IMG/VR virus record: IMGVR_UViG_3300037294_000266
Span: 62,001 to 126,000 of that record
Length of the DNA stretch: 64,000 nucleotides
Reading direction: 5' to 3' (one strand)
How positions within the stretch are numbered: the first letter of the stretch is position 1; each line of letters starts with the position of its first letter. The translations under genes were made by a program, and so were the position numbers. The notes under the pieces were generated by a model, which saw only the letters and a list, made by a program, of their open reading frames with translations, was not told where the DNA came from and did not search any database. This document shows positions 1 to 64,000 of this stretch, piece after piece.

Positions 1-777
1 GACCGACAGTGTAGATTTCTTCCAGAAAGGAGAACGCCCGTGGTATTTGTCAGGCTGAGGGAATGGAGCATAACCAGCTGGTATTTCCCCGGTACGATAA
101 CGGCCAAGTGATGTCTTTGAAACTTTAAGATAATCGGCTGCGGCTGCCGCTGTTAGCAGATCATCGTAGTCTGTTGCACCCCTAGTGAAATGAGTACTAC
201 ATAAAGAGACATCTTCGCGAATTGCTTCTTGCCATTGACGCATGACCGCTGCTCTTACTTTGTCTGATAGCAATGCAGTGGCGCGTCCAACGCGTTGATA
301 GAGATGCTCCATCAAACGTTCATAAGTGACAATAGTTCCTTCGTCGATAATGCTGCCATTGATTAACACTCCTGCCTGTGGCTTTCCAAGGGCACGGAGC
401 ATTGTTACGCTGTCTATCTTCATGGCAAGTTGGACGGATGTCTTAAACTCCATGATAAGCGTTTGATGTCCAGGAGGTCCAAAGACCTCGTGGTTGTCGC
501 CGTGAACACGCATGACCCCAGTGATTGCTTTGACCACCTTCAAATCGTGTTCCAGTGAACTAAGAATGCGTGACTGATCTTTCAAATCCACCAATCCTTC
601 AGGTGGGTGCTTAAGATCAAAGATAACTATCGTGGATGATGCATTAGTCAGGTAGTCGGAGCGGCTAAACGCGACGCGGTCGCCCAGTGATGATGGCTTG
701 TAGATGCACTCGACTATATCTTTTTCGTTATTGTAATAGTAACCATAGGGACGAGATATTTCTTCATTGATACACAT
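1..777 (-). CDS. Protein with C-terminal AlpA/excisionase-like HTH (partial, runs off window)
   Basis: Open frame from ATG 777 to base 1, absent from the ORF track because no stop is in the window. It ends DDLLTAAAAADYLKVSKTSLGRYRTGEIPAGYAPFPQPDKYHGRSPFWKKSTL, an HTH_17/AlpA pattern. Confidence 0.7.
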   Translation of the reverse strand, partial: MCINEEISRPYGYYYNNEKDIVECIYKPSSLGDRVAFSRSDYLTNASSTIVIFDLKHPPEGLVDLKDQSRILSSLEHDLKVVKAITGVMRVHGDNHEVFGPPGHQTLIMEFKTSVQLAMKIDSVTMLRALGKPQAGVLINGSIIDEGTIVTYERLMEHLYQRVGRATALLSDKVRAAVMRQWQEAIREDVSLCSTHFTRGATDYDDLLTAAAAADYLKVSKTSLGRYRTGEIPAGYAPFPQPDKYHGRSPFWKKSTLSV

Positions 778-807
778 GGGTTAATCTCTGATGGTAATAG
801 CACATGA

Positions 808-1056
808 CTATTGCGGGAACAATTCCACCATATCGCCAGCAAATGTTCGACACATCACGGACGTCACCGTGGTTGGATCGAGACCGTAGTCTTTCATGGC
901 AGCTGCAATAACAGTGCCACATGACCAGTCTGGGAATGCGGATACCTTAAATCGAAACCAGTAGTCTGTTTTATAGTGGTAGACGAAGTCTTCACCTCGC
1001 ACCACTATATCAAAACTAGCAGACGCTACCGGCACTACCGGTATCAGTTCTATCAT
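808..1056 (-). CDS. Hypothetical protein
   Basis: 82-aa ORF in a tightly packed co-oriented run. Confidence 0.55.
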   Translation of the reverse strand: MIELIPVVPVASASFDIVVRGEDFVYHYKTDYWFRFKVSAFPDWSCGTVIAAAMKDYGLDPTTVTSVMCRTFAGDMVELFPQ

Positions 1057-1438
1057 ACTTACTCCACCAAAGGTCAGGATCTTTAGTCATCAATAACCCC
1101 ACCTTCTTCATCCCGAACAGGTCGACTATTCTAACGAATGTACGATAAGTAATCAACGCGTCCAAGAGCAGAGTTTGCGGGATATCTCCCTTTGAGACTA
1201 TGTATTGTAAGTACATCCATACACGGTCTCGTTTGACATGACGACTCGAGTAAACGGCCTTGAAAGCAGCTTCTTCTACCGACATCGAACCTGCATGTTT
1301 GTACATACCATGAAGTGCTTTCCATGTCTCTGTCGTTTGTATATCGACTTCAAAAGCTTCGAATATGGCGTAGAGATCATGTTTAGCTCGATGGAAGAAC
1401 CAGATGTCTTTAAGATATTCACGGATACTTGAAAGCAT
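1016..1438 (-). CDS. Hypothetical protein
   Basis: 140-aa ORF with GGAG upstream. Confidence 0.65.
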   Translation of the reverse strand: MLSSIREYLKDIWFFHRAKHDLYAIFEAFEVDIQTTETWKALHGMYKHAGSMSVEEAAFKAVYSSRHVKRDRVWMYLQYIVSKGDIPQTLLLDALITYRTFVRIVDLFGMKKVGLLMTKDPDLWWSKYDRTDTGSAGSVC

Positions 1439-1447
1439 AAGTTTCTC

Positions 1448-1768
1448 CTAGAAGTAACATTCCTTACCTAGGTTGGAAAGGTCAGTGGTGTAAGGTTGGA
1501 ACTGGGAACTGCCAGGTCCTTCTGAACGCGGGGTGACACTGGCCAGGAAACCCATTGCCATCGGGAGCGCTGATTGAGGATTGAGGACAATTGCGTTAAT
1601 CAGCATTGCCTGGTCATCATACCCGTTGAGGTAGTATGCCTTGCCGATTTTGAATTTACTGATGTCAAGTTCAGTCAGTGCCTTGGCCTTCTTCAACTGG
1701 GCCTTTAACTGAGAGGTGATGGAGAACATACCACGGACATCAAGTACTTCTTCGTTGTCATCACTCAT
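1448..1768 (-). CDS. Hypothetical protein
   Basis: 106 aa, ATGA overlap with the upstream gene. Confidence 0.65.
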   Translation of the reverse strand: MSDDNEEVLDVRGMFSITSQLKAQLKKAKALTELDISKFKIGKAYYLNGYDDQAMLINAIVLNPQSALPMAMGFLASVTPRSEGPGSSQFQPYTTDLSNLGKECYF

Positions 1769-2394
1769 TTCTTTCTTCCTATTGGGAATTGACGTTTATC
1801 ACCGCGAACACGATGAGGGATTCGCTCACGCCGAGGTATCTTGACATTGGCGTCAAGGCCGAACACTTGATGAGTGAGTTCGTTATACATGTCGCCGTGC
1901 ATTCTTAGCAATTCGTCCAGATTATTCTTAGGGGGCTCATATGAATTGACGAGCACGATGTCCGGCAGTCCTTTGAGTAGTTCTATTAACCGCTGATGCA
2001 TCACATTACTTTTACCGCCGCCTGCGACAAGTACGCTTACAGGCGCCCTTACTGGGTTACGTGCAATGTGCTGCTTCAGCATACCGATGTACTCACGTGC
2101 TTGATAGTGAGTTAATTCGGGCACCAATGTGTCTACACAGTCGGAGTAACGAAGCCATGTGGATTCGTCAGTACCTGTGAAATCCCCGAGATTGTCTTCA
2201 ATCATTTCACGCCAAGGCTCGTATAGTCCTACCAACGGCGCAAATTGATTGAACGTGACCTGAGTACAGCCTTCACGGTAGTGGCGCTCTTGACGTTTCT
2301 GTTCAACGCTGGTTACGTCAACCACCCCTGCTGGGATTAGCTTCCATTTCCATTCAAGGAATTCTTCCAACCCCGTTCCTGGAAATGTATTCAT
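1765..2394 (-). CDS. Hypothetical protein
   Basis: 209 aa, ATGA overlap. Confidence 0.7.
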   Translation of the reverse strand: MNTFPGTGLEEFLEWKWKLIPAGVVDVTSVEQKRQERHYREGCTQVTFNQFAPLVGLYEPWREMIEDNLGDFTGTDESTWLRYSDCVDTLVPELTHYQAREYIGMLKQHIARNPVRAPVSVLVAGGGKSNVMHQRLIELLKGLPDIVLVNSYEPPKNNLDELLRMHGDMYNELTHQVFGLDANVKIPRRERIPHRVRGDKRQFPIGRKK

Positions 2395-2897
2395 ACCGCA
2401 TGTACTCGTTTGATAAGGAGCCAGCCTGCTTGCAAGGTCTGATCAAGTTCCGATGCATACAAATCCTTTTCAGACTGGGTGTACGTATGGTACTGGCTGC
2501 AGAACCGTCGATCGAGCATACGCTTGAGAGAATAGTCTCCCTGAGCGATCTCTACCTCAAGTTCTTTAGCATGCGGGCCGACCTGACCTTCGGCATCCTT
2601 GATGTGTTTATATTCGGCAAGGAGTTTAAGTCCCCAATCCAATGACAGTTCTTCCTCGCCACTGATGGTTTCGACCAGCTTGAGATCGATATCAGGAAGG
2701 ATGGTCGACATCAACGACAAATCACGCTCAGTGCTCAACTGATAACGGGATGGATGACCTGTACTGCGAGATTTAATTTCCATCTCATCAAAGACGACAC
2801 TAACTGCATCAAAAATAGCTTGCCTGTGGTCTTTGGTAATGGTAGTGAAATCCAAGCCATTGCCTTTGTAACTGAGGTCGTATATCAAGTAAGCCAT
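2391..2897 (-). CDS. Hypothetical protein
   Basis: 168 aa, operon-like packing. Confidence 0.7.
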   Translation of the reverse strand: MAYLIYDLSYKGNGLDFTTITKDHRQAIFDAVSVVFDEMEIKSRSTGHPSRYQLSTERDLSLMSTILPDIDLKLVETISGEEELSLDWGLKLLAEYKHIKDAEGQVGPHAKELEVEIAQGDYSLKRMLDRRFCSQYHTYTQSEKDLYASELDQTLQAGWLLIKRVHAV

Positions 2898-2907
2898 GCG
2901 TCATTCC

Positions 2908-3417
2908 CTATTCAATACGGTTCTTGGATTTAGACACGCGATCAAGCCATCCCTTACGATAGTCTCTCTGACGCTTCTTAACGAGACGCGAAGCTTCGCG
3001 CGGATCGTTTTGGATAGCCGCCAATTCAGTCCGACTGATGGCAAATTCACCAAGTAGTTCGCAGATTTGATTCTTGTCGAAGAACTCCTGCGAGGAGTCG
3101 TCAGGTCTGGCGTTACACTGGTCTCTCGTCACGCCGGTGAATTCCAAGAGAGCTTCGATCAACGATGATCCAATACCTTGCCTGCGATATTCTTCCGCTA
3201 CAAAAACCTGGACAAGCTTAGTGCGCTTGGTAAATGCAGCACATCCAACATACTTACCATCCACCATAGCGCCTACGATCCGATGTCGCCCGATATTGCC
3301 GCCATCCCAGACATCATCCAACGCTGAATGAAGAGGGCTCATGCGCCCTCTATTCAACTTAGCGTCTAGACAACCTGCGGCGATGGCTACCTGATCATTG
3401 TAAAGGATTTCCATCAA
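2908..3417 (-). CDS. GNAT-family acetyltransferase
   Basis: Acetyl-CoA motif A: VFVAEEYRRQGIGSSLIEAL. Confidence 0.85.
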   Translation of the reverse strand: MMEILYNDQVAIAAGCLDAKLNRGRMSPLHSALDDVWDGGNIGRHRIVGAMVDGKYVGCAAFTKRTKLVQVFVAEEYRRQGIGSSLIEALLEFTGVTRDQCNARPDDSSQEFFDKNQICELLGEFAISRTELAAIQNDPREASRLVKKRQRDYRKGWLDRVSKSKNRIE

Positions 3418-3430
3418 CTGCTCCTTGCCG

Positions 3431-4612
3431 TTAGGCTTTGGTCACTACGTACGTTTTCATAATCCGACCGCCTTCATCACGATTAACAACCACCTCAGGG
3501 ATCCATACACGCTCACCACTGGCCAATGTTCTCCAGTGTGCAATACGGGTGTGTTCACGAGGCGCGGCGTGTGTATCGCCCTGCCACGGCGTCTTACCTG
3601 CCTTTGGTTTACCGATCACATAACGGACTATGTTGAAACCGTCAGCCAATGCCGCTGGCGGCACAGGTATCGATTCATTACCAGGACCACGATATTGATT
3701 AGTTGTCTCAACCCCTTCACTTTCAAGTGCCTTTATAAGTCCAACCAAAGTCAGTACGTTGGCTCGTATTTGCTCTCTAGAGATGGACTGGTCATCGACC
3801 TTCGATGTGATGTCGAGTGGTTCACCTTCGTGTTTAATGATAAGTCCGGTACCAATGACGTTAACGTCATCGACAGCATCAACGGTAGCAAACTCAATGA
3901 AGACTTCATGATCATTGAGTTTGCTAACCACCATCACCTGCGGCGTTTTATCATCGCCCATCTTTAACATGAACTTAACGTACGGTAGTTTGAGGTCTAT
4001 TGGATCGTTCTCAATAGATAACTCGTGGGTAAATAACTCAGGATCCATGATGAAGATCGTTGGAATTGCTGCTACCTGGTCAGCGAGAGTTTGTTCTTTT
4101 ACAGGCGGAGCTCCATTGACCAGATAGTCTACAATGGATCGCATCGCTCCTCGATACAGATCGTCTTGATCAGACCAGCCGTCGATAGTGGCAATGTAGG
4201 GTTCTGGAATAGAGGGGAACTCAGAACGAACTCCGGTACCGGCGATACGAATTTTCCCGCTGTCTTTCTCAAGGAACTGGAACATCACAGCGCCGCAGGT
4301 ATGTAGTCGCACTACAACCTCTTTCACAATACCGCCGATGTTTACTTTGAAGACAGTAACTTCGGTAAGGTTCACTCGCCCCTTAGGAACAGATTCTTCT
4401 AGGTCTTCACGAGCTGTGAAACTAATGTTCTTGAGACCGTTGAGTGTTTTACGCAAGACTCCGATCTTATCTTTGAGAATCAGACGAGCTTTACGCCGAT
4501 CCCATTTCATGAGAATGGCGTCGTTCTGCTGTTGCCGGCGACTGAATGCTTCTTCACGACTAAGACTAGCGCCGGTGTTAAGATGTACCCGTTCGTGTAA
4601 TTGAATTTCCAC
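3431..4612 (-). CDS. Hypothetical phage protein, 393 aa
   Basis: Start revised to GTG 4612 behind GGAGG (4617-4621). C-terminal PREHTRIAHWRTLASGERVWIP motif recurs in uncharacterised phage proteins. Confidence 0.75.
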   Translation of the reverse strand: MEIQLHERVHLNTGASLSREEAFSRRQQQNDAILMKWDRRKARLILKDKIGVLRKTLNGLKNISFTAREDLEESVPKGRVNLTEVTVFKVNIGGIVKEVVVRLHTCGAVMFQFLEKDSGKIRIAGTGVRSEFPSIPEPYIATIDGWSDQDDLYRGAMRSIVDYLVNGAPPVKEQTLADQVAAIPTIFIMDPELFTHELSIENDPIDLKLPYVKFMLKMGDDKTPQVMVVSKLNDHEVFIEFATVDAVDDVNVIGTGLIIKHEGEPLDITSKVDDQSISREQIRANVLTLVGLIKALESEGVETTNQYRGPGNESIPVPPAALADGFNIVRYVIGKPKAGKTPWQGDTHAAPREHTRIAHWRTLASGERVWIPEVVVNRDEGGRIMKTYVVTKA

Positions 4613-4652
4613 GATGCCTCCATTATTCGGTTTGGTTATGCTATCATCGATA

Positions 4653-4659
4653 TAATGTA
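4653..4659 (-). promoter_or_regulatory. Candidate phage promoter motif TACATTA (representative copy)
   Basis: The same heptamer, behind an AT-rich tract, lies just upstream of minus-strand gene starts at 4653, 9968, 21798, 27369, 58890, 62193 and 62205. Confidence 0.5.
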
Positions 4660-4688
4660 CGACTAAAATAAAATGCAATCAGGTGATA

Positions 4689-4713
4689 GGAGAGGTGGGT
4701 TCCCCACCTCTCC
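4689..4713. terminator. Intergenic stem-loop
   Basis: GGAGAGGTGGG-TTC-CCCACCTCTCC, 11-bp perfect stem. Confidence 0.7.
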
Positions 4714-4721
4714 ATTATGGC

Positions 4722-5102
4722 CTATGCAAGCTTCTCGAGGCTATCAAGAAGCATATTGAATATCGCTTCCCAGCCATCGGGTAGCGTATGACGGTAACGA
4801 GAACTGTAATCGAGGAGATACATTCCAGGACTTTCTACCATGATGACGATATTGTCAGACGGTAGAGGTATTCTCACGTTAGGATCTAAACATGAAAGCG
4901 TCACCACCAATGAGCCCGGCATGCTCGCTTGATAATGTCGCCCGTTATGAATGGACTTACTCCCACTTGCCTTAAATGCATTCAATACGAACCAAATGCC
5001 TTCAGCTCTTTGAGAAAACGTAACTTCATCGGGGATGTTTGTTGGGTCGATGGCTAAGACCCGGAAAGCCATCTTGTCCTTTGGATCATCGATAGTCATC
5101 AC
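4722..5102 (-). CDS. Hypothetical protein
   Basis: 126 aa, GTGA overlap. Confidence 0.65.
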   Translation of the reverse strand: MMTIDDPKDKMAFRVLAIDPTNIPDEVTFSQRAEGIWFVLNAFKASGSKSIHNGRHYQASMPGSLVVTLSCLDPNVRIPLPSDNIVIMVESPGMYLLDYSSRYRHTLPDGWEAIFNMLLDSLEKLA

Positions 5103-5743
5103 GCCTCCCTATCAGTTACGTAGTCCAACATTGCGTCAAAGAACTTCTCAGCTTCAACCGCCCACGTCCGTTTACCGGCTTGGGTGAACAGCTCAGCATT
5201 GGATAGAAACACTCGCTGACCGGTGCACATTTCGTTATAACCGATGTTACGCCCTAAGGCAACTTGCATCTCAGAACGCAACGCTTCCAGCACAATGGCA
5301 GGATCGCCCGACATTGTAGTGTACAGGAGATCGGCATCTCGCAGTATCTTCTCAAGATGGTTCTTGGGAGGATTTACAAACGGGAACTGGGTACAGAAGA
5401 TTGCTGAATCGACTGCTTTGTAAACACAGTCTGGAAATTCAATAACCGACTTATCCATAAACGCCTTAGCATGCTCACGAGCCACTGTGACATTAACGTC
5501 ATCGGTTGTTTTACCAGCACTGTGGCCCCAGTCGTGTAATGATGCTGCGATCACGAGCACTGGTCCGATCCACTCTTCGGGTACAGCGACATCAGTTACG
5601 TGTTGTTTCTCCCTGGTCAATATCCAGCAGGCGATATCGCACACCTTGACCATGTGGACTGTGTTATGGTAGGGAGCTGATTTACTAGGGTTGCTTTTGA
5701 GTTCTTCGAGGAGCTCAGTGCTTAGGGTCTTACCGATATCCAT
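5099..5743 (-). CDS. HD-superfamily phosphohydrolase
   Basis: PYHNTVH...SLHDWGH...LRDADL. Start revised to 5743 (GGAG SD, no overlap). Confidence 0.85.
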   Translation of the reverse strand: MDIGKTLSTELLEELKSNPSKSAPYHNTVHMVKVCDIACWILTREKQHVTDVAVPEEWIGPVLVIAASLHDWGHSAGKTTDDVNVTVAREHAKAFMDKSVIEFPDCVYKAVDSAIFCTQFPFVNPPKNHLEKILRDADLLYTTMSGDPAIVLEALRSEMQVALGRNIGYNEMCTGQRVFLSNAELFTQAGKRTWAVEAEKFFDAMLDYVTDREA

Positions 5744-5759
5744 GTCATCTCCTTTATAA

Positions 5760-6113
5760 TCAATGGTATTTGAAAACCAATGGCAGTCGATAAGTGACTC
5801 TGACACCAGCGCCGTTGCAATAGGTGACATCGATACCTACTTCGCCAGCTTCACCGCTACCAGCTGCAAAGGTAATGCATATACCGGCATCATCAAGCAT
5901 GTCTTTAGCAAACGACCAGAAGTTACAGGCTCTCTGAGTGTTCACGTAGGCCATGTTGTCAGCAGGGAATAGCACTCGATGGATGTGTTGCGCAAGTCCA
6001 TCGATGCTGTTGTCGGCAACCAATGAAGCTTTTCCAGATTTATGAAGTCGCAGAAGAAATTCAAATAACGTCCTCTGCTCTCTGGTGAGAAACTCTACGT
6101 CAGACGTCATCAA
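5760..6113 (-). CDS. Hypothetical protein
   Basis: 117 aa in operon. Confidence 0.65.
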   Translation of the reverse strand: MMTSDVEFLTREQRTLFEFLLRLHKSGKASLVADNSIDGLAQHIHRVLFPADNMAYVNTQRACNFWSFAKDMLDDAGICITFAAGSGEAGEVGIDVTYCNGAGVRVTYRLPLVFKYH

Positions 6114-6304
6114 TAATGCCTCATCTTGCCATTACGGGCACGGTGGTAGAATGGTTGCGAGACCAGTTTGGGATTAGTGCGTTCGCCGTGATCAGCTTTG
6201 CTAGTACTGTTACGACGACGCATCTCTTCTTCAGAGGTGTCGTCAACGGCTTCGGGTTCGTAATAGTACATGTGTGAATAATTGAAGTCTCGTCCGGTAT
6301 TCAT
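6110..6304 (-). CDS. Hypothetical protein
   Basis: 64 aa, GGAGG SD. Confidence 0.65.
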   Translation of the reverse strand: MNTGRDFNYSHMYYYEPEAVDDTSEEEMRRRNSTSKADHGERTNPKLVSQPFYHRARNGKMRHY

Positions 6305-6313
6305 ACTGACCTC

Positions 6314-7027
6314 CTACTTACCGTCCTTTACAATGACCCACTTGTAAAAGCCGATGAATGAATTGATAGTGAACACTGTCCACATTACGACAATAGGCAT
6401 CGACCCTTCTCCATCAAGTGCAGGAAGCACCCACATGTAGATACAGAACAGATTGGCGGTTATCCAGAAGAACCACTGCTCAGCGTAATGTTTAACCATC
6501 AGCACAGTCCCAACTAGAGACAGTACGAGCATCGCTGCATCTGCGTAAGGATACGGATTGTCAGTATGGACTGCGAAATAATAGTGGACGATGCTGATGA
6601 AGAATACTGTCAGTCCACTGACTATAATCATCATACGACGAGTAAGAACATTGACTTTGACTTCGACGTCAAGACCATTAGACTCACCCATCGATTTATA
6701 CCACGTCCACCAGCCCCAGAACTGCGCACCAACGAACAATACGTTCAGAGATGCTGTACCGTACAACTTAGCATTGAACGCCACTACAGCCATGCCTACG
6801 ACGCCCACCATCCCCCAGTAGAAGTTGGACAAGCGACCCTTAGCGACTAACAGCACACAAACCACGTTAGCGATGGCCGTAACGATGTCGAGAGTGTTAC
6901 TTTCCATCAAGAGGGTGGACAGAATGATAGCGCCCACGGCTACTGCCAGCCACAGGCGATCCATGACACCCCAGCCTTTGAAGTCGCTCCAGATACTGTT
7001 CAGGCCTACTTGAATTGCTTCTTTCAT
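6314..7027 (-). CDS. pnuC: Nicotinamide riboside transporter PnuC
   Basis: Multi-TM protein with KGRLSNFYWG, GWWTW, PYADA and EQWFFWITAN motifs. Located next to nadR. Confidence 0.9.
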   Translation of the reverse strand: MKEAIQVGLNSIWSDFKGWGVMDRLWLAVAVGAIILSTLLMESNTLDIVTAIANVVCVLLVAKGRLSNFYWGMVGVVGMAVVAFNAKLYGTASLNVLFVGAQFWGWWTWYKSMGESNGLDVEVKVNVLTRRMMIIVSGLTVFFISIVHYYFAVHTDNPYPYADAAMLVLSLVGTVLMVKHYAEQWFFWITANLFCIYMWVLPALDGEGSMPIVVMWTVFTINSFIGFYKWVIVKDGK

Positions 7028-7185
7028 TTAGCGTTCCTGCCTTTAAGTGAAAGTTTCCGAATGCTTTCTCTCCATGCTAATTTCTTAGTTAGAGAGAAGT
7101 TCTGATATTTCCGACGCATCTTAATTTTGAAGCTAGGGTGTATGATTCGGAAAACATATTCTTTCTTCATGGTAAGATTTTTCAC
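7024..7185 (-). CDS. Small basic protein (53 aa) between nadR and pnuC
   Basis: GGAGG followed by GTG at 7185. Stop overlaps the pnuC ATG (ATGA). Below the ORF-track cutoff. Confidence 0.5.
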   Translation of the reverse strand: MKNLTMKKEYVFRIIHPSFKIKMRRKYQNFSLTKKLAWRESIRKLSLKGRNAK

Positions 7186-7208
7186 ACGACCTCCACGAAA
7201 TACAATGT

Positions 7209-8321
7209 TTAGATGTTGTAGTCGGACATGTAATCGTCGATGATCGAGACGGCTTCCATGTAACGCTTGTTGAAGTTATCAGACTCGATGGTGTAGGTAT
7301 ACTCCGGAGTCTGGTTAGGATATTCGACCAGCATGTTCTGGAACAGATCCCAGGTCTTGGTGCGGTTCGGATTGCTGCGCATGCCATCGTCTACCCACGG
7401 CACATTGTCTCGCAGAATGATAACCAGGTCGTAGTTTTCAGACCGGGCAATTGCCGAGACCACTGGATTCGAACAACCTTCGTAGAGTCTGTGGTAGAAC
7501 TCGGTGATTAATGCGTTCGTGTCAACCAGGCAAATTCGATTGGCAGACCGCATTGCTTTCTCTTCCAGGTGCTTATGACGATACGCAATCAACGGGTAGT
7601 CAGAACTACGCAACGTAGCCTCACTGCCAGCCAACTCAGTCTCGACATAGACACGACCGTACTCCTCTACCCATGAAGTATTGAAGTATTTGGCCAGTGC
7701 TCTTACCAAGGTGGTCTTGCCTGTGGATTCCGTACCGAGGATCACCACCTTGCGAGTGTAATCGCGGCGTACAATGGACGGCAGATACTCCCAATTGGCG
7801 TAAAGGTTTTCACGTACCTTGGTTGCTGAGATAGGCATGGTAGTACGATGGGCATCAACCACTTCATGGCTGACGTACGGGAGATACTTCTTGTAGTTCT
7901 CATCGTAGTCAACTTCACTGCTGAAGATAGCAGCTGTCCTGGCCGTACGTTGGAAACTCACTTCTACCTTTCGATTCTCGAGACATATTGGTGATTTATC
8001 CGCAGCCAAGTGACCGTTAATCAATTTACCTAACATCCCAGCGTACGCTTCCCAGCCATTGGGATACTGGGGGATTTCAGATTCATCGATTACAGCGACT
8101 TCGATGTGCTTGTCTTGTGCGAAGGTCTGCTGTAACCACCGCAGCCGGTTCTTCAATGCCAGGACTTCACGATCACGAGGCCGCTGGGAATCTACCCAAC
8201 GCTGATCGTGACTGAGTACCACAATGACTTTCTTAGCCTTGGTAGCTGCCTGGTTAATGAGCATGATGTGCCCACGAGTCAGTGGGGCAAACTTACCCAC
8301 CACAAATCCTAAATCGTACAT
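7209..8321 (-). CDS. nadR: NadR-type bifunctional NMN adenylyltransferase / nicotinamide riboside kinase (no repressor HTH)
   Basis: GKFAPLTRGH (HxGH-like), ISATKVR, P-loop GTESTGKTTL, DTN, VPWVDDGMR. Start at 8321 with GAGG SD. Confidence 0.92.
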   Translation of the reverse strand: MYDLGFVVGKFAPLTRGHIMLINQAATKAKKVIVVLSHDQRWVDSQRPRDREVLALKNRLRWLQQTFAQDKHIEVAVIDESEIPQYPNGWEAYAGMLGKLINGHLAADKSPICLENRKVEVSFQRTARTAAIFSSEVDYDENYKKYLPYVSHEVVDAHRTTMPISATKVRENLYANWEYLPSIVRRDYTRKVVILGTESTGKTTLVRALAKYFNTSWVEEYGRVYVETELAGSEATLRSSDYPLIAYRHKHLEEKAMRSANRICLVDTNALITEFYHRLYEGCSNPVVSAIARSENYDLVIILRDNVPWVDDGMRSNPNRTKTWDLFQNMLVEYPNQTPEYTYTIESDNFNKRYMEAVSIIDDYMSDYNI

Positions 8322-8373
8322 GCTAATTCCTCTGATGACATAGAGCACAGGGACGTCCCTGTGCTCTATGTAT

Positions 8374-8850
8374 TTATAACGTAGTGACAGTGATCTTTCC
8401 AATGTCTAACGTCGCTTCAAAATCACGATGCCAGAGTTTATGGAATTCGGCTTTCTTAGAAATCATGGAGAGTAAGTAACATGCATACGCACGCTCTGCA
8501 CTTCCCATGTCACTTCGCTCAATTCCAAACATGCCGTTATTGCGAGTCACAAGAACCGTTCTAAGGAATGTATTCCGTAACTCAAACGTAAGCTTTATGA
8601 CGTCGTGTTCGAGGAGCAGCGGTGAAATGTCCTGACCGTCCAAGTGCTTCCACATGGAATTCAAGACAGGACCTGCTCGACACACCTTACCTTTATATCC
8701 ACCCAACCAGGTCGATGCAATGTGCAGTTCGCTTAATAACACCTGCTCTGCTAGACGCCCTGGACTGTAGATACACTGACCACTTGGATCAAACCCAATG
8801 CATTTGAACACTCGGTTAAGTCGCTTGAAGAATTCTTCACGATCGTCCAT
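8374..8850 (-). CDS. Hypothetical protein
   Basis: Start revised to MDDREEFF. Confidence 0.65.
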   Translation of the reverse strand: MDDREEFFKRLNRVFKCIGFDPSGQCIYSPGRLAEQVLLSELHIASTWLGGYKGKVCRAGPVLNSMWKHLDGQDISPLLLEHDVIKLTFELRNTFLRTVLVTRNNGMFGIERSDMGSAERAYACYLLSMISKKAEFHKLWHRDFEATLDIGKITVTTL

Positions 8851-8851
8851 G

Positions 8852-9064
8852 TCAGGTCCTCGGGATCTTGACAACGATAATGACATCGTCGTCAGTGGTC
8901 TCCACGGTGGTAGTTGAACTCATCTCGAGACGCAGCTGAGCCAGGTTCATGGCAATGTTGCAGACGACATCGTGAGCGTCGGTCTGTTCTTCTAGACCAG
9001 CGTCCTCAATGAGAACTTCAACCAGTTCATCTACATTGCCATCGATGCACAGTACCGTACTCAT
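8852..9064 (-). CDS. Hypothetical acidic protein
   Basis: Start revised to the ATGA overlap. Confidence 0.6.
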   Translation of the reverse strand: MSTVLCIDGNVDELVEVLIEDAGLEEQTDAHDVVCNIAMNLAQLRLEMSSTTTVETTDDDVIIVVKIPRT

Positions 9065-9294
9065 GAATTCCATCCGTTTGGCAAGCATCGAGTAAGAGCC
9101 TGTTGAAATTCTCCATCTATCGCCAACGCATTGGCAATTTCAGTGAGTGTATCAAGAGAGCCAGGCATGTCCAGACCCCCTGCTACCATTTCAGGACCCG
9201 ATGATTTAATTACAGGGACTGTGACGCCGCAGGCTGGGAGGACACTGGCAACGGTTCCAATTCCAACCATTCTAAGAAAGTTTCTACGGTACAT
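9061..9294 (-). CDS. Small protein with twin-arginine signal and lipobox
   Basis: MYRRNFLRMVGIGTVASVLPAC: RRxFL motif, hydrophobic stretch, L-P-A-C. Confidence 0.6.
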   Translation of the reverse strand: MYRRNFLRMVGIGTVASVLPACGVTVPVIKSSGPEMVAGGLDMPGSLDTLTEIANALAIDGEFQQALTRCLPNGWNS

Positions 9295-9634
9295 GAATAA
9301 CCCCTTCGTTGTCAATGTTCACTTCATCGCCATACACAGATCCAACGATACCACGACAGAACCATACCAAGATACTGCCGGCGCGACCATCGACTTCATC
9401 ACGCCAGTTAGGCCCTAGTTGTTCGATAAGCCATGAGGTTGTCTCTCGCCAGTGCTTGTCAATCAACACCCCACATTGAGCCCAGTCACGATCGGGTCGG
9501 AAGTATTCTCGATGTCCGGCGACCATCACACGCTTGCCAATGCCATATTCTGGCGGGACAACAGTGAATGTGTAGCCGAGTGCTTTTGCAAGCATGATGC
9601 GCAATGGCAGGTCTTCTAAATCAGTTGTTTTCAT
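9284..9634 (-). CDS. DUF2591/NinX-like phage protein
   Basis: YFRPDRDWAQCGVLIDKH resembles the F-x-P-x-x-D-W-A-Q-G-G-P-I-I motif. Confidence 0.6.
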   Translation of the reverse strand: MKTTDLEDLPLRIMLAKALGYTFTVVPPEYGIGKRVMVAGHREYFRPDRDWAQCGVLIDKHWRETTSWLIEQLGPNWRDEVDGRAGSILVWFCRGIVGSVYGDEVNIDNEGVIHVP

Positions 9635-9939
9635 ATTGACGCCTCGTATCCAGCTGGTAGTTCGTCAATAATCTTGGCCATTGATAGAGCAGACATGGAA
9701 TAATTAGACTTAAAACCAATCAGTCTAACGATTACACGGTCTTCCAATGACAAGGCGATCACATGCATACCTACTTTGCGAACGCTAGGGGGGATGACGT
9801 GACAGACAACTCCATATAGGACAGGCGAATCAACGAAAGGATTGCTGTGTGGAGACAGACATTCAACAATCATCCCTTCGGTTATCGAAGTCTCATCATC
9901 TTTCCAGCTTTTTAATGTAGCTTCAACCAATGGATGCAC
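9631..9939 (-). CDS. Hypothetical protein
   Basis: 102 aa, GAGG SD, downstream of the TACATTA motif. Confidence 0.65.
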   Translation of the reverse strand: MHPLVEATLKSWKDDETSITEGMIVECLSPHSNPFVDSPVLYGVVCHVIPPSVRKVGMHVIALSLEDRVIVRLIGFKSNYSMSALSMAKIIDELPAGYEASI

Positions 9940-10003
9940 GTTATCACTCCTCGTCTATTCAATCGTATAATGTATCTTCAAAAGAAAATTCAGCGTAGGT
10001 AGA

Positions 10004-10027
10004 GTCAGAGGGATTTCTCCCTCTGAC
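10004..10027. terminator. Intergenic stem-loop
   Basis: GTCAGAGGGA-TTTC-TCCCTCTGAC. Confidence 0.7.
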
Positions 10028-10035
10028 ATGGCAGT

Positions 10036-10245
10036 TTACTTTGCTTTCAACTGTCGTTCGGCAAAGTCAAGAAACTTAAACCAACCGACTGCGACCATCG
10101 TAGTTACAAACAGAAATGCTTGAACCGAGATAAAACGCAACCATACCTTCACGTCGGCTGGTTCACTGGCACTTACTTCTACTTTAAAGTAGAGGATGGT
10201 GAACACAACGACCCAGATCAACAACAAAATAAATAGAATCAGCAT
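10036..10245 (-). CDS. Small two-TM membrane protein
   Basis: Two hydrophobic helices. GAGG SD before ATG 10245. Confidence 0.6.
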   Translation of the reverse strand: MLILFILLLIWVVVFTILYFKVEVSASEPADVKVWLRFISVQAFLFVTTMVAVGWFKFLDFAERQLKAK

Positions 10246-10262
10246 AACAGCCTCGTTATACA

Positions 10263-10288
10263 ACAGCCCTCCCATCAGGGAGGGCTGT
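10263..10288. terminator. Intergenic stem-loop
   Basis: ACAGCCCTCCC-ATCA-GGGAGGGCTGT. Confidence 0.7.
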
Positions 10289-10302
10289 ATTGTGCATGTT
10301 AA

Positions 10303-11182
10303 TTAACGAACTGCTTTGAGCGTACCGTTGATGCCACGGGCGATAGCGCGCTTGACTTCACGTGCTTGTTTCTTCTCGAGGCCGTCGGTGTAGGTTTCGT
10401 TGTAGACAACCGTGGCGTTCATGCAGTAGGTGTCAGGCTTACCCCCAGGTGCTGGTCTTGATGCCATTGGTCATCTTCTCAGTCAGTTCACATGTGTAGT
10501 ACAACGGATTACCTGCCAGGTCTTTGGTGTCACTGAACGAGGATTCGGCGATCTCACCAACCATCAACTTAGGACCGAAGTCAGTAGTGATGTCTTTGGT
10601 AATAAAACCAGGACGACCAACGTAAAGCATGCCAGCGATGTTAACGCGAACACCGGCCTTCATGGTGTAACCTTGAGCCACGGCTTCTGCCGCCAGGTAC
10701 CAGTCGTCAAATTCAACAGGGAGTACGTCCTTGTAGTCTTTGTCAACAGCGCGGAAGTTGTCAAGCGTTACTTCAGCACCCGAGCCGGAAACAATAGCAA
10801 CCTTCTTGCTGGAGTTTTCTTTAGAGGTCATGTCAGCGAAATCACTAACACCACCAGTACCGAAGATCCAGAAGACAGCTTCAACGTGTGCATTGGTGAC
10901 TGAGATACTGCGCGGCAGACCACGGGAGACAACAGCATCGCCCTGCATGATAGCCATGTAGCAGCTACCATCAGACATCAGCTCTGCGTTCTCGATAGAA
11001 CCGCCAGTGTTGATGACTTCCAGCTCACCACCGATCTTGCGAACAATGTCGCTACCGATTTGAGAACCCAGGGCCTCGTATGCACCACCTTCACCACCCG
11101 TACAGATAGTGAGTGGTTTCAGATCAGCCAATGCGACGTTCGCCATGAACATCGTGAATACAGCAAGCAACATCTTTTTCAT
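10303..11182 (-). CDS. TAXI/TRAP-type periplasmic solute-binding protein, with apparent frameshift near 10440
   Basis: Signal peptide, ICTGGEGGAY, TGGSIENAELM, AIMQGD. The frame stops at TGG GGG TAA (10439), but removing one G gives 46 more codons ending at TAA 10303, just before the hairpin. Confidence 0.75.
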
Positions 11183-11242
11183 GTTTTACTTCCTCGATTT
11201 AATGGGGTGTTGCGGTTTAAGTGAATCTAAGGGATTGACGCA

Positions 11243-11539
11243 TCAGACAGCAATTGGAGCAGAGATAGCAGCGTCGTGGACGTAATCAACCAGTTCGAAG
11301 TCATCAATGGTGAAACCGAAAATATCCTTAACATCAGGATTGATCTTCATCGTTGGCAGTGCATGCGGTGTACGGGTCAGTTGCAGATCAACCTGTTCCA
11401 CGTGGTTGCTGTAAATGTGGATGTCGCCACCCGTCCAGATGAACTCGCCAGGAACCATGTTAGTAGCCTGAGCCACCATCATGACCAGTAATGCGTAGCT
11501 GGCGATGTTAAACGGAACTCCCAAGAAGACGTCACAACT
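11243..11539 (-). CDS. thyA: Thymidylate synthase exon 2
   Basis: [18 protein letters not shown]...GDIHIYSNH...ISAPIAV. Confidence 0.95.
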
Positions 11540-12625
11540 CATTATATTCAGTTAGGTTCGTTAATCCTAACCCGCCTCTCAGTAGCAGGCAGCTGCATGT
11601 CGCCATGCAGAGTAGACTATATCACACTCCACTTCCATGTGGAGTCCTCCCATTTCGAGTCCACTTGGACCCTACAATACTCGGTTCGCCATTATCATCA
11701 ATGTGGCGCCTTTCTTTAGTCGTTGGGCCTTACCGTAGTCCGTATCCACTGTATTTTGGGTTCTTGCTTTTGATCCTGTAATGGATCGTAGGAACTGGAA
11801 TTCCTAACTGCCGGCCTGCCTCGGCCAGCGAAGGATAGACAACGCCATCTATAACCACACTGAGTGTGTTTGGCGGTATATTTCCTTTACGGGCTTCTGA
11901 CAACTTTGCGCGAGTTTCGAGGGTGTGACTACGGCCAAAGAACGGGTTACTTTCACCAGTCCTTGCAGATGCTATTTCAGAAAGTCGTTTTCGAGTCTCT
12001 TCTGATCTAACACTACCTGTAGCGTAACTGTTTCCTCGTTGAATATCGGATAAACGAGCAATGACTTCAGCAGTATGACTGCGCCCAAACATTCCGTTTG
12101 ATTCGCCTTGCCTTCCGTACACCTGTACTCGTTCTTCTTCCGTCATTCTTTCCAGCCGTAATCTAAGAGAATCACCTATCCGAGAAATTATATCTTCTCG
12201 ATCAGGATGTCTCGTTAGATTATCGCCACCGATAGCCTGCGTACCGATATTGAGGCACTTCTTATTAAAAGTACCGCGACGGATTAAATGATCTTCGCAC
12301 TTGTAAGCTTCTTCCCTAGAATCGTACTCTTGGATAGATGCTCGCATTTCATGGCCAGCGTCAAATAGCTGCTGAAGTAACTGGTTATGATGAGTCCCAT
12401 TATAGAGCTCTCGCTCATGCCGGTCTAATCGCTTGTCCAGTTCACCAGTGCTACCGACGTAGTAACTTCCAGTATTCAAATCAGTGATTACGTATGTGTA
12501 GTACATTGTCGTCTCCTTTGGATAGGAAACGGACTACGGCTTTAGCAACGGATTGTCTCTTAGAGAGTTCCCCGTTTTAGAGAGGTTTTCAAGATAGCTT
12601 ACGCTATCAGGGCGCAGTTTGATTT
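11540..12625 (-). mobile_element. Group I self-splicing intron (1086 nt) in thyA
   Basis: 5' exon ends in U with P1 GCGUA/UGCGC including the U.G pair. P-like AAAACGGGGAAC, Q-like AAUCCGUUGCU, R-like CCCAACGACUAAA, S-like GAUAUAGUCU, terminal G. Splicing restores LYQR|SCDVFLG. Confidence 0.93.
11730..12506 (-). CDS. Intron-encoded GIY-YIG homing endonuclease (I-TevI-like)
   Basis: YTYVI...YYVGST...R...H catalytic domain, three NUMOD3-like HT/S-x-E-T-R-x-K-L-S repeats and a C-terminal HTH. Flanked by the P6a arms GCCGTAGTCCGT / ACGGACTACGGT. Confidence 0.93.
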   Translation of the reverse strand: MYYTYVITDLNTGSYYVGSTGELDKRLDRHERELYNGTHHNQLLQQLFDAGHEMRASIQEYDSREEAYKCEDHLIRRGTFNKKCLNIGTQAIGGDNLTRHPDREDIISRIGDSLRLRLERMTEEERVQVYGRQGESNGMFGRSHTAEVIARLSDIQRGNSYATGSVRSEETRKRLSEIASARTGESNPFFGRSHTLETRAKLSEARKGNIPPNTLSVVIDGVVYPSLAEAGRQLGIPVPTIHYRIKSKNPKYSGYGLR

Positions 12626-13726
12626 ACGCTGGTAGAGCTGACAATAGAGACGCCGTTCTGGAACACCCAGTTCATTCAAGACCAGTGTTGCATTGACAAT
12701 TCCGCCCTGAGGGTCTTCACCTACTACGAAGCCTTTCTTCTTAGCAAGTTCTTGACGTTCTTCAAACGACAACGGAGCCGTGTAGAACTGGAACAGGCAG
12801 TGACATGGCGGTAAAGCCATCTGATCCACTTCAGCAGGGTTCCAGGCACTGACGATCAACCGCCGGCTGTCTGGGTTGTTCTTGAGCTGATTGATCAAGT
12901 TGGCGATCTGATCAATGGCCGGATTGATAACTTTAGCCACCCGCCGTTCTTTTGGAACGCCAAGACGATCGAAGGTTTCCGATAGGTTCTTCAACGCCTC
13001 GTTGCGCTCAGGACCGCTTGGTTTGACATACGCCTTACCAAGGAGTTCGAAGTAATCGTCGTGCTGATTGGCTTCGACACAGCGTTCGTAGATCGACAGG
13101 TTTTCACCCAACTTCACCATCTGAGGGTTTGGCCAAGAGCGCCACTGACTACCGTAGACAGGACCGAGTTCACCAGCGATCAGTTTCTTAGTTTCGATGC
13201 CGTAGAACTCAGCAATGTGCTTGTACGCATATGCCTGAGCCTGGGGTTCAGTCTCGTGATTGTCGAAGGCTTCTTTCTTACAGCGATTGTAGAAGTCCTC
13301 AGTCACAAGGAACAGTACGGCAGGATTGCTCTCAGGCCCTAGCATCTCAAATGAGATGTCGACTGGTTGATCGGCATGTTCGATTCCAGCCAGCCGGTCG
13401 GCTTTGAAGCGCTTTTTGATGCCGGTATGAAGTTCGGAAATGGTCAGATCTTGCCATTCTTCCGTACCTTCTTTGATCCACTCGTCCCAGATGGAGACGC
13501 CGTTTTCCTTCAGGTAACGGATGTTGGTCTCACCTTTAAGGAACCACAGGAGTTCGTGGATGATGGACTTCAGGTGGGTCTTCTTGGTCGTAACCAATGG
13601 AAATCCGTCAGACAGATCAAAACGCATCTGGTGACCGAAGATGGAGTACGTCCCTGTCCCGGTTCGGTCTTGCTTATACCTGCCGGTTTCACGGATGATG
13701 CGGAGGAGATCAAGATACTGTTTCAT
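12626..13726 (-). CDS. thyA: Thymidylate synthase exon 1
   Basis: DRTGTGT, FPLVTTKK, ELLWFL, LGPVYGSQWRSW, DSRRLIVSAWNP, LPPCH, LYQR. Spliced product is 465 aa. Confidence 0.95.
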
Positions 13727-13735
13727 GCTGTTTCC

Positions 13736-13972
13736 TTATTTGAAGAACACTTGGCATGAACGCCCGGTGAACTTGGCTTCGGTAAGGTAAATTTCATTAC
13801 CATTAACTTGCTTGGTCAAGACACGGCAAGCAGACGTTTCCATTACAACGGTGGGGTTATCAGGCACAGTCGTGACGCGTGTATCTACCACTTGTTTGTG
13901 CTGCATGAACGCGAAGAAAAGAGCCAGTACAACGACGATGACGATTAAGGCTGCCGTGACAACTGTTTTCAT
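13736..13972 (-). CDS. Small N-terminally anchored membrane protein
   Basis: N-terminal TM helix, ATGA overlap. Confidence 0.6.
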   Translation of the reverse strand: MKTVVTAALIVIVVVLALFFAFMQHKQVVDTRVTTVPDNPTVVMETSACRVLTKQVNGNEIYLTEAKFTGRSCQVFFK

Positions 13973-14319
13973 GATGTCTCCTCAACTGCACTTGGGTTGA
14001 AAGAGATGACGCCGGTAGGGCCAGCAATGTCACGCAGGTTCATGTACGTATCGACACTGAGCTGCACCAGAATGACATCGGTCAAGAACACGTTGCCGGT
14101 ATTCATCAGGGAGGTGACGTTGTCCTCAATCAGTCCATTGACTAAACGAGGTATTTTCTCGCCCAGCAGACCAACATCCTCACGGATAACATCAATCACC
14201 TCAGCTGAGATACGGATGAAATTCCAGAGTGATTTGAGATCACGACCGGTCTGAGTATCGTAATGGGCGATGATCTCATTAGCCTTAATCTTGTTAACTG
14301 CGATGATAACCTGCATCAA
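13969..14319 (-). CDS. Hypothetical protein
   Basis: 116 aa, ATGA overlap. Confidence 0.65.
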   Translation of the reverse strand: MMQVIIAVNKIKANEIIAHYDTQTGRDLKSLWNFIRISAEVIDVIREDVGLLGEKIPRLVNGLIEDNVTSLMNTGNVFLTDVILVQLSVDTYMNLRDIAGPTGVISFNPSAVEETS

Positions 14320-14663
14320 AGTTCTCCAGGTTCAAGATGATCGTCGCCGGTACTTTTCTCAGCACTGCGTCCGCTTGAATTGAGTCTGAAACGCTCGGCT
14401 GCTCCAGAGTCAATGAACTCCTTGTACTCGACCAGTTCTTTATAGCTGTTCTTCAAACCTTCCAGCCCACAGTAAATGATTTCACGGTGGCCTGAACCAA
14501 ATCCGGATTCGGAAGCACACCAGTCATCATCATTGTGTTTAACACCCCGGCCGATATCGGCAAACGAGACAGTCTTCCAGAGACCTCGTCCCGTTTCAAT
14601 AGCCAGGGCTGTAATGGCCGTTTTGAGTTCATCGACTGTTTCAGGGACTTTGCTCTCCATCAT
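14316..14663 (-). CDS. Hypothetical protein
   Basis: GGAGG SD, ATGA overlap. Confidence 0.65.
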   Translation of the reverse strand: MMESKVPETVDELKTAITALAIETGRGLWKTVSFADIGRGVKHNDDDWCASESGFGSGHREIIYCGLEGLKNSYKELVEYKEFIDSGAAERFRLNSSGRSAEKSTGDDHLEPGEL

Positions 14664-15088
14664 TCCCTCCAACGTGGCTTTCGAGCCAGTAAATCAATGA
14701 GCGCTTGATTCGGCTTGGCATCTGCATTATCAGTAAGAGCGGTAAGTCGATCAAACGCCTCGGGAGACAATTCGATCCGTTCGGCACGGATACTGAACAG
14801 AGTTAATTTATCCTCACGTTCTACTTCACGCTTCAGCAGCCGAGAAGCAATGTCACGCGCTTCCTTAGGAATGCCCACGGTATCTGGACGTTCGCCGGTT
14901 TGCCACGCTTCCTGATCGAGGAGATTTGGAGACTCTTGATGATTGTCGTACAGTACCGCCAGCATTGTATAAATACCGGTCGTAGCACGATCTTTAAGAA
15001 GGTCTTCAGGGAGGATGTACTGATCATCAACACCTTCAGATTTCAACTTGTTCTTGTACAATTGATACAGTTCAGAGAAATCACTCAT
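14660..15088 (-). CDS. Protein with C-terminal DUF1778/TacA-antitoxin-like segment
   Basis: C-terminus IELSPEAFDRLTALTDNADAKPNQALIDLLARKPRW fits the DUF1778 tail pattern. Start at the ATGA overlap, 15088. Confidence 0.6.
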   Translation of the reverse strand: MSDFSELYQLYKNKLKSEGVDDQYILPEDLLKDRATTGIYTMLAVLYDNHQESPNLLDQEAWQTGERPDTVGIPKEARDIASRLLKREVEREDKLTLFSIRAERIELSPEAFDRLTALTDNADAKPNQALIDLLARKPRWRE

Positions 15089-15318
15089 GCTACACCCCAC
15101 ATTTGCATCACACGTTCTACCAGTAAGTACATGGCATACGGCGGCATGATAACGGCAAACAGACACGACCAGAAACCCTTAGCCAGTACAATACCAGCGA
15201 GCCACCAGACGACAAAGATGAACAAGAATAACCCACCACCGCCAGTGACTCGTTCTACCCGGATGATGTTGGTGGTCTTGGCTGGAGCTTTGTTAGTTTC
15301 TTCGGTCATGTCACTCAC
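15085..15318 (-). CDS. Small two-TM membrane protein
   Basis: Hydrophobic segments GLFLFIFVVWWLAG and FAVIMPPYAMYLL. Confidence 0.65.
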   Translation of the reverse strand: MSDMTEETNKAPAKTTNIIRVERVTGGGGLFLFIFVVWWLAGIVLAKGFWSCLFAVIMPPYAMYLLVERVMQMWGVA

Positions 15319-15660
15319 TCAAAAATCTGAAATGAACGTGAAGTTATAGTCGTAAATGCGGAGACTATAACGCTTGTGATCCACTGTGTCCAGATCGAGG
15401 CCATACTTCTCACGCATGTACTGCATGTTACGCTCTCTGACCTCCTCAGACTCGTTCTCAGTAAGTTTCAGACCGTTGCGTATCGTACGGTAGAACGTGA
15501 AGAAGTCACGCGGGATTGGTGGCTCTGGAGGTCTTGCGTAGACTGGCTTATCGCGGCAATGTTCGACATAGGCTTTAATGGAAGGACATTCCTTCCAGTT
15601 TGAAAGGATAGTTGCTTCGTTATCAGGACGGACATTAATATCAAACACAGCAGACCTCAT
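15319..15660 (-). CDS. Hypothetical protein
   Basis: 113 aa. Confidence 0.65.
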   Translation of the reverse strand: MRSAVFDINVRPDNEATILSNWKECPSIKAYVEHCRDKPVYARPPEPPIPRDFFTFYRTIRNGLKLTENESEEVRERNMQYMREKYGLDLDTVDHKRYSLRIYDYNFTFISDF

Positions 15661-15709
15661 CTAGTGGCATGTCATAGTGACAGTTCATTCAAAATGACAT
15701 GACGACGGC

Positions 15710-15743
15710 ATATGGGAGAGCGGCACCTGCCGCTCTCCCATAT
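15710..15743. terminator. Intergenic stem-loop, 15-bp perfect stem
   Basis: ATATGGGAGAGCGGC-ACCT-GCCGCTCTCCCATAT. Confidence 0.75.
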
Positions 15744-15747
15744 TTAA

Positions 15748-16446
15748 TCAACCTACTTGTTCAAGAGAAGGCTGGTCGCAATGACCGACAGTGCCCACGT
15801 TAACAGGCATGCCCGCAGAAGCATAGGTCTTGCCGAAAACATTGTCCGTGTAGAACGGTTCACAGCGATACATGCGATCAACCGAATTGACACAATGGAT
15901 AGGGCGAACAAAACGAGCGAACTCGAAAGCCGTCAGATCGAATCGCTGTTGGATGGACAGGCGGTTATACGGCACGGGCGCTGGCACCGATGGCATGTTA
16001 CGCATGGCGATGTCCAACGTTTCAACCGCAGCGCAATCGTCTGGTAAATCCAGGGTGTCCAACCAATGCATTTCTCGGCAGCTCAGTTGAGTCACTGCAC
16101 GGTGCCGGTTCAATGCCGAGGAGATGTCATGAGGGGTGTGGAGCGAGATGAACATCAGATCGTTAGCTGACGTGTAAGCGCCTTCGTCCTTGCCACGTTC
16201 GGCGTCAACCGCAGCCATAGCCCGCCATAACGTGTTCCACGAGCCAGAAGGCCGGATGCGGAAGATCTTGACATGTTTGCCAGAGAGACCGACGGTCTTC
16301 TTGTTCAACTCACTCCCAGCAATCAGGAAGAACTCCTTAACGTTAGGGTTCTTCTCGATCACCTGAATAGCTTGTTCGTAGTCATTGACGAACACGATAG
16401 CGTGGCTCAGCAGTGACAGAGGGACTGTGCTATTAACATCTTTCAT
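15748..16446 (-). CDS. Hypothetical protein
   Basis: 232 aa, AGGA SD. Confidence 0.7.
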   Translation of the reverse strand: MKDVNSTVPLSLLSHAIVFVNDYEQAIQVIEKNPNVKEFFLIAGSELNKKTVGLSGKHVKIFRIRPSGSWNTLWRAMAAVDAERGKDEGAYTSANDLMFISLHTPHDISSALNRHRAVTQLSCREMHWLDTLDLPDDCAAVETLDIAMRNMPSVPAPVPYNRLSIQQRFDLTAFEFARFVRPIHCVNSVDRMYRCEPFYTDNVFGKTYASAGMPVNVGTVGHCDQPSLEQVG

Positions 16447-16487
16447 GAGGTTTCCTTACTTCTTTGGTTAGGTCAGGATTATTACAG

Positions 16488-16784
16488 CTAGAGTAATTCT
16501 GGGTCTACAGTACAGGTGCTATAAAATCCAAAGAGTATCTCAATGGATTCTACTAAGGTGTACGTGGTCGGAGTGACGTCTTTGATGTCAAGTCGCTCGA
16601 CCATTGCGTCCAATTTACGGCTGTATTCTTCCGTAATATCGGTCACGTATTTCAGTTGGATGGATTTCATGATCCGCCAAAGGGATTTGAACTCATTGAC
16701 TGCTCGATGCGACTTAGCTCGCTCAAGGTCATTGGTAAAACGTTCGAGATTATCAAACGTCTCCATCCATTTTATATTCAACAT
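16488..16784 (-). CDS. Hypothetical protein
   Basis: 98 aa, GTG start behind AGGAG. Confidence 0.6.
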   Translation of the reverse strand: MLNIKWMETFDNLERFTNDLERAKSHRAVNEFKSLWRIMKSIQLKYVTDITEEYSRKLDAMVERLDIKDVTPTTYTLVESIEILFGFYSTCTVDPELL

Positions 16785-16785
16785 G

Positions 16786-17271
16786 TCACTGTCTCCTAAC
16801 TAACTGCAATTCGGCTTGAGCAGGCTGTGCTGCGACCTCAGCTAAGACCGGACTGTCTTTATCAAGGATCTGTGCTTCTACATCTGATTTTCTACGACGC
16901 ATCATGCCACCTGAGTAAATGACTGGCGGCACAGAGATCAAGTTCAACTGACCATCTGTCATCGCGCCACCGGCATTAGCAGCGATCACATAGCGAATGG
17001 AGCTGTACGGGATGAACATGACATGATGACAGGCATCGAACCTGACAGCGATTGTAAGTTCTTCTGCGCCGAAATCAAGTTGCGTGGTGAACCCAGGAGC
17101 AACACAGATAATGAAGTCCGTGTCGTCTTCCCGACTGATTGCATTGAGCACCCCGTCTACTAACAGCGCGTTATCAACTACTAGACAGGCACGTGCGTGA
17201 CGTTCTGTAAAGTAATCAATTGCTGCTCGGATGAGGTGTTTGGCCCAAGTAGTGGGCGGGGAATGGTCCAT
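16786..17271 (-). CDS. sspB: SspB-like ClpXP adaptor homologue
   Basis: KHLIRAAIDYF / CLVVD / IICVAPGFTTQLDFGAEELTIAVRF / IPYSSIRYV align by eye with E. coli SspB (PYLLRAFYEWL / HLVVD / LNIAPRAVGNLELANDEVRFNARF / VPLAAVLAI). C-terminal LQLVRRQ resembles the XB motif LRVVK. Confidence 0.7.
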   Translation of the reverse strand: MDHSPPTTWAKHLIRAAIDYFTERHARACLVVDNALLVDGVLNAISREDDTDFIICVAPGFTTQLDFGAEELTIAVRFDACHHVMFIPYSSIRYVIAANAGGAMTDGQLNLISVPPVIYSGGMMRRRKSDVEAQILDKDSPVLAEVAAQPAQAELQLVRRQ

Positions 17272-17318
17272 GGACAGTACCTGTAAGTAGTTACGGATTG
17301 TGCCATAGGATCACTCGA

Positions 17319-18050
17319 TCACTCGTCTTCTAGGCACTCTGTGTCGAAGAACACCACCCCGGTCTCTTCATCTAACAAAAGGTTGAGGTTGGTAAGGTGC
17401 GAATTCCCACTGACTAGTTGAAAGGCCTGAACCAAGATAAAGTCCACGATGCCAGTTTCAACATCGACGACATCAATAGGACCTTGAACAAGTACCGTGT
17501 AGGCTTGACCATTGATACGCAACAGTCGGTTGATCATAGGGGCGGTGTAATCAGCACTGGCCAGACTGACCAGATCAGAACGATACGGTGTGTTGAACAG
17601 CATGGCGTAGATACGGTGGGTCAACGACCCTAGCAAAGCGTTTGTCGGGACCAGCATGTGCATGTCAACGTCCTTAAAGCTAAGGCACTGAACATGTTCA
17701 GCCTGACCAGCGATAGCCTTAAGTTCTGCGGTGAGGGCGGCATCTAACTGGATATCAACCGATGTACTGACGAGCAACAGGTCTTTGTTGAACGTCATGA
17801 CTGTACAAAACTTCCCGCCATTGTAATCAGACAACGGGATACAGCTGACCACAGTCATCATGTCGCCATCTAGCTTGACGTTAGGTACGTCAATGCCATG
17901 TTCCACCAATCGCCAAGCAGCAAGCAGAACTGCGTATGCGTCAGCCACTTCTGGTGCTTCGTGGATATCGATGGTGTATTCGATACGAATATCAATAGCC
18001 AGTTTATTCAATACAGCAGCCAAAGCCATTGTTGTATTTCGATTCGACAT
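17319..18050 (-). CDS. Hypothetical protein
   Basis: 243 aa, AGGA SD. Confidence 0.7.
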   Translation of the reverse strand: MSNRNTTMALAAVLNKLAIDIRIEYTIDIHEAPEVADAYAVLLAAWRLVEHGIDVPNVKLDGDMMTVVSCIPLSDYNGGKFCTVMTFNKDLLLVSTSVDIQLDAALTAELKAIAGQAEHVQCLSFKDVDMHMLVPTNALLGSLTHRIYAMLFNTPYRSDLVSLASADYTAPMINRLLRINGQAYTVLVQGPIDVVDVETGIVDFILVQAFQLVSGNSHLTNLNLLLDEETGVVFFDTECLEDE

Positions 18051-18102
18051 GATAGATCCTTGTTTGTCTTCATAAGACTCGGTGAAAGGTTTTTTATTTA
18101 AG

Positions 18103-18351
18103 TCAAGTGACTGACACTTTATCTTTCCACTCTAAGAACAGGAACAGTCCGTAAACGATGTAAATAAAGAGAACTGGATAAAGTAAGCCACAGTCCTTAA
18201 AATGCTTAAAGAGGGGTTTACTCTCTACGTCACAGTCAATCTCTATCCAGTTCTTTGGAGGCGGATAAGCCTGATTGCGGACAACCACCATGATACTTAT
18301 CAGGATGATTAACGATAACAATAGAAGAACAATTACCTGCACGAGGGTCAT
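18103..18351 (-). CDS. Small membrane protein
   Basis: Two hydrophobic helices. Confidence 0.6.
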   Translation of the reverse strand: MTLVQVIVLLLLSLIILISIMVVVRNQAYPPPKNWIEIDCDVESKPLFKHFKDCGLLYPVLFIYIVYGLFLFLEWKDKVSVT

Positions 18352-18830
18352 TATGGCGCCTTAATGAAAATAGGTTTATCGAAAGCAAACACAGACTGGA
18401 TGTCCCGACGTGTGTTTGGTAAAGGGAGTGTGTACGGCTTGACCGTCTCGAGGAATTTTGGGTCTACTGTCATCACTTCAGGCATTGGTACATTAGTCCC
18501 ATAACCTGCGTTTGGTTCTATGGCCGCAAGTACCCTCTGATGTTCTTCTTCTTTAGCTGCCAGTTCTCGTTGGGCTTGCTCGATAGCTGCATCGACTTCT
18601 ACTTTATACTGACCTGAGAACACTCCTAATTCCAAATAGAAGTTGGCAGCCGACAGACGTTTTTCTGCGGTAGGCACTTCCATTAACTTGTCAATCAATC
18701 GGGTTTGACGATCGAATTGTTTCTGTTCCATCTCAGCACGCCAGCGAAGAGAGTTGTCTGCAATGCTAGTGAGCGCTGTGATGAGGACAGGAATTACAGC
18801 AATGGCGATGTGCTTACCGGTGATTTCCAT
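18351..18830 (-). CDS. Membrane-anchored coiled-coil protein
   Basis: N-terminal TM followed by a helical charged segment. Confidence 0.65.
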   Translation of the reverse strand: MEITGKHIAIAVIPVLITALTSIADNSLRWRAEMEQKQFDRQTRLIDKLMEVPTAEKRLSAANFYLELGVFSGQYKVEVDAAIEQAQRELAAKEEEHQRVLAAIEPNAGYGTNVPMPEVMTVDPKFLETVKPYTLPLPNTRRDIQSVFAFDKPIFIKAP

Positions 18831-18885
18831 GACAAATGCCCTATGTGATTATTCACATGATGGGACATAGTTTCACAGGCCTTCT

Positions 18886-19482
18886 TTAGATGACGATGTC
18901 ATCGGCCTCAGCCTTATAGGTCACAATGAGATTGGACAGTGGGTTAACAAGGATGTCGCCGTTAATGACCTGCTCCTTAGCCACCCGTCCCATCACCGTA
19001 CCTAGCTGAGCTACCATCTCATCAACGACTTGGTTGTTATCGCCTTTGACTTCAAAGGCCCATACAAACTCGCCTTTAATTGTGGCAGGGAACTTAAAGT
19101 CCTTAGTGTCCAACTTCATGTCAATGTGAGGTTGGTCAAGTAAGATGACGATCTTGCCCACGATACTTGAACACAGTGACATCATTGGGTCGGTGGGGTT
19201 GTGACTGATGAAGTCATCCTGTTTGATAAGGAAGCTCACGTAAATCGACGGAAGGCCTTCTTTCGCAAAGGCGTAATAAATGATCTCTTCATCTACCACG
19301 GTATACGGGACGACATGTACTGCAAGTGGACGATAGCCAACTGGACATTCAGGTGCGATGTCCAGGAAGTCCATGATGACCGTGTCCAACATGTATTCGT
19401 TGGTGTCGTCTTTCTTGAAAGCCAGACGATCGATCTTTGCACTTACATCAGGAGAGTCGAGGACAAACAGAGGTAGATTCAT
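18886..19482 (-). CDS. Hypothetical protein
   Basis: 198 aa, TAATG coupling. Confidence 0.7.
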   Translation of the reverse strand: MNLPLFVLDSPDVSAKIDRLAFKKDDTNEYMLDTVIMDFLDIAPECPVGYRPLAVHVVPYTVVDEEIIYYAFAKEGLPSIYVSFLIKQDDFISHNPTDPMMSLCSSIVGKIVILLDQPHIDMKLDTKDFKFPATIKGEFVWAFEVKGDNNQVVDEMVAQLGTVMGRVAKEQVINGDILVNPLSNLIVTYKAEADDIVI

Positions 19483-20162
19483 TAGTTGCTCCGTGGTTTC
19501 TTGTTGACTCGCATGCCCACGATACGCCGCATTCTAGCAGCAAACTCTGGGGATGCGCCATCAGCATCTAGGTTATCAAGATCAGCAAACACATTCATCG
19601 TAACGCCTTTGCGGACGTAGTAGTTAGTGCCTGGATATTTGGTCATGCCTTCAGTGTCACCACACGCCATCTCGATGATACGCGGTTCTCCTGAGAAACC
19701 GAACTGGGGGAACAGTACTACTTTCCCGTAGAAAGAACCCTTATCGTGTTCCTGCATCCAGTTATTGCACGCATCATGCTGGATAATCATTTCCTGTTCT
19801 GGATCCCATTTGGTACCTTCAGTCAACCAATTGTCACGGGTATCAAGTTTCACCGGATAGACTTCCAAACCATCCTTGCCGGTGAACAACATTCCGTGAT
19901 TACCGTCTTCGATAAACTGTTCAACAAGAATAGCACAGTCACGGATCTTGTTGATACACGACCACATGTACTTCACAGGATCGTCTGCACGGAAGATATC
20001 GCGACACAGGCGCTTTTGGATATCGCTGGTGACTTCACCGTAAAGCCGCGATGCCAGCTTCTTAACCTTTTTAGGGTTTGGGTTCTTGATGCCTTCGAAG
20101 ATGTCTAGGATAGCGGACTCTTCTTTAAGGTTATCGTATTCTGCTGGCTGGATAGGATCCAT
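19482..20162 (-). CDS. Hypothetical protein
   Basis: 226 aa, AGGAG SD. Confidence 0.75.
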   Translation of the reverse strand: MDPIQPAEYDNLKEESAILDIFEGIKNPNPKKVKKLASRLYGEVTSDIQKRLCRDIFRADDPVKYMWSCINKIRDCAILVEQFIEDGNHGMLFTGKDGLEVYPVKLDTRDNWLTEGTKWDPEQEMIIQHDACNNWMQEHDKGSFYGKVVLFPQFGFSGEPRIIEMACGDTEGMTKYPGTNYYVRKGVTMNVFADLDNLDADGASPEFAARMRRIVGMRVNKKPRSN

Positions 20163-20193
20163 TATAAACTCCTGGGTATGAACTTGTTAAACG

Positions 20194-20216
20194 ATGAGGG
20201 AGCGTTGCTCCCTCAT
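20194..20216. terminator. Intergenic stem-loop
   Basis: ATGAGGGAGC-GTT-GCTCCCTCAT. Confidence 0.7.
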
Positions 20217-20225
20217 TATGCCGAC

Positions 20226-20897
20226 TTAGTTAAACCAACGACGGAACGCTGCGCTGACAGATTCCTTCAACAAATCTGAATGAATGGAATCCATTGTCGG
20301 TGCAATGAAATTCTTGATGAAATAATCACCCATTACATCAGGCGCATGCGCCATCGAGGTTCTGATGATGGTCTCGGCTTGTTCTGGCACAATGCGGCAA
20401 GGCGAACAGAAGTACTTGGTGGTGATCTGACTTCCACCAGCGTGTGCACCGAACTGATTCTTGTTGCTGTGCATGGCCCACTGTGTGAAGATGCCGTCGA
20501 CAACGAAGTATGTACCGCCCAAGACACTGAGGAGATCGAACAGTTCATCACAGTCAAGATCGGTGTCGTTGACGCCTGATGCATAGCGCTCTACGTCGAA
20601 CAAACGACTGATCGGAACAATCCCTTCTTCAACAGCCAAGACACGGAACGCTGTAACGAGTTCGTCAAAGACCATGTCGTAAGCATCCTGACAACCCACC
20701 GGCAGAAGCCGCTCGGGGAACGTATCGGACAGAGCATCGCAGAGGATGGTGGCTTCGCCTTCACTTTGAACGAGATCCCAGACATTAGGATCTTCCGTCT
20801 TTTCCATACCGAGCACTTCCGTCAACTCTTCGAGGAGTTCGCGGTTGGTAACGTTGGAGAAGTAGACGCGATGGTGAGTGGTTTGGCTTGTGTGCAT
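20226..20897 (-). CDS. Hypothetical protein
   Basis: 223 aa, GGGG SD. Confidence 0.75.
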   Translation of the reverse strand: MHTSQTTHHRVYFSNVTNRELLEELTEVLGMEKTEDPNVWDLVQSEGEATILCDALSDTFPERLLPVGCQDAYDMVFDELVTAFRVLAVEEGIVPISRLFDVERYASGVNDTDLDCDELFDLLSVLGGTYFVVDGIFTQWAMHSNKNQFGAHAGGSQITTKYFCSPCRIVPEQAETIIRTSMAHAPDVMGDYFIKNFIAPTMDSIHSDLLKESVSAAFRRWFN

Positions 20898-20916
20898 TGT
20901 AAATCCCCTTAAATAA

Positions 20917-21363
20917 TCAATGACGGGTTGGTTTCATGTACTTGGCGTAATACTCGGAAATAGAATCCCAGTCTGTCGAATGGAAGATAAGATTAACGCT
21001 TTTCTTACCGATCAGGATAAACGACAACTCGTTAACCTTTTTATAGGCTGTCGAGGTGGTGTCGAAAATGATATCTGACTGCGGATGTGCCAGGAGGCTT
21101 ACTGCTGCCAGATACCCTAGGTCAGATACGATGTGCTTTATCTCGCTATAACTGACTTCGACATAGTCAGACCCTATCATTACGTCACGACCGACCGAGT
21201 TCCAAAGCTCAACCTTATCACTCTCCATGGAGAATGCAAATTCCAAATATCCGTCTTCTGGAGTACCGGCTTCTTTGACCAAATGAAGGGTGGCAGTCTG
21301 GTTAGCTGCAAGGCTTTTAATACAGAACTCAACCGCCACGTCGATGTCTTTAAACTCACTCAT
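20917..21363 (-). CDS. Hypothetical protein
   Basis: Start revised to MSEFKD. Confidence 0.65.
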   Translation of the reverse strand: MSEFKDIDVAVEFCIKSLAANQTATLHLVKEAGTPEDGYLEFAFSMESDKVELWNSVGRDVMIGSDYVEVSYSEIKHIVSDLGYLAAVSLLAHPQSDIIFDTTSTAYKKVNELSFILIGKKSVNLIFHSTDWDSISEYYAKYMKPTRH

Positions 21364-21373
21364 CGAATCACCT

Positions 21374-21769
21374 TTAGAACTTGTGAATGAGATATTGTTC
21401 AACGACGTCTTTTGCTTCGTGGATCGTCAATAACTCAATCGACTCACGTAGTTCTCGAACAGCACTGACCACTCGGCCGGCTTCAGCATGCGTTCGCCAG
21501 TTAGGGATGGGCTTAGCTGACTCAAACTCACGGACGTACAGGACGCTGGCAAGGGACTGGAGTTTCTTAACAGCTTTACCAGCCTTCACGTTTAAAAGCC
21601 CACCGGCCTCAAGAATGCTGACGTTGGCGTGGGTTTTGAAATCGACCACTAGATCGAAATCATTGATGGTCATGAGAGAAGCTACCAGTTCTTCAATCTC
21701 ATTGAGTTTCTCGTCCACCACTTTCAATTTAGTGGAGAGTAATTTAGCTTTATCAATTAGAGCAGCCAT
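21374..21769 (-). CDS. Protein with C-terminal ribosomal L7/L12-CTD-like motif
   Basis: RVVSAVRELRESIELLTIHEAKDVVEQ resembles K-I-x-A-I-K-x-x-R-x-x-T-G-x-x-L-K-E-A-K-D-x-V-E. Confidence 0.5.
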   Translation of the reverse strand: MAALIDKAKLLSTKLKVVDEKLNEIEELVASLMTINDFDLVVDFKTHANVSILEAGGLLNVKAGKAVKKLQSLASVLYVREFESAKPIPNWRTHAEAGRVVSAVRELRESIELLTIHEAKDVVEQYLIHKF

Positions 21770-21811
21770 GATGAATCCCCTTGGATGTATACTTAGGTAA
21801 TGTACTGTTAT

Positions 21812-22129
21812 TCAGAATTTCAGATCGAATTGCACGGTTAGCTGATGAGCCAGCCAATCGGCCCTGTCACACGCCCGGCGATCTACGTACGACAGGTCGC
21901 CATAGCCCGACACACTGTAACCAATAAGCTGTGCGAACTGCTGGTGCTCTTCTTGAGTATAACGATTAAGTGCTATCTCATTAAGGCCATAGCCGTTAAG
22001 TTTACTGACCTCTAACACATCCCTGACGATTCGGTTGTCGAGGAAACGAATATGGCCATTAGAATCAAGATAGACGGGCTGGATAGGGGGTTCGTCACCC
22101 TCGTAAAGGATTACCATTTCACCGGACAT
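21812..22129 (-). CDS. Conserved phage hypothetical protein
   Basis: QP...G.IRF..N.IV...LNEIA...QFAQLIGYSVSGY pattern. Confidence 0.7.
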   Translation of the reverse strand: MSGEMVILYEGDEPPIQPVYLDSNGHIRFLDNRIVRDVLEVSKLNGYGLNEIALNRYTQEEHQQFAQLIGYSVSGYGDLSYVDRRACDRADWLAHQLTVQFDLKF

Positions 22130-22628
22130 AATTAATCACCTCTGTGGCATAACGACCACCTGTCTCTTTCATTACCTTACGGTGTTCTTCCAACCAGTCA
22201 GTGGCTGAAGCTGCCTCTGATTTACGTCGTTTAGGGCAGGTGTAGTTAGTAGTGACGTAGGTTATCTGCCACGAACCACCAAGGTCGATTTCTTCACCCG
22301 TACTTTCAAACACAGACTTGAGTGATGAATAAACGACTCCCGTGGCGAAATCAATACTGATCTCCAAGGTATGGATATACCCAGGAGTTCTAATCGTTCG
22401 ACTTACCGGCCCTTCTTTAAGGATCATTGCAGGAGTGAGTTCGATGGCCTGTCCTGCTATCGTTATAAACTTAACCATCGGACTTTGTTCAACACGTTCA
22501 CGTATCTTTAAACGTCCATCATCCGCATCCTGAAGCGCCGCTATATCGGCCGCAGATGTGGATTGTGATGCTTTATTGGCATATTGAGAAGATATAACAA
22601 GTGAAAGCATATTGAGCTTCATGTACAC
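22119..22628 (-). CDS. Hypothetical protein
   Basis: 169 aa, GAGGTG SD. Confidence 0.65.
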   Translation of the reverse strand: MYMKLNMLSLVISSQYANKASQSTSAADIAALQDADDGRLKIRERVEQSPMVKFITIAGQAIELTPAMILKEGPVSRTIRTPGYIHTLEISIDFATGVVYSSLKSVFESTGEEIDLGGSWQITYVTTNYTCPKRRKSEAASATDWLEEHRKVMKETGGRYATEVINYVR

Positions 22629-22643
22629 CTCACATCGGGCAAA

Positions 22644-22668
22644 AGAGTGGTGGGATTCCCACCACTCT
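22644..22668. terminator. Intergenic stem-loop after tmk
   Basis: AGAGTGGTGGG-ATT-CCCACCACTCT. Confidence 0.7.
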
Positions 22669-22672
22669 ATCT

Positions 22673-23356
22673 TTAGACAACAGGTCTTGCACGCATGACA
22701 GCATCGATATTCATCAGATGAGGTATTAGCTGAGCCTTTACCTGTTCTTCATTGACTTCCGCATTGATCAGTACGTAGCGTTCTTTGTTAGCCCACGCAA
22801 AGTCACGATACAGGTTACGGGTCTTATAATGGAAGTCAGAACCCATTTTGTCGAAATGATTCAACTTACTGGATTCACCACGCAACGCCAAGCGCTTACG
22901 AAAAACCTCAGGATCGCCATCGAGAACAATGGTCAGGTCTGGTACGATTCCGTCGAATGCCAGGTTGTGCATCTCACGCAGCTTAATGATGTCAAGTCCA
23001 CGACCAGCACCCTGGTAACAGAACGTACTGTCACAGAATCGATCAGTGATAACCAGACTACCTTCGGCAAGACGCGGCTTCACCATGTTGTCAAGATGCA
23101 GTGCACGAGCCACCATGAACAACAGTGTTTCTGCCATCGGGGAGATTGGCTCAGAAAGACTTTCACGATCGGCAAGAATGTACTTCTCACGAATCTGTTC
23201 AGCCAAAGGAGTACCGCCTGGTTCACGGGTCATGACAGGAACGATTCCCACAGAAGAAAAATACTCCTGCATGAAGTCTCGCATGGTGGTCTTACCAGAA
23301 CCGTCGGCACCTTCCAGACACAAGAAGAAACCTTTGTTTTTAGGTGTTGAAGACAT
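22673..23356 (-). CDS. tmk: Thymidylate (dTMP) kinase
   Basis: LEGADGSGKTT, TREPGGTPLAEQIRE, ITDRFCDSTFCYQGAGRG, PDLTIVLD. Confidence 0.95.
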   Translation of the reverse strand: MSSTPKNKGFFLCLEGADGSGKTTMRDFMQEYFSSVGIVPVMTREPGGTPLAEQIREKYILADRESLSEPISPMAETLLFMVARALHLDNMVKPRLAEGSLVITDRFCDSTFCYQGAGRGLDIIKLREMHNLAFDGIVPDLTIVLDGDPEVFRKRLALRGESSKLNHFDKMGSDFHYKTRNLYRDFAWANKERYVLINAEVNEEQVKAQLIPHLMNIDAVMRARPVV

Positions 23357-23449
23357 GCATGTCCCTTTTATAAATGGCGAGTCGTCTTTGGTAACGTTCG
23401 TAGGGCCAAAGCCACGCGCCAGGGCAGTTGCTCGATTCATTCGCATGAG

Positions 23450-23668
23450 TTAGCCTTTCTGAGGTTCGTTATCCTGAGACGTATCTTCAGGACTGAGATT
23501 GAATAATTGAGTCAGCGACATACCGCCTGGCCGCTTGACCTCCTTGACTTCGCAAACGACGCCTTGATCACCGTAACGATCGGTGGTCTTAAAACCAGGA
23601 GTCCGACACATCGAGGTCATGCTACTATGGCCAGATTTTAAAACGACTCCAGCATTTTCATTCAGCAT
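23450..23668 (-). CDS. Small hypothetical protein (72 aa)
   Basis: GAGG SD before ATG 23668. The longer ORF-track start overlaps the neighbouring gene. Confidence 0.55.
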   Translation of the reverse strand: MLNENAGVVLKSGHSSMTSMCRTPGFKTTDRYGDQGVVCEVKEVKRPGGMSLTQLFNLSPEDTSQDNEPQKG

Positions 23669-24176
23669 GATCGACCTCTTTGAATTCCAACGACAGTACG
23701 TTATCCACAATCTCTTGCAACTGCGGATTCGATTTGACACGGTATGTGAACTGACCGCTCTGGATACCGTCCGTCTTACAGACCCATTCAATAATTCGCT
23801 GCCCAGGCTTAGGGTCTTGGACGATTTCAACAATCGGTTCCCAGATCGAGTACTTCTGGTACTTGAAATTGCGATAGCGGGCCCACTGTACGAACGCTCT
23901 GCTTTTATAGCAGTCGTCTTCACCATCACCGTGGATCAGATCCACGATATTCACGATGCCAGCCGAGACTTTCATCATTCGGAAGAAGTTATCATCGAAC
24001 GACATCTGACTGATATGAAAGTTAGGTTCTTCCTTTGGACTGTGGCCCCAGGCTTTCCACCAGATACCTCGGAAGAAATCCTTCACCGGCAGCCAAGTGT
24101 TGACAAACTTGATTACCAGATAACATTGAAAGAAATGTCTGATGGCGTGCTGAACTTCTTGACTGATAGTGCTCAT
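23658..24176 (-). CDS. Hypothetical protein
   Basis: 172 aa. Confidence 0.7.
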   Translation of the reverse strand: MSTISQEVQHAIRHFFQCYLVIKFVNTWLPVKDFFRGIWWKAWGHSPKEEPNFHISQMSFDDNFFRMMKVSAGIVNIVDLIHGDGEDDCYKSRAFVQWARYRNFKYQKYSIWEPIVEIVQDPKPGQRIIEWVCKTDGIQSGQFTYRVKSNPQLQEIVDNVLSLEFKEVDHAE

Positions 24177-24178
24177 GG

Positions 24179-24808
24179 CTACTCCAGTGTTGGAATGGGT
24201 ATGTTTCGCTTGGTTAGTTGGACCTCGACCCAGGATTTGAACTTGTCACGTTCTTCTTCCAGATACAGGTTTACTCTTTTGACATTGTTCATGATGGCAA
24301 TTTGCACGGCAGTGTTTGTACCGCCTTTAACCAGACCTTTCTTGCCCACCGGTTTAGCGTAGAACAACACTACCCACACCGGATGAATTAAAGTCTCGCT
24401 CAGCACCTGCATTGGATTGCGGCTATGTAGACCGATGCCCGATGCAAACAACCCTTCAAATGAACCACGAGCCCTGAAAGCCATAGCTTTTGATTCTTCA
24501 TGGGTTTCGTAACGTTCTGCTTCATGACAACCAATGACGGGATCGTGAGGAAGACCCCGCTGGTTCTTGAGACCGGTGTAGTAGATCTGTGCAGGAGGCA
24601 TGTCTACCGCTTTACCAGTTAAGTAGCCACTGAGAAAGAAGAAGTCGGCACCTTCGGCATCTCCAGTACTAAGTACCCCACCTAAGAGGGCCATGCATCG
24701 ACCGGCCCAGATAAGAAAGGGGACGTGCTCAACAGGAACTTCTCGAGAACCTACGCCACACCAACGGAAATGCCACTTGAAGCCCATGCTCTTCCACAAA
24801 TCAGTCAT
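24179..24808 (-). CDS. SLOG-superfamily (DprA/YpsA-like) nucleotide-binding protein
   Basis: CGVGSREVP...LSTGDAEGAD...VLFYAKP...GGTNTAVQIA. Confidence 0.75.
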   Translation of the reverse strand: MTDLWKSMGFKWHFRWCGVGSREVPVEHVPFLIWAGRCMALLGGVLSTGDAEGADFFFLSGYLTGKAVDMPPAQIYYTGLKNQRGLPHDPVIGCHEAERYETHEESKAMAFRARGSFEGLFASGIGLHSRNPMQVLSETLIHPVWVVLFYAKPVGKKGLVKGGTNTAVQIAIMNNVKRVNLYLEEERDKFKSWVEVQLTKRNIPIPTLE

Positions 24809-25421
24809 GCCAACTCACTTTAGCCAGGTTCATGTAGCGTTTCATGCCGTCCTTAAATAGATCGGCACAGCCATTATTCGCACCAACAAGCGCCATCTTG
24901 AATTCAAGTAAAGCCTGTCGCTGCTGCCGCAATGCTACTTCGGCGACTGCACCGCCAGTTCCAACGCAGTACAGTGGACATAGTGCTTTCTTAAACACCA
25001 TTCCATTCTTTCTTTCATATTCGTGAACAGCTACAAGCGAACTGTACATGGACATGTAAGGAAGAAGAACGTCTGTAAACTGAGTGGGTACAAACATGGT
25101 TGGCGTGTAGACAAATCCACGTCCGTTGACCACGACCACTTCAGCGCGTCCTACAGGCATCATGCCGAAGTATTTGGTAGCGATCATCTGACGTATAGTA
25201 GTTTCAACCTCACTACCATAGACATCAACCACGCCCTGATCGAACCCTCCAGTCATGTGACCAAAACTATTGCCAGGGCAGAACACCAGATCAAAACGGT
25301 TCAGACTTTCACGGACCTCATCGTCGTCCTTTAAGAACACTGAAATGAAGTCCACCGAATCGTCCACTATGGCAAACTTAATTTGAGAGCGATCGTGGAC
25401 AACGAAAGACATGCGTTCCAT
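24801..25421 (-). CDS. Macro domain (ADP-ribose-binding/hydrolase) protein
   Basis: VFCPGNSFGHMTGGFDQGV...PTMFVP...CVGTGG. Confidence 0.8.
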   Translation of the reverse strand: MERMSFVVHDRSQIKFAIVDDSVDFISVFLKDDDEVRESLNRFDLVFCPGNSFGHMTGGFDQGVVDVYGSEVETTIRQMIATKYFGMMPVGRAEVVVVNGRGFVYTPTMFVPTQFTDVLLPYMSMYSSLVAVHEYERKNGMVFKKALCPLYCVGTGGAVAEVALRQQRQALLEFKMALVGANNGCADLFKDGMKRYMNLAKVSWHD

Positions 25422-25984
25422 TAAACGTCACCGTCTAACATAGCGCGCATGGCGCACAGATCAGGCATGGCCAGATCCATGGTAGTGATGATGCCGGCGT
25501 AATGTTTGATCTTGTCGTAATGGGCCATCTCAAATGGAATGCCTACGAACTTGTCGTAAAGTACCGATTTTAACGACTGGCTGTCAATCACGTCATCCAC
25601 GTGATCAGGGTCGACAATATTGCGCAGGGTCATAGGGACGATCAGATGACCGTCGAAGACTGTGCCGCGAGAGATGCTGTTAAAAGCCATTCGCAGATGA
25701 CCGGGAATAGGTGGGATGTTCATCTGACCGGTATCGCCCTGTTCCGACTGGTAATGTGCAGCCATCACATGGTAACTATCTAACCACCAGATAAATAGGT
25801 TACGGTTCTCGACCGAGTTTGGATCGGCCATCTCAACGAAACCCTTGCCACCATGATCAAGACGATAACGAGTCTCTGTTGAGATCACGTAGTAGATATT
25901 GTCATGGGTGATCTGGCCAGCTTGAAAAGCTTCTTCCAAGGCAGCCCGATCTTCGTAATTGATTTCTGGTTTGTAGTTGAGCAT
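25421..25984 (-). CDS. Hypothetical protein
   Basis: 187 aa, TAATG coupling. Confidence 0.7.
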   Translation of the reverse strand: MLNYKPEINYEDRAALEEAFQAGQITHDNIYYVISTETRYRLDHGGKGFVEMADPNSVENRNLFIWWLDSYHVMAAHYQSEQGDTGQMNIPPIPGHLRMAFNSISRGTVFDGHLIVPMTLRNIVDPDHVDDVIDSQSLKSVLYDKFVGIPFEMAHYDKIKHYAGIITTMDLAMPDLCAMRAMLDGDV

Positions 25985-25987
25985 TAC

Positions 25988-26179
25988 TTATCCCCTGTGC
26001 ATGATTTCAGCGAGGCCTTTACGGGCGACACTGAGTCGGTAATGAGCCGGTTGTCCAGCCACTTGGTAATGGACGCCTTTCTTTAGTTGCCCGGCATCAT
26101 GGGCGCGTTCTAGAGCAATCTTACTCTGGAACAGAATGGGTTGAGTCTTCATATTTTCTTTGGATTCGTTAATACACAC
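25988..26179 (-). CDS. Hypothetical protein
   Basis: 63 aa. Confidence 0.55.
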   Translation of the reverse strand: MCINESKENMKTQPILFQSKIALERAHDAGQLKKGVHYQVAGQPAHYRLSVARKGLAEIMHRG

Positions 26180-26223
26180 TATCTTGCCGATAGGTTTGTT
26201 TTTACAGATTGTAGGACTGACAG

Positions 26224-26254
26224 CATACAGGGAGGGCAGAACCCTCCCTGTATG
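26224..26254. terminator. Intergenic stem-loop of the CATACAGGGAGGG family
   Basis: CATACAGGGAGGG-CAGAA-CCCTCCCTGTATG. Confidence 0.75.
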
Positions 26255-26260
26255 TGCCGA

Positions 26261-26599
26261 CTAGACCGCTTTGTAAAACTTCAAGAACTTGGCCAGTGAG
26301 ATACTCTGGCTGTGCTTGTCGCTGGGCTGGTCTTTGTACAACGCTACATCCTTACGGATCTCGATCAGGTAGACCTGAGTTGTCTGGCCATTACGGACCG
26401 TCTTGTACCAGCTGTTGAGCTCACCGGTGAAGGCAAGAGGTTCAGGCTGGACTTGAGGAGGACGACGGGTGATCTCAGGCGCAGCAATTTCAACCAGCCG
26501 ACCAAGCGACTGGAAACTATCGGCACGTTGACCACGACCTTTAGATTGAAACTCGTCATTACGACTGGAGCATGGCGTTGTCATGGATTGTTGGCTCAT
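26261..26599 (-). CDS. Hypothetical protein
   Basis: 112 aa. Confidence 0.6.
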   Translation of the reverse strand: MSQQSMTTPCSSRNDEFQSKGRGQRADSFQSLGRLVEIAAPEITRRPPQVQPEPLAFTGELNSWYKTVRNGQTTQVYLIEIRKDVALYKDQPSDKHSQSISLAKFLKFYKAV

Positions 26600-27329
26600 T
26601 TACAGTTCCTTTACTCTTTGAGTTTTGGTTTTCTGTTGAAGGTGGTTTAAGTTCTGGAAGGTGTCGCATGAAGGAATTAGAACCGAAGATAGGGTTGGAT
26701 GTCAGGTCGACTCGTTCCACCATTACTGCGATCTCACTCATGTGTAAGGCGATATCAGACTGAAGTGCCAGTCGAAGACGCTCTATATCCTCATCACTGA
26801 TCAGCGTGTGCTGTCCATCGGGTATAACACAGAGTCTTAAGACCCCTAGGTAATCCCCTTTTAAATCAATAAGGTTGGCTGAAATGTAGAAGGGTGCTTC
26901 TATCCCGAACATAACAGTCAACATTTGCTGTTGATGATTAAGTATCGCAAACGACTTATGCGTGTAGCGGTGCGTAAGTTTCTCTTCCCAGAAGAACTCT
27001 GGGTTGATATCAAAGCGATACTCGTTAAGTAAACGTGCGGCAGGCCTCCTAGCAGCTCCGAAGTGCACCGATACCTCAGCACCGACATGAAGCAATCGCT
27101 TCCCTGCCAAATACTCTATAAACGCCGGTAGGGCGTTCTCAGTATAGATGTCTTTACCAGACCTGTTAGTCTTTTCACAGAACGTAGCCATCTCCTTACT
27201 TAAATCAATATCTGAGATAGCTACGACTGTGATTCTCCTCGGACGATCAGGGACGTTGTCGTCGAAGGTGAAAGTTATCAATTCTCCTGCTTTAACGAGT
27301 ACCAGTCCCAGTGTGTGTTTACCGGGCAT
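26559..27329 (-). CDS. Hypothetical protein
   Basis: 256 aa, downstream of TACATTA at 27369. Confidence 0.7.
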   Translation of the reverse strand: MPGKHTLGLVLVKAGELITFTFDDNVPDRPRRITVVAISDIDLSKEMATFCEKTNRSGKDIYTENALPAFIEYLAGKRLLHVGAEVSVHFGAARRPAARLLNEYRFDINPEFFWEEKLTHRYTHKSFAILNHQQQMLTVMFGIEAPFYISANLIDLKGDYLGVLRLCVIPDGQHTLISDEDIERLRLALQSDIALHMSEIAVMVERVDLTSNPIFGSNSFMRHLPELKPPSTENQNSKSKGTVNEPTIHDNAMLQS

Positions 27330-27384
27330 AAAGGCGAACCTCGGGTTGAGGGATGGGTATTCAAGTGATAATGTACTGTTGAAA

Positions 27385-28752
27385 TTATTTCTGTTCGTTA
27401 ACGAACGATGAATATTCAGGCGCTGTACGGTCTACCATCACCACCACTTCTGTAGTGACTTGGTGAATGCGCTGATGCATGCCTGTACCTGACAGTGCTG
27501 ATAAACCGTGCGTGTGCACAACAACACCATAAAGGAACTTGACTTCGTTGTTAACAAGGAATCCTACTTCACACTGCATTCCTGGAATAATGAGATCAGG
27601 GTCACTGTTCTCCCAGTGCATGGTAACGTAAGCTCCGTTACGTGCCGAGATCTTAGAGGCTTCTTGGAAAGCATTGGATGACGACACATCTTGGCTGACA
27701 CGCGTCATGGTAGGACCACGTCGAGCGACTGCGTCATACTCGTTTGCGTTGTTAGTTCTTTTTGCCACGGCTTTGTTATTACTGATTTCGAGGAATCCTT
27801 CCATCGCATTATCAGTGTTAGCAAACCGCGCTCCGTTACCGAGGTTAAGTAACATAGCCTCAGAGGGATCAGAACGACTCATGCCGCCCGTGATGAGGAT
27901 ATTGACAGTCTTGTCTACCTTACGCCACGTGCGTTCGATACCACGCGTTCTGGAACTGGGGGCGATGATGAACATCAATGTCCGTTCTGAGACATCGAAC
28001 AACTTGTAGTTATATAGAGGCCATACATACCAGAAGCCCTTCTGGAAATAACAACCAATGTCTGCTGTGTAGATCCCACCAAACTGGGTCTGCAACATCC
28101 CTGCCAGCGCAACCAGTGGAGTGCCATGTGGAATTACCAAATGGGCTCGTTTAGTTTTATTGTTCGGCGGGATAGCGTTGACTCCCAAGACAGCGTTTTC
28201 AATATCTGTCTTATAGTCAAGTGCCGTTTTATGCAGCAGCGATATAAGTACCTCAAACGGAACCGAATCTCTGAATACACCGCCCACTAACGTAGATCGA
28301 ATGAGTGCAAAGACTTCATCTTGCAATTGGACCGTGACAGTCTTGAGTCCCATGAGGTCAGCGGTATATTCACTCGCCACCTCTGGCCCGGAACTCATCA
28401 TAGCGCCTTCAGATTCCATGGGAAGGAACGCATCGAAGGTTTGCTCTAAGATGACATGTCCCGAATCCATTCCAGCCGAGTTGAGTTTTGTTCTCACCAC
28501 GGTGATCTTGAGATTCTCTTTAAACGGGGCGACCTGATGAAGATACTTGCCCCAAGGTACGACCAACTTTATCTGGATCTCGTCACCAGCCGCATTGCGA
28601 TAGTCACGAATCCAATCAACACTCACCACCGACATGGCTTCCAACGTACCCTTTTCAGTAACGAAGGTTGCAGTGTACTTGTAATAAGCCTCGGTACCTA
28701 ACTGGGTGATCAATGCTGCTTCAGCACCCAGTGGTGTGTTTTGGAATTCCAT
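27385..28752 (-). CDS. Virion structural protein (phiKZ gp101-like; possible tail/baseplate hub)
   Basis: 455 aa. Position at the end of the gp82-gp101-like syntenic block. Function is inferred. Confidence 0.65.
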   Translation of the reverse strand: MEFQNTPLGAEAALITQLGTEAYYKYTATFVTEKGTLEAMSVVSVDWIRDYRNAAGDEIQIKLVVPWGKYLHQVAPFKENLKITVVRTKLNSAGMDSGHVILEQTFDAFLPMESEGAMMSSGPEVASEYTADLMGLKTVTVQLQDEVFALIRSTLVGGVFRDSVPFEVLISLLHKTALDYKTDIENAVLGVNAIPPNNKTKRAHLVIPHGTPLVALAGMLQTQFGGIYTADIGCYFQKGFWYVWPLYNYKLFDVSERTLMFIIAPSSRTRGIERTWRKVDKTVNILITGGMSRSDPSEAMLLNLGNGARFANTDNAMEGFLEISNNKAVAKRTNNANEYDAVARRGPTMTRVSQDVSSSNAFQEASKISARNGAYVTMHWENSDPDLIIPGMQCEVGFLVNNEVKFLYGVVVHTHGLSALSGTGMHQRIHQVTTEVVVMVDRTAPEYSSFVNEQK

Positions 28753-28769
28753 AGGACACTCTCATGTAG

Positions 28770-29360
28770 TTAACGGCCTTTCTTACGTTCCGCTAACATT
28801 TGCTCAATTGAGTTCATGGCAGCGCCAGTGTCTTCGACAATAGCCCCGACACCCGTCGGATTGAACAGCTCAGCAATCCCTTCACCCATACCGAACAAAG
28901 CAGACACTCGTTTCAGATGAGGGACGTCCTGTACTTTTGGCTTGAACCCTTTAACCTGATTTTGGATCGTCTGACAATAATCCGACATCAGGTAGAGTGA
29001 TTCGAGAGGAGCGTTCTTTACGTTCGGATCGTTATTGACATGGCGCGCCCAGAAATGAAGGTGTGCAGTAAGGACTTCGTAGATTGTCACGAGATCCTTA
29101 CCATCGCGCATCTTAATGTCCGCCCCTTTTTCATAGAGGCGTAAGATGTCTTCAATTGTCCCGCCGATGTCAACGTATTCATTCATCACGGCTTGGTTCA
29201 ATGCTTTAGAACCTGTATCGAGATGACCGACTGTTTTGTTGTACTCTTTCGAATACCGATAATAGCCGGGTATAGCGTACAAATACGTCTTGTTGAAGAT
29301 ATGCTTACGCACAGCTTCTGGACTGCTTAGATCAACAGTCGAGGCGGGAACTTGGCTCAC
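28770..29360 (-). CDS. Conserved phiKZ-like protein (gp100-like)
   Basis: 196 aa, synteny. Confidence 0.6.
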   Translation of the reverse strand: MSQVPASTVDLSSPEAVRKHIFNKTYLYAIPGYYRYSKEYNKTVGHLDTGSKALNQAVMNEYVDIGGTIEDILRLYEKGADIKMRDGKDLVTIYEVLTAHLHFWARHVNNDPNVKNAPLESLYLMSDYCQTIQNQVKGFKPKVQDVPHLKRVSALFGMGEGIAELFNPTGVGAIVEDTGAAMNSIEQMLAERKKGR

Positions 29361-30754
29361 TTGATTCTCCTCCGGTACACGCGCAGCAGGGTGAACAGAA
29401 TCGGGAAGTAATAGAACCTCTCGACGTTATCCCAGCGCGGGGCACCTTTACATAGGTCGTCCAACATCTTGATGTCAATCGCTTGGCCCTTAAGAGCAGC
29501 CATCGTCAATGTTTCAAGCTTGGACAGTTTGGTTTCGGGCGTGTGTAAGTAGAAGTCTTCACTAAGAACATAGAAGTCGTCTACCGTCACCTGCTTAATC
29601 TGAGGGGCACGATCGGGCGATACAGCCTGATAAATCTCAAGCGTTGGATCCATTACCAGATCAGTGCGGCACAGTCGATTCAATTCACGGAACCGAGCAT
29701 GACCACGCACTAACTTGTTAAGACTTGGATCTAACGGAGGACAATACCCTGAATCTACATAGGTAGGGGACATGTCAGGATAAATAACTGCCCTCACGCC
29801 CGTGTAGTAAATGCTGTTCAATGTAGGACGTCCATTGAAGAAACACCCTACCCCAACAATACCTGCATGATGGATACTCATGCTCAGCATAGCGTGGTCC
29901 ATCGATTCCAGACAGTTCCAGAACGTGAACTCGTACATCGCCTGATCGCCCTGGACGTTGAACTCTGTCAGGTGGCGCATCATTGGATGATCGTCGGTGG
30001 TCAGGATGGTCTTGATATACCGAATCAGGAATGGATCGTACGTTGTCATTGGCTGATTCGGAATCAACAGTGTCTTCAGGTCACGGGAATAGAAGTCGTG
30101 GAAGTAAAGAGTAATCAAACGCCCGTAATGTTCCTTCAGGTTATTGATACTCTCGGTCTGATCTTCCGACAGCATTGGATCACTGCCAGACTCTAAGAAG
30201 TCTTTATGGAACACTGACGTCTGTTGAGTCTTTGCTTCTAGCTCTGCACGTAACTCAGCAGAACTCAGTCGGGTTACGATGTATTCAATCTCGTAGACCG
30301 CTGAATTGTAGTGAGAAAGCTTACGCGTGCTGGTGACAGTCAATAATCCTTCACGTCCATCACCGATATCAGCCAAGAACACTTCACCTTCAGTCGGAAC
30401 CACTACGCCATAGACGTTAGCCGTGCCTGTGATAGAGAAGTCCTTGGTATCTCCATCCTGAGATGACGACAGCGGAGACGTGACCTTCAGTTCAAGTCCT
30501 TTGATCTGATGATACTGTTGATACACGGGATGTAGTGCTGATTCGAATGGACGGGAGTCGTCGTCCTTGCCACGAATACGTGAGAAGTAGTCGACGTCCC
30601 ATGCCTGACCAGCCACGTAGGTAGTCAGGATGTCCAAGCGTACGGCTGACGTATCGACAACAGCACTGGAATACGACTTAGGTTGTACCGTTACAGGTTT
30701 GACAACAGGTTCTTTTACCGTGGTGTCTATGTTACCGTGTTGTGGGACTGGCAT
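29357..30754 (-). CDS. Virion structural protein (gp99-like)
   Basis: 465 aa, synteny. Confidence 0.65.
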   Translation of the reverse strand: MPVPQHGNIDTTVKEPVVKPVTVQPKSYSSAVVDTSAVRLDILTTYVAGQAWDVDYFSRIRGKDDDSRPFESALHPVYQQYHQIKGLELKVTSPLSSSQDGDTKDFSITGTANVYGVVVPTEGEVFLADIGDGREGLLTVTSTRKLSHYNSAVYEIEYIVTRLSSAELRAELEAKTQQTSVFHKDFLESGSDPMLSEDQTESINNLKEHYGRLITLYFHDFYSRDLKTLLIPNQPMTTYDPFLIRYIKTILTTDDHPMMRHLTEFNVQGDQAMYEFTFWNCLESMDHAMLSMSIHHAGIVGVGCFFNGRPTLNSIYYTGVRAVIYPDMSPTYVDSGYCPPLDPSLNKLVRGHARFRELNRLCRTDLVMDPTLEIYQAVSPDRAPQIKQVTVDDFYVLSEDFYLHTPETKLSKLETLTMAALKGQAIDIKMLDDLCKGAPRWDNVERFYYFPILFTLLRVYRRRIK

Positions 30755-30756
30755 GG

Positions 30757-32388
30757 CTACACCTTATTTCGTTTGAGTGCGACAATGGTAAGGATCTCGA
30801 CGTATGGCACGTCCATACGGAAACCAAAGTTGTCGTCATTATCAAGCCAAGTATCGCTAGGGTAGCGATTGTTGTTGTTAGTTCCGGTGGGTGTATCGAC
30901 TCCACCATATTGCTGATGGCGCATCCAACCGAAGAACCGCTTGATGTACGAGATACTCAACTTACCGTCTTCAGTCATGTGATTCTGATACGCATCCTCC
31001 ACATCAAGGCGGTTGACCACAGATTGGAAGAGCTTCAGTGCCACGATACCATTCTCATGAAGATCCATGAGTGCCTGTTCGGTATACTTCTCGATCTCTG
31101 TACAGAAACTGAGACGCATGTGGTACGACTGGCGAAGATCAACTGGTTCGGTTGTCTCGACTGTAAAGGCGGTAGGTGTCAACTTGATAGACAGTACACC
31201 ATCAGCGACAGGTTCTTTCCCACGGTAGATACCGAAGTGGAACGGAGACTGTCCTAACGTTACCATCTTAGATCCCTGAGCTCGCATGAACGCCATGACA
31301 TCTTCAGAGAAGTTGGCTCCTTGAATATCGGCTTCATCCAACGCTAAGACCATGTTCTTCTGACTGAACACCACCATCCAGTTAATGAGAGATGTGGTGT
31401 AAGGCCGTACCGAGTCAGGAATCCATTCGTCGTATTCAGGAATGCACTGACCACCTAGCGCTTTACGTGGTATTCGAGCAAGAAGGTCAAAGTGATCCAG
31501 CGCAAACCGGTAATCACTCTTATACGTCGGGAGTGCCAATGGGTCTTCTGTACGCTCACGCAATACAATGAAGTCTGGTGCGATGAGTTGGTTGTGTACA
31601 ATCTGAGGATAAACCACATTCAAGCTAACAGGCTTGTGATAACTGAACTTGTAATTGAATTGAACAAGGTAGCTAGGGCCGCTCTCGTTCTTCTCTTCCT
31701 CTATTGGCAACTCGAAATCAAACCACCCTTGAATACCGACTTGTTTCTCGCCGATTACAAGGAGTGTATTCCGGTCGTCTCCACCCTGAGTGGTCAAGAC
31801 TTTTGCACGTTTGGTGTAATGTAGCTGAAGATAATCGCCTAGCTTGTCACCATACCCTGCCTGAGCCTCTCTAAGCTCGTACACGTGCTTTAAGAGCATT
31901 GAGCAGAAGTCTGGTACCGGGAAGTGGTAATCGGCCTCGTGGAGGTGTGCCTGGCGGTTGTCAGCCATTCGTACTTTTACGTCGTCACGCCATACAGCAG
32001 CTTCTTGTTTCGACTTAGCGCGGTAGGTAAAGTTAAGCTCCATCTCTGTAGCACTGTAGATCGGCTTGATGTGAATGCCGATGTTAGGGTCTGCAAAGAT
32101 AGGTTGGGCATATGGGTGTCTGACTTCAGCGTTGATTACTTCGGAGTCGACATACGTTTCACGGAACGAGACAATGACACGTCCATCATGAATCAGGCGC
32201 AGATCGGGAGTGTTGAGGTCGCCGATCTCTGTACCAGGTTGTGCGGCTTTCTGTTGTTCACCACGGATCTCAACTCGAGTTGTCTTATCGAGACTAGTGA
32301 TGTGGATTATTTTGTCAATTACCGATTTGGCAACTGGGCGAGATACCGAATCCAAGGTATTCTCGATAGGGATCAGAAGGTTGGGCAT
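30757..32388 (-). CDS. Virion structural protein (gp98-like)
   Basis: 543 aa, two TATG motifs upstream, synteny. Confidence 0.65.
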   Translation of the reverse strand: MPNLLIPIENTLDSVSRPVAKSVIDKIIHITSLDKTTRVEIRGEQQKAAQPGTEIGDLNTPDLRLIHDGRVIVSFRETYVDSEVINAEVRHPYAQPIFADPNIGIHIKPIYSATEMELNFTYRAKSKQEAAVWRDDVKVRMADNRQAHLHEADYHFPVPDFCSMLLKHVYELREAQAGYGDKLGDYLQLHYTKRAKVLTTQGGDDRNTLLVIGEKQVGIQGWFDFELPIEEEKNESGPSYLVQFNYKFSYHKPVSLNVVYPQIVHNQLIAPDFIVLRERTEDPLALPTYKSDYRFALDHFDLLARIPRKALGGQCIPEYDEWIPDSVRPYTTSLINWMVVFSQKNMVLALDEADIQGANFSEDVMAFMRAQGSKMVTLGQSPFHFGIYRGKEPVADGVLSIKLTPTAFTVETTEPVDLRQSYHMRLSFCTEIEKYTEQALMDLHENGIVALKLFQSVVNRLDVEDAYQNHMTEDGKLSISYIKRFFGWMRHQQYGGVDTPTGTNNNNRYPSDTWLDNDDNFGFRMDVPYVEILTIVALKRNKV

Positions 32389-32434
32389 TGGGGTGCTCCC
32401 CGGTTGATGAACTTCGTCATAAAATCGGCATAAA

Positions 32435-32454
32435 GAGGAGGCCGAGACCTCCTC
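32435..32454. terminator. Intergenic stem-loop
   Basis: GAGGAGG-CCGAGA-CCTCCTC. Confidence 0.6.
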
Positions 32455-32460
32455 CGTATG

Positions 32461-33876
32461 TTAACGGTTGACTGCCACGTAACCTTTCAACTGTTCTTCG
32501 AGATTGTACAAGGTACCGTCGATGAAACGGAAGTAAGGCGCACGCAGGCTCTCGACACTGTAGTAGGCTTTGTCGAGGAAGGTGAACATTGCAGTTACAC
32601 CCACATCAAACCCACGCCACAGTTCGTTGCTCATGTGACTGAACTCAACGTTACTAACCATCGCCCACAACCGCTCATAAACTTCAGACGCTTCGTACCA
32701 CGCCTGACACAGTTCATTGTAGTAATCGAAATCACTCGCTGCGGCGTCACCAAGAATATCGGCCAATTCATTAGTGACTTCACTAAGAGCTGCCACATTT
32801 GCGTAACGGGTGTCGCACATGCCGTTCAGTCGAGGCTTACTTGGAGTAGCTGGCATTTCAACCAAGGTAACCAGTTCCATGATCCACTCGACATCACGGT
32901 AGCGGCTACGGTAGCCAACCGCTCCATCAAAGAATGTCAAGCCAGCGATTTCCTTAAGGCCATTTGCGATCTTAGCCGCCGGAAGAGGAGCGCCCACCTC
33001 TTTAAACAACTTGTGAAGTGCATCAGACGCTGAGATCTCATCACGCATGGTGAGGATGTTGGCAATCGAATCTGCAAGGGCATCCGAACGCTTGACAGCG
33101 TCTGGGTGGATCTCGGTGATAGCCTTCTTGAGAAGCCCAATCACTTTCTGGCCTGATGATTTAACAGCAGCGCTAGAGATTTCAACCGCCTTGCCATCAA
33201 AGTACATCTGCCCGACCATCCGACCGTCAAGACGCATTCCTTTAGCAGGAACACCGTAGTCAGCAGGGAGATTGGTGATGCGAGCTGTGATTGCAGCCAG
33301 GCGCTTATCGAACATGGCACGGGAATGAATGCCACGACGCATGGCAATTGTCATGTTCTGGAATTTCTCCTTGATCCACGTCTTCAATCGGCTCAGAAGA
33401 GTCTTCAGGAAGTCACCCAGACCTTCCATAGAAGCACTGGTCAACTGACCGTCTTCAGCTACCAGTACTGGTGGGGTGCAGTCACCCGCTTGCTGAGCAA
33501 TGTTGGCAAGAGCTGTGTTAGCCATGGCCACATCGCCCGCGTCCAGACTTTCCATGGAGGTGATTACACCTGCCATTTCCATACCGGCCGAGATGTTCTG
33601 GATGGTACCTGAGATCTCACTGAGATCACGACGCATGGCAGCGTGTTCTTCTTCGTTCTTGACGATGTAGTCTGTGCAGACTTCACGACAGGCTTCTTCG
33701 CTATTATAGCGTTCGGCTGTGACGTGTTCAAGGACCTCAGCAGAAATGGTATCTGCAGTGATTACCGTCAGGCCTTCGACAGGACCTGGGGTTTCTTCAG
33801 CCACACCGACTTCACTGGAAAGTGCGCGGAGATCCTGCAATGATTCTTGCAGAATGGATTCGAGACTCGATTTCAT
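32461..33876 (-). CDS. Internal head / inner-body family protein (phiKZ gp93-97-like)
   Basis: Acidic propeptide with SLE and SME sites, then GLGDFLKTLLSRLKTWI helix. Confidence 0.75.
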   Translation of the reverse strand: MKSSLESILQESLQDLRALSSEVGVAEETPGPVEGLTVITADTISAEVLEHVTAERYNSEEACREVCTDYIVKNEEEHAAMRRDLSEISGTIQNISAGMEMAGVITSMESLDAGDVAMANTALANIAQQAGDCTPPVLVAEDGQLTSASMEGLGDFLKTLLSRLKTWIKEKFQNMTIAMRRGIHSRAMFDKRLAAITARITNLPADYGVPAKGMRLDGRMVGQMYFDGKAVEISSAAVKSSGQKVIGLLKKAITEIHPDAVKRSDALADSIANILTMRDEISASDALHKLFKEVGAPLPAAKIANGLKEIAGLTFFDGAVGYRSRYRDVEWIMELVTLVEMPATPSKPRLNGMCDTRYANVAALSEVTNELADILGDAAASDFDYYNELCQAWYEASEVYERLWAMVSNVEFSHMSNELWRGFDVGVTAMFTFLDKAYYSVESLRAPYFRFIDGTLYNLEEQLKGYVAVNR

Positions 33877-33888
33877 GCCAGCACCTAT

Positions 33889-35148
33889 TTATTGATTATG
33901 AAGTGACTTACGAGCGTAAGTCAACAGATTGCGAGAAACGGTTAGCAGGTTGGTAGTCATCTGATCTACCGGACCAATAGCCATGTTTGCGTACGACCGT
34001 ACAAAACGAATGGTGCTCTGATCAAACGTATCACCGCCATCCAGAATGTTCTGATATCGTTCGCCAGCACGCAGGACGTTCTTGATCTGACTTTCAATGC
34101 GGTTGAATGCCATGACACGTTCCTGGGCATCAATCATGTCGAGAATTTCTACGACACGCTTACCAATGAGTTCTACCTGCTGACCGGAAGCTGTCTTCAC
34201 AATGCCACTCAGCGTGTTGCTGACGTTGACATTGGACATGGAGAACTTAACGCCCGTGGTGCGGAGCGCTTGTGCAAAAGCAATCGGATCAGACTCTAGC
34301 CCATCGCGTGCATCTGACTCGATTGTCAGGAAGAACATCGTCCAGCCACCAATGATCGGCGGAGCAGCCAGAACAAGACGGTTACCAAAGCGAGAGTCGC
34401 GATACGCCATGGCACGCATCTTAGATGCGATAGTGGTCACTGGAGAATCGTTGAACACACCGCAGACTTCTGAAAGGAGTTCTCGACTCACTTTACCACT
34501 GCCAAGCGCCCGTTCAAACTTCTTACCCATCTCAAGCATTGCAGGACCGTAACTTGAGGTCATTGCTTTGTATTGCTCAAGGGCTGCACTGACAGCACGA
34601 ATGATACTGTCAGGATCGCCTAAGGTATTAGAACCAACGATGAATGATTTGATCTCAATGCCAAGCTGCACATCTTGGTTCTTAATACTTGTGTTACGTC
34701 GAACTGCCCCATGCTTCTGGATATGTTCGGCTGAGAGGCGTAACTGTCCCCGATAGGTCGATACACTTGCCCAGAAGTTCTTTACGAACTGTACGATGGA
34801 AAGCACCATCGAGACAATGCGCTTCCACAGTTCACGGGTGAGGTCTTTGAGCGACTCTGTAGAAACAATACCTTGCTCGTGAGACTCAAGCGATGGGATG
34901 ATGTCATTTACAGTGATGCCAGTGCCCGAGACAAGGTTCTCGAAGCTGACCTTAATGGCTTGTTTGTGACCTGGAGAGACGACTTCATTACTGTCCAGGT
35001 GTGCGATCAGAGATTCCAAAGAATCTGCTGCATCTAAAAGGGACTCCATCTGAACCTTGGCATCGGTCAAATCACGATGAGCTTCCAGTACGTTGAATAG
35101 TCCCTCGTTCTCGAGGCCTGTAAGTTCAGGCAGTTGTTCATCAGACAT
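33889..35148 (-). CDS. Internal head / inner-body family protein
   Basis: SLE and STE sites, LWKRIVSMV helix, C-terminal LLTYARKSL. Confidence 0.75.
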   Translation of the reverse strand: MSDEQLPELTGLENEGLFNVLEAHRDLTDAKVQMESLLDAADSLESLIAHLDSNEVVSPGHKQAIKVSFENLVSGTGITVNDIIPSLESHEQGIVSTESLKDLTRELWKRIVSMVLSIVQFVKNFWASVSTYRGQLRLSAEHIQKHGAVRRNTSIKNQDVQLGIEIKSFIVGSNTLGDPDSIIRAVSAALEQYKAMTSSYGPAMLEMGKKFERALGSGKVSRELLSEVCGVFNDSPVTTIASKMRAMAYRDSRFGNRLVLAAPPIIGGWTMFFLTIESDARDGLESDPIAFAQALRTTGVKFSMSNVNVSNTLSGIVKTASGQQVELIGKRVVEILDMIDAQERVMAFNRIESQIKNVLRAGERYQNILDGGDTFDQSTIRFVRSYANMAIGPVDQMTTNLLTVSRNLLTYARKSLHNQ

Positions 35149-35215
35149 GGCAGATGCTCGTGTTAGAGATTGAGTTTATAATTCACCATAGAATTCGGTG
35201 AAACGAATAAAATAA

Positions 35216-35245
35216 ACATCAGCCCGGAATGAACCGGGCTGATGT
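35216..35245. terminator. Intergenic stem-loop
   Basis: ACATCAGCCCGG-AATGAA-CCGGGCTGATGT. Confidence 0.75.
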
Positions 35246-35278
35246 ATTCATTACAACAACTATCCGACCGGGGGTCGA

Positions 35279-36511
35279 TTAGTTGTAAGCAGCCATCGCT
35301 TTCTTAGCGAAGCCGAACGATGCTTTAGCAGCGTTAGCTGCGTAGGACATGTAGGCTGGGCCCAGGCCGCTGGACATGCGGTAGATCGATTTGAACTGCT
35401 TCAAGCTGTCGCGATAAGAAGCAGCTTCTTCTTTATCGTAATCGGCAGTCTTGACCAGCTTGTCTTGAGCAGCGATAAACGCGTCGAGTTCTTTCTGAAG
35501 CGCTTTGAAGTGCTTCTTATCGAACTCAGCGATCATGCGGCCGACGGCGATGATTTCGTTGGCGATAGCTTTAATTTCGTTCTTATTAGGAACGGCAACT
35601 TCGCTTTCTTTGCCATCGAATTCAGCAGCAGTATTCAACTTGAACACGTTTGCAGTGGTGTCGAATGCGATCATGCGGCCGCCAGGGAGTTTTACGTCCA
35701 TTGGAATGCCTGGGAATACTTTCTTGCCGTATTCAACGCCTTCTTCGAAACCGGCAGTCGCCGAACCCGACATGAAGCGACCGGCCAAGGCTTTGACTTC
35801 GCTTGCAGCATGGCTGGTGGCAGCCGATACTTTTACGCCGTTGGTCAGGATGTCTTTCAGCTTGCCGGCTACAGAGCCTTCAACCTTGCCATCAATGTGC
35901 AGGTACTTACCAGCACCGCCCATCGATACTTTCTTGTCGCCAGGCTCGCCAGACAGGCTGTTAGCCGAAGACTTCAGCTGGTTGCCAGCAACCATCAGGG
36001 CTTCGCCAGATTTGCCGATGGTCTGGATGAACTTAACCACGGCCTGGTAGGCAGACGTGATTGCATTCTTGACAGCATTCCAGATCTTGGCCAGAAGGTC
36101 TTTGGCGCCTTGCATGGCTTCCAAAGAAGCTTGCAGTTTGTCGCCAGTGCCGCCGAAGGATTCAACGGAAACGCTGTACTGGCTGCCATCGATAGGCAGA
36201 CGGCGAACGGCGTTAACCATGGCGCGGCCATGAACGTCAGCAGCCTGAGGATTCATGCCGCCGTCAGCGATGGCAGATTCCAGAGAAGCGATCAGAGATT
36301 CCAGGCTTTCAGCAGCGCCTTCCAGATCTTCAACAGCGTCATCGTGTTCTTCAACACTGTCAGCGCCGTCACGAACTTCTTCGAGGATCTCGTCGATCGC
36401 TACGGTGGTTTCTTCGGTGACCGGGTTCAGTTCAGCAGTTTCGCCTTCACCGTCCAAGGACTCCAAGGACGAGATGGCCAGTGCAGAGGCGAGAATAGAG
36501 TTACGCATCAT
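35279..36511 (-). CDS. Major internal head protein (phiKZ_IP family, gp93-like)
   Basis: Several SLE/SVE sites, LAKIWNAVKNAI helix, C-terminal FAKKAMAAY, strongly biased codons. Start revised to 36511. Confidence 0.8.
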   Translation of the reverse strand: MMRNSILASALAISSLESLDGEGETAELNPVTEETTVAIDEILEEVRDGADSVEEHDDAVEDLEGAAESLESLIASLESAIADGGMNPQAADVHGRAMVNAVRRLPIDGSQYSVSVESFGGTGDKLQASLEAMQGAKDLLAKIWNAVKNAITSAYQAVVKFIQTIGKSGEALMVAGNQLKSSANSLSGEPGDKKVSMGGAGKYLHIDGKVEGSVAGKLKDILTNGVKVSAATSHAASEVKALAGRFMSGSATAGFEEGVEYGKKVFPGIPMDVKLPGGRMIAFDTTANVFKLNTAAEFDGKESEVAVPNKNEIKAIANEIIAVGRMIAEFDKKHFKALQKELDAFIAAQDKLVKTADYDKEEAASYRDSLKQFKSIYRMSSGLGPAYMSYAANAAKASFGFAKKAMAAYN

Positions 36512-36544
36512 TATCTTGTTGCTCCGTGTTTGCAAACAAAGGAA

Positions 36545-36580
36545 GAGATAAGGGTTCACCTAGGACGGAGCCCTTATCTC
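36545..36580. terminator. Intergenic stem-loop followed by a TATG motif on the minus strand
   Basis: GAGATAAGGGTTC...GAGCCCTTATCTC. Confidence 0.65.
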
Positions 36581-36610
36581 GCACACCATAGGTGTAATTT
36601 TACAGAGCAC

Positions 36611-37138
36611 CTAAGCGGCGTCTGAACGCTCGTGCCAGCCGTCTGGCAATGACCCTGCAATCAAGTGCAGACACACTACCAGATCAGTCAGACCGTCTTC
36701 ACGACCTAGCCAGGCTGAGATAATCTCGCCCTTGGATGCAGTGAACATCCAGCCGTAATCGTTCTCGCGGACCAACTTGCCAGCATCAACCGAAATCCGA
36801 TCTTTAGGATGGAACACCATCAGATCACGGTAGTTTTCAAGCGCCAGGGCTCGAGTCTTACCGTTGATAAAGTTGAGCGTGGAAATGGAGAAGTTCAATA
36901 CCCAGTTCGACTGAAGTTCTTTCAACTGATTAAGCAGAATGAACTGACCGGAACGGGTGAACAGTACTTGCTTCGCAGCTACGACAACATCTTCGAGATA
37001 ATCGAAATCATGCTCGAACCCATTGATGCTCTCCATGCGATGGTAGAGCTTGTCAATGAGGGGAAGGTCGATGAAACCTTCTGGATGTTGGGACGTGGTG
37101 TCCAAGATGAAGCCGCGATGAGTTTTAATCACGCTCAT
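36611..37138 (-). CDS. Conserved phiKZ-like protein (gp91-like)
   Basis: 175 aa, synteny. Confidence 0.6.
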   Translation of the reverse strand: MSVIKTHRGFILDTTSQHPEGFIDLPLIDKLYHRMESINGFEHDFDYLEDVVVAAKQVLFTRSGQFILLNQLKELQSNWVLNFSISTLNFINGKTRALALENYRDLMVFHPKDRISVDAGKLVRENDYGWMFTASKGEIISAWLGREDGLTDLVVCLHLIAGSLPDGWHERSDAA

Positions 37139-38022
37139 CCGTACTTAGCCTCCATCTTAGCGATCTTCTCGGCTGTCTGGTTCAAGAACCGCTCGTACTT
37201 GCCGATGGTACTTTCCAACTGGGCATCGCTCTTGCCTTCTGCTTGAAGACGGAGTTGTTCGATACGCAACTGGATAGAACGAGCATCTTCTTTCAGACGA
37301 TCGTATTTAGCGACTTGCATCTGAGCACGCCAAATACCAATAGCCATGGCCACATCGCTGACGATAGGTACAAAGTTATTCTTCAGAGGGTCGAGTTTAG
37401 CCAGACCCACCTGAGGAGCAATGACCTTGTCGTCGTCTTCACCGATACTGATCTCAGGTATCGATTCGATGAGGGAGGCAATTTCACGAGAAGGGCGCGA
37501 GAAGGTTTGCAGCAAGGTAATGAACGCACGGCGGTTATCTTTAAGCCATGCCAGCTCAGGCCGAGGACGTTCTTGGCCTTCTGGATGTTCTTTAGATACC
37601 AGTGACGCTTCTGCCACAAGGATATAATGGAGCAACTGCATCGAGTAGTTGACCACGAAGTCCATGTAACCTAACGTACGTAGGAGTTCTGCACGACGGT
37701 AGGTAATGCCTTCTATCACGATGTCCTTACCGTAACTCTTCTCGACGATAGCGCCTAAGAGTTCTGCGGTAATGGACATGTTCGCCAGCACCTGACGAAT
37801 GTAGCCAAAAGCTGTCATGCGCGGTGGAAGACGGACGCCCTTGCTAAGGTCGGATTCGAAGTCCTTGCCTGCTTTCGACTTGAGGGTCGGAAGACCTGTC
37901 TCAGCATTCATGAACGTTTCGATTGCCTTCTGCAGACCTTGTGTAAAGATACGCATACGTTCTTTCAGTTCGTCCTTGGTGAAGGACGCCGCCAGCTGAC
38001 GGACGTAGTCGAGGATTCGCAT
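37135..38022 (-). CDS. Virion head protein (gp90-like)
   Basis: 295 aa, helical with C-terminal coiled coil, synteny. Confidence 0.65.
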   Translation of the reverse strand: MRILDYVRQLAASFTKDELKERMRIFTQGLQKAIETFMNAETGLPTLKSKAGKDFESDLSKGVRLPPRMTAFGYIRQVLANMSITAELLGAIVEKSYGKDIVIEGITYRRAELLRTLGYMDFVVNYSMQLLHYILVAEASLVSKEHPEGQERPRPELAWLKDNRRAFITLLQTFSRPSREIASLIESIPEISIGEDDDKVIAPQVGLAKLDPLKNNFVPIVSDVAMAIGIWRAQMQVAKYDRLKEDARSIQLRIEQLRLQAEGKSDAQLESTIGKYERFLNQTAEKIAKMEAKYG

Positions 38023-38049
38023 GTTCCTAGTTCCTTAATTGGGGAGTGA

Positions 38050-39408
38050 TCAGATACGGCCTGGGGCGCGCCCGAGCTGATAAGACTTGAGGATTTCCAT
38101 CATCTCTTTACTGTCAGACTTGCCAGCAGTACGGATGTCCTTTGCAGTCAGCTTGGTCGGCATTTCGATACCGCGCGTATAGATGACCAGAGATTCCCAA
38201 TCAGGATCTACAACAGCCAGCAACATCGAGTAGGTGTGACCGAAGATGCCTTGACGTACCTTGAAGTTCTCCAGCTTGCCGCCAATGCGCCGCTCAAGCT
38301 CTTGAGCAGTCAGTGTGTCGATTACAATCAACGCACTGGCAGTGGCCAGTGACGGGCCTTGAGTCAAGATCTCAGCAGTGGCGTTACGACGAGCACGAGA
38401 ATAGACAGCCTTGTAATAACCAGACTCGTCTTTCATCATTGCCGCACGGTGTGCGTCGACACGGTCCATCTGGAGAACGAAGTCAGACCAGAAACCGATC
38501 TCACCAGCACGCCATGCACGATAACGACTACCAAAGGTAGCATCTGAACCACCAACGGCCAAAGTCTGAATCATGGAGTCAGATGGCATCGTGGCCACCC
38601 GCAGACGAATGGTCACTGGGACAACGGCTTCTTTGCCATCTTCGCTGATCGTTACATCGATGACGTTACCGACAGCCAGGTTCACAGCCTTCTCGACATA
38701 CTTGGCAGCAGAAGTTACACCGGTGCCGTTGTTACTGTAATTCGCTTTCTTGAACTCGGCATCAAGTTCCTTAGCCAGCTTGGCGGCTTCGGCGCCTGTG
38801 CTCTTCTTGATGTTCTCGTAATCACGGGTCAGCTTTTCCTTAAGCTTCTCATCGGTGATCTTGGCCAAGGCTTCTTCAGGCGTTAGCGCTTCCATGGAAG
38901 CAGTGCGCTCAAGCAGTTCTTGTTCAGCAACGATCTCGTCAATGAAAGGAAGGCCGAATGATTCCATGGATGTGATCAGCTTCTCAGAAGCAGTCAGTGC
39001 ATCCATGGTGGCGTTGCCCAGATCGCGATCTGTGGCGAACTTATCAAGACGCCGACCGACCGAAATGCCGTTGATTTTGGTGTCAAGAGAAACAGCCAGC
39101 AACCAATAACCAGTGAACATGTTGTACATGCTGTAAACGACGTCTTGGATGAACGGAGTGTTCAAAGAACGCTTGTCCATTAAAAGAATCGGTTCAACAC
39201 GGGCAGATTGTGTGAAGCGTACAAGGTCGCCTTGATTACTGGCCGCCAAAACTTCCTTGGTCTTTTGGATTACTTCACCTGCTGCTTGCTTGCCAATTTT
39301 CTCGGCAATGGCAGAGATGACCTGCGGAGCGTATTTGGCAAGAAGACTGCCACCGGCGATAATTAACGAGCCGGTGATAAGACCTTCTTGCGAGACTTGT
39401 TTGTTCAT
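38050..39408 (-). CDS. Virion head protein (gp89-like)
   Basis: 452 aa, SME sites, synteny. Confidence 0.65.
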   Translation of the reverse strand: MNKQVSQEGLITGSLIIAGGSLLAKYAPQVISAIAEKIGKQAAGEVIQKTKEVLAASNQGDLVRFTQSARVEPILLMDKRSLNTPFIQDVVYSMYNMFTGYWLLAVSLDTKINGISVGRRLDKFATDRDLGNATMDALTASEKLITSMESFGLPFIDEIVAEQELLERTASMEALTPEEALAKITDEKLKEKLTRDYENIKKSTGAEAAKLAKELDAEFKKANYSNNGTGVTSAAKYVEKAVNLAVGNVIDVTISEDGKEAVVPVTIRLRVATMPSDSMIQTLAVGGSDATFGSRYRAWRAGEIGFWSDFVLQMDRVDAHRAAMMKDESGYYKAVYSRARRNATAEILTQGPSLATASALIVIDTLTAQELERRIGGKLENFKVRQGIFGHTYSMLLAVVDPDWESLVIYTRGIEMPTKLTAKDIRTAGKSDSKEMMEILKSYQLGRAPGRI

Positions 39409-39437
39409 GTAAAATTCCCTTCAGAGGCGTGTAAGGA

Positions 39438-40559
39438 ATGGCTGATTATAAACTGATGAAAGAGGTGCTAGACACCATTGCCAAAGGCGGGGGCTTCGAC
39501 AGCGATGACGCATTGATGCGTCGTTTGACCCGTGAACAAGGCATGGGTGCCCTAGGGGCTCGGTTTCACGACTTGCTCGGCGGATACAACCGTACACAAC
39601 AAGGTTCTGCGGTACCAGCTAACACAGACATGCAGGGTTTGACGTTTTTCTCACGCCCAAATTTGAACCTGTCATACGATAACATCATGGCCATGCGTCA
39701 GTTGTCTGTAATGGCTAGTAATAAGCCCACTTCATACAACCGAATCATCCGTCGGATGCTCTGGCCTGACAGTATAGATAGTGACATTTCAGGCGATAAT
39801 AACATCTTCGACAACCGTCAAGCGTTTATGCCGTTACTCAGTAACTGCTTAACTAACATGTCGGGTTGGCCAGACCTTACGCTCCATGCATACAGCACAA
39901 ACGAGGGGATGGCCAAAGAAGTCTGGATGATGAACGACTCCATTGCAGAGATCAATGGTAGATTTACGCTGGACTGCACATTCGAAAACACCTTAGGCGA
40001 TCCTATATCATTCACGCTTTTTGCGTGGCTTCTATATATCGGCGGTGTCTACATGGGCACTAAGATCCAGCCAGCCGGGTACTCTATTGTCCAACGTGAA
40101 GTCGATTACATGACACGGATCTACCGGTTTGTTACAGACTGGTCAGGTCGCTATATTCAGAAGTGGGCTTCGTGTGGTGCTGCGTTCCCTGTCGGCCTTT
40201 CTATCGGTACGTCGTTTAACTATTCCCGTGAGACGCCGTACAACGAAAACAACAAACAAGTGCAAGCTTCGTTTGAATGTGTAGTAGCAGAATACAATGA
40301 CCCCATTACGTTATGGGAGTTCAACAAATTAGTGGTGATCTTTAACCCTGACATGGGTGACGGTAAGCGTGAGAAGACGATGGTGCATGTCTCCCCAGAA
40401 GAACGTAAGCTGTTTAACTATAAAGGTTTCCCGTGGATCAATCTTCAAGGTGATCCTGAACTGCAATGGTGGGTAGACAAGTCTGAATATGACGCTGTCA
40501 GTAAAGGGAAGTTGATTCTTCCAACCACCCTCAGTTCCACTCAGGTATCGCAACTATAA
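39438..40559 (+). CDS. Virion structural protein (gp88-like)
   Basis: 373 aa, divergent pair with the next gene, as recalled for phiKZ-like genomes. Confidence 0.65.
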   Translation: MADYKLMKEVLDTIAKGGGFDSDDALMRRLTREQGMGALGARFHDLLGGYNRTQQGSAVPANTDMQGLTFFSRPNLNLSYDNIMAMRQLSVMASNKPTSYNRIIRRMLWPDSIDSDISGDNNIFDNRQAFMPLLSNCLTNMSGWPDLTLHAYSTNEGMAKEVWMMNDSIAEINGRFTLDCTFENTLGDPISFTLFAWLLYIGGVYMGTKIQPAGYSIVQREVDYMTRIYRFVTDWSGRYIQKWASCGAAFPVGLSIGTSFNYSRETPYNENNKQVQASFECVVAEYNDPITLWEFNKLVVIFNPDMGDGKREKTMVHVSPEERKLFNYKGFPWINLQGDPELQWWVDKSEYDAVSKGKLILPTTLSSTQVSQL

Positions 40560-40573
40560 CACTGGAGTCTGTA

Positions 40574-43495
40574 ATGGCAAGAGCAGAACTTGATGCCTTG
40601 ATTGAGGCAGCAAAACTCAACCCGATGGCAGTGCAGCGGGCGGGTATCGAATACCTACAGCGCGTCACCAACGGTGAAGTCGAAGTCGTTGACCCAAGTA
40701 ACGCTTTCGTCTATCTGATGGAGTTTGCATCTACCCTGTTCAGTAACGGCCGGCGTAAAGCTGAGTTCTTGAACCGGGTTCAATATCCAGAACAAGCAAT
40801 GACTCGCAGTGATCTGTATCGCCACATGAGCGATGTGGATTATATCAACGTCTTCGGTTCTCCATCTGTGACCAAACTACTCATCTGTCCGAGTAAGAGT
40901 GAGGTCATGGATAAGGCGGTCGATACAGGTGTGGGCGGTATTCGTAAACTGGTCATCCCTCGTCACACCGAGATTCGTGCAGGCGATGTGCCGTTTACTT
41001 TACAATATCCGATTGAAATTCGAGTACTGGCGCACGGTGGTCTTCAGATCGTTTACGATAACGATCGTCCTTCGCCACTGATGGCTCTTGAAACCAACCA
41101 AGTCGATTGGTCTCTCGAGAACTACAACATCGGTAATGAAGAGTTCATCCAGATGGAAGTACCTGTACAGCAGGTCGCCATCAAAAGTTACACAGCAGCC
41201 CTCACTGCGGCTAAGGTATTCAGTAAGACGTACGCTATAAGCGACCAATTCCATTACTGTCGTGTCTATACCTCGTTGGGCAATGGTCAGTGGGAAGAGA
41301 TCAGAACCACTCATAGTGAACAGATCTTTGATCCAGCCACTCCTACAGCGGTTCTTAAGCTGACCGATGCTGGATTGAATGTATCGATCCCTCAGATCTA
41401 CTACAGCACAAACCTTGTCAACAAGTCAATCCGTGTCGATGTATATACCACTCGTGGTGTATTAGAACTGGCATTGAACGGTTACAGCGCTGATATGTTC
41501 ACTGCGACGTTCGCTGACTTCGACAACGATGACAACGGCAAGTACACGTCACCAGCCTCACGCATCACGTCAATCTACATGATGGCATCCAAGCCAGCTA
41601 CGGGTGGCAGTAATGCTATCAGCTTTGATAAGTTGAAAGAACGTGCGGTGAATAACGCCCTTGGTCCAATCGAGGTCCCAATCACCAACGTCCAGATCCA
41701 GACACAGTTAGATCAATTGACTGATTCGGGGTTCAGCTGCGTTCTGGTGATCGACAATACAACCCGGCGTCTTTACTCTGCCAGTCGTGAGCTACCCGCA
41801 CCGTTTGTGAAAGAAGTCTCCACAGGTGCCGGTGCTAACGTAGTGACTCTGAGTAAGTCAATTGCTCAGATCTTGGCTGAAGCCGATGTCATGGACAATG
41901 GTCAACGTATCACGGTAATGCCAACCACTCTGTATCGTGATAACGGCGGCTACCTGTCGATCGTCGATGCAGAGACTCGAGACGCGATGTTGCGTATGCC
42001 GAGCGATCTGCTGGTTGATCAGGTTACTAATGGCAACTACTTCTACACGCCTTTCCATTATGTCTACGATACTAACGACGGTGTGTTCACTGTGCGTCCG
42101 TATTACTTCGGAGACCCGACTGTAAGTAATCGGTTCTTCGTAACAGACAACGGCACCATGGGTGTGGGCGTGACGTCGAACAGTCATGTGTTTGAACGGA
42201 CTCCGACAGGCTGGGTAGTTCGGGTCATGACGAACAGCACTGATGCCATGAAAGATCTGGACGACGACGCGCTTGTTGCACAGCTAGCGTACATTCCTCC
42301 AGGCGAGATCAGTCGAGTTTACCTTAATGGTTCGCTCTATGGCCGTGACCCTAAGTCTAAGGAATGGATCTTTGAGTTCCGTTTCGATTCGACATGGGAT
42401 GTGGACAGCACTCATCACGTTTATCTGGATGGTTTTGAAGGCGAGGGGATTTCTCCTCACCCTTATCCAGCGTCGATGAACACTGTGTTCGACATCTTCT
42501 ACGGCGTAGAGACTGCTCAGGTCGAAGCGGGTGAGCGTACCAGCATTGATGACAACATGGGCATGTTCATGTACCCGAATAGCCTTGCTGGTCTGTATCA
42601 TGAACAGGTGACACTCAAGTTAGGTGAATCTCTTGAAGGTCTCTGGGCACGGGCTCGTTCAACTGCTGGTGAAGAACAGTACATGCGGTATGAGGAAGAC
42701 ATTCCTAGCCGTTATACCGCTAACGTTCCAGAGTTGAATGACGAGACGGGTGCGGTGGTTGTGGATTACGATGGCGATGGTAAGCCGTACGTTGTTTACA
42801 AGCATCGGGTCGGTGACATCATGACAGATCCTGAAACTGAGCATGAAATCATCCTGCATCGTGCAGGTACCATCATGTATCAGAATGGCGAACCTATCGT
42901 CAAGACGCCTCGTGCGGTTCTGCGACAGGTTGAACTCTGTCTTCTTGACGGTGCTTACTACTTTGTAACCAACGATACTGATGTTGCCTACCGGGAAACC
43001 GTCCCGCAACAGATTGTAGAGTGGGTTAACATCACTCTTGCTCCGATCCGTAAGAAGCTCTTGGAGAACACCACTCTGTGGTTCCATCCTAAGGCCACTG
43101 TGGGTCTGATCAAAGCAATCGTTGATGGTAGCTTAGCAATGACGATGCAAGCTGCTCAGCACCTTGAGGTGGAGTATTTCGTCGATGCTAACGTCTACCG
43201 TAACGAAGCCCTTAAAGAAGAAATTCGTAAAAGCACCCGCAAGACAATCACCGCTGCATTTAAAGCACTTCAAGTAAGCCGCGATGGATTACAAAGCGAA
43301 CTGAAAGATGTGATGGGTGATGATGTAATGTCTGTCTCTGTGAGTAATCTCGGAGGCGTGAGTAATTACAGCGTCATTACCATGGCAGATGAGTCTTCTC
43401 GTCTGTGTATCGGTAAGAAGCTTGTAGCACTGCCGAACGCAACGTTCGGTGTTGAAGACAGTATAGACATCGTCTTCTCGAAACATTCATCGTGA
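40574..43495 (+). CDS. Large virion structural protein (gp87-like; possible baseplate component)
   Basis: 973 aa, beta-rich, synteny. Confidence 0.7.
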   Translation: MARAELDALIEAAKLNPMAVQRAGIEYLQRVTNGEVEVVDPSNAFVYLMEFASTLFSNGRRKAEFLNRVQYPEQAMTRSDLYRHMSDVDYINVFGSPSVTKLLICPSKSEVMDKAVDTGVGGIRKLVIPRHTEIRAGDVPFTLQYPIEIRVLAHGGLQIVYDNDRPSPLMALETNQVDWSLENYNIGNEEFIQMEVPVQQVAIKSYTAALTAAKVFSKTYAISDQFHYCRVYTSLGNGQWEEIRTTHSEQIFDPATPTAVLKLTDAGLNVSIPQIYYSTNLVNKSIRVDVYTTRGVLELALNGYSADMFTATFADFDNDDNGKYTSPASRITSIYMMASKPATGGSNAISFDKLKERAVNNALGPIEVPITNVQIQTQLDQLTDSGFSCVLVIDNTTRRLYSASRELPAPFVKEVSTGAGANVVTLSKSIAQILAEADVMDNGQRITVMPTTLYRDNGGYLSIVDAETRDAMLRMPSDLLVDQVTNGNYFYTPFHYVYDTNDGVFTVRPYYFGDPTVSNRFFVTDNGTMGVGVTSNSHVFERTPTGWVVRVMTNSTDAMKDLDDDALVAQLAYIPPGEISRVYLNGSLYGRDPKSKEWIFEFRFDSTWDVDSTHHVYLDGFEGEGISPHPYPASMNTVFDIFYGVETAQVEAGERTSIDDNMGMFMYPNSLAGLYHEQVTLKLGESLEGLWARARSTAGEEQYMRYEEDIPSRYTANVPELNDETGAVVVDYDGDGKPYVVYKHRVGDIMTDPETEHEIILHRAGTIMYQNGEPIVKTPRAVLRQVELCLLDGAYYFVTNDTDVAYRETVPQQIVEWVNITLAPIRKKLLENTTLWFHPKATVGLIKAIVDGSLAMTMQAAQHLEVEYFVDANVYRNEALKEEIRKSTRKTITAAFKALQVSRDGLQSELKDVMGDDVMSVSVSNLGGVSNYSVITMADESSRLCIGKKLVALPNATFGVEDSIDIVFSKHSS

Positions 43496-43498
43496 CAG

Positions 43499-43530
43499 CA
43501 TACAGGGAGGGCCTAGGCCCTCCCTGTATG
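43499..43530. terminator. Stem-loop between convergent genes (CATACAGGGAGGG family)
   Basis: CATACAGGGAGGGC-CTAG-GCCCTCCCTGTATG. Confidence 0.75.
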
Positions 43531-43533
43531 TCG

Positions 43534-44736
43534 TTATGCTTTAACAACCCCTGCTTCAATAAGGGTCTTTGACATTTTGGTAGTTGTCGTTATGAAGACA
43601 CTGACCAGCACTTGGAGATTGTACAACACGTTAACTACTTCACGCTGAACTGTTAGATCGCCCGTTACTTTGTCAAGTACTTCTTTTGTGGCAGCTTTGT
43701 CTGTCGCTTTCTTTTCAAGACTGTCCACTGACTTATTGGCCATGACAAGCGCACTGTTAACCTTAGAGGTCATCTTGCCAGCTATGCCTTTAGGGATCGT
43801 TGCCAATGTAGCCTGATAACGTCCAATGGTGCTGACCGCTTCGAATTCTTTATGGCTTACTGGGAGGTTGATCAGTGCACGCGCATCGAATGCAATGTCG
43901 GTACTGCCAATGCCAATCGAAGTGATCGTGCGGGCCGAGTTAGATTCGTTCGGAATCACTTCGGCGATTTCTTTCACGATCGGTAACAGTTGCTCTAACG
44001 TAACCGCCTCACCTGCATCAAGATACACGTCGCAGAACTTCACTACGTTATATGTCAACCCTCGGATCATAGAGCCTCTGATCATGTGGTAGATAAACAT
44101 ATTGGATTTAACGTAAACCAAACTTTCTTTTCGTTCGAACGAAGGGAATGGTTCTGGTGTGAAGTGTTCAGCATTTGAAAGCTCTGGTTTGATGAGATCC
44201 AAGTTGGTTTTCGATACCACCTTTTGGTTGAACTCATCTGCAGCTTTGGCTTTTGGCAGGTTTGCACGGAAGGTAGCAGAGAAAGATTTGATCTTACTCC
44301 TTATCCACGCAATGATTTTTCGAATGGTCGCCACGACAGAAGTCAACGCTCTTGAGAAAATACTTTCCATGGAAACGTCAAAGTTGACTTTGGAAGGCAT
44401 CTCGGTAAAGCTGTTGATTGGAGTGCTGGCGAACATGTCGTCGAAGCCTTCCATTGACGCTGTCATTGCATGGAGAGACTGGGCATCCACACGAGAAATA
44501 GAACCAGACTCTCGGATATTTCCCAACACTGCCAGTAGGGATTCAAGACTAGGAGAAATCCCCAATTCTTCTAATGTATCTGGGGGTAGGAGAGACAGTT
44601 CACCATCAACGCGGTCGATCTCTTCAACCAGTTCTTCAAACGACGCTGACTCAATACGTGTAACTTCTTCAGGTGATAAGCATGCAGCAATCTCGTTGAT
44701 ATCTAGGATTGCTCCTGACTCAGAAATCATGGTCAT
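43534..44736 (-). CDS. Internal head protein (gp86-like)
   Basis: SFE, SLE and SME sites, then IRKIIAWIRSKIK helix. Confidence 0.7.
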   Translation of the reverse strand: MTMISESGAILDINEIAACLSPEEVTRIESASFEELVEEIDRVDGELSLLPPDTLEELGISPSLESLLAVLGNIRESGSISRVDAQSLHAMTASMEGFDDMFASTPINSFTEMPSKVNFDVSMESIFSRALTSVVATIRKIIAWIRSKIKSFSATFRANLPKAKAADEFNQKVVSKTNLDLIKPELSNAEHFTPEPFPSFERKESLVYVKSNMFIYHMIRGSMIRGLTYNVVKFCDVYLDAGEAVTLEQLLPIVKEIAEVIPNESNSARTITSIGIGSTDIAFDARALINLPVSHKEFEAVSTIGRYQATLATIPKGIAGKMTSKVNSALVMANKSVDSLEKKATDKAATKEVLDKVTGDLTVQREVVNVLYNLQVLVSVFITTTTKMSKTLIEAGVVKA

Positions 44737-44752
44737 TTTAATTCCTCATAAC

Positions 44753-44774
44753 GCGAGGGAGCGGACTCCCTCGC
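44753..44774. terminator. Intergenic stem-loop
   Basis: GCGAGGGAG-CGGA-CTCCCTCGC. Confidence 0.7.
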
Positions 44775-44783
44775 TGTATAGAT

Positions 44784-45215
44784 TTAGACAATGAAACGAC
44801 GGACGAATTCGGTCAGTTCACTACGAAGAAGACCACCCATGCCTGTCTGTAGGACGTTGGCATGCACTGCACTTACCGAAGCCTGGAATGCTGGCCGGCT
44901 CAACTGCGCGCAGATGTCTTCAACAGACAGTAGACGCGGCTCGTAAGCGACGGTGTAACGATTCTTGTAGACATCGACCACCATGGTGTACACGACGTTT
45001 ACTGCGAATGGATACATCTCGTTCAGTTCGCCAATGACGCGCTTGGCATTATCAGAATGGAACTGTTCAAAATGAGCGACAATGCTTTCCACTTTGCCGC
45101 TTGGCAGATCAAACGCGTAACCGAGTTCGATGGCGATGGCAACTTCCAGTGCAGGTTTACGCGACTGTGCTTCTGGAATCGTGTCCAGCAGTTGGATCAA
45201 GCGAGAGATGTTCAT
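44784..45215 (-). CDS. Conserved phiKZ-like virion protein
   Basis: 143 aa, synteny. Confidence 0.6.
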   Translation of the reverse strand: MNISRLIQLLDTIPEAQSRKPALEVAIAIELGYAFDLPSGKVESIVAHFEQFHSDNAKRVIGELNEMYPFAVNVVYTMVVDVYKNRYTVAYEPRLLSVEDICAQLSRPAFQASVSAVHANVLQTGMGGLLRSELTEFVRRFIV

Positions 45216-45217
45216 GG

Positions 45218-46549
45218 TTACACCGTTTGGGTCTGGAGTTTGTTGGAGAGTTCGAAAAGCCGGTTGTTGACCAAGCTCTCTAATTGACGTTGGAACTTCT
45301 GCTGAGCAGGATGTCCGGTCATGATCCCAAGAAGGAAATCGCCGATCAGTGACGGACCAAAGAAACTACTGGTAGTCAATGACTTCAGCACTTCGTCGAT
45401 GGCTTCGATCTGAGCAATAATTTCAGTACGCTGCCGGACTGACAGATTCTGATCTTTAGACGACGAGATCAATTCACGACGCATCGCTTCATACCGCTTA
45501 GGAATCGGATCGTAGATGCCATTGTCGTAATCGGCAAGCAGTGACGTAAGAACAAACAGACTACCTGCTAGGATAAGTGGAATGCCGCCGCCTATAGCAG
45601 ACAGTCCGATGGTGACCGCTCCGATGTAGATGCCACCTGCCCCTAAGAACAATTTAAGATAACCGTAAAGGGAGGCCATCGTGTTGGCAAACCGGCCACG
45701 ATACTCTTTGAAGTAGACTGGATAAGCGCGATACATGAAGTCGAGAGCTTCGACAATATACTGGCCGCCGCCATGTCGAGCAACGAATTGGTCTGCCGAG
45801 AACTCAAATGCACGGCGATCGTAAAACTTGGTGCCGAGTTCAGAACGAATGCTCTCAACCATACCTGCCATGACGATCTGCTGAATCAACAACGGATCAG
45901 TCGAGCGGTTGATTTCGCCAAGGTCGCGCAGGCGCCAACCTGTTTTCTGTTCAGCAACCTTAACGATCTCCTGGATGATCTTGTCATCCCCTCCTTCATG
46001 CTGACGACGAGTGATTTCAGCCACCACGACGTTAGACAGCACAAAGTTACCCAGGTAGCGAAGGTAGGTAAAGCCGTGACCGATTTCATGCAGTGCCACG
46101 GCTGCGATGTGTTTACCAGTGATTTCACGCATGTCAGGATCGGTGAAGAACTCAGTTGCTACAAACACATCCACTGGGATTTCACTGTAGATGCCAGATA
46201 CCTTACCTTTCTTAACATCGACGATGCCTTTGAAAAGCTCCTGTTCTGACACAGGACGGCCGAAACGCTGTACCTTGGTAGCCAGTTCGTCTGGACGCAT
46301 TGGTGAAGCGATATCAGCCTGTGGTGGGATCACGTAAGCGTTCGGTCCGCCACAACGGACGAAGTGGAAGTTGAAGTGCATCCCAGTGTGTTTCTTGGCG
46401 ATCTTGTGGAGGGCAGCTGAGGCTTTGTTGAAGACGTCCTTAGTAGGAGTCTGGATACAAGCATCGTACTGTGCAGCCATTTCACTGAGGAGCGTAGAGT
46501 CCCGTTGGAAGTCAATGGCTTCCATCGATGCTGTAAGGGCTTTATTCAT
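45218..46549 (-). CDS. Virion head protein with zincin metalloprotease motif
   Basis: N-terminal ASME site, ALHEIGHGF (HExxH) and EFSADQF. Start revised to 46549. Confidence 0.7.
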   Translation of the reverse strand: MNKALTASMEAIDFQRDSTLLSEMAAQYDACIQTPTKDVFNKASAALHKIAKKHTGMHFNFHFVRCGGPNAYVIPPQADIASPMRPDELATKVQRFGRPVSEQELFKGIVDVKKGKVSGIYSEIPVDVFVATEFFTDPDMREITGKHIAAVALHEIGHGFTYLRYLGNFVLSNVVVAEITRRQHEGGDDKIIQEIVKVAEQKTGWRLRDLGEINRSTDPLLIQQIVMAGMVESIRSELGTKFYDRRAFEFSADQFVARHGGGQYIVEALDFMYRAYPVYFKEYRGRFANTMASLYGYLKLFLGAGGIYIGAVTIGLSAIGGGIPLILAGSLFVLTSLLADYDNGIYDPIPKRYEAMRRELISSSKDQNLSVRQRTEIIAQIEAIDEVLKSLTTSSFFGPSLIGDFLLGIMTGHPAQQKFQRQLESLVNNRLFELSNKLQTQTV

Positions 46550-46678
46550 GACAAAGTCTCTTAAATTAATTACTGTCGGACAAATCCAATCATAGTGATT
46601 AGCGTAAATTCTTACCAAGTTTAGGTATTACTTTGTATAAGGACTGCGGTCAGCCAGAATCAATAGTGAGACATACCA

Positions 46679-48403
46679 ATGACTACTGTTAAGAAAACGC
46701 CTCTATTTGATAAAGAGGATGTACTCGGCCTTGAGTGTAAACATGCCGTTTATACCGAAAGTACTCGTAATGATACAGACGATCTCCTGACCGTAAAGGA
46801 GCTCGTCCACCTTAAAGATGGACGGAAGGTTCCACGCCTCCGGTTCTACAAGAACCGTCCACGTCCATTCTGGATCACGAAAGAAAAGTACAAGAACCAC
46901 ACTGACAAAAAAGAAGTAGAGTACGAAGACAAGTTAGTGAAGGTCGAGTGTCAGCAACGTGAACTTAACAGACAGATTGTTAAGCGCCTTGGTTATGGCA
47001 ACCCTAAGCAGCAGTTACGTACTCTGTGTCGCGACCCATTCATCTACGGTGCTGACATCAGTCCAGCTACTCTCCTCAAGAACCAGTATCAGGAGAAATG
47101 GCCTGGTCTCTTCCATTCCAATAGCGTAGCGGTACTCGATACCGAGACTGACATGTGGAATGAGAATGGTGGTAAGGACATCATCATTTCTACAGTCACT
47201 CTGAAGAACAAGGCCATCGTTACAATCCTCGACACCTGGATTGCCGGCATTCCTGATGCTGAGAATCAGATCCTTGAGGCGCTTGATAAGAACCTAGGTC
47301 ATATCACTAAGCCACGTGGTATCGAGTTCGAGATCAAGATCATGAAGTCTCCTGGGGCTATGGTCAAGGAATGTATCGACAAGTGTCACGAATGGATGCC
47401 TGACTTTGTGACGTTCTGGAACATGGACTTCGACATGACGGTGATGCTCAGAGCGCTAGAAGCAGAAGGCTATAACTTAGCTGATGTCTTCAGTGCACCT
47501 GAAGTACCACCTGAATATCGTTACATGCGTTATAAGCGCGGTCCTGACCAGAAGATCAAAGCAGACGGCAAGGCTGAGAACCTGGCATGGTACGACAAAT
47601 GGCACGTGGTAGAGACACCATCCAGTCATTTCTGGATTGATGCGGCTGCTGTCTACCGGAACATCCGTCGAGCTAAGGGTAAGGAGCCCAGTTACTCTCT
47701 TGACAACATTTTAAAGAAGAACCTGGGCGAAGAGTGGGGTAAACTCTACTTCCCCACAGGCGACTCCACAGCGCCTTCTGGCAGTGTCGAGTGGCACCAA
47801 CAAATGCAGAAGTACTTTAAAGTCAATTACGTCGTATACAACGTCTACGACTGCATTGGTGTTGAGTTGCTTGATGAAAAGGTAACTGACCTGAATACTC
47901 AAATCGGGATCCTGTCAGGCAGTTCTGAGTACAATGTGTTTAACTCTAACCCTAAGCGTAACGTCAGTGCGTTTTACTTTGACATGCTTAAGGAAGGGCT
48001 GATTGCAGGAACGTTGTCGGATCAGATGGAGACTGAGCTTGATAAGTCTCTACTCGGGAAGGAAGATTGGATCGTAACACTCTCTACGCACAACGTAGTG
48101 CCTAACGGCGTGTTCATGGTTCGTGATCTACCATCGGTTCGTTCATTTGTACGACGGTACACATCAGACGCTGACATCGGTTCGACTTACCCTAACGGTG
48201 AGATCATCATGAACCTGTCTAAGATGACGACCATGTACGAAGTATGTCGTATAGAAGGCGTGACGTCCAGTAAGCAACGACTCATCGGCGTTAACCTTAC
48301 GGGCGGGCCTGTGAACGCCATTGAGATCCTCATGGATACCATGAAGGCTCCTGATCCATTCGTACTGTTAGAAGATTATCGTAAAGAACTTGCAGCTGCT
48401 TAA
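46679..48403 (+). CDS. Split family-B DNA polymerase subunit with 3'-5' exonuclease (phiKZ gp82-like)
   Basis: ExoI LDTETD, ExoII FWNMDFD, ExoIII YNVYDC, motif A DADIGSTYP, NLSKMT. Motif C is absent and is expected in a separate subunit. Confidence 0.85.
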   Translation: MTTVKKTPLFDKEDVLGLECKHAVYTESTRNDTDDLLTVKELVHLKDGRKVPRLRFYKNRPRPFWITKEKYKNHTDKKEVEYEDKLVKVECQQRELNRQIVKRLGYGNPKQQLRTLCRDPFIYGADISPATLLKNQYQEKWPGLFHSNSVAVLDTETDMWNENGGKDIIISTVTLKNKAIVTILDTWIAGIPDAENQILEALDKNLGHITKPRGIEFEIKIMKSPGAMVKECIDKCHEWMPDFVTFWNMDFDMTVMLRALEAEGYNLADVFSAPEVPPEYRYMRYKRGPDQKIKADGKAENLAWYDKWHVVETPSSHFWIDAAAVYRNIRRAKGKEPSYSLDNILKKNLGEEWGKLYFPTGDSTAPSGSVEWHQQMQKYFKVNYVVYNVYDCIGVELLDEKVTDLNTQIGILSGSSEYNVFNSNPKRNVSAFYFDMLKEGLIAGTLSDQMETELDKSLLGKEDWIVTLSTHNVVPNGVFMVRDLPSVRSFVRRYTSDADIGSTYPNGEIIMNLSKMTTMYEVCRIEGVTSSKQRLIGVNLTGGPVNAIEILMDTMKAPDPFVLLEDYRKELAAA

Positions 48404-48428
48404 ACAAATAAAAAATGTTTGACAAAGA

Positions 48429-48465
48429 AGACCACTATACCGACATGTAGCCGGTATAGTGGTCT
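48429..48465. terminator. Stem-loop between convergent genes
   Basis: AGACCACTATACCG...CGGTATAGTGGTCT, 14 bp. Confidence 0.75.
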
Positions 48466-48479
48466 CTATGTTGGTTTCA

Positions 48480-48701
48480 TTAGAACATTGTTCTTAACAC
48501 GTCGAACAGCCAGGATGCTTTCTGCGAATAAACGTCCCATCTCATCAGTACCTTAAATAGCCCGAATGACACTCGCCATTTGTTATCGACAAGTAGTTTA
48601 ACCATTCTCTTTACTAACGGTGTTTTCTGCTTCTTTCTTACCTCCCTTTTCTTTTTGTTATGTCTGTTGTTTCTATTGTGTAGCTTGTTTTTATTTTTCA
48701 T
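48480..48701 (-). CDS. Small highly basic protein
   Basis: Lys/Arg/Asn-rich N-terminus, AGGGA SD. Confidence 0.55.
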   Translation of the reverse strand: MKNKNKLHNRNNRHNKKKREVRKKQKTPLVKRMVKLLVDNKWRVSFGLFKVLMRWDVYSQKASWLFDVLRTMF

Positions 48702-48822
48702 AGTTAAGTCCCTGTTAAGGCGAGGACAATCGTCCCCAACCCGGTTAATTAGTCATTGAATCTCGCAATGAGATCGGGGTTGACTTAGACCCTCTCTTAA
48801 TTTAACATACTAGAGGAGTATG

Positions 48823-49197
48823 TCAACGACCATTCGTCGAATGAAGCTTATTCATGAGCAGCATACGGTCTTCTCGTGAGATGAGTACGACCTGCATCCC
48901 AAGTTCAGGATAGCGGTATGTGGCTACTTGCGTTTCAATCTGTCGAGTGCCATCGGTCAATATAACATCACATTTAAATGAAGTCGTATAGAAGAAAGCC
49001 CCTGTTGTGATGACGGTTACAATCGCTGCTGTAACACTTACAGTGGTTATAACCGATTCACGGCGGTTTGGATAGATATACAATGCAATCAGCATAGAAA
49101 CAATGATGATGATCACTGCAATGATAAACAGTCCCACTGCCCTACCGTCAAGCATTGGAATACAGGAGAAATCCAGTAATGTGAAATACTTACTCAT
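48823..49197 (-). CDS. Two-TM membrane protein
   Basis: Two hydrophobic helices. Confidence 0.65.
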   Translation of the reverse strand: MSKYFTLLDFSCIPMLDGRAVGLFIIAVIIIIVSMLIALYIYPNRRESVITTVSVTAAIVTVITTGAFFYTTSFKCDVILTDGTRQIETQVATYRYPELGMQVVLISREDRMLLMNKLHSTNGR

Positions 49198-49490
49198 TTG
49201 ATATCTCCCTCAAAGCTATCAAGTTTACGCTGCCGGCGACAAATCGCCGTCTTAGTCTTACGTGACGCGTTGTTGTAACGACGACGGTTGTTGACAGGAT
49301 CTTCGTTGTACTTCAATGCCGACTTAATGATCGCCAGACCTCGGCGAACATATTCGATGTCATTGAGAGGACGGTGTTTGAAAAGAAATGATTTGGTGGC
49401 AGACCGCGACACCACTTCAGGTTCTTGATGTGCAGTGATGTCATACGCATGCTCAATTGGTTTTGCAAACATTTCGCTATCGATGTCCAT
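49194..49490 (-). CDS. Hypothetical basic protein
   Basis: 98 aa, AGGA SD. Confidence 0.6.
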   Translation of the reverse strand: MDIDSEMFAKPIEHAYDITAHQEPEVVSRSATKSFLFKHRPLNDIEYVRRGLAIIKSALKYNEDPVNNRRRYNNASRKTKTAICRRQRKLDSFEGDIK

Positions 49491-49520
49491 GGCAGTTCCT
49501 TAACTCTAAACAAAATAAGA

Positions 49521-49540
49521 AGAGGGGCCGGAGCCCCTCT
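49521..49540. terminator. Intergenic stem-loop
   Basis: AGAGGGGC-CGGA-GCCCCTCT. Confidence 0.65.
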
Positions 49541-49542
49541 CA

Positions 49543-49866
49543 TTAAGCAACCATCAAACGTTCCATTGTGGTGTCTAAGACATCACAGGCAGCCTCAATA
49601 AGGTCTTCAAACCCTATCTCCAGCTCCTTCCAGGTATCCAACTGCAGAATGCACAGTTCAGTAACCCGCTCCCCAATAACACGCGCTTCCACCAAACCCA
49701 CACCGAACATACTGTAACGCACGATCCCTTCATCGCGCATTACTTCGATATGGAAGCAATGTCCTGTAGCTGAGAATGCCGTGTCATCAATGACATTAGA
49801 CATTACCAGCTTGTTAAGACATGCTGCTAGGATTTGGTTGAGCTTTCGCTTGTTATCTACTTTCAT
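49543..49866 (-). CDS. Hypothetical protein
   Basis: 107 aa. Confidence 0.65.
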   Translation of the reverse strand: MKVDNKRKLNQILAACLNKLVMSNVIDDTAFSATGHCFHIEVMRDEGIVRYSMFGVGLVEARVIGERVTELCILQLDTWKELEIGFEDLIEAACDVLDTTMERLMVA

Positions 49867-49938
49867 GTACTACCCCTGGTTATCAATTCGTTATTGTTGG
49901 ACTTTGTCCGTATTATTAGTGTGAAACGTATTGCTTGA

Positions 49939-50346
49939 TTAGAACTCGGTGCGAGACTTAAGCGATGTTGGTACGTCTTCAAAGAAAGACTCGATGTATT
50001 TCCTCGAGATACATTCACCGTCTTTGAATCTCGCAAGGATGGCGATGCTGTGGGTAACTGTAACCTCACCGATCTTAGACAACTCTTGAGCGATCTGATA
50101 AACGTGATCTTGGAACTCCGCCCAGAACGTGATATCATAATGCCCGCCATCTGGACGAGGGACTTCTAAATTGATGCTCAGTTGGTGGTAGAACGGTCTT
50201 ACAGCAGAGTATGGAATGATCTCGACGCCCTTGTCCATGAGACTGTTAAGTCTATCGATAGTGCCAGCAAGACCATATAAACCCTTGACGCGAGTCATTA
50301 CAAGACTGCCGTAATTTACGTCGTCAATAACTGTATTCGTTTCCAT
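49939..50346 (-). CDS. Hypothetical protein
   Basis: Start revised to METNT (GGAG SD). Confidence 0.65.
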   Translation of the reverse strand: METNTVIDDVNYGSLVMTRVKGLYGLAGTIDRLNSLMDKGVEIIPYSAVRPFYHQLSINLEVPRPDGGHYDITFWAEFQDHVYQIAQELSKIGEVTVTHSIAILARFKDGECISRKYIESFFEDVPTSLKSRTEF

Positions 50347-50425
50347 GCAAAGATCTCCAATGATCAGGGTTATGGTTGTTTGATCACCCTTATCATGTAC
50401 TGTCAAAATAAATTCGAATCAGTAT

Positions 50426-50454
50426 ACAGGAGGAGGGCACTGCCCTCCTCCTGT
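50426..50454. terminator. Intergenic stem-loop
   Basis: ACAGGAGGAGGGC-ACT-GCCCTCCTCCTGT. Confidence 0.75.
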
Positions 50455-50465
50455 GATATGTACCA

Positions 50466-51020
50466 CTACCACCTGAACGATGCAGGAAGGCTCTCTGTGG
50501 AGACCTCAGGTACTTTAGTGCCTGTATCCCTGATCATCTTAGAGAGATTCTTCTCTCGTTGTTTATCATCAAACAATGTCGACGAATCCCAACCCCATTG
50601 TAAAAGACCTTGACGCTGTTTAGCATGGCAATTGTCATCACTGAGTCGGCATGAACTTTTCACCTGACCCATGTGCCTAGCAACGAAACTCTTCCAACGT
50701 GCCACCTGCTTGTCATCTTCTTTCCCAAGTCTACGACCGAGATAGTAGAGACAGTACCAGTGGAACCAGCCTCCCTTGTCAGTCATGATCCATCCGTTCT
50801 CTTTCCATACTGACAAGGGCTGACGTGACTTGACTTTATAATGGTTGAGTTCTACATCAGGAGGATCGTTTGGCCCCACTACCTTTGGAAGTTTCTTCCA
50901 AGATGCAGGAATGCCTTTGATGATATTGATGTACTTGCCTTCAAACACTCCAAGCTTAAGCATCTCTTCTGGAGTATATGATGGTGTGAATTCTGGATGC
51001 CATTGCTTTGCTGAAGGCAT
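50466..51020 (-). CDS. Conserved protein of unknown function
   Basis: FTPSYTPEEMLKLGVFEGKY, GWFHWYCLYYLGRR, RQGLLQWGWD. C-terminal VSTESLPASFRW. Confidence 0.75.
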   Translation of the reverse strand: MPSAKQWHPEFTPSYTPEEMLKLGVFEGKYINIIKGIPASWKKLPKVVGPNDPPDVELNHYKVKSRQPLSVWKENGWIMTDKGGWFHWYCLYYLGRRLGKEDDKQVARWKSFVARHMGQVKSSCRLSDDNCHAKQRQGLLQWGWDSSTLFDDKQREKNLSKMIRDTGTKVPEVSTESLPASFRW

Positions 51021-51059
51021 GTTATGCCGTCCTATGGGTAGGAGTGCGTATATTGGTGA

Positions 51060-51977
51060 TTACGGCGTGTACTCAGATAGGCCATTGTTGACGCCAACTT
51101 CCGTGACTCCACCGAAAACATACATTTTGTTACCGTAAACCACAGCTGCCATTGAATGGTGGGTATTTGGACCGGCTGGTTTATCTACTATATCCCATGC
51201 ATTCGTAACGGGATCGTATACGTAGATAATAGTGGCAGTTACAGAGCCGCCTCCATAAACATATAACTTACCGTTTATCGAAAAGGCGGTGTGGTACTGT
51301 AGGGCGTTTGGCATGCCTGCTAAATCGGTCCATTTATTCGTGAGTGGATCATACATGGACAATCCGTACACGACGCTTCCCGTACTATTTCGACCACCGG
51401 TCACGTACATCTTATCACCGACTACCGCAGCGGCATGGTAACGACGTGGAGTACTTGAGGCGAGAGCCTTCCAAGTGTCGGTAGCGGGGGTGTATTCGTA
51501 CAGCGATCCTAATGCGTTGCCGGCATTACCAGCACCGCCGTAAACATATAACTTACCGTTGATAGCCACTGCGGAATGAGATTGTACTCCTACCGGGTAC
51601 GGGTTCTTAGTAGTCCAGGTATCCGATGATGGGTCGTAGACATCAAGACCGTTGGAAGTGCCGTATCCGTTATAACCGCCGAGAACATAAATCTTGTTAT
51701 TGATTGTACAGGCGGTGTGACGTATTCTTTTTAAAGCTGACTTTCTTCCACGCCACGTACCGTTAAGAAAATTGTATTCATAATGTAAATCTAGGACGGG
51801 TCCATTCACTGTACTCGACCCTCCGTAAACGTAGATACAATCTTCGGAAACGGCTGCTGAATACCAATGACTTTTAAATGACGTTGGAGCACTGCTTTTA
51901 GATATCCATGTACTAATCGCAACCGATAACTTACTTCGTTCAAAAGCGTGAGCTGCAGGTAATAGACTGGCTAACAT
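51060..51977 (-). CDS. Kelch-repeat beta-propeller protein
   Basis: Six repeats of the form H-x-A-x-x-x-N-G-K-I/L-Y-V-x-GG...Y-D-P-x-T-x-x-W. Confidence 0.92.
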   Translation of the reverse strand: MLASLLPAAHAFERSKLSVAISTWISKSSAPTSFKSHWYSAAVSEDCIYVYGGSSTVNGPVLDLHYEYNFLNGTWRGRKSALKRIRHTACTINNKIYVLGGYNGYGTSNGLDVYDPSSDTWTTKNPYPVGVQSHSAVAINGKLYVYGGAGNAGNALGSLYEYTPATDTWKALASSTPRRYHAAAVVGDKMYVTGGRNSTGSVVYGLSMYDPLTNKWTDLAGMPNALQYHTAFSINGKLYVYGGGSVTATIIYVYDPVTNAWDIVDKPAGPNTHHSMAAVVYGNKMYVFGGVTEVGVNNGLSEYTP

Positions 51978-52053
51978 AGAATCCTCGACATTTAACTAAA
52001 TGGGGTTGGTTGAATGTAGTTATTCAAAGAATACCGATAAAACGTTTAGACAA

Positions 52054-52077
52054 AAGAAAGGGATATCTCCCTTTCTT
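52054..52077. terminator. Intergenic stem-loop
   Basis: AAGAAAGGGA-TATC-TCCCTTTCTT. Confidence 0.65.
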
Positions 52078-52191
52078 AAACTAGGTATATTTTTCAATGA
52101 CGCCGGGTCGATGTGCGGAGCGCTCGATTGAATTTGTTTCCATTCGGAACAATACCGAATTCTATGACAGCCTCTTGGGAGGGTAAGTTAA

Positions 52192-52545
52192 ATGAATCGG
52201 ATTGCAGATATGATTAAGTGGATGATGGATAATTGGAAGCCAGCGTGCGCTCTGATCTATACGATCATTTGCGTGTTTGACTTTGTTGTGTTTCCATGTT
52301 GGGTGGGCTGGCATCGCATGCCTGTCAGTGAATTCCTTGTAACCACTCAGGGGATTGACGTGACCTTAAAGACAAACATCTTCGAATACCTCTACCGAGC
52401 GTACAGTCCGTACACTTTGTCAGGGGGCGGGCTGTTCCATCTTAGTTTCGGTGCTTTGCTGACAGGTGTGGCCATTACAGCCAAAGCCAAAGTTATCTCA
52501 GACAGACGGGCTCCAGAGACTGACAACGAACAAGAAAAGAAATAG
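52192..52545 (+). CDS. Holin-like membrane protein (3TM family)
   Basis: WKPACALIYTIICVFDFVVFP...PYTLSGGGLFHLSFGALL, TATG upstream, GGAGGG SD. Confidence 0.6.
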   Translation: MNRIADMIKWMMDNWKPACALIYTIICVFDFVVFPCWVGWHRMPVSEFLVTTQGIDVTLKTNIFEYLYRAYSPYTLSGGGLFHLSFGALLTGVAITAKAKVISDRRAPETDNEQEKK

Positions 52546-52553
52546 CCAACATA

Positions 52554-52585
52554 CATAGAGAGGAGGCGTTGGCCTCCTCTCTATG
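52554..52585. terminator. Stem-loop between convergent genes
   Basis: CATAGAGAGGAGG-CGTTGG-CCTCCTCTCTATG. Confidence 0.75.
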
Positions 52586-52599
52586 TTGCATGCAAGAGG

Positions 52600-53061
52600 T
52601 CACGAAGAATGAGATGTCAATTCAAACTCACGATAATCCTGGAACATTAAGTCCACATCACTTGCGTTATATAGTCTTCCACATGCCACGGTGGTTTTGA
52701 TGAGTAGATAGTCAACCGCGAATGTGTGGGTGTGTTTAATACCCTTCTCGCGAACAAACTGACAATTGAATTCGTTCAGCCCGATGTTACTGATTTCAAC
52801 ATGACCCCAGAAGGATTGTTTTGCATACAGTGCTTTGTTACTCACTATCATGCGCTTAGAAGGTTCGACACGCACTGCAGATACTTCAGTGTAGAGAGAC
52901 ACCTCTACATCACCACCATATCCCAACTTTGCAATGTACATACAACGACCTACAAGTCGATGCAAACCGGGTGTGATAGTGACCAGCTCATTGATGCGAG
53001 TGTTTATCTTAGTCAGTAAACGACTGCGAAGCTTTTGACGATGAGGGCGGGTTGTTTTCAC
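52600..53061 (-). CDS. Hypothetical protein
   Basis: 153 aa, GTG start. Confidence 0.55.
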   Translation of the reverse strand: MKTTRPHRQKLRSRLLTKINTRINELVTITPGLHRLVGRCMYIAKLGYGGDVEVSLYTEVSAVRVEPSKRMIVSNKALYAKQSFWGHVEISNIGLNEFNCQFVREKGIKHTHTFAVDYLLIKTTVACGRLYNASDVDLMFQDYREFELTSHSS

Positions 53062-53296
53062 GACGATATCCTTTATATTGCGACAATGAAATCATTGTCG
53101 AGGCGGCATAACACCCTACTGGATTTCTCCAGTAGGGTGACAGAGGCTTATTTCGGTTACTGCTTCAACCGTGTCACGTGCTGCGGCGGGTATTGCAACC
53201 AGATCGTACAACAGTCCATCAGGATATTACACATCGAACCATTCCCAGGATGAACCTCCAGGACGGCTAGCCTCTCCATGGTGCGGTGAGGGCGTG

Positions 53297-53512
53297 TCAG
53301 GTTTCGGAACGAGGGGCGAAGGCCATGTCAAGTCCTTCCCAAGCACCGACTGCATTGGAGGTGTCAATATAACCAGAAGGACCTCGTGCACCACAGTTGG
53401 TACATTCAACCTGATGTCCAGGCATTAAGCCTTCTACCTCAGGAGTGAGTCCTTTACTAAGAACACGAATAATACTTTCTTTGCACCAAGGGCACGGGGT
53501 CTTTGACTTCAT
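53297..53512 (-). CDS. Lar-family (restriction alleviation-like) zinc-finger protein
   Basis: CPWC...VECTNCGARGP...AVGAW, GGAG SD. Confidence 0.65.
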   Translation of the reverse strand: MKSKTPCPWCKESIIRVLSKGLTPEVEGLMPGHQVECTNCGARGPSGYIDTSNAVGAWEGLDMAFAPRSET

Positions 53513-53543
53513 GGGTATACTCCAGTTGATAAATCATCCACAC

Positions 53544-53612
53544 AAGCGGAACCTAAGCTCACACCAAGCCCGAAGGCTATTACAGACAGTGCAATGCGTT
53601 CATATACCGCTT
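53544..53612 (-). ncRNA. Small multibranch structured element with cUUCGg tetraloop
   Basis: Closing stem AAGCGG/CCGCTT, internal ATTGCA/TGTAAT and AGCC-TTCG-GGCT. Confidence 0.4.
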
Positions 53613-53661
53613 CCTACCTTTGATCCCAGCACGTTAGGGAGGCAGCACTAAAATAGTCTTT

Positions 53662-53810
53662 TGGTTCGTGTCGCGATGATATTAGATTCCATAGGCCGGT
53701 CGTAATGAGAGAGACTCTCGTTACTCCTTACTAAGCAGACAGACAGTTTCTCAGGCTGTTCCGTCTACGTTTCTCATCTTGAGCCTCGCCGTTGAGTACG
53801 GCTCTCGGAA
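53662..53810 (-). ncRNA. Three-hairpin structured element ending in CCA
   Basis: GCCGT/ACGGC, AGAC..ACAG/CTGT..GTCT, GTAA-GAGAG/CTCTC-TTAC. The 3' end reads GAACCA. Confidence 0.4.
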
Positions 53811-53812
53811 AT

Positions 53813-53995
53813 TGGCGGGAAATTGAGGATTTGAACCCCCTTCTCCAGACGTCTTTTCTTACCGTTCGGATTCCTGATTAACCCACTGGTCAGGTGGGAT
53901 TTCGCTTGGCCTCAGAACCACCTGAGACGAGCTACTGCCCTATGCACCGATAAGAGTACCGCCTGTCGCATTAAACATGTCTATGCTAAGATCCC
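53813..53995 (-). ncRNA. 183-nt tRNA-like RNA with pseudoknot-containing domain replacing the anticodon arm
   Basis: Acceptor GGGA/TCCC with G-CCA end, D-stem GCAT/ATGC, T-loop TTCAAAT, extended stem CAGGCG/CGTCTG and TCTTATCG/CGGTAAGA, pseudoknot CCCAC/GTGGG with CCTGA/TCAGG. The first G is the G of a TATG motif. Confidence 0.7.
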
Positions 53996-54005
53996 ATAAC
54001 TGTTA

Positions 54006-54194
54006 TCAAAGACTGCTCAAGTAATTATCTCGTCTTTCGACGAACGCCTGATGGGTCTTTGATGTCTTAACCATTTCGTTGATAACAAAGGTAATGTCGT
54101 CAACTGCATCCTTACCCTGCTCTTTGAACACGCGATCGAGAATAGCATCGCGCTGAGCTAAGGTAAGTCGTTTGTGTGTTTCAATGGGTATCAT
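54006..54194 (-). CDS. Hypothetical protein
   Basis: 62 aa, GAGG SD. Confidence 0.6.
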   Translation of the reverse strand: MIPIETHKRLTLAQRDAILDRVFKEQGKDAVDDITFVINEMVKTSKTHQAFVERRDNYLSSL

Positions 54195-54206
54195 GCTAAC
54201 CTCTAG

Positions 54207-54653
54207 TTAAAGGCCGCACCAACCAACTTTAGTGCCGCCAGAATAAGGGACTGCGAGTCCTCGAGCAATAAGCTCATCTCCAACGACTCTGCCGTCTACG
54301 ACCACAGTGGCCAGTAAGCGAAAGTACTTATCACGATCGAGGTTGGTCAGTGTCACTCGTTTACCATTGGCAATCATTTCACCGACAGCGTCACGAGCTT
54401 TTATGGCCAGTATTTTCTCTGCATCACGTTCAGCCTTTGTGGCACAGTCACTCCGCATCTCTGGTGTATCGATGCCATTTACTCTGACTGACAACCGATC
54501 TCCAAAGACATCAGGCAGGTACGGAATCTGGACAGTGAGTGTGTCACCATCGTAGATACTGACAACGTCCTCAGGAATGAGTTTTATCTCTTCAAGAGGA
54601 TACGCTTGAACGGTGCCACATGCCAGCAGAAAACTAAGAAGTAAAATACGCAT
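54207..54653 (-). CDS. Secreted thermonuclease (SNase family)
   Basis: Signal peptide, YDGDT, VRVNGIDTPE, DKYFRLLA, LIARGLA. Confidence 0.9.
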   Translation of the reverse strand: MRILLLSFLLACGTVQAYPLEEIKLIPEDVVSIYDGDTLTVQIPYLPDVFGDRLSVRVNGIDTPEMRSDCATKAERDAEKILAIKARDAVGEMIANGKRVTLTNLDRDKYFRLLATVVVDGRVVGDELIARGLAVPYSGGTKVGWCGL

Positions 54654-54797
54654 GATGACTCCAGGTCAATGACAGTTAATTCATAGTCATTGACCTGTAA
54701 AGGGGTGAGTGATGAGTTTACCAAACTAGGTGGTCACCCGCGCAACGGAGACCTCATCAACTCGATCAACACTGTCCATGGCAGGACAGAGTTAAAA

Positions 54798-54885
54798 TGG
54801 CGGAAGCGGTGAGATTCGAACTCACGGACCCCGAAGAGTCGACAGTTTTCAAGACTGTAGGATTCAACCGCTCTCCCACGCTTCC
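54798..54885 (-). tRNA. trnS: tRNA-Ser(UGA)
   Basis: Complete type II cloverleaf GGAAGCG...ACAGTCT-TGA-AAACTGT...long variable arm...GTTCGAATC...CGCTTCC-G-CCA. Confidence 0.97.
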
Positions 54886-54890
54886 AATAC

Positions 54891-54963
54891 AGGTGCTGAT
54901 ACCGGGAATCGAACCCGAGTCCTCCGTCACCAACAGGTGCGCCTTCTCTGCGCCACTATCTAC
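54891..54963 (-). ncRNA. Degenerate tRNA-like element (intact T-arm, weak anticodon arm, ACCT end)
   Basis: D-stem GCGC/GCGC, T-arm TCGGG-TTCGATT-CCCGG, acceptor 6/7 bp. Confidence 0.6.
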
Positions 54964-54965
54964 CA

Positions 54966-55039
54966 AGTAGATAGACAGGACTTTAACCTGCGACCTCCTG
55001 TCTCGTTTACCGGGACACTACCAGCTGAGCTATAACGGC
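54966..55039 (-). ncRNA. Degenerate tRNA-like element with non-matching acceptor strands
   Basis: TAGCTCAGCTGGTAG D-region, T-arm GCAGG-TTAAAGT-CCTGT. Its 3' strand CTATCTAC pairs with the next element rather than its own 5' end. Confidence 0.55.
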
Positions 55040-55044
55040 GAAAT

Positions 55045-55133
55045 AGGCGGAGAGCCACCTTAGACTTCCTGATGTGCCCGACGGGAGAGCACGGAAGTAA
55101 CGGGTTAGATTAGCACCCTCCAAGGGGCTCTCC
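55045..55133 (-). ncRNA. Y-shaped RNA with long acceptor-like stem and G-CCT tail
   Basis: GGAGAGCC/GGCTCTCC plus CCTTGG/CTAAGG, hairpins GGGT/ACCC and ACTTCC-GTGC/GCAC-GGAAGT. Confidence 0.55.
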
Positions 55134-55137
55134 TGTT

Positions 55138-55258
55138 TGGTCCAAGTATCCGGGTTCGAACCGGTGGAGTATAACATCCGATCGACGTGCGACCATAGTC
55201 GCGTTCGTCATCAGACATCACTCCCAGAGCCACCTCCCAAACCCGATCATAATCTTGG
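55138..55258 (-). ncRNA. 121-nt tRNA-like RNA with long irregular stem replacing the anticodon arm
   Basis: Acceptor CCAAG/CTTGG with A-CCA end, T-arm CCGG-TTCGAAC-CCGG, about 24-bp interrupted stem capped by GCGAC-TATG-GTCGC. Confidence 0.7.
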
Positions 55259-55440
55259 GACTAAGGCCGAATTACACGGCGAGCACGGATCTCTGTACTT
55301 GTACACTAGGCGCGAGCGTTTACGACCATCGAGTTCTTTTGCTTCCGAACGCTAAAGGTAAGGGGCCTCGACGTCATCTACTCGCATTAATCGGTTCTCT
55401 CACTGCGGATCTCTACATATATCAGCAGTGTTAATATTTT

Positions 55441-56691
55441 TTAATTGGTTATTACAGTACACCCACGGCTTATTAAAGTGTTTTTAGACGCTATACCGTT
55501 TGCAGAAGGTGCAGCGCTGGTTCCAGTTATTGTAATGTTTTCATTAGTAAATAACGTGGTCCCATTAGTTCCGTCTAATGAAGCAAATTGTGCAAGAAGA
55601 GCATCGACAGAAACAGCTGATAGTGGACAGTTGATATAAACCGATCCATTGACTTCTTTTAAACTATTGCTTAATTTAAATATAGTGAGTCCAGTCAGCG
55701 TAGGCCCGAGACTTATAGCATTGCCGTCAGTTAGGTTACAGCCTATTTTCTCTAACGAACTAAAGGTTAAATTTGTTATAGCTGGTGCTGTTGAAATACT
55801 TAGCCTTCCTTTAATTTGAGTTAAATTAGGAAGACTGACGGTTGTACATGCAGCCAATTCGTTTATACTGAAATTACCTTCTACAGTGGTCAAGCCGGCA
55901 AAGTTAACCGTGGTGCACCCAGCTAAGGTGTTTAACGAAAAGTTACCGTATACCGTAATCAATGAAGGGACGGAGATTATTGCAAAGGCTACATTACTTG
56001 CTATGTTAAAATTACCAACCACCACAGTCAATAGCGGACAAGATAAACTTGTTAGACCAGCCAGGTTAGAGGTAGAGAAACCACCCATTACAACCTTTAA
56101 CTCTGGAAAATTAAGAAAGGATAATGCAACCAATCCACTAATCGACAAGGTCCCTGTAAGGCCTTGTAAATTACTGAACGTTAAAGTCGTTATATCCACG
56201 TTAGCACTTGGAACGACTAACGTGGAAGCCCAAATGCCTGAATAGTCCGGAGTCACAACACTATTTATAGCGGTCGGGGGAGGTGTCAGGATAGCTGTAA
56301 TTGGTTCAGCCACCACTCCTACTGTTGAATAATCTAAAATAAATAAAGTACCGATTGGTGTACCGCCTAAACTAAACCAATCATCCCCATTAAATCCTTC
56401 GAACCATGTGAAATCGGTATTAAACCTAAAATGTCCGCCCTCGGTTACAATGGGGCGGTTTAGTGTAGAACCTACTGAAAACCATTTAACTAAAAAGTCT
56501 AATTTAATTTTATCATCAGACGACATAAAACCGTTTTCTAAAAGGTTTACAATGGCGTGAGCGAGACTTCCAGATTCAAGATGACTTAATAGTGCTGGAG
56601 GTATCAGATCTTGCTTTTTATCAACCCTGGCTATGAGACGTGTCATCAATTTGTTAAATTCTTTTACCATTGTTTCGATGACAGTTGTCAT
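55441..56691 (-). CDS. AT-rich L-domain/LRR-like beta-solenoid protein (possible tail appendage or receptor-binding protein)
   Basis: About 23-aa repeats (F/L-P-x-L-x-x-V-x-G-x-F-x-I), C-cap AAPSANGIASKNTLISRGCTVITN. Start revised to 56691. Confidence 0.75.
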   Translation of the reverse strand: MTTVIETMVKEFNKLMTRLIARVDKKQDLIPPALLSHLESGSLAHAIVNLLENGFMSSDDKIKLDFLVKWFSVGSTLNRPIVTEGGHFRFNTDFTWFEGFNGDDWFSLGGTPIGTLFILDYSTVGVVAEPITAILTPPPTAINSVVTPDYSGIWASTLVVPSANVDITTLTFSNLQGLTGTLSISGLVALSFLNFPELKVVMGGFSTSNLAGLTSLSCPLLTVVVGNFNIASNVAFAIISVPSLITVYGNFSLNTLAGCTTVNFAGLTTVEGNFSINELAACTTVSLPNLTQIKGRLSISTAPAITNLTFSSLEKIGCNLTDGNAISLGPTLTGLTIFKLSNSLKEVNGSVYINCPLSAVSVDALLAQFASLDGTNGTTLFTNENITITGTSAAPSANGIASKNTLISRGCTVITN

Positions 56692-56721
56692 ATATAAATT
56701 TCCTGTGCTCATTTTGTGGAT

Positions 56722-56763
56722 GTAACATCCGATCAGAGTAATGGTACTCTGATCGGATGTTAC
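56722..56763. terminator. 19-bp perfect stem-loop
   Basis: GTAACATCCGATCAGAGTA-ATGG-TACTCTGATCGGATGTTAC. Confidence 0.7.
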
Positions 56764-56820
56764 GTCGAGCGCGGATCTTTATACGAGTCATGTCATCTAC
56801 TCACATTGACTTTATAGCCT

Positions 56821-57090
56821 TTAACAGCCTAATGAGCAGATCTCTTCGTTACCTACAACTATCTTGACCAAAGGTCGCTCTCCAGACGCATCGAGCTTTA
56901 CGTCGATGTCGTATTCATGGAAACCAGCCTTCTGGTCTTCGAGGGCTTCGTTCATTGCATGACGAGTGCGTTCATCAATAAGGACATCGCCAGTCTCCGA
57001 TAATGCATGGAGGGTGGCTCTTACTCTTAGAACTACCGCATCTACAATGGACTTGTCTGCGGGACGGTAGATATCAAGCTTCTTACTCAT
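56821..57090 (-). CDS. Hypothetical protein
   Basis: 89 aa, GAGG SD. Confidence 0.65.
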   Translation of the reverse strand: MSKKLDIYRPADKSIVDAVVLRVRATLHALSETGDVLIDERTRHAMNEALEDQKAGFHEYDIDVKLDASGERPLVKIVVGNEEICSLGC

Positions 57091-57250
57091 ACCACTTCCT
57101 CAGACATAAATAACTACACGTTAGCTTCCATTGACCCACAGGCTTTTTCCGTCATCCAGGATCTCTCCTACACTGACGCCTATCCACAGGATTCACCTTA
57201 CGAGGGTTACTTTGGTTTGTGCTGTCATCGCTCGCGTGTATCGCAGTGCA

Positions 57251-57397
57251 CTACGATTCTTTACCGAATATCCTATCCATTGCCAGACGAAGTCTTTCTT
57301 CATCTTCTGGGGTAGGAGTAGGAAGGGGCTTTCCAGGGCAGGCGTGAATGCCACAGATATTACATATCGGACAACACTGCCTTTCGTCTTCTAACAT
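57251..57397 (-). CDS. Small Cys-rich protein (48 aa)
   Basis: MLEDERQCCPICNICGIHAC. The SD GGGGG is supplied by the 3' acceptor strand of the upstream tRNA-like element. Confidence 0.5.
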   Translation of the reverse strand: MLEDERQCCPICNICGIHACPGKPLPTPTPEDEERLRLAMDRIFGKES

Positions 57398-57491
57398 GAT
57401 ACCCCCTACAGGATTCGAACCCATGCTCGCGCAGTATCCGAATGCGAATTTGGACACTACCCAGCTCTAACCAACTGAGACTTAAAGAGGC
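57397..57491 (-). ncRNA. tRNA-like RNA with 7-bp anticodon stem and 12-nt loop
   Basis: Acceptor GCCTCTT/AGGGGGT, CTCAGTTGGTTAGAG D-arm, AGTGTCC/GGATACT, T-loop TTCGAAT, A-TCA end. Confidence 0.65.
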
Positions 57492-57504
57492 TTAACAGAA
57501 ATCG

Positions 57505-57825
57505 TGGGTTGATGACCTGAAGCGGTCTTAGATGTTTTCACATCACCCGTCAACCTACTGGGCTTGCCGTTACCATTTCGCCCGAATGGTCAAGGGGATC
57601 TGTCATACGCTTCTAGATCTTGGGCAGGGCGGTGACTAAACAGTTCTATTGTTCAGACACATCCTTCTCGGGGTGCGGCTTTGGACTTCCCTGATCGCAC
57701 GTCTCCAATAGACTAGAGGATGCGGTCGTAGGGTTTCAGATAAGAGATCAGACTGTGCAGTCCGGTGCCTAGGTGAGTAGGGCACTGTCTTGATCAATCA
57801 TTCCCCAGCTGGTTGAGGGGGAATT
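57505..57825 (-). ncRNA. Run of structured non-coding elements
   Basis: GGTTGA/TCAACC junction with GATGT-GAAA-ACATC and GACC/GGTC, plus ACCATT/AATGGT, GTGCC/GGCAC, GACTG/CAGTC and ATTCCCC/GGGGAAT. No ORF of 60 aa or more in the track. Confidence 0.5.
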
Positions 57826-57828
57826 AAA

Positions 57829-57910
57829 CACCTCTAGCGAGTCTCGAAGTCGCACACCGTCGATTAGAATGGCTACCAATCGACTGTCCTACCAATTGGA
57901 CGATAGAGGT
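57829..57910 (-). ncRNA. tRNA-like RNA with 7-bp anticodon stem and 12-nt loop
   Basis: Perfect acceptor ACCTCTA/TAGAGGT, D-arm GTCC-AATTGGTA-GGAC, GTCGATT/AATCGAC, T-loop TTCGAGA. No encoded CCA. Confidence 0.75.
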
Positions 57911-57924
57911 ATAAACGCTGTATG

Positions 57925-58050
57925 TAAGTATGATGGGATTCAAACCCACGTACGCTTTGGTATAGCCAATGGACTGGCACCTCGGCGTTCTAGTCCAACC
58001 GTCCGCGTTACCGGACATTTCACCCTTAAGCCAGGCTCAGGAACATACTC
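57925..58050 (-). ncRNA. 126-nt tRNA-like RNA with three hairpins between the D- and T-arms
   Basis: Acceptor GAGTATG/CATACTT, D-stem CCT/AGG, hairpins GTCC/GGAC, GGACT/AGTCC and TTGG/CCAA, T-arm GTGGG-TTTGAAT-CCCAT. Confidence 0.7.
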
Positions 58051-58060
58051 ACACACAAAC

Positions 58061-58148
58061 AGGTGGCAGCCGACCGAGTTCCCCCGATCCGATCCAGTAT
58101 GGGTTCGAAAACGCACTAAGGCAATCGACGTACTGAACTTAAGCTACC
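58061..58148 (-). ncRNA. Degenerate tRNA-like element (acceptor, long arm, T-like arm, ACCT end)
   Basis: GGTAGCT/GGCTGCC, TTCAGTA/TACTGGA, GATCG/CGGTC. Confidence 0.5.
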
Positions 58149-58157
58149 ATTGTAACG

Positions 58158-58270
58158 TCGAGAACGCGGGCCGGCGCCGCGTATGGCTGCCTCATTGGGC
58201 TGCCGATCATAGTGCGCGCTGCCACTAGGGCTGCCGCTGATCCGGTGCGGAGACGAACCCGCGTTCTCGA
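58158..58270. ncRNA. Multibranch hairpin with 13-bp closing stem and four GGCAGC motifs
   Basis: TCGAGAACGCGGG/CCCGCGTTCTCGA. GCTGCC on the + strand at 58186, 58199, 58218 and 58230. Confidence 0.65.
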
Positions 58271-58321
58271 ACTCTTACACGATTGTTAATCGTGATTAAA
58301 ATGGCGATTTGGCGTAATTAT

Positions 58322-58858
58322 TTAAGCTGTCGTATAGCGTTTACCGGAGTGTATGTTCTCTACAACACCCCTACTAATTCCAAACATTCTGGCTATTTCA
58401 CGCTGAGAATGTTTACCCTTTAATGAGAGAACTCTATTCGCCTCTTCTTGAGTAAGAACAGCATTATGACTATCGGCTCCGCGACGTTGTTTCAATAAAC
58501 CATTTTCTTTTGCATGGTCCATATTACCTTGCCGAGTAGTCCACTCTAATTGAGTGTAACCATTTTTGGCTTTATCGCAGAAAACATGATTGACTTCAAG
58601 ATCATCACTTTCTCTTCCAACAAAGGCTTTGGCAACCTGTACATGGATTTTTATACAGATGTTCTTACCCTTCCTACCACCTATTTTACTAGCATGGGTC
58701 AGGTAGCCATTATGATTCAATGTCTGAGACAGTATTTTACCTGTCCTGCGACTTCTCAAGGTGCCTTTCGAACCAATATCAAAGTGTTCTGGATAATCCG
58801 GACACGGAACAAATATTTCATCTTCGTCGTCAAGTGTCCAGCCAACTAATTTACTCAT
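58322..58858 (-). CDS. Free-standing NUMOD4-HNH homing endonuclease with C-terminal HTH
   Basis: IGSKGTLRS, IHVQVAKAF, EVNHVFCDKAKN...LEWTTRQGNMDHA, SQREIARMFGISRG. Start at 58858 with GGAGG. Confidence 0.85.
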   Translation of the reverse strand: MSKLVGWTLDDEDEIFVPCPDYPEHFDIGSKGTLRSRRTGKILSQTLNHNGYLTHASKIGGRKGKNICIKIHVQVAKAFVGRESDDLEVNHVFCDKAKNGYTQLEWTTRQGNMDHAKENGLLKQRRGADSHNAVLTQEEANRVLSLKGKHSQREIARMFGISRGVVENIHSGKRYTTA

Positions 58859-58865
58859 GTTGACC

Positions 58866-58889
58866 TCCATCTGTTTATTGTCAGATGGA
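58866..58889 (-). promoter_or_regulatory. Hairpin occluding the HNH ribosome-binding site
   Basis: TCCATCTG-ACAATAAA-CAGATGGA overlaps GGAGG, with TACATTA immediately upstream. Confidence 0.6.
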
Positions 58890-58912
58890 TAATGTATGAT
58901 CTAAAGAAAAGG

Positions 58913-58949
58913 AACAGCCAGCTACTCTACCTGTCTGAGCTATCATGGA
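58913..58949 (-). pseudogene. 5' half of tRNA-Asn(GUU), truncated right after the anticodon
   Basis: TCCATGA-TA-GCTC-AGACAGGTA-GAGT-A-GCTGG-CT-GTT, then unrelated HNH leader sequence. No matching 3' half (CCAGC...TCATGGA) found. Confidence 0.75.
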
Positions 58950-58957
58950 ATTAAATT

Positions 58958-59203
58958 GTGTAGCGCTGAGGACTTTCACCTCTCCTTTTCATGTCAGAGT
59001 TTAGTCGGACACGGAACACAACGCCACCTATGTTCAGAGTAATCGCCTGTCAGGACGGAATCCACCTTCATGGTGCGCGATGCGCACCATTGCTGACAGA
59101 CTATTGCTACAACGGAACGGAGACCAGTCCTATTCAGAACCGATAAGACAGCCGTGAAGAAGTCTCGTCCGTTCTGCCTTTGCAGCAAATTCTTCTAGGC
59201 ATA
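58958..59203 (-). ncRNA. Long-hairpin structured element(s) plus decayed tRNA-like tail
   Basis: TTGCTGCA/TGTAGCAA-closed hairpin, GTCTGTCAG/CTGACAGGC enclosing ATGGTGCGC/GCGCACCAT, T-like GAGG-TGAAAGT-CCTC. TATG at 59200-59203. Confidence 0.5.
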
Positions 59204-59223
59204 CAATACAGAGAATCAGTTAT

Positions 59224-59382
59224 TTAACACACCATCTCTGGAACTGGGATATCTTGTTCTTTACAGAATCGCTCAAGGTTAGCCTGAGCCAGTTGAAACT
59301 TCAAGACAGCTTTTAGAGTCTTCTGTCGGTTATCTTCAGAAGGACATCCTCTTAGTACAGCAACCTTAATCGTCTTGATCAT
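59224..59382 (-). CDS. Small hypothetical protein (52 aa)
   Basis: MIKTIKVAVLRG..., below the track cutoff. Confidence 0.4.
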   Translation of the reverse strand: MIKTIKVAVLRGCPSEDNRQKTLKAVLKFQLAQANLERFCKEQDIPVPEMVC

Positions 59383-59537
59383 GACCGATACCTCACGATG
59401 GGTACATTCTCCTCATCTGCACCTAGGACACGTGCCATTCTGGACGGGCTAGGATACAGATGAGGGGCTATCATCGCATCCAACATGGGACGCAAGTGTT
59501 TCACATATTGTACGCTAACAATGTTATTTTTTACAAG

Positions 59538-59969
59538 TCATTGTTCTTGGTTCAACACGTCGACAACCGAACCGAGCATATGAGCTGTCTTCAGATCAAT
59601 GATACCGCGCTGGAAGGATGAGTTGGCATGGTCGTGCCGATAACCCTCAATGGAGCTCAACACGGTACATAGCGTGTAAGAACGAATACGTCCTTCTCCA
59701 CACTGAATGTAGATCGCTTCCGCACCTGCCTTACGCTGTTCTTCACAGAACGCAACGAGCTGTTCACCTTTATCCTTAGTGAACAGTCGCTCTGCAGCTA
59801 CGTCGTTATGGAAGTGATCGCCTGGAAAGAAGCTAAGGCGAAGGACAGGACGGTTGGCTTCGTTAGGTATTTCGATATGGCTGGAGTAGACATCACCAAT
59901 ACTTACGATAGGGACATCCTTAGGAATGTCCTTTATGCGGTCTTTGCCGACATTGAGTAAACGGGTCAT
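59538..59969 (-). CDS. Protein-tyrosine/dual-specificity phosphatase-like protein
   Basis: IVSIGD...LRLSF...IYIQCGEGRIRS (CX5R P-loop). Confidence 0.7.
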   Translation of the reverse strand: MTRLLNVGKDRIKDIPKDVPIVSIGDVYSSHIEIPNEANRPVLRLSFFPGDHFHNDVAAERLFTKDKGEQLVAFCEEQRKAGAEAIYIQCGEGRIRSYTLCTVLSSIEGYRHDHANSSFQRGIIDLKTAHMLGSVVDVLNQEQ

Positions 59970-61090
59970 TCGTTTTCTTCCTTTACAGGGATGGGGATGT
60001 ACCATTCCGCATCGGGGAATAGTCCGTTCATGTACACTTCAACAGCATCTTTGACAGTGTTGAGGATGGATATTGGGAGTTGTCGTTCGCTTACATTCAC
60101 TCCATGAAGTTCGATGGTCTCAAACGTCAAGGGTGTTTTGTCACGCGCCCAGGAGTTCTTCATCTTCAATTCATTCATACGCTCCCAACTATTCCAGTCG
60201 GTATCGTTCGTAGAAATGGAGACGTGACCACCATCGAATTTAATCTGTCTGCCGTAGCCAGAACGAGAACGGTCGTTGAAATGATACATGCCTTTATTAA
60301 GGGCCGCAATCACTCGATCAGAATGGACTTTGCCAGCAGCGATCTCGAGCAGTGCGGATGGAGAGAACGAGCGACGTGATTGGTTATGCGCCGAGCTTAG
60401 TATGGTATCGACAGTTTCATCAACCATCAATTCTTCAGCCAGTACATCGAGGACGCTTTGGGCGAGGTACTTGTTAGTAAGGGACACGAACGCGTCTTCG
60501 ACATGATGGCAGAGATGTGCTGAATGGTATTGGAAATTGTTGTTATAAAGCGCATGACTGCGTTCGATCGATCCGGTAAGATCCCACCAACACTCTGGAG
60601 TATAGATGCGGTAACTGACCTTATCGATATATGACATACCTTCACTGGAAGAGGATTTAGGAGTCAATTCAATGTCGATGATCAACGACCCAGAATGAAT
60701 GACCTTTATCATCTTGCCATCAGTATCAAAGTCACCCGTCGGCCATAGCTTCATTAACATCTGACTCCATCGGCACATGGCGTAGATCAGATGTTCTTCA
60801 TCGATGACAGGGAGGACTTTAACAGCTAGGTTGTCAAGATTACCTTCGACGGTTTGGCCGAGGTATTTACACGCATTACGCAAAGCCGTTGACTGGATGC
60901 CACGACCGCTCAAAATAGTACCTTCATGACTAGTGGTAATCATGCCGATGTTCGCCATGGCGTTGTCAGCGATCTGGCGGAATTCATTTCTCACCATCTC
61001 CGGCAACGCGGCGTTGTTAGACAACTGACTGAGACCAGATGCAATCATATCCAAAGTCTGTCTGATGTGAAGCATGTTCATAGTGTCCAT
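59966..61090 (-). CDS. Hypothetical protein
   Basis: 374 aa after start revision. Confidence 0.7.
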   Translation of the reverse strand: MDTMNMLHIRQTLDMIASGLSQLSNNAALPEMVRNEFRQIADNAMANIGMITTSHEGTILSGRGIQSTALRNACKYLGQTVEGNLDNLAVKVLPVIDEEHLIYAMCRWSQMLMKLWPTGDFDTDGKMIKVIHSGSLIIDIELTPKSSSSEGMSYIDKVSYRIYTPECWWDLTGSIERSHALYNNNFQYHSAHLCHHVEDAFVSLTNKYLAQSVLDVLAEELMVDETVDTILSSAHNQSRRSFSPSALLEIAAGKVHSDRVIAALNKGMYHFNDRSRSGYGRQIKFDGGHVSISTNDTDWNSWERMNELKMKNSWARDKTPLTFETIELHGVNVSERQLPISILNTVKDAVEVYMNGLFPDAEWYIPIPVKEENE

Positions 61091-61095
61091 ACGAA

Positions 61096-61539
61096 CTATC
61101 TCTTCTGTAAGACGGTGATAAACCGTCGATCGTGGTAAGGGAAGATGGCTTTGTAAACCAGACTGATGTCTTTGTCCCAACTAAGACCGCCATTGCCACA
61201 ACCCATAGGGGGTAGGGCGATTGTTCCCATCTGAGGATGACGATTGGCAAGTACGGCCAATCGATTGATGTTGTGGATAACTAAGCCCCGTGGAGACTTT
61301 TGCTTCCAGTCTAATTTGGTAGGTATGAGGAGATAAAGTACTCCATCATGCTTGTACGTGATAAACTGTCCCGGTTCGATCGTCGAGTACATCTTCTTGT
61401 AATGTTTGTAGAGCCCTGGAATGTTATCACGGGCTGATTTTGCCACGCCGGCGCCCATTGCCCCTACAAGGTTAATTGTGATGACTTTAGTATCTGCTTT
61501 GACGGACAGGATGTCGTTGTATTCGAACTCTAGAGACAT
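61096..61539 (-). CDS. DarG/OARD1-like macro domain protein
   Basis: INLVGAMGAGVA, IPTKLDWKQKS, TIALPPMGCGNGGLSW. Confidence 0.8.
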   Translation of the reverse strand: MSLEFEYNDILSVKADTKVITINLVGAMGAGVAKSARDNIPGLYKHYKKMYSTIEPGQFITYKHDGVLYLLIPTKLDWKQKSPRGLVIHNINRLAVLANRHPQMGTIALPPMGCGNGGLSWDKDISLVYKAIFPYHDRRFITVLQKR

Positions 61540-61558
61540 GTATAACTCCAGGATGAAA

Positions 61559-62167
61559 CTAATCCATGAGGTCGAGACCTACCAGCGCCATTGGTAAGTC
61601 GGCATTCTTGGTTACGACCACCTTTGCCGTCTTGTTAACGTATTTGATAGATTCTACGTCACCGCCGGACAGGGGGTCTAGCTGCAAGACAGTTGACATT
61701 ACCTGTGTCAGACTGATCTTAGGGAATATAGTCATGACCGCTTTAGCAAACTTACTGCCAGTGCCTGTCATGAAAGGGAACTCTTCAATCTTACTGACAC
61801 GGGTGTTGTGCTCAGAGAGATTGATCGAATAGCTACCTGCCTCTGTGATAACAATCACATTCACTGTCTTATCGAATGACAGCGGCATTAGTTTCTGTGC
61901 ATCTGTCATGATTTCAACAGGACACTTCCCAGATTCGATCATGGCGTATACGCGACGCGATTGAGCTTTGTTGCCAGCAGCAGTCATGGCAATGATCTTA
62001 CTGCCTTTGTAGCTGCATGGTTTTTCAGGAACGTGGATCTTCGATGACGCTGTTACCTCTCGCACGTTCGTGCCAGAACAATCCGCGCATTTGTGAGAAG
62101 CCTTCAAATCCAACGAAGCCTGACCGTCTGTGATCAACATGTCTTTTGTTAGAATAACTGTGGTCAT
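61559..62167 (-). CDS. HslV/proteasome-beta-like Ntn peptidase
   Basis: N-terminal MTT, D at position 14, K, AAG, TGTG, and DPLSGG. CxxC insertion. Confidence 0.7.
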   Translation of the reverse strand: MTTVILTKDMLITDGQASLDLKASHKCADCSGTNVREVTASSKIHVPEKPCSYKGSKIIAMTAAGNKAQSRRVYAMIESGKCPVEIMTDAQKLMPLSFDKTVNVIVITEAGSYSINLSEHNTRVSKIEEFPFMTGTGSKFAKAVMTIFPKISLTQVMSTVLQLDPLSGGDVESIKYVNKTAKVVVTKNADLPMALVGLDLMD

Positions 62168-62233
62168 TACAATGTAGTCCGTTTGGATTGTTTAATGTAC
62201 CTTATAATGTAGTTCCATGCAAAAGTGGAATAA

Positions 62234-62256
62234 AGAGGGGGCCGAAGCCCCCTTTC
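62234..62256 (-). terminator. Stem-loop with cUUCGg loop and T-rich tail
   Basis: Minus strand GGGGGC-TTCG-GCCCCC followed by TCTTTATT. Confidence 0.75.
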
Positions 62257-62678
62257 TATTTCTTACCGCCAGTGGCCCCATCCATTAAGTTCTGAACAGC
62301 GGTGTCTTCCTTGGTCGATACAGTATCGCATCGTTTAAGGACGGCATCTGCTCGATCTCGCGGCAACTTGAGGAACTCGCTAAACGACATGCCTGTGAAT
62401 TTAAGTACGTTGGCAACCAAGTACCGTTCAAGGTAGACGTCATACGCGTCGACAGCTACAACATCTTCAGGGTCATGCATGGCAACAGAAGCAAAGTTAG
62501 ATTCACCAAACTTACTGTTGCTATAGATCCCGAAGTAATCGTCGTAACATTCTATCGCAACGATCTGGGCAGGAATACTGGTCAGTAATGCATCAGACTC
62601 GGCCAGTACAGTGTCAAGGATCGAAGGTTCATCAGACTCAAGTTGTCTGGTGCCGAAAGGGCGGTCACTGACATGCAT
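62256..62678 (-). CDS. Conserved phiKZ-like protein
   Basis: Start revised to avoid overlap. Motif GMSFSEFLKLPRD. Confidence 0.6.
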   Translation of the reverse strand: MHVSDRPFGTRQLESDEPSILDTVLAESDALLTSIPAQIVAIECYDDYFGIYSNSKFGESNFASVAMHDPEDVVAVDAYDVYLERYLVANVLKFTGMSFSEFLKLPRDRADAVLKRCDTVSTKEDTAVQNLMDGATGGKK

Positions 62679-62692
62679 GCCAATCGGCAAGT

Positions 62693-64000
62693 TTACACGG
62701 CCGCGCCTTCGACTAGGCTGATCTTCAGCACGGCTAGGGTGAAAAAAACGTAGCCTATGTCGATCGGGATGAGGTGAGGATGCGACTGGTCTTCCGGCTC
62801 CTGCTGGCATGACGGACAGGCAGACTTTGGCAGACCAACGTAGCTTACCGTTGTCTTACGCACCCATTCAATGATACGCTTCGTCAACGCCAGAGAGATC
62901 TCTGGGTCTTCAGTCAACATATCGAGCATCCGATCTTTGTTCTGAAGGTCTTCGATGATACGCGGCTGACTGTCAGGATCGGTGGTGTGTTCAAACTGCT
63001 TGATCCAGTGACTATGTTGCCGCAGACCGCTGATAGCACCAGAACGCATGATGTGACGGACACGTTCCATGTCGGACAGGCGGGCGCCGAAGGCATTGCT
63101 GGTAGCCTTAGAGATACCGTCTACCCACATGTGACCTGCATCGATCTGATCTGCCAATGATGGAACGGCCAATACAGCTACCAGTCCACGCCCAAGATCA
63201 ACACGTTCTTCAAAGAACGTAAAGTCAGCTTGATATTCTGCCAGTTGCAGCGCTGTCTTCTTGTCCTTACGGTTCGCCATCATGCGCGCTTGTTTCTCAG
63301 TGATCTTGTCCCGGTCGGTGAAGCCCATCCGAGCAAAGTTGAGAAGCAATTCGTCCATGTGCTCGCACTTGTCCGTGTTGGCAACGCATGGCTGACGGAA
63401 GGGGTAACCGTCAGGATACATCGCAGTAACCAGACCCAGGCACATCTGTTGGTAATCACGGTTACGGATCACGCCAAGCAGTTCTTCAACAGCATCGCTG
63501 GTCTCGAGCTTATACGTAGTCGAGATAACGTGTTCCAATACGAACCGCATGTAGAGTTCGACCGTGTACACTTCGACGTTCGAGAAGACCATGCCATTAG
63601 TCGAGCGACCAAGATTCATCTTCTCAAGGCGAGCGCGTTGATCGAAGTCCAGGAGTTCTTGTACCGTCGGTGCTTTGACCGAGATCCAGATGCCTGTGTT
63701 CCAGAGAGGGACTTGGATAACAGTGCCTTGACCAAACGTGGCGCGGATGGCCATGATTGGGTCGGACATCGTTTCTACTTTAAAACGCCCGATGCCGAGG
63801 CGGCTGGTATCATGCTGAACTGCCTGATGCCAGTTGCCTGTTTTATCGATGTCGTCGAAATAGACGTCTTGCCAGATCTGAGTCAGGCTGCGGGACAGTG
63901 AGACCAAACGTCTGTCGCTGTTGGACAGTTTCTCGATAGCGGAGTCGTCGAGATCGACCAGGCCGCGTGCTTGCAGAATGGATTCGAGTTCGTCGATGTC
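62693..64000 (-). CDS. Conserved phiKZ-like core protein with C-terminal CxxC (partial, start outside window)
   Basis: Frame is open to the window edge (DIDELESILQARG...). Motifs VPLWNTGIWISVKAP and CPSC. Confidence 0.7.
   Translation of the reverse strand, partial: DIDELESILQARGLVDLDDSAIEKLSNSDRRLVSLSRSLTQIWQDVYFDDIDKTGNWHQAVQHDTSRLGIGRFKVETMSDPIMAIRATFGQGTVIQVPLWNTGIWISVKAPTVQELLDFDQRARLEKMNLGRSTNGMVFSNVEVYTVELYMRFVLEHVISTTYKLETSDAVEELLGVIRNRDYQQMCLGLVTAMYPDGYPFRQPCVANTDKCEHMDELLLNFARMGFTDRDKITEKQARMMANRKDKKTALQLAEYQADFTFFEERVDLGRGLVAVLAVPSLADQIDAGHMWVDGISKATSNAFGARLSDMERVRHIMRSGAISGLRQHSHWIKQFEHTTDPDSQPRIIEDLQNKDRMLDMLTEDPEISLALTKRIIEWVRKTTVSYVGLPKSACPSCQQEPEDQSHPHLIPIDIGYVFFTLAVLKISLVEGAAV

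What the first reader, a model, noticed from the sequence alone, without database searches (positions are those of the whole stretch)
57829..57910. Near-perfect cloverleaf with 7-bp anticodon stem and 12-nt loop
The acceptor (7/7) and D-stem (4/4) are perfect, yet the loop is GGUAGCCAUUCU. It has the same stem and loop lengths as the element at 57397, and both loops contain CAUUC. Two independent scaffolds converging on one geometry suggests function, such as nuclease decoy, frameshift or stall effector, or protein-binding loop.
Basis: partly seen in the sequence, partly recalled or inferred. Interest (0 to 1): 0.7.

Follow-up and report, generated by a model that had tools for sequence, protein, structure and literature searches.

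The report
Phage tRNA look-alike, overlong anticodon arm
A tRNA-shaped gene in a jumbo phage has a longer hairpin where its anticodon loop should be, so it almost certainly cannot read codons; it sits among several tRNA look-alikes in a fast-changing RNA island, and nothing shows that it does anything.

Summary
On the minus strand, 57829-57910 is a tRNA-derived cloverleaf (Rfam tRNA 41.5 bits, cut-off 29). The acceptor stem is 7/7 and the D stem 4/4. The anticodon arm is 26 nt instead of 17: 7 Watson-Crick pairs plus a 12-nt loop, or 9 pairs plus an 8-nt loop in the minimum-energy fold.

It is not a working decoder:
- the arm is 4 pairs too long;
- the T stem has a C53:C61 mismatch;
- no CCA is encoded, although all 11 canonical tRNAs of this phage clade encode one;
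- default ARAGORN rejects it.

The window is part of a 266.6-kb phiKZ-like jumbo phage, and the element lies in a 1.2-kb non-coding RNA island. The one homologue found, a contig from an unrelated metagenome, keeps the long arm; its three substitutions all lie in the arm and the two in the stem stay paired. The element is cleanly absent from two relatives and swapped out in the closest one, so it is a dispensable cassette.

My best reading is a non-decoding tRNA mimic kept for its tRNA body (0.45). A decaying pseudogene (0.38) is nearly as likely. The frameshift or stall idea has no support. I rate it a new variant of a known kind, of moderate interest.

The parts
57829..57910 (-). E2, the finding: an 82-nt tRNA-derived cloverleaf. 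Acceptor 5' strand 57904-57910; D arm 57886-57901; anticodon-position arm 57859-57884; variable loop 57854-57858; T arm 57837-57853; acceptor 3' strand 57830-57836; discriminator G at 57829.
   Evidence: Rfam tRNA 41.5 bits. The minimum-energy fold is a cloverleaf. Found by my own acceptor/T/D scan.
57859..57884 (-). The overlong arm GUCGAUU-GGUAGCCAUUCU-AAUCGAC: 7 Watson-Crick pairs plus a 12-nt loop, or 9 pairs plus the 8-nt loop UAGCCAUU. It is 9 nt longer than a tRNA anticodon arm.
   Evidence: Arm alone: -10.6 kcal/mol, z = -4.8. All three substitutions in the X19 homologue fall here (57866, 57873, 57880), and the 9 pairs are kept.
57823..57828 (-). 3' flank UUUAAU. Its UUUA repeats the UUUA just 5' of the element (57912-57915); these repeats mark the edges of the 90-nt insertion/deletion.
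   Evidence: Junction GCGUU|AUUCCCCC in L008 against GCGUUUAU[E2]UUUAAUUCCCCC here. An X22 contig skips 57823-57912.
57400..57491 (-). E1, the companion tRNA-like element: acceptor 7/7 (four G.U), irregular D arm, long arm at the anticodon position, canonical T arm, no CCA (A UCA).
   Evidence: Kept in L004 with U4.G to C4-G (57488). It occupies the slot where L008 has tRNA-His(GUG).
57925..58050 (-). E3, the neighbouring 126-nt tRNA-shaped RNA: acceptor 7/7, class-II-like D arm, T arm, and hairpins where the anticodon arm should be. It forms one swappable cassette block with E2.
   Evidence: It is 92-98% conserved in L008 and in contigs of four unrelated runs. Acceptor pair 6:120 changes U-A to C-G in L008.
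57492..57822 (-). Conserved ~330-nt structured RNA between E2 and E1. E2 abuts its 5' end and E1 abuts its 3' end.
   Evidence: z = -2.6, and 0 of 100 shuffles fold as well. Read by eye from the alignment with L008: several double compensatory changes, for example CUCU/GGAG to GCUC/GAGC around the identical loop AGUCUAUU.

Best explanation
E2 is a tRNA-derived gene cassette that makes a non-decoding tRNA mimic.

Shown:
- It has a full tRNA body: acceptor stem, D and T loops and the bases behind the usual tertiary contacts.
- The anticodon loop is replaced by a stable hairpin, about 9 pairs with an 8-nt loop.
- It lies on the same strand as all its neighbours, inside a non-coding island of tRNAs, tRNA look-alikes and other conserved structured RNAs in a phiKZ-like jumbo phage.
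- It was gained or lost as a 90-nt unit.

Inferred:
- It is transcribed with the island and folds into an L shape.
- Host RNase P and the host 3'-end processing enzymes cut it out, because they read only the acceptor/T-arm half and the elbow.
- It then persists as a stable RNA of about 82 nt that stays out of translation: the arm is about 4 pairs too long to reach the decoding centre, it has no usable anticodon loop, no CCA is encoded and G53-C61 is broken.
- Whatever it does, it does through its tRNA-like body. Either it occupies a host factor that recognises tRNA shape, such as a tRNA-directed defence nuclease or a processing or modification enzyme, or it simply supplies a processing site that frees the 5' end of the adjacent ~330-nt RNA. 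The tip of the arm is left free to change.

Nothing here establishes which of these two roles applies.
For: - Derived from a tRNA and structurally intact. Rfam gives 41.5 bits over the full model. The minimum-energy fold is a cloverleaf. Of 25 stem pairs only one (53:61) is broken.
- The extension is fully paired, which happens in about 2% of random loops.
- The one homologue (run X19) differs at three positions, all in the arm: 3 of 26 nt there against 2 of 125 nt elsewhere on that contig (Fisher p = 0.036). The two stem changes keep pairing, and the variant folds better (-30.5 kcal/mol).
- Not built for aminoacylation in this clade's way. All 11 canonical tRNAs in this phage and its relatives DT01, L002 and L004 encode CCA after the discriminator. 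None of the 5 non-canonical tRNA-like elements does. A wider scan of nine tRNA islands shows the same trend, with a few exceptions.
- Neighbouring non-canonical tRNA-shaped RNAs are demonstrably under selection. E3 has a compensatory acceptor change and is 92-98% conserved across unrelated samples, while a flanking protein is only 54% identical. The nested twin element keeps its helices with entirely different sequences in L002.
- A tRNA-like gene with 41 extra nt forming a hairpin at the same place occurs in Burkholderia phage FLC9.
- E2 and E1 directly flank a ~330-nt RNA that shows covariation.
Against: - There are no expression, processing or binding data.
- Only one homologue exists and it is about 96% identical, so conservation of the body (0 changes in 56 nt) is not significant on its own.
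- E2 is dispensable. It is absent from L008 and from an X22 contig, where E3 already abuts the 330-nt RNA, and the E2+E3 block is replaced by unrelated sequence in the closest relative, L004.
- This genome is visibly losing tRNA genes. tRNA-Asn is truncated by an HNH endonuclease gene, and tRNA-Thr(UGU) is lost by a deletion.
- The C53:C61 mismatch could equally be decay.
- No partner protein was identified. The phage has no RtcB, Ro/TROVE, Rnl2-type RNA ligase or CCA-adding enzyme.
Confidence: 0.45

Rival explanations
1. E2 is a dead tRNA gene, a relic in a decaying and recombining tRNA island. An insertion in the anticodon loop, a T-stem mutation and loss of CCA inactivated it, and it has not yet been deleted. 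It has no function.
For: - It has a C53:C61 mismatch and no CCA, and default ARAGORN rejects it.
- The same genome carries two clear tRNA wrecks: the tRNA-Asn 3' half is replaced by an HNH gene, and tRNA-Thr(UGU) is lost by a ~206-nt deletion.
- E2 is absent or replaced in three relatives.
- No homologue of its 5' half turned up in IMG/VR, JGI metagenomes or GTDB genomes, and the cultured-phage collection had no match to the whole 1.2-kb island.
- U32/U33 with A37/A38 give two of the 'extra' pairs for free in any UU-NNN-AA loop.
Against: - Decay should hit stems at random, yet 24 of 25 pairs are intact and the extension is fully paired (p about 0.02).
- Turning an encoded CCA into UUU takes three changes, while no stem change has accumulated.
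- The X19 homologue has changes only in the arm, and they keep the helix.
- Lytic phage genomes rarely keep junk, and neighbouring odd tRNA-like genes are under clear selection.
Confidence: 0.38
2. E2 is a tRNA gene with a 9-nt intervening sequence. Removing GCCAUUCUA after position 37 would give tRNA-Thr(GGU); removing GGUAGCCAU after U33 would give tRNA-Arg(UCU).
For: - Either deletion restores a canonical 7-nt loop, UU-GGU-AA or UU-UCU-AA, on a 5-bp stem.
- Relaxed ARAGORN calls it tRNA-Arg(tct) with a 9-nt intron.
- The GGU reading survives in the X19 variant.
- The FLC9 element can be read the same way: AU-UUA-A, then the insert, then A.
Against: - Known bacterial and phage tRNA introns are group I ribozymes of hundreds of nt. 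Rfam finds none here.
- The arm is a plain helix with no bulge-helix-bulge motif.
- The phage encodes no RtcB or Rnl2-type ligase.
- The UCU reading becomes UCC in X19, which would change the amino-acid identity.
- E1 has C at position 33, so it cannot be read this way.
- The lack of CCA and the C53:C61 mismatch would remain.
Confidence: 0.05
3. E2 acts on the ribosome as a frameshift or stalling effector. Alternatively, it acts by base pairing through its loop, for example with the mRNA of the adjacent HNH endonuclease.
For: - The loop GGUAGCCAUUCU is complementary at 11 of 12 positions to 58702-58713 inside the HNH ORF, on the same strand. About 0.004 such sites are expected within 1 kb.
- tRNAs with 8-nt loops are known frameshift suppressors (general knowledge).
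Against: - The stem is 4 pairs longer than a tRNA's, so the anticodon end and the acceptor end cannot span the ribosomal sites together.
- There is no encoded CCA and G53-C61 is broken.
- The HNH match was found after the fact, lies mid-ORF and not at the ribosome-binding site, and is weakened by the X19 substitution at 57873.
Confidence: 0.04

Closest known systems
Canonical phage-encoded tRNAs and the 'pseudo-tRNAs' found in phage tRNA islands (T4, T5, phiKZ-like phages)
   Same: It lies in a phage tRNA island, has a cloverleaf body with the invariant D- and T-loop bases, and passes Rfam's tRNA cut-off. Relatives carry ordinary tRNAs (Asn, Asp, His, Tyr, Gln, Ser, Thr) at the same locus.
   Different: The arm at the anticodon position is 26 nt with no 7-nt loop. 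It has a C53:C61 mismatch and no encoded CCA, whereas every canonical tRNA of the clade encodes one.
T4 RNAC and RNAD, the small stable RNAs of the T4 tRNA region
   Same: They are small non-tRNA RNAs encoded among phage tRNA genes, and their role is unknown (PMC3014915).
   Different: No sequence relationship was tested or is claimed. Their anatomy was not compared here.
mascRNA and menRNA (the tRNA-like 3' modules of MALAT1 and MEN-beta), and the mitochondrial tRNA punctuation model
   Same: In these cases a tRNA-shaped module has its acceptor/T half read by RNase P and RNase Z so that a neighbouring long RNA is released, and the anticodon arm is degenerate. E2 and E1 directly flank a conserved ~330-nt RNA.
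   Different: Those are eukaryotic or organellar systems. Processing of E2 has not been shown. Relatives manage without E2 at this junction.
YrlA, the bacterial Y RNA-like RNA with a tRNA-like domain (Rfam RF02553)
   Same: It is a non-decoding RNA that mimics the tRNA elbow. A neighbouring element in this window's island, and its homologues in L002, L004, L008 and RTH11, give weak YrlA matches of 21-44 bits against a cut-off of 69.
   Different: E2 has normal, unpermuted tRNA topology and gives no YrlA match. The phage has no Ro/TROVE protein.
Frameshift-suppressor tRNAs with expanded anticodon loops
   Same: The anticodon loop is larger than 7 nt.
   Different: Those keep a 5-bp stem, U33, CCA and charging. 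E2 lengthens the stem to about 9 pairs and lacks those features.
Phage tRNAs that escape or neutralise tRNA-cleaving defences (eLife 2023, PMC10264068; PARIS and T5 tRNA-Lys, PMC11464382; retron evasion, PMC11555353)
   Same: These are phage-encoded tRNA genes whose anticodon-loop sequence is the part that changes. In E2, too, all differences between the two known copies are in that arm.
   Different: Those are functional decoders with point changes. E2 cannot decode. A decoy role has no precedent in these papers: a search of PMC10264068 for 'decoy' gave no hit.

Membership tests
tRNA (Rfam RF00005), as a sequence and structure family | Score at or above the curated gathering cut-off over the full model | tested here: met
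   41.5 bits against a cut-off of 29, model positions 1-71.
Functional elongator tRNA | 5-bp anticodon stem with a 7-nt loop (U33, three anticodon bases, purine 37) | tested here: not met
   The arm is 26 nt: 7 to 9 pairs with a 12- to 8-nt loop. Default ARAGORN makes no call.
Functional elongator tRNA | Intact T arm with the G53-C61 pair | tested here: not met
   C53:C61, flagged as non-standard in the Rfam alignment. The homologue in run X19 shows no difference from the window at these positions.
Functional elongator tRNA | 3' CCA, which is encoded in the gene in this phage clade | tested here: not met
   UUU follows the discriminator. All 11 canonical tRNAs in this phage, DT01, L002 and L004 encode CCA. 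Addition of CCA by a host enzyme cannot be excluded.
Functional elongator tRNA | Aminoacylation and use on the ribosome | not testable with these tools
   This needs tRNA sequencing, acid gels or charging assays.
Intron-containing tRNA (group I) | A group I ribozyme inserted in the anticodon loop | tested here: not met
   The insert is 9 nt. There is no group I match anywhere in the window, or in 53500-60500 at E <= 10.
Intron-containing tRNA (archaeal/eukaryal type) | A bulge-helix-bulge motif at the splice sites, and a splicing endonuclease and ligase | tested here: not met
   The arm is an uninterrupted helix. The phage has no RtcB or Rnl2-type ligase. A splicing endonuclease family was not searched.
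YrlA / Y RNA-like | A permuted tRNA-like domain plus a Ro-binding stem, with a Ro (TROVE) partner | tested here: not met
   No YrlA match at E2. No TROVE domain in the phage.
tRNA pseudogene | Loss of constraint: substitutions spread over the gene and stem pairs broken | tested here: inconclusive
   24 of 25 pairs are intact, and the X19 changes lie only in the arm and stay paired. But there is only one homologue, at about 96% identity.
Processing (punctuation) tRNA-like module | Cleavage by RNase P and RNase Z that releases a neighbouring RNA | not testable with these tools
   The position fits: E2 lies 6 nt upstream of the conserved ~330-nt RNA and E1 lies at its 3' end. No RNA data exist.

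The most novel reading that the evidence does not exclude
E2, E1, E3, the nested twin tRNA-like element and the FLC9 gene with a 41-nt insert may belong to an undescribed repertoire of jumbo-phage tRNA mimics. In this reading the tRNA body is kept and the anticodon is replaced by a variable hairpin. The genes are shuffled as cassettes between phages. They act as decoys or competitive inhibitors of host tRNA-directed immunity nucleases, or of other enzymes that read tRNA shape, and the fast-changing arm tip is the interface in an arms race.
Probability: 0.15. Interest if true: 0.75.

Novelty: new variant of a known kind. Interest (0 to 1): 0.4.

Why it matters
Phage tRNA genes are now understood partly as countermeasures to host nucleases that cut tRNAs. 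A phage gene that keeps the tRNA body but discards the anticodon would be something different: an RNA that exploits tRNA shape instead of decoding.

If E2 and its neighbours prove to be stable and functional, they would add RNA decoys or processing modules to the known toolkit of jumbo phages. They would also mark this 1.2-kb island as a source of new structured RNAs; E3, the ~330-nt RNA and the nested twin element are better supported than E2 itself.

If E2 is only a relic, the practical lesson concerns annotation. A full-model Rfam tRNA match and an ARAGORN 'tRNA-Thr(GGU)' call in this region are not decoders.

Tried and rejected
Searches for E2 or E3 that found nothing:
- blastn of the 1.2-kb island against cultured phages.
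- Exact-word scans of IMG/VR viral contigs, JGI metagenomes and GTDB genomes with parts of the E2 arm, the E2 5' half, or E3.
- A DNA search of the full genomes of DT01 and of the IMG/VR relative that holds L002 matched only the 57139-57217 block.

Protein routes to relatives:
- The flanking 423-aa and 89-aa proteins are unique to this lineage.
- A single-protein scan with the baseplate hub protein found nothing.
- Relatives came instead from a hub-protein alignment (L002), an exact-protein look-up (L004-L007) and the 371-aa neighbouring protein (L008).

Ideas rejected:
- A group I intron reading of ARAGORN's 'tRNA-Leu with a 242-nt intron' spanning E1: no Rfam support, and E1 has its own acceptor 5' strand.
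- A split tRNA-Asn: no 3' half anywhere in the genome with 3 or fewer mismatches.
- A phage-encoded RNA repair, splicing or Ro system: no RtcB, TROVE, Rnl2-type ligase or CCA-adding enzyme.
- The 423-aa neighbour as an RNA enzyme: it looks like a leucine-rich-repeat protein.

Uninformative:
- Sigma-70 promoter and intrinsic terminator scans were at background level.
- Literature searches found no description of phage tRNA-like genes with lengthened anticodon arms.
- The wastewater runs labelled RNA-Seq that hold E3 were judged 'probably DNA' by the tool, so they are not expression evidence.

Full report
**Source and setting.** The window is bases 62001-126000 of a 266,646-bp virus record rated complete. 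Its proteins match phiKZ-type families: internal head proteins, a 970-aa protein of unknown function and a DNA polymerase. The nearest cultured relative is Pseudomonas phage pPa_SNUABM_DT01, at 67-72% amino-acid identity. The finding lies in a 1.2-kb stretch without genes, 57091-58321. An HNH/NUMOD4 endonuclease ORF (58322-58870) lies on one side and an 89-aa ORF (56821-57090) on the other. All are on the minus strand.

**The observation.** Rfam's tRNA model matches 57829-57910 on the minus strand at 41.5 bits (cut-off 29) over the whole model. I call this element E2.
- The RNA has a 7/7 acceptor stem, a 4/4 D stem, the invariant D- and T-loop bases and a 5-nt variable loop.
- The anticodon arm is 26 nt instead of 17: GUCGAUU, then GGUAGCCAUUCU, then AAUCGAC.
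- RNAfold returns a cloverleaf (-28.8 kcal/mol, z = -2.6). It extends the arm by a G.U and a G-C pair, giving 9 pairs and an 8-nt loop. The arm alone has z = -4.8.
- A random 16-nt loop on this stem reaches 7 pairs or more in 14% of trials and 9 pairs or more in 2%.

**The companion element E1 (57400-57491).** It also exists and has a 7-pair stem with a 12-nt loop. It is less tRNA-like than E2. Rfam does not report it at E <= 10. Its D arm is irregular. Its minimum-energy arm is 9 pairs, an internal loop and 3 more pairs. The shared CAUUC is at chance level, about 0.06.

**What relatives show.** Contigs from a sediment metagenome (L004, L006, L007) are 98-100% identical to the window on both sides.
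- In them E1 is kept. The one change inside it, at 57488, turns an acceptor U.G pair into C-G.
- The 240 nt at 57821-58060, which hold E2 and its neighbour E3 (57925-58050), are replaced by 243 unrelated nt.
- A more distant relative, L008, is a 267-kb phage from compost whose flanking protein is 54% identical. It has the same island at 76-92% nucleotide identity.
- In L008, E3 runs straight into the downstream conserved RNA: GCGUU|AUUCCCCC there, against GCGUUUAU-E2-UUUAAUUCCCCC here.
- A contig of run X22 shows the same clean 90-nt absence. Its short side is only 27 nt, so this carries a caveat.
- The only E2 homologue is a 151-nt contig of run X19. It differs at 57866, 57873 and 57880, all inside the arm: A-U to G.U, G.U to G-C, and one loop base. 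It keeps 9 pairs and folds slightly better.
- Changes on that contig are enriched in the arm: 3 of 26 nt against 2 of 125 nt (Fisher p = 0.036).

So the long arm is not private. Equally, E2 is a dispensable cassette that is present, absent or swapped among close relatives.

**Why it is not a decoder.** The stem is about 4 pairs too long. No 7-nt loop exists and G53-C61 is broken. All 11 canonical tRNAs in this phage, DT01, L002 and L004 carry an encoded CCA, while none of the 5 odd tRNA-like elements does. The trend holds, with a few exceptions, across nine islands.

**The intron reading.** Deleting 9 nt would restore UU-GGU-AA or UU-UCU-AA. However:
- there is no group I signal;
- there is no bulge-helix-bulge motif;
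- the phage has no RtcB or Rnl2-type RNA ligase;
- the UCU reading changes to UCC in X19;
- E1 has C at position 33.

**The island as a whole.** This context raises the odds that odd tRNA shapes here are made on purpose.
- E3 is a 126-nt tRNA-shaped RNA that is 92-98% conserved in L008 and in four unrelated metagenome runs, in different flanking contexts. It has a compensatory U-A to C-G change in its acceptor stem. Its variation is concentrated in the central hairpins.
- The ~330 nt between E2 and E1 fold well (z = -2.6). The alignment with L008 shows several double compensatory changes.
- A repeat-bearing hairpin element (58165-58275) is shared with DT01 and L008.
- A nested 'twin' tRNA-like RNA (54894-55040) includes ARAGORN's supposed tRNA-Thr(GGU). 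Its helices are kept with different sequences in L002, and it recurs in L004, L008 and Xanthomonas phage RTH11.
- Burkholderia phage FLC9 has a 42-bit tRNA match with 41 extra nt that form a hairpin in the anticodon loop, and no CCA.

**Signs of decay in the same genome.**
- tRNA-Asn(GUU) ends right after its anticodon. Its positions 37-72 are replaced by the HNH gene, and no 3' half exists elsewhere in the genome.
- tRNA-Thr(UGU) has been lost by a ~206-nt deletion that also damaged the twin element.

**Verdict.**
- E2 is certainly tRNA-derived, and almost certainly does not decode.
- I favour a tRNA mimic kept for its body (0.45). It would be cut out by RNase P and the 3'-end processing enzymes. 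It would then act either as a competitor for a factor that reads tRNA shape or as a processing site beside the 330-nt RNA.
- A pseudogene (0.38) is nearly as likely, because E2 is dispensable and has only one near-identical homologue.
- A spliced tRNA (0.05) and a ribosomal or antisense role (0.04) are poorly supported.
- No paper found describes such elements. The nearest analogues are T4 RNAC and RNAD (PMC3014915), mascRNA-type processing modules, YrlA, and phage tRNAs with altered anticodon loops (PMC10264068).
- I rate it a new variant of a known kind, with moderate interest (0.4). The better-supported novelties are its neighbours.

Noticed in passing
58913-58949 and 58322-58870 (minus strand): A tRNA-Asn(GUU) gene stops right after its anticodon. 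Its positions 37-72 are replaced by about 612 nt carrying an HNH/NUMOD4 homing-endonuclease ORF. The intact gene is present in the near-identical relative at L004:6629-6705. No 3' half exists elsewhere in the genome.
   Followed up: yes
57925-58050 (minus strand): E3 is a 126-nt tRNA-shaped RNA with a 7/7 acceptor stem, a class-II-like D arm and a T arm, but no anticodon arm and no CCA. It is 92-98% conserved in L008 and in contigs of four unrelated runs, in different flanking contexts. Acceptor pair 6:120 changes U-A to C-G in L008. It is a better candidate for a new functional RNA than E2.
   Followed up: partly
57492-57822 (minus strand); L008:12722-13052: This is a ~330-nt structured RNA lying between tRNA or tRNA-like genes. 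z = -2.6. It has several double compensatory changes against L008, read by eye from the alignment. A biofilm-metagenome contig is 94% identical over 57571-57770. It gives no Rfam match.
   Followed up: partly
58165-58275 (minus strand); L001:18598-18730; L008:~12265-12385: An element of about 110 nt carries repeated GGCAGCC-like motifs inside a long closing stem. The stem sequence differs completely in DT01 yet still pairs, by eye. The automatic alignment did not capture this.
   Followed up: partly
54894-55040 (minus strand); L004:10175-10319; L002:16114-16263; L008:~14383-14533; L020:9350-9496: This is a nested 'twin' tRNA-like RNA. The outer part has an acceptor stem, D arm and T arm. It encloses a circularly permuted inner module (T arm, closed acceptor-like hairpin, D arm) that gives weak YrlA matches. 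In L002 the helices are kept with different sequences. ARAGORN's tRNA-Thr(GGU) at 54892-54963 is its 3' half, not a tRNA; Rfam gives it 18 bits.
   Followed up: partly
55018-55045 (minus strand), compared with L004:9969-10200: A ~206-nt deletion joins the 5' end of tRNA-Thr(UGU) to the D loop of the twin element. It removes that tRNA and weakens the twin's outer acceptor stem to 5/7.
   Followed up: yes
57139-57217 (minus strand); L002:15777-15840; L008:13825-13985: A non-coding block of about 80 nt (AAGUAACCCUCGUAAGGUGAA...GGAAAAAGCCUG) is conserved across distant relatives. In L008 it lies on the other side of the small ORF.
   Followed up: no
58702-58713 (minus strand, inside the HNH ORF): AUAAUGGCUACC is complementary at 11 of 12 positions to the E2 loop. 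About 0.004 such sites are expected within 1 kb. This was seen after the fact and is weakened in the X19 variant.
   Followed up: partly
L016:141-253 (minus strand) = Burkholderia phage FLC9, 129090-129202: A tRNA match of 42 bits has 41 extra nt in the anticodon loop that form a hairpin, and no CCA. It can be read as AU-UUA-A, then the insert, then A, which would be an ochre-reading anticodon if the insert were removed.
   Followed up: partly
L001, L002, L004 and L008 tRNA islands: The canonical tRNAs at this locus in relatives are mostly the four GUN-anticodon (queuosine-family) species Asn, Asp, His and Tyr, plus Gln, Ser and Thr. This window keeps only tRNA-Ser(UGA), at 54798-54885.
   Followed up: no
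58058-58090 (minus strand); L001:18583-18615: A 33-nt block, GGAUCGGGGGAACUCGGUCGGCUGCCACCUGUU, is conserved with DT01 and L008. It sits just upstream of the swappable cassette slot, and its order relative to the GGCAGCC element is reversed in DT01. It could be a promoter or a processing signal.
   Followed up: no
55441-56712 and 51060-51977 (minus strand): The genes between and beside the RNA islands are accessory repeat proteins. The 423-aa ORF looks like a BspA/DUF285-type leucine-rich-repeat protein; that is a lead from weak scores only. The 305-aa ORF is a Kelch-repeat protein. A staphylococcal-nuclease homologue lies at 54207-54653.
   Followed up: partly

What the first reader, a model, noticed from the sequence alone, without database searches (positions are those of the whole stretch)
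57925..58050. Type II-like tRNA body with the anticodon arm replaced by two hairpins
It has a Leu/Ser/Tyr-style D-arm, intact acceptor and T-arm, and three internal hairpins. None has a 7-nt U-turn anticodon loop.
Basis: partly seen in the sequence, partly recalled or inferred. Interest (0 to 1): 0.6.

Follow-up and report, generated by a model that had tools for sequence, protein, structure and literature searches.

The report
Non-decoding tRNA-like RNA in jumbo phage
A 126-base gene in a giant bacteriophage keeps the acceptor stem, D arm and T arm of a serine-type transfer RNA but has no usable anticodon arm. It is conserved in a second, distant phage, so it is probably a working tRNA look-alike rather than a dead gene, much like the still unexplained small RNA C of phage T4.

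Summary
There is a 7-bp acceptor stem, a class-II D arm, a T arm and 73 nt in between. ARAGORN and the Rfam tRNA model both miss it. The window belongs to a 266.6-kb phiKZ-like jumbo phage from salt-lake and sediment metagenomes.

A homologue exists in a 267-kb compost-metagenome phage (L017). It is 94% identical, while neighbouring genes are 67-81% identical at the DNA level. The 8 differences include one compensatory acceptor pair. None of them breaks the fold predicted from our sequence alone (randomisation p about 0.025).

The shared fold has:
- a 9-bp hairpin with a 6-nt loop where the anticodon arm should be;
- an 8-nt single-stranded relic of a Ser-type anticodon loop;
- a 37-nt branched variable arm.

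A covariance model of the element hits tRNA-Ser genes (E 4e-6 to 5e-4) and T4 rnaC. The phage has no splicing endonuclease, RtcB, Rnl2, Ro or CCA enzyme. The element lacks the encoded CCA that all canonical tRNAs of this phage group carry.

It sits in a conserved island of structured RNAs bracketed by tRNAs, and sister strains carry a different small RNA in the same slot.

Best reading: a conserved, non-decoding, tRNA-derived small RNA, acting as a processing handle or a tRNA mimic. No expression data exist.

The parts
57925..58050 (-). The 126-nt tRNA-like element as a whole
   Evidence: Sequence, fold and homologue L017:12584-12709 at 94% identity. Model R1 scores 156 and 160 bits on the two copies.
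58044..58050 (-). Acceptor stem, 5' strand (positions 1-7). It pairs with 57926-57932. Discriminator A is at 57925.
   Evidence: All 7 pairs form. Pair 6:120 is U-A in our phage and C-G in L017, a compensatory change.
58023..58041 (-). Class-II D arm (positions 10-28): 3-bp stem and 13-nt loop containing GG
   Evidence: Read from the sequence. R1 aligns it to the D arms of tRNA-Ser genes.
57997..58020 (-). Hairpin H1 (positions 31-54) at the anticodon-arm position: up to 9 bp with the 6-nt loop GUAACG
   Evidence: The G52-to-U change in L017 adds an A33-U52 pair.
57989..57996 (-). Unpaired linker GGACUAGA (positions 55-62), a relic of a Ser-type anticodon stem and loop. The alternative 7-nt loop CUAGAAC lies at 57987-57993.
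   Evidence: R1 aligns it to the anticodon stem-loop of tRNA-Ser(UGA) genes. The ARAGORN deletion scan reads it as Ser(AGA).
57952..57988 (-). Enlarged variable arm (positions 63-99): an outer 4-5 bp stem enclosing a 7-bp bulged hairpin
   Evidence: The outer stem and its 3' strand align to the variable arm of a tRNA-Ser(GCU) in a 485-kb phage. Positions 67:95 are C.A in our phage and U.G in L017.
57933..57949 (-). T arm (positions 102-118)
   Evidence: The loop is UUUGAAU in our phage and the canonical UUCGAAU in L017.
57918..57924 (-). 3' trailer ACAUACA. It pairs with the 5' leader at 58051-58057 and extends the acceptor helix to 14 bp.
   Evidence: the repeat finder pair I1. Both flanks are conserved in L017. 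No CCA is encoded.
57829..57910 (-). Neighbouring 82-nt tRNA-like gene with a 16-nt anticodon loop and a C.C mismatch in the T stem. It lies within an 89-nt insert (57825-57913) that L017 lacks.
   Evidence: Rfam tRNA 41.5 bits, ARAGORN relaxed mode, alignment with L017.
57492..57826 (-). Structured RNA domain of about 330 nt immediately downstream
   Evidence: RNAalifold on our phage and L017 gives 80 pairs: 6 compensatory, 7 changed on one side, 0 broken. No Rfam match.
57400..57491 (-). Aberrant 92-nt tRNA-like element with an extended anticodon stem. L017 has a canonical tRNA-His at this position.
   Evidence: ARAGORN relaxed mode; alignment with L017.
58061..58270 (-). Conserved upstream RNA/DNA module: a hairpin (58158-58270) with four GGCAGCC motifs, a spacer, and GGUCGGCUGCCACCU (58061-58075)
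   Evidence: Conserved in L017 at 89.6%. Also present in phage DT01, with a compensated outer stem. The motif is clustered here.

Best explanation
The element is a gene for a conserved, non-decoding tRNA-like small RNA derived from a class-II (serine-type) tRNA.

Shown:
- It keeps the parts of a tRNA that processing and tRNA-binding proteins read: the acceptor-T minihelix and the D/T elbow.
- The decoding end is replaced by a long hairpin with a 6-nt loop, an unpaired relic of the anticodon loop, and a 37-nt branched variable arm.
- The fold is maintained by selection in two divergent jumbo phages.
- It lies in an island where structured RNAs alternate with tRNAs or tRNA-like genes.

Inferred:
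- It is transcribed with that island.
- Its tRNA-like top half is cut by host RNase P at the 5' side and by RNase Z/E plus exonucleases at the 3' side.
- This both releases the neighbouring structured RNAs (a punctuation role) and yields a stable tRNA-shaped RNA of about 126-140 nt that cannot enter translation.
- That RNA may in addition occupy a tRNA-binding partner, for example a tRNA-targeting defence nuclease or a synthetase.

My odds: about 0.6 for a functional structured RNA of any role. Within that, roughly half goes to processing handle and half to mimic or decoy.
For: Conservation:
- Homologue L017:12584-12709 lies in a syntenic 267-kb phage contig.
- The element plus flanks is 94.0% identical over 151 nt, while the surrounding genes are 67-81% identical at the DNA level.

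Substitution pattern:
- There are 8 substitutions in all.
- 6:120 is a U-A to C-G compensatory change.
- 52 adds a pair to H1.
- 67:95 goes from C.A to U.G.
- 82 and 21 lie in loops.
- 109 restores the canonical T loop.
- None of the 8 breaks the MFE structure predicted from our sequence alone. Random placement gives this result in 2.5% of 100,000 trials.

tRNA ancestry:
- Model R1 hits tRNA-Ser genes at 24-32 bits, E 4e-6 to 5e-4.

Context:
- In every genome type, the 330-nt domain with 6 compensatory pairs is bracketed by a tRNA or a tRNA-like element on both sides.

Precedent:
- T4's tRNA cluster encodes the small RNAs C and D, whose role is unknown (PMC3014915, PMC9697503).
- T4 rnaC has a 7-bp acceptor-like stem and a T arm, and R1 hits it at 21.7 bits.
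Against: - There is no RNA evidence. No RNA run holds the sequence, so transcription, ends and stability are all inferred.
- Only two homologues exist, so covariation rests on one clean compensatory pair. The shuffle control on two rows has no power.
- Sister strains about 98% identical in the flanks lack the element and carry an unrelated 118-nt RNA in the slot. It is therefore dispensable or exchangeable.
- The genome comparison is mosaic, and a homing endonuclease gene sits 270 nt away. High identity could partly reflect recent lateral exchange.
- The z-score of the fold is weak: -1.05 in our phage and -2.09 in L017.
- The 14-bp leader-trailer helix and the missing CCA are not typical of a good RNase P or CCA-addition substrate.
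Confidence: 0.6

Rival explanations
1. It is a decaying tRNA pseudogene: a former class-II tRNA scrambled by insertions or internal duplication in a fast-changing tRNA cluster that carries a homing endonuclease. It is neutral and has no function.
For: - This strain is visibly losing tRNAs. tRNA-Asn has lost its 3' half to an HNH gene cassette.
- tRNA-Thr(UGU) has been fused by deletion to a pseudo-tRNA.
- The neighbouring 82-nt and 92-nt elements also have damaged anticodon regions.
- Sister strains lack the element.
- No CCA is encoded, although every canonical tRNA of the group has one.
- A near-repeat starting AACGC (positions 42-53 and 62-72) hints at an internal duplication (read).
Against: - The element is 94% conserved in a phage whose adjacent genes are 67-81% identical.
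- There is a compensatory change in the acceptor stem, and 0 of 8 substitutions disrupt the fold (p about 0.025).
- All tertiary-interaction positions of the body are intact.
Confidence: 0.25
2. It is a real decoding tRNA, Ser(AGA) or Tyr(GUA), interrupted by one or two short introns that are spliced out.
For: - Deleting 23 nt (positions 28-30 to 50-52) lets ARAGORN call tRNA-Ser(AGA) through the arm at 53-69, once the long variable region is also shortened. That call accounts for 60 of the 84 passing variants out of 352,251 tested.
- The neighbouring gene also looks like a tRNA with a 9-nt insert in the anticodon loop.
Against: - The host range of this phage family is bacterial.
- The phage encodes no splicing endonuclease, RtcB or Rnl2.
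- The inserts are far too short for group I introns, and Rfam finds none.
- The insert junction is a continuous helix with no bulge-helix-bulge motif.
- The substitutions in L017 strengthen H1 and the variable stem, which compete with the 53-69 arm. They weaken that arm (G-C becomes G.U).
- A at the first anticodon position is unusual for a bacterial tRNA-Ser (my own knowledge).
Confidence: 0.03
3. The conservation acts on the DNA, not on an RNA. The stretch could be a recognition or immunity site for the adjacent HNH homing endonuclease, or another protein-binding site.
For: - The HNH gene lies 270 nt away.
- T4 SegB recognises a conserved tRNA-gene motif (PMC2330249).
- The region between the HNH gene and the cassette is more diverged from sister strains (about 5%) than the flanks, as expected for a co-conversion tract.
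Against: - L017 carries the element without an HNH gene next to it. Its HNH gene is 1.9 kb further on.
- A compensatory stem change and loop-biased substitutions point to an RNA fold, not a DNA site.
Confidence: 0.07
4. It is a chance resemblance, or part of the 119-codon ORF on the plus strand (57869-58228).
For: The ORF exists.
Against: - Sister strains replace part of the ORF and carry two 1-nt deletions inside it.
- A tRNA-like body of this quality occurs 0-2 times in shuffled genomes.
- R1 hits tRNA-Ser genes.
Confidence: 0.01

Closest known systems
Phage T4 RNA C (species 1 RNA, rnaC) and RNA D, the small stable RNAs of the T4 tRNA cluster
   Same: - It is encoded inside a phage tRNA cluster that also holds a homing endonuclease gene (PMC2330249).
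- T4 rnaC has a 7-bp acceptor-like stem and a canonical T arm, with long hairpins in place of the rest. Model R1 hits it at 21.7 bits.
- It is non-coding, and its role is unknown (PMC3014915, PMC9697503).
   Different: - There is no sequence homology outside the generic tRNA parts.
- T4 rnaC has no D arm.
- Our element keeps a full class-II D arm and a variable arm, and is recognisably derived from tRNA-Ser.
- Expression and stability are proven for T4 but untested here.
Class-II tRNA-Ser (Rfam RF00005 tRNA)
   Same: - The acceptor stem, D arm, variable-arm stem and T arm all align to tRNA-Ser genes of related and unrelated phages.
- The linker resembles the Ser anticodon stem-loop.
   Different: - It has no stable 5-bp anticodon stem with a 7-nt loop.
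- It carries about 40 extra nucleotides.
- The discriminator is A, not G.
- No CCA is encoded.
- It gets no score from the Rfam tRNA model.
tRNA-like processing signals (tRNA punctuation; the mascRNA type of 3'-end formation)
   Same: A tRNA-shaped module sits directly next to a larger structured RNA, so RNase P/Z cuts would define that RNA's ends.
   Different: Those systems are mitochondrial or eukaryotic. No cleavage has been shown here. The comparison rests on my own knowledge.
Bacterial Y RNA-like YrlA (tRNA-mimicking partner of Ro/Rsr)
   Same: It is a non-decoding RNA with tRNA-like D and T arms, and members occur in some jumbo phages (PMC7824862).
   Different: - In YrlA the tRNA-like domain is internal and the ends form the Ro-binding stem (my own knowledge).
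- Here the ends form the acceptor stem.
- The phage has no TROVE/Ro protein.
- Rfam YrlA gives no hit in the window.
Phage tRNAs with altered anticodon loops that escape tRNA-targeting defences
   Same: It is a phage tRNA-cluster gene whose anticodon region departs from the norm while the body is kept (PMC10264068, PMC11555353).
   Different: Those are still decoding tRNAs with 7-nt loops. This element cannot decode and could act only as a decoy. That idea is untested.

Membership tests
Canonical tRNA (RF00005) | 7-bp acceptor stem, D arm and T arm with the conserved tertiary nucleotides | tested here: met
   Read. The pairs are counted. The T loop has U at position 56 in our phage and C in L017.
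Canonical tRNA (RF00005) | 5-bp anticodon stem closing a 7-nt loop with U33 and a purine at 37, placed one nucleotide after the D stem | tested here: not met
   - The consensus fold has a 9-bp stem with a 6-nt loop at that place.
- The only 7-nt loop, CUAGAAC, needs a 4-pair arm with an A.G mismatch.
- That arm lies 24 nt away from the D stem and competes with supported helices.
Canonical tRNA (RF00005) | Score at or above the family's gathering threshold, or a call by a tRNA finder | tested here: not met
   There is no RF00005 hit even at E up to 10. ARAGORN does not call it, with or without introns.
Canonical tRNA of this phage group | Encoded 3' CCA | tested here: not met
   - Ser, Asn and Thr(UGU) carry CCA after the discriminator, as do Asn, Asp and His of L017 and Asn and Asp of DT01.
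- The element has CAU after the discriminator in both homologues.
Intron-containing tRNA (bulge-helix-bulge splicing) | Splicing endonuclease and ligase available | tested here: not met
   PF01974, RtcB and Rnl2 are absent from the complete phage genome. Hosts of this phage family are bacteria.
Intron-containing tRNA (bulge-helix-bulge splicing) | Two 3-nt bulges separated by a 4-bp helix at the exon-intron junctions | tested here: not met
   The base of hairpin H1 is a continuous helix, 9 bp in L017, without bulges. This was checked by inspection only.
Group I intron in a tRNA gene | Intron of about 200 nt or more with the conserved catalytic core | tested here: not met
   The extra sequence totals about 40 nt. 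There is no Intron_gpI hit in 54500-60100 at E up to 10.
tmRNA | tRNA-Ala-like domain plus a tag reading frame | tested here: not met
   ARAGORN finds no tmRNA. Rfam gives no tmRNA hit at the locus. The pair at 3:70 is G-C, not G.U.
YrlA / Y RNA-like | Ro/TROVE partner protein and a match to the Rfam YrlA model | tested here: not met
   No TROVE protein. No YrlA hit in the window.
T4 RNA C-type small RNAs of phage tRNA clusters | Located in a phage tRNA cluster; acceptor-like stem plus T arm; non-decoding interior | tested here: met
   Context.
T4 RNA C-type small RNAs of phage tRNA clusters | Accumulates as a discrete stable RNA during infection | not testable with these tools
   No RNA run holds the sequence. 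The runs laid were DNA contigs.
T4 RNA C-type small RNAs of phage tRNA clusters | Sequence homology to T4 rnaC | tested here: inconclusive
   The 21.7-bit match rests on the acceptor and T-arm columns that any tRNA shares.
tRNA pseudogene | Neutral evolution: substitutions hit stems and loops alike, and conservation is no higher than in the surroundings | tested here: not met
   0 of 8 substitutions break the fold (p about 0.025). Identity is 94% against 67-81% for the neighbouring genes. Only one pairwise comparison was available.

The most novel reading that the evidence does not exclude
The element is one module of a previously undescribed jumbo-phage operon of structured RNAs, in which exchangeable tRNA-shaped cassettes alternate with larger folded RNAs. 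In this reading the tRNA-shaped RNA itself is active. It would be either a non-decoding type-II tRNA mimic that titrates a host tRNA-targeting defence nuclease, or an RNA charged by an anticodon-independent synthetase (SerRS) that carries an amino acid for a purpose outside the ribosome.
Probability: 0.15. Interest if true: 0.8.

Novelty: new variant of a known kind. Interest (0 to 1): 0.5.

Why it matters
Phage tRNA clusters have been known for fifty years to hold small stable RNAs that are not tRNAs (T4 RNA C and D), and their role is still unknown. This element is a cleaner case. Its descent from tRNA-Ser can be traced arm by arm. It is kept by selection in two distant nucleus-forming-type jumbo phages. 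It also sits in an island where structured RNAs alternate with tRNAs and where closely related strains swap cassettes.

That gives a testable model for what such RNAs do: a processing handle, a decoy or a carrier. It also points to several other unannotated structured RNAs in this phage group.

For annotation, it shows that tRNA finders miss a class of conserved tRNA-derived genes.

Tried and rejected
- **Archaeal or eukaryotic intron-bearing tRNA.** This was my first idea. I dropped it once the genome proved to be a phiKZ-like phage without splicing enzymes.
- **Searches for more relatives.**
  - Exact-pattern scans of IMG/VR gave only chance hits or none.
  - The JGI metagenome scan found nothing.
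  - Protein-anchored scans of IMG/VR found nothing.
  - blastn against GenBank phages found nothing beyond a 25-nt T-arm match to a tRNA-Ser.
  - The homologue came only through a neighbouring protein.
  - R1 finds no other copy in this genome or in DT01.
- **A second "tRNA body with a 73-nt insert" at 55039-54892.** This is a deletion chimera of tRNA-Thr(UGU) and a pseudo-tRNA, so it is not a second member.
- **"Ultraconservation" of 57495-57820 among sister strains.** It is not significant, because many 300-nt windows differ by only 0-3 bases in this mosaic comparison. The case for that RNA rests on L017 instead.
- **GGTCGGCTGNCACCTGTT as a phage promoter.** It occurs only once in the genome.
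- **Internal repeats.** The tool reported no direct-repeat family. The AACGC near-repeat is my own reading.
- **Sigma-70 promoter and terminator scans.** They showed nothing above shuffles.
- **Resemblance of the D arm to bacterial tRNA-Tyr, and a GUA in the H1 loop.** Both are from memory only and were not tested. The model-based evidence favours Ser.
- **Sequencing runs.** Read laying was given 2,901 letters.

Full report
**Where it is.** The window is bases 62001-126000 of a single 266,646-bp IMG/VR virus record rated complete, with 48.5% G+C. Its proteins place it among phiKZ-like jumbo phages. The baseplate-hub protein next to the locus matches 252 jumbo-phage records, and the best match is Pseudomonas phage pPa_SNUABM_DT01 at 65% identity. 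PHROG and Pfam hits are phage-typical. Near-identical DNA occurs in salt-lake and sediment metagenomes, and no RNA run holds it.

**The observation.** The element reads on the minus strand from 58050 to 57925.
- It has a 7-bp acceptor stem, U8 and U9, and discriminator A.
- The D arm has a 3-bp stem and a 13-nt loop with the usual A14, GG and A21 positions.
- The T arm has 5 bp and a 7-nt loop, and a C sits before the T stem.
- Between the D and T arms lie 73 nt.
- ARAGORN does not call it, even with introns allowed and a relaxed threshold.
- The Rfam tRNA model does not see it. Only tRNA-Sec gives a chance-level 19 bits.

It is still not a chance resemblance.
- A strict scan for a T arm followed by a 7-bp acceptor stem finds three places in the genome, against 0-2 in shuffled genomes.
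- A covariance model built from the element (R1) hits class-II tRNA-Ser genes of this and other phages at 24-32 bits, E 4e-6 to 5e-4. That is well above other tRNA types.
- The 119-codon ORF on the opposite strand is not conserved. Sister strains replace part of it and carry two 1-nt deletions in the rest.

**A homologue.** Pattern and protein-anchored scans of IMG/VR and JGI metagenomes found no relative. GenBank phages gave nothing either. A homologue of the adjacent 371-aa protein (54% identical) led to a 267,400-nt compost-metagenome contig with the same gene order.

That contig carries the element at L017:12584-12709, with 8 differences in 126 nt. Across the two phages the neighbouring genes are 67-81% identical at the DNA level. 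The element with its immediate flanks is 94.0% identical over 151 nt, among the best-conserved stretches of the 12-kb comparison.

The substitutions are placed as follows:

| Position | Change | Effect |
|---|---|---|
| 6 and 120 | U-A to C-G | compensatory pair in the acceptor stem |
| 52 | G to U | adds an A-U pair to the first internal hairpin |
| 67 and 95 | C.A to U.G | at the base of the variable-arm stem |
| 21 and 82 | C to U; U to A | lie in loops |
| 109 | U to C | turns the T loop into the canonical UUCGAAU |

None of the eight breaks a pair of the MFE structure predicted from our sequence alone. Placing eight substitutions of the same kinds at random achieves that in 2.5% of 100,000 trials. 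With only two sequences the formal covariation statistics have no power. This is therefore suggestive, not proof.

**The shared fold.**
- Acceptor stem, positions 1-7 with 119-125.
- D arm, positions 10-28.
- Hairpin H1, positions 31-54, with up to 9 bp and the loop GUACCG-type hexaloop GUAACG. It stands where the anticodon arm should be.
- An unpaired linker GGACUAGA, positions 55-62.
- A variable arm, positions 63-99. Its outer 4-5 bp stem encloses a 7-bp bulged hairpin.
- T arm, positions 102-118.

R1 alignments to tRNA-Ser genes show what happened. The outer variable stem and its 3' strand correspond to the Ser variable arm. The linker corresponds to the 5' strand and loop of the Ser anticodon arm. 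H1 and the inner hairpin are extra.

A systematic deletion scan gave the same picture. Of 352,251 one- or two-deletion variants, only 84 pass ARAGORN. Of these, 60 read as Ser(AGA) through the arm at 53-69 after removal of the 23 nt that contain H1. That arm has only four pairs plus an A.G mismatch. It overlaps both H1 and the variable stem, and it is weakened in L017 (G-C becomes G.U). I take it to be a relic. The leader and trailer extend the acceptor helix to 14 bp, and both are conserved in L017.

**Why it is not a decoding or spliced tRNA.**
- The stem at the anticodon position is nearly twice the normal length and closes a 6-nt loop.
- The phage has no splicing endonuclease, RtcB, Rnl2-type ligase, CCA-adding enzyme or Ro protein.
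- The extra sequence is far too short for a group I intron, and Rfam finds none.
- The junctions show a continuous helix, not a bulge-helix-bulge motif.
- Every canonical tRNA of this phage group encodes CCA after the discriminator: Ser, Asn and Thr(UGU) here and in sister strains, Asn, Asp and His in L017, and Asn and Asp in DT01.
- The element does not encode CCA in either phage.

**Context.** The element lies in a 1-kb non-coding island that is far better conserved between our phage and L017 than the flanking genes. Reading along the minus strand, the island contains:
1. tRNA-Asn (plus tRNA-Asp in L017).
2. A hairpin carrying four GGCAGCC motifs, followed by a spacer.
3. The tRNA-like element.
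4. A 330-nt domain with 80 predicted pairs, of which 6 changed on both sides, 7 on one side and none is broken.
5. A further tRNA: canonical His in L017, and an aberrant 92-nt tRNA-like element in our phage.

So each larger structured RNA is bracketed by tRNAs or tRNA-shaped genes. The slot is also a cassette.
- Sister strains about 98% identical in the flanks carry an unrelated 118-nt RNA there. It has a 7-bp terminal stem, with or without an extra 100-nt hairpin RNA.
- Our phage has an additional 82-nt tRNA-like gene that L017 lacks.
- An HNH endonuclease gene 270 nt upstream has replaced the 3' half of tRNA-Asn in our strain only.
- tRNA-Thr(UGU) has been lost through a deletion between two D arms.

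**Interpretation.** The body that tRNA-processing and tRNA-binding proteins read is kept, the decoding end is not, and the fold is under constraint. The most economical mechanism is as follows. The RNA is transcribed with the island and recognised as a tRNA by host RNase P and the 3'-end nucleases. Those cuts define the ends of the neighbouring structured RNAs and leave a stable tRNA-shaped RNA. Whether that RNA has a further role as a mimic or decoy of type-II tRNAs is open. tRNA-targeting defences and phage counter-measures are well documented (PMC10264068, PMC11555353, PMC13056530), but nothing here tests the link.

The main rival is a neutral relic in a cluster that is visibly losing tRNAs. 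Its absence from sister strains and the mosaic, endonuclease-driven exchange in this region keep that rival at about one in four.

**Closest known.** T4 encodes RNA C and RNA D in its tRNA cluster, next to the segB homing endonuclease, and their role is unknown (PMC2330249, PMC3014915, PMC9697503). Folding T4 rnaC shows a 7-bp acceptor-like stem and a canonical T arm with long hairpins inside. R1 ranks it second in the T4 tRNA region, after tRNA-Ser. The present element is the same kind of object but is not homologous. It keeps more of the tRNA, namely the D arm and the variable arm, and its ancestry is traceable. I therefore rate it a new variant of a known kind.

**Limits.** There are no RNA data, only two homologues, and the host is unknown. 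All processing steps are inferred.

Noticed in passing
window 57492-57826 (-), L017:12718-13052: A structured RNA domain of about 330 nt lies directly downstream of the tRNA-like cassette. It is closed by a long-range 15-bp helix. Between the two phages (83.6% identity) 6 pairs changed on both sides, 7 on one side and none is broken. No Rfam family matches it. Its position next to tRNAs in a phage recalls the large phage-associated RNAs GOLLD and ROOL (my own knowledge), but it does not match them.
   Followed up: partly
window 58158-58270 (-) plus 58061-58075; L001:17660-17805: A hairpin carries four GGCAGCC motifs, with a fifth, complementary copy (GGCUGCC) about 90 nt downstream. The motif occurs 38 times in 266 kb, and 5 of those fall within about 210 nt here. 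It is conserved in L017. It is also present in the distant phage DT01, where the outer stem is fully compensated and the order of the modules is permuted.
   Followed up: partly
window 58305-58949 (-): An HNH/NUMOD4 homing-endonuclease gene (58322-58870) has replaced the 3' half of tRNA-Asn(GUU). The break lies right after the anticodon, and the 5' half remains at 58949-58913. Sister strains and L017 have the intact gene. This parallels segB in the T4 tRNA cluster (PMC2330249).
   Followed up: yes
window 54964-55039 (-); L010:8040-8340: Sister strains have an intact tRNA-Thr(UGU), a spacer and a pseudo-tRNA at this place. Our strain has a 205-nt deletion that joins the two at their similar D arms. 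The resulting chimera mimics a tRNA with a 73-nt insert when ARAGORN is run in intron mode.
   Followed up: yes
window 57829-57910 (-) and 57400-57491 (-): Two more tRNA-shaped genes have damaged anticodon regions and no CCA. The first is 82 nt long with a 16-nt anticodon loop and a C.C mismatch in the T stem (Rfam 41.5 bits). It sits in an 89-nt insert flanked by a GTTTA direct repeat that L017 lacks. The second is 92 nt long, with an extended anticodon stem and a 12-nt loop, at the place where L017 has a canonical tRNA-His.
   Followed up: partly
L010:5020-5280, L008:5135-5280, L017:12483-12573: The slot upstream of the 330-nt RNA holds different small hairpin RNAs in different strains. One is a 118-nt RNA with a 7-bp terminal stem; it differs between two strains at 5 sites, and the two that fall in stems are both G.U-to-G-C changes. 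In addition, L010 and L017 each carry an unrelated hairpin of 90-100 nt.
   Followed up: partly
L001:18232-18305 (phage DT01, MW735835.1 about 171763-171836): DT01 has an unannotated 75-nt tRNA-like element with a 7-bp acceptor stem and a good T arm but a broken anticodon stem. It is followed by 430 nt of non-coding sequence with a fold z-score of -2.3. This may be an analogous arrangement, although R1 does not hit it.
   Followed up: partly
window 54801-54885 (-) versus L010:8411-8495: The functional tRNA-Ser(UGA) differs between otherwise near-identical strains in its D arm, anticodon stem, variable arm and T stem. The changes are compensated, while the acceptor stem and anticodon loop are the same. 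This suggests whole-gene replacement within the cluster.
   Followed up: no
window 55041-55140 (-), 57125-57213 (-), 53104-53258 (-): Three further non-coding blocks are 91-95% identical between our phage and L017, although the surrounding genes are 67-81% identical. They may be more conserved RNAs or regulatory sites.
   Followed up: no
window 57254-57400 (-): There is a possible 48-codon ORF rich in Cys-x-x-Cys pairs just downstream of the 92-nt element. It is not listed among the called genes (read).
   Followed up: no

What the first reader, a model, noticed from the sequence alone, without database searches (positions are those of the whole stretch)
58061..58270. Hairpin displaying four GGCAGC motifs next to their complement
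A 13-bp perfect stem encloses sub-hairpins (TAGTG/CACTA, GATC/GATC) that leave GGCAGC largely single-stranded four times, as CsrB/RsmZ display GGA. Three copies read GGCAGCC, exactly complementary to the GGCTGCC acceptor strand of the tRNA-like unit immediately downstream. It is a candidate protein sponge or RNA switch.
Basis: partly seen in the sequence, partly recalled or inferred. Interest (0 to 1): 0.7.

Follow-up and report, generated by a model that had tools for sequence, protein, structure and literature searches.

The report
Conserved Y-shaped RNA in phage tRNA cluster
The hairpin is real and belongs to a previously undescribed, evolutionarily conserved Y-shaped small RNA sitting among the tRNA genes of a small group of giant bacteriophages, but its four GGCAGC motifs are paired with each other rather than displayed, and their match to the neighbouring tRNA-like unit is peculiar to this one genome.

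Summary
The window is part of a 266-kb jumbo phage; its genes here lie on the minus strand. The sequence observation holds. There is a 13-14 bp stem (58270-58257 / 58171-58158) enclosing four GGCAGC motifs, followed by a unit ending GGCUGCC-ACC.

The interpretation mostly fails:
- The hairpin folds as a three-way junction in which motif 1 pairs with motif 2 and motif 3 with motif 4, each helix carrying a central A.A mismatch. Every motif base except that A has P(unpaired) < 0.02.
- I found homologues in five other phage lineages. The fold is kept (39 pairs, 96.9% paired, 18 pairs with compensatory changes).
- The motif count drops to two in two lineages, and two or three motifs are altered in a third.
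- The unit's 3' strand pairs with its own local 5' strand, which covaries. It is GGCUACC or GGCUGUC in all relatives, so exact complementarity to the motifs occurs only in this genome.

No Rfam family matches either element. My best reading is a new small structured RNA, co-transcribed with the phage tRNAs and cut out by tRNA-processing enzymes. Its invariant arm (CAGCY-loop-GGCAG with A.A) is probably a protein-binding site. Function is unproven and no expression data were available.

The parts
58158..58270 (-). Hairpin RNA ('HP'): a Y-shaped three-way junction. P1 is 58270-58257 with 58171-58158, and P2 is 58250-58247 with 58180-58177.
   Evidence: The window and DT01 sequences fold independently into the same architecture. 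Covariance models score 134-149 bits here and 40-113 bits in five other lineages. Eighteen of 39 pairs show compensatory changes.
58205..58242 (-). Arm A. The base helix is GAUCA/UGAUC. Motif 1 (58235-58229) pairs with motif 2 (58223-58217) around an A.A mismatch and a bulged G, with apical loop CUAGU.
   Evidence: The base helix covaries, 4 of 5 pairs changing on both sides. The apex CAGCY-loop-GGCAG, including both A's, is invariant in the five aligned lineages (L092 shares it).
58185..58204 (-). Arm B. Motif 3 (58204-58198) pairs with motif 4 (58191-58185) around an A.A mismatch, with loop CAAUGA.
   Evidence: The helix is kept but the sequence changes: GGC-G-GUCC...GGAC-AUC-GCC in L064 and L067, G.U in DT01, A.G in L068 and L092.
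58062..58148 (-). 'Unit': a tRNA-like three-way junction.
- Acceptor-like stem: 58148-58142 with 58071-58065.
- Variable middle arm: 58138-58092.
- 7-bp arm with GGAA tetraloop: 58089-58072.
- 3' ACC: 58064-58062.
   Evidence: Three homologues folded here (window, L030, DT01) give the same fold; the two conserved stems are also base-paired in L067, L064 and L092. The acceptor stem is 100% paired in six sequences with two compensatory pairs. The middle arm is a substitution hot spot, with 13 substitutions and 2 indels against L030.
58278..58294 (-). Small spacer hairpin CACGAUU-AACA-AAUCGUG between the tRNA-Asn 3' end and HP.
   Evidence: Read from the sequence. It is present in L030, L067 and L064.
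58302..58305 (-). GCCA remnant, the discriminator plus CCA of the truncated tRNA-Asn gene that precedes HP in relatives.
   Evidence: Contigs of a close relative carry an intact tRNA-Asn here.

Best explanation
Shown:
- 58158-58270 (minus strand) encodes an independently folding RNA of about 115 nt.
- It has a long closing helix (P1 plus P2) and two arms.
- The four GGCAGC motifs form the two strands of those arms, so each arm is a GC-rich helix with a 1x1 A.A internal loop.
- The fold is conserved with many compensatory changes in six lineages of one jumbo-phage clade: the window phage, L030, L067, L064, Pseudomonas phage pPa_SNUABM_DT01, and L068/L092.
- It is always on the tRNA strand, inside the tRNA/ncRNA cluster, and directly beside the tRNA-like unit, in either order.

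Inferred:
- HP is co-transcribed with the tRNAs. Its ends are made by the tRNA-maturation machinery: RNase P cutting at the 5' end of the adjacent unit or tRNA, and 3' trimming after the preceding CCA or ACC.
- The tRNA-like unit would therefore act as a processing handle, much as mascRNA does for MALAT1 or as flanking tRNAs do for the stable RNAs in the phage T4 tRNA cluster.
- Because the arm A apex (CAGCY-loop-GGCAG with A.A) is invariant while everything around it drifts, the mature RNA most likely works by binding a protein at that arm. Arm B would be a second, looser site.
- The partner and the biological role (anti-defence decoy, or tRNA/RNA metabolism) are unknown.
For: - Same fold from independent folding of the window and DT01 sequences, with z-scores -4.1 and -3.2.
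- On alignment A6, 96.9% of cells are paired and 18 pairs carry changes on both sides. No shuffle of 500 reached these values, and slid controls gave 27-40% paired.
- G.U pairs fit the minus strand only. The reverse strand scores 25 bits against 149 bits.
- One copy per genome.
- Context and gene order were read.
- The hairpin has zero differences from the ~99% relative, while the neighbouring unit arm has 13.
- The arm A apex is invariant in the five aligned lineages, and L092 carries the same apex.
Against: - There is no expression evidence. No RNA run was listed and no significant promoter or terminator was found.
- RNase P processing is inferred from geometry only.
- In L092 the nearest canonical tRNA lies about 180 nt downstream of HP.
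- No candidate binding protein was identified.
- The arm A helices never vary apart from two one-sided changes to wobble pairs and one change on both sides, so covariation gives little direct proof of their pairing. That pairing rests mainly on thermodynamics.
- Only six lineages, in roughly three clades, were found.
Confidence: 0.55

Rival explanations
1. The hairpin displays single-stranded GGCAGC motifs as a CsrB/RsmZ-type protein sponge, or acts as a switch by pairing GGCAGCC with the unit's GGCUGCC strand.
For: There are four motifs in 51 nt and an exact 7-nt complement 114-164 nt downstream in this genome. The hairpin and the unit are adjacent in every lineage whose flanks are held.
Against: - The motifs are paired, with P(unpaired) <= 0.02. 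Opening them costs at least 17 kcal/mol.
- The arm B motif sequence is replaced in L064 and L067 with the helix kept.
- The unit's 3' strand is GGCUACC or GGCUGUC in relatives and covaries with its local partner, not with the motifs.
Confidence: 0.05
2. HP and the unit are two domains of one RNA of about 210 nt: a tRNA-like handle plus a Y-shaped domain, in the manner of Y RNA/YrlA or tmRNA. The domain order would be circularly permuted between clades.
For: The two are strictly adjacent with only 5-9 nt between them, in both orders. HP precedes the unit in the window, L030, L067 and L064. The unit precedes HP in DT01 and L092.
Against: - No conserved base pairing between the two was found.
- There is no Rfam match to YrlA, Y RNA or tmRNA.
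- The phage has no Ro (TROVE) or RtcB gene.
- The acceptor-like stem followed by ACC predicts cleavage between the two modules.
Confidence: 0.2
3. A purely cis-acting element of the tRNA operon with no trans function. It could be an RNase III or other processing site, a folding insulator between tRNAs, or a terminator or pause site for the phage RNA polymerase.
For: It has about 20 bp of nearly continuous closing helix and sits between RNA genes. No partner is known.
Against: A processing stem or insulator does not explain the invariant apex of arm A or the conserved three-way junction. No U-tract follows the hairpin. The closing helix is the part that drifts freely.
Confidence: 0.15
4. A DNA-level element: a cruciform, or repeated protein-binding sites for replication, packaging or homing.
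For: It is a near-palindromic repeated heptamer, and an HNH homing-endonuclease gene is adjacent in this genome.
Against: - The HNH gene is absent from relatives that keep an identical hairpin.
- Several conserved G.U pairs would be A.C mismatches on the other strand.
- The motif sequence itself is not conserved in arm B.
Confidence: 0.05

Closest known systems
Small stable RNAs embedded in phage tRNA clusters (phage T4 'species 1 and 2' RNAs, rnaC/rnaD). Named from my own knowledge, not compared here.
   Same: A non-tRNA structured RNA encoded among phage tRNA genes on the same strand. It is presumably released by tRNA-processing nucleases, and its function is unknown.
   Different: No sequence comparison was possible, so this is an analogy of context only. 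The Y-shaped fold with A.A helices is not known to me from those RNAs.
MALAT1-mascRNA and the mitochondrial 'tRNA punctuation' principle (own knowledge)
   Same: A tRNA-like structure directly abutting another RNA, so that RNase P or RNase Z cleavage would define that RNA's end.
   Different: Those are eukaryotic systems. Cleavage is inferred here, not shown. The unit lacks D and T loops.
CsrB/RsmZ sponge RNAs
   Same: Several copies of a short G-rich motif within one small RNA.
   Different: There the GGA motifs sit in loops or single strands and bind CsrA/RsmA. Here the motifs pair with each other, contain no conserved GGA, and vary in number.
GOLLD, ROOL and manA-type phage-associated structured RNAs
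   Same: Conserved structured RNAs of unknown function in phage genomes, often next to tRNA genes.
   Different: GOLLD and ROOL are several-fold larger and all are unrelated in sequence. There is no Rfam match.
Type I-F CRISPR repeat hairpin and RNA anti-CRISPRs (Racr; PMC10651486)
   Same: The arm A apex is a 5-position stem with a 4-8 nt loop whose 3' strand is GGCAG followed by C in five of the six lineages, as in CUGCC-GUAUA-GGCAG|C. The C6-G20 equivalent pair, which is crucial for Cas6f, is present. DT01 infects P. aeruginosa.
   Different: The U7-A19 pair is replaced by A.A. The loop and flanks differ, overall identity to the repeat is low, and no CRISPR-DR family matched. This resemblance is a lead only.
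phi29 packaging RNA (pRNA)
   Same: About 120 nt, with 5' and 3' ends paired in a long helix, a three-way junction and two hairpin arms.
   Different: There is no Rfam match. The loops show no conserved complementarity. pRNA belongs to small phi29-like phages, not to this clade.

Membership tests
CsrB/RsmZ-type sponge RNA | Repeated binding motifs exposed in hairpin loops or single-stranded stretches | tested here: not met
   All motif bases but the central A have P(unpaired) <= 0.02, and the motif-open fold is at least 17 kcal/mol worse. The same pairing appears in DT01.
CsrB/RsmZ-type sponge RNA | Motif (GGA core) and its multiplicity conserved among homologues | tested here: not met
   There is no conserved GGA. 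The GGCAGC count is 4, 4, 4, 2 and 2, and altered in L068/L092.
tRNA (for the adjacent 'unit') | Cloverleaf with D arm, anticodon arm and T loop, recognised by tRNA models | tested here: not met
   It is not called by ARAGORN, even at relaxed thresholds, nor by Rfam RF00005 at E <= 10. The second arm ends in a tetraloop, not a T loop.
tRNA (for the adjacent 'unit') | 7-bp acceptor stem followed by a discriminator and CC(A) | tested here: met
   GGUAGCU pairs with GGCUGCC and is followed by ACC. The stem is 100% paired with compensatory changes in six sequences.
tmRNA (standard or permuted) | tRNA-Ala-like domain plus a tag reading frame, detected by ARAGORN or Rfam | tested here: not met
   There is no tmRNA call at default settings and no Rfam tmRNA hit on the region. 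The relaxed ARAGORN tmRNA calls lie elsewhere.
Y RNA / YrlA | Match to the family model, with a Ro (TROVE) protein partner encoded nearby | tested here: not met
   There is no RF00019 or RF02553 hit on HP or the unit. The 266-kb genome has no TROVE or RtcB gene.
Any Rfam 15 family | Score at or near the gathering threshold | tested here: not met
   Nothing at E <= 10 overlaps 58062-58270, and nothing at E <= 5 overlaps the homologous sites in L030 and L002.
RNA anti-CRISPR (type I-F repeat mimic) | High identity to a host CRISPR repeat, including an intact Cas6f stem | tested here: inconclusive
   Compared by eye only. The 3' strand GGCAG and the closing C-G pair match, but U-A is replaced by A.A and the loop and flanks differ. 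No CRISPR-DR hit. The host of the window phage is unknown.
Phage T4-type stable RNAs of tRNA clusters | Accumulates as a discrete stable RNA processed from the tRNA precursor | not testable with these tools
   No RNA-seq run holding this sequence was listed.

The most novel reading that the evidence does not exclude
The Y-shaped RNA is an RNA-based counter-defence decoy. Its two near-identical GC helices, each with an unpaired A and the first invariant as CAGCY-loop-GGCAG, would trap a host hairpin-recognising immune protein such as a Cas6f-like endoribonuclease or a tRNA-targeting nuclease. It would be produced in bulk by riding on the phage's tRNA-processing pathway through a tRNA-like handle, and the gene order of that handle has been permuted during evolution.
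Probability: 0.12. Interest if true: 0.75.

Novelty: new variant of a known kind. Interest (0 to 1): 0.45.

Why it matters
Phage tRNA clusters are increasingly seen as counter-defence loci, yet the non-tRNA RNAs inside them are almost unstudied. This is a compact RNA of about 115 nt with unusually clear covariation for so few sequences. It has an invariant arm that points to a specific partner, and a tRNA-like neighbour that may serve as its processing handle. One member, pPa_SNUABM_DT01, is a cultured phage of Pseudomonas aeruginosa, so the RNA can be tested directly. If it proves to be a decoy or a regulator, it would add a new class of phage-encoded functional RNA. If not, it remains a well-defined candidate for a new RNA family.

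Tried and rejected
- Rfam scans at the gathering threshold and at E <= 10 found nothing on HP or the unit.
- blastn against GenBank phages found no similar sequence (the DT01 copy turned up only in a local blastn of the syntenic locus).
- Exact-pattern scans gave only chance hits in GC-rich coding DNA: IMG/VR, JGI metagenomes and GTDB genomes (the scan stopped at 120 hits, the 80 returned as loci were checked with the covariance model).
- A looser IMG/VR pattern gave one true hit, L092.
- A protein-anchored IMG/VR search found nothing.
- A covariance-model search of the five next-nearest GenBank jumbo phages found nothing.
- Group I intron or tRNA intron carrying the HNH gene: rejected. The relative has 36 nt of tRNA-Asn 3' half in place of the 607-nt cassette, and that half is nowhere else in the genome.
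- RNase P RNA for the neighbouring ~320-nt RNA: motifs seen by eye only, no Rfam support.
- Diversity-generating retroelement as the cause of the unit's hot spot: rejected, because the changes are not restricted to A.
- Protein-coding reading (plus-strand ORF 57869-58228): rejected, because the region is replaced in relatives and the changes are compensatory.
- Conserved loop-loop or HP-unit complementarity: none found by inspection.
- RNA expression: no run was listed.

Full report
**Where it lies.** The window is bases 62,001-126,000 of a 266,646-bp virus record from a salt-lake metagenome. Flanking proteins match jumbo-phage families. The nearest GenBank relative is Pseudomonas phage pPa_SNUABM_DT01, with 67% amino-acid identity in a baseplate protein and a syntenic region. 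Genes around the finding lie on the minus strand, so I read the finding on that strand.

**Checking the observation.** The sequence facts hold:
- Positions 58270-58258 pair perfectly (13 bp) with 58170-58158.
- Four GGCAGC motifs lie at 58235, 58223, 58204 and 58191, and three of them read GGCAGCC.
- GGCUGCC followed by ACC lies at 58071-58062.

Chance is an unlikely explanation:
- GGCAGCC is about three-fold enriched in the window, with 0 of 100 shuffles matching.
- The cluster is unique in the genome.
- The fold is better than all 200 shuffles, z = -4.1.

- Both the window sequence and the DT01 homologue fold on their own into the same Y shape. A 14-bp P1 and a short P2 lead to a three-way junction.
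- In arm A motif 1 pairs with motif 2. In arm B motif 3 pairs with motif 4. GGCAGCC is self-complementary except for its central A, so each arm is a GC helix with an A.A mismatch.
- In the Boltzmann ensemble every motif base except that A is paired, with P(unpaired) <= 0.02.
The best fold with the motifs held open scores -43.2. The minimum-energy fold scores -60.6.
The TAGTG/CACTA helix is not conserved.

**Homologues.** Sequence searches and strict pattern scans returned only chance hits in GC-rich coding DNA. I found homologues in other ways:
- A local blastn of the syntenic region gave the DT01 copy.
- Contigs from public runs gave a ~99% identical relative, L030.
- A neighbouring 143-aa protein served as an anchor and gave L067 (92% aa), L064 (a 267-kb compost phage, 73% aa) and L068 (44% aa).
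- A degenerate pattern plus the covariance model gave L092, a 259-kb IMG/VR phage close to L068.

Covariance-model scores are 134-149 bits for the window and 40-113 bits for the others. There is one copy per genome. The model found nothing in the five next-nearest GenBank jumbo phages. It also found nothing in the 80 prokaryote-genome pattern hits returned as loci.

**Covariation.** On the five-lineage alignment:
- 96.9% of cells are standard pairs.
- 18 of 39 pairs change on both sides.
- No shuffle of 500 reaches these values, and sliding the partners drops pairing to 27-40%.
- P1, P2 and the base of arm A covary heavily.
- Arm B keeps its helix while its sequence changes. It is GGC-G-GUCC...GGAC-AUC-GCC in L064 and L067, has a G.U in DT01, and has A.G in L068 and L092.
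- The apex of arm A, CAGCY-loop-GGCAG including both mismatched A's, is invariant in the five aligned lineages, and L092 has the same apex.
- Several conserved G.U pairs fit only the minus strand.

The GGCAGC count is therefore four in three lineages, two in two lineages, and two exact plus altered copies in the last. This speaks against a motif-display sponge.

**The neighbouring unit.** Positions 58148-58062 fold in three homologues folded here (window, L030, DT01) as a three-way junction with four parts:
- a 7-bp acceptor-like stem;
- a variable middle arm;
- a 7-bp arm capped by a tetraloop, stacked against the acceptor's 3' strand;
- a 3' ACC.

The acceptor's 3' strand pairs with a local 5' strand. 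The pairs are GGUAGCU/GGCUGCC in the window, GGUAGCU/GGCUACC in L030, L067, L064 and L092, and GACAGCU/GGCUGUC in DT01. Pairing is 100% with two compensatory positions. Exact complementarity to the hairpin's GGCAGCC therefore exists only in this genome, where a U.G pair happens to stand in place of U-A. The unit is not a tRNA by ARAGORN or Rfam. Its middle arm carries 13 substitutions and 2 indels against L030, including a compensatory U-A to C-G change. The hairpin carries none.

**Context and likely mechanism.** Gene order differs between clades:
- In L030, L067 and L064 the order is tRNA-Asn (then tRNA-Asp in L064), a small hairpin, HP, the unit, variable modules, a ~320-nt RNA, then a tRNA.
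- In DT01 and L092 the order is the unit, HP, then tRNA-Asn, directly or after some distance.

HP and the unit are always 5-9 nt apart, in either order, on the tRNA strand. I infer co-transcription with the tRNAs and release by RNase P and 3' trimming, with the unit serving as a processing handle. The invariant arm A apex suggests a specific protein partner. None of this is shown. No RNA run was listed and the promoter and terminator scans were uninformative.

**Comparison with known systems.** No Rfam family matches.
- The CsrB/RsmZ analogy fails on display and on conservation.
- tmRNA and Y RNA fail on the family models and on the absence of Ro and RtcB genes.
- The closest analogies are contextual: stable RNAs in the phage T4 tRNA cluster and tRNA-like processing handles (both from my own knowledge), and phage-associated structured RNAs near tRNAs.
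- The arm A apex resembles a type I-F CRISPR repeat hairpin with A.A in place of U-A. That is a speculative lead towards an RNA anti-CRISPR-like decoy.

**Verdict.** This is a real, conserved and previously uncatalogued small structured RNA of a narrow jumbo-phage clade. The proposed single-stranded display and the complementarity switch are not supported. Function is unknown and interest is moderate.

Noticed in passing
window 58306-58949 (minus strand): tRNA-Asn(GUU) is truncated in this phage. Its 5' half (58949-58913) ends exactly after the anticodon. A 607-nt cassette with an HNH/NUMOD4 homing-endonuclease gene (ORF 58870-58322) then replaces the 36-nt 3' half, leaving only GCCA (58305-58302). 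Relatives L030, L067 and L064 have the intact tRNA and no HNH gene here. The missing half is nowhere else in the genome.
   Followed up: yes
window 57498-57824 (minus strand): A conserved structured RNA of about 320 nt with a long-range closing helix. Seven pairs change on both sides against L064. It lies just upstream of a tRNA (tRNA-His in L064). No Rfam match. It contains an RNase P CR-I-like string (AGGGAAGUCC), but no RNase P model matches.
   Followed up: partly
window 57821-58060: This 240-nt stretch holds two degenerate tRNA-like genes. In the ~99% relative L030 it is replaced by 243 unrelated bases that include another long hairpin (L030:5038-5135, z = -3.3) and an expanded tRNA-like fold. 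It looks like a swappable cassette inside the RNA cluster.
   Followed up: partly
window 57828-57911, 57959-58040 and 57400-57491 (minus strand): Aberrant tRNA-like genes. One scores 41.5 bits with the Rfam tRNA model but has a 16-nt anticodon loop that can be read as UCU (Arg) or GGU (Thr). The whole 266-kb genome has only two canonical tRNAs, Ser-UGA and Thr-GGU.
   Followed up: partly
window 58092-58150: A substitution hot spot in the unit's middle arm. There are 13 substitutions and 2 indels in about 55 nt against L030, compared with about 1% divergence in the flanks and none in the hairpin. They include a compensatory U-A to C-G change.
   Followed up: partly
L064, L002 and L092 (tRNA clusters of relatives): The canonical tRNAs next to the hairpin are Asn-GUU, Asp-GUC and His-GUG. 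These are three of the four queuosine-family (GUN anticodon) tRNAs, the set targeted by colicin E5-type anticodon nucleases (the latter from my own knowledge).
   Followed up: no
L068:8118-8561: In the L068 lineage a gene with the Pfam 'Sequestin' domain (PF21825) lies about 340 nt upstream of the hairpin. A Macro-domain gene (window 61096-61539) and a phosphatase-like gene lie upstream in the window.
   Followed up: no
window 59071-59081: A perfect 9-bp hairpin (AUGGUGCGC-AUC-GCGCACCAU) in the non-coding stretch upstream of tRNA-Asn carries five clustered changes in L030. Those changes create a different palindrome.
   Followed up: no
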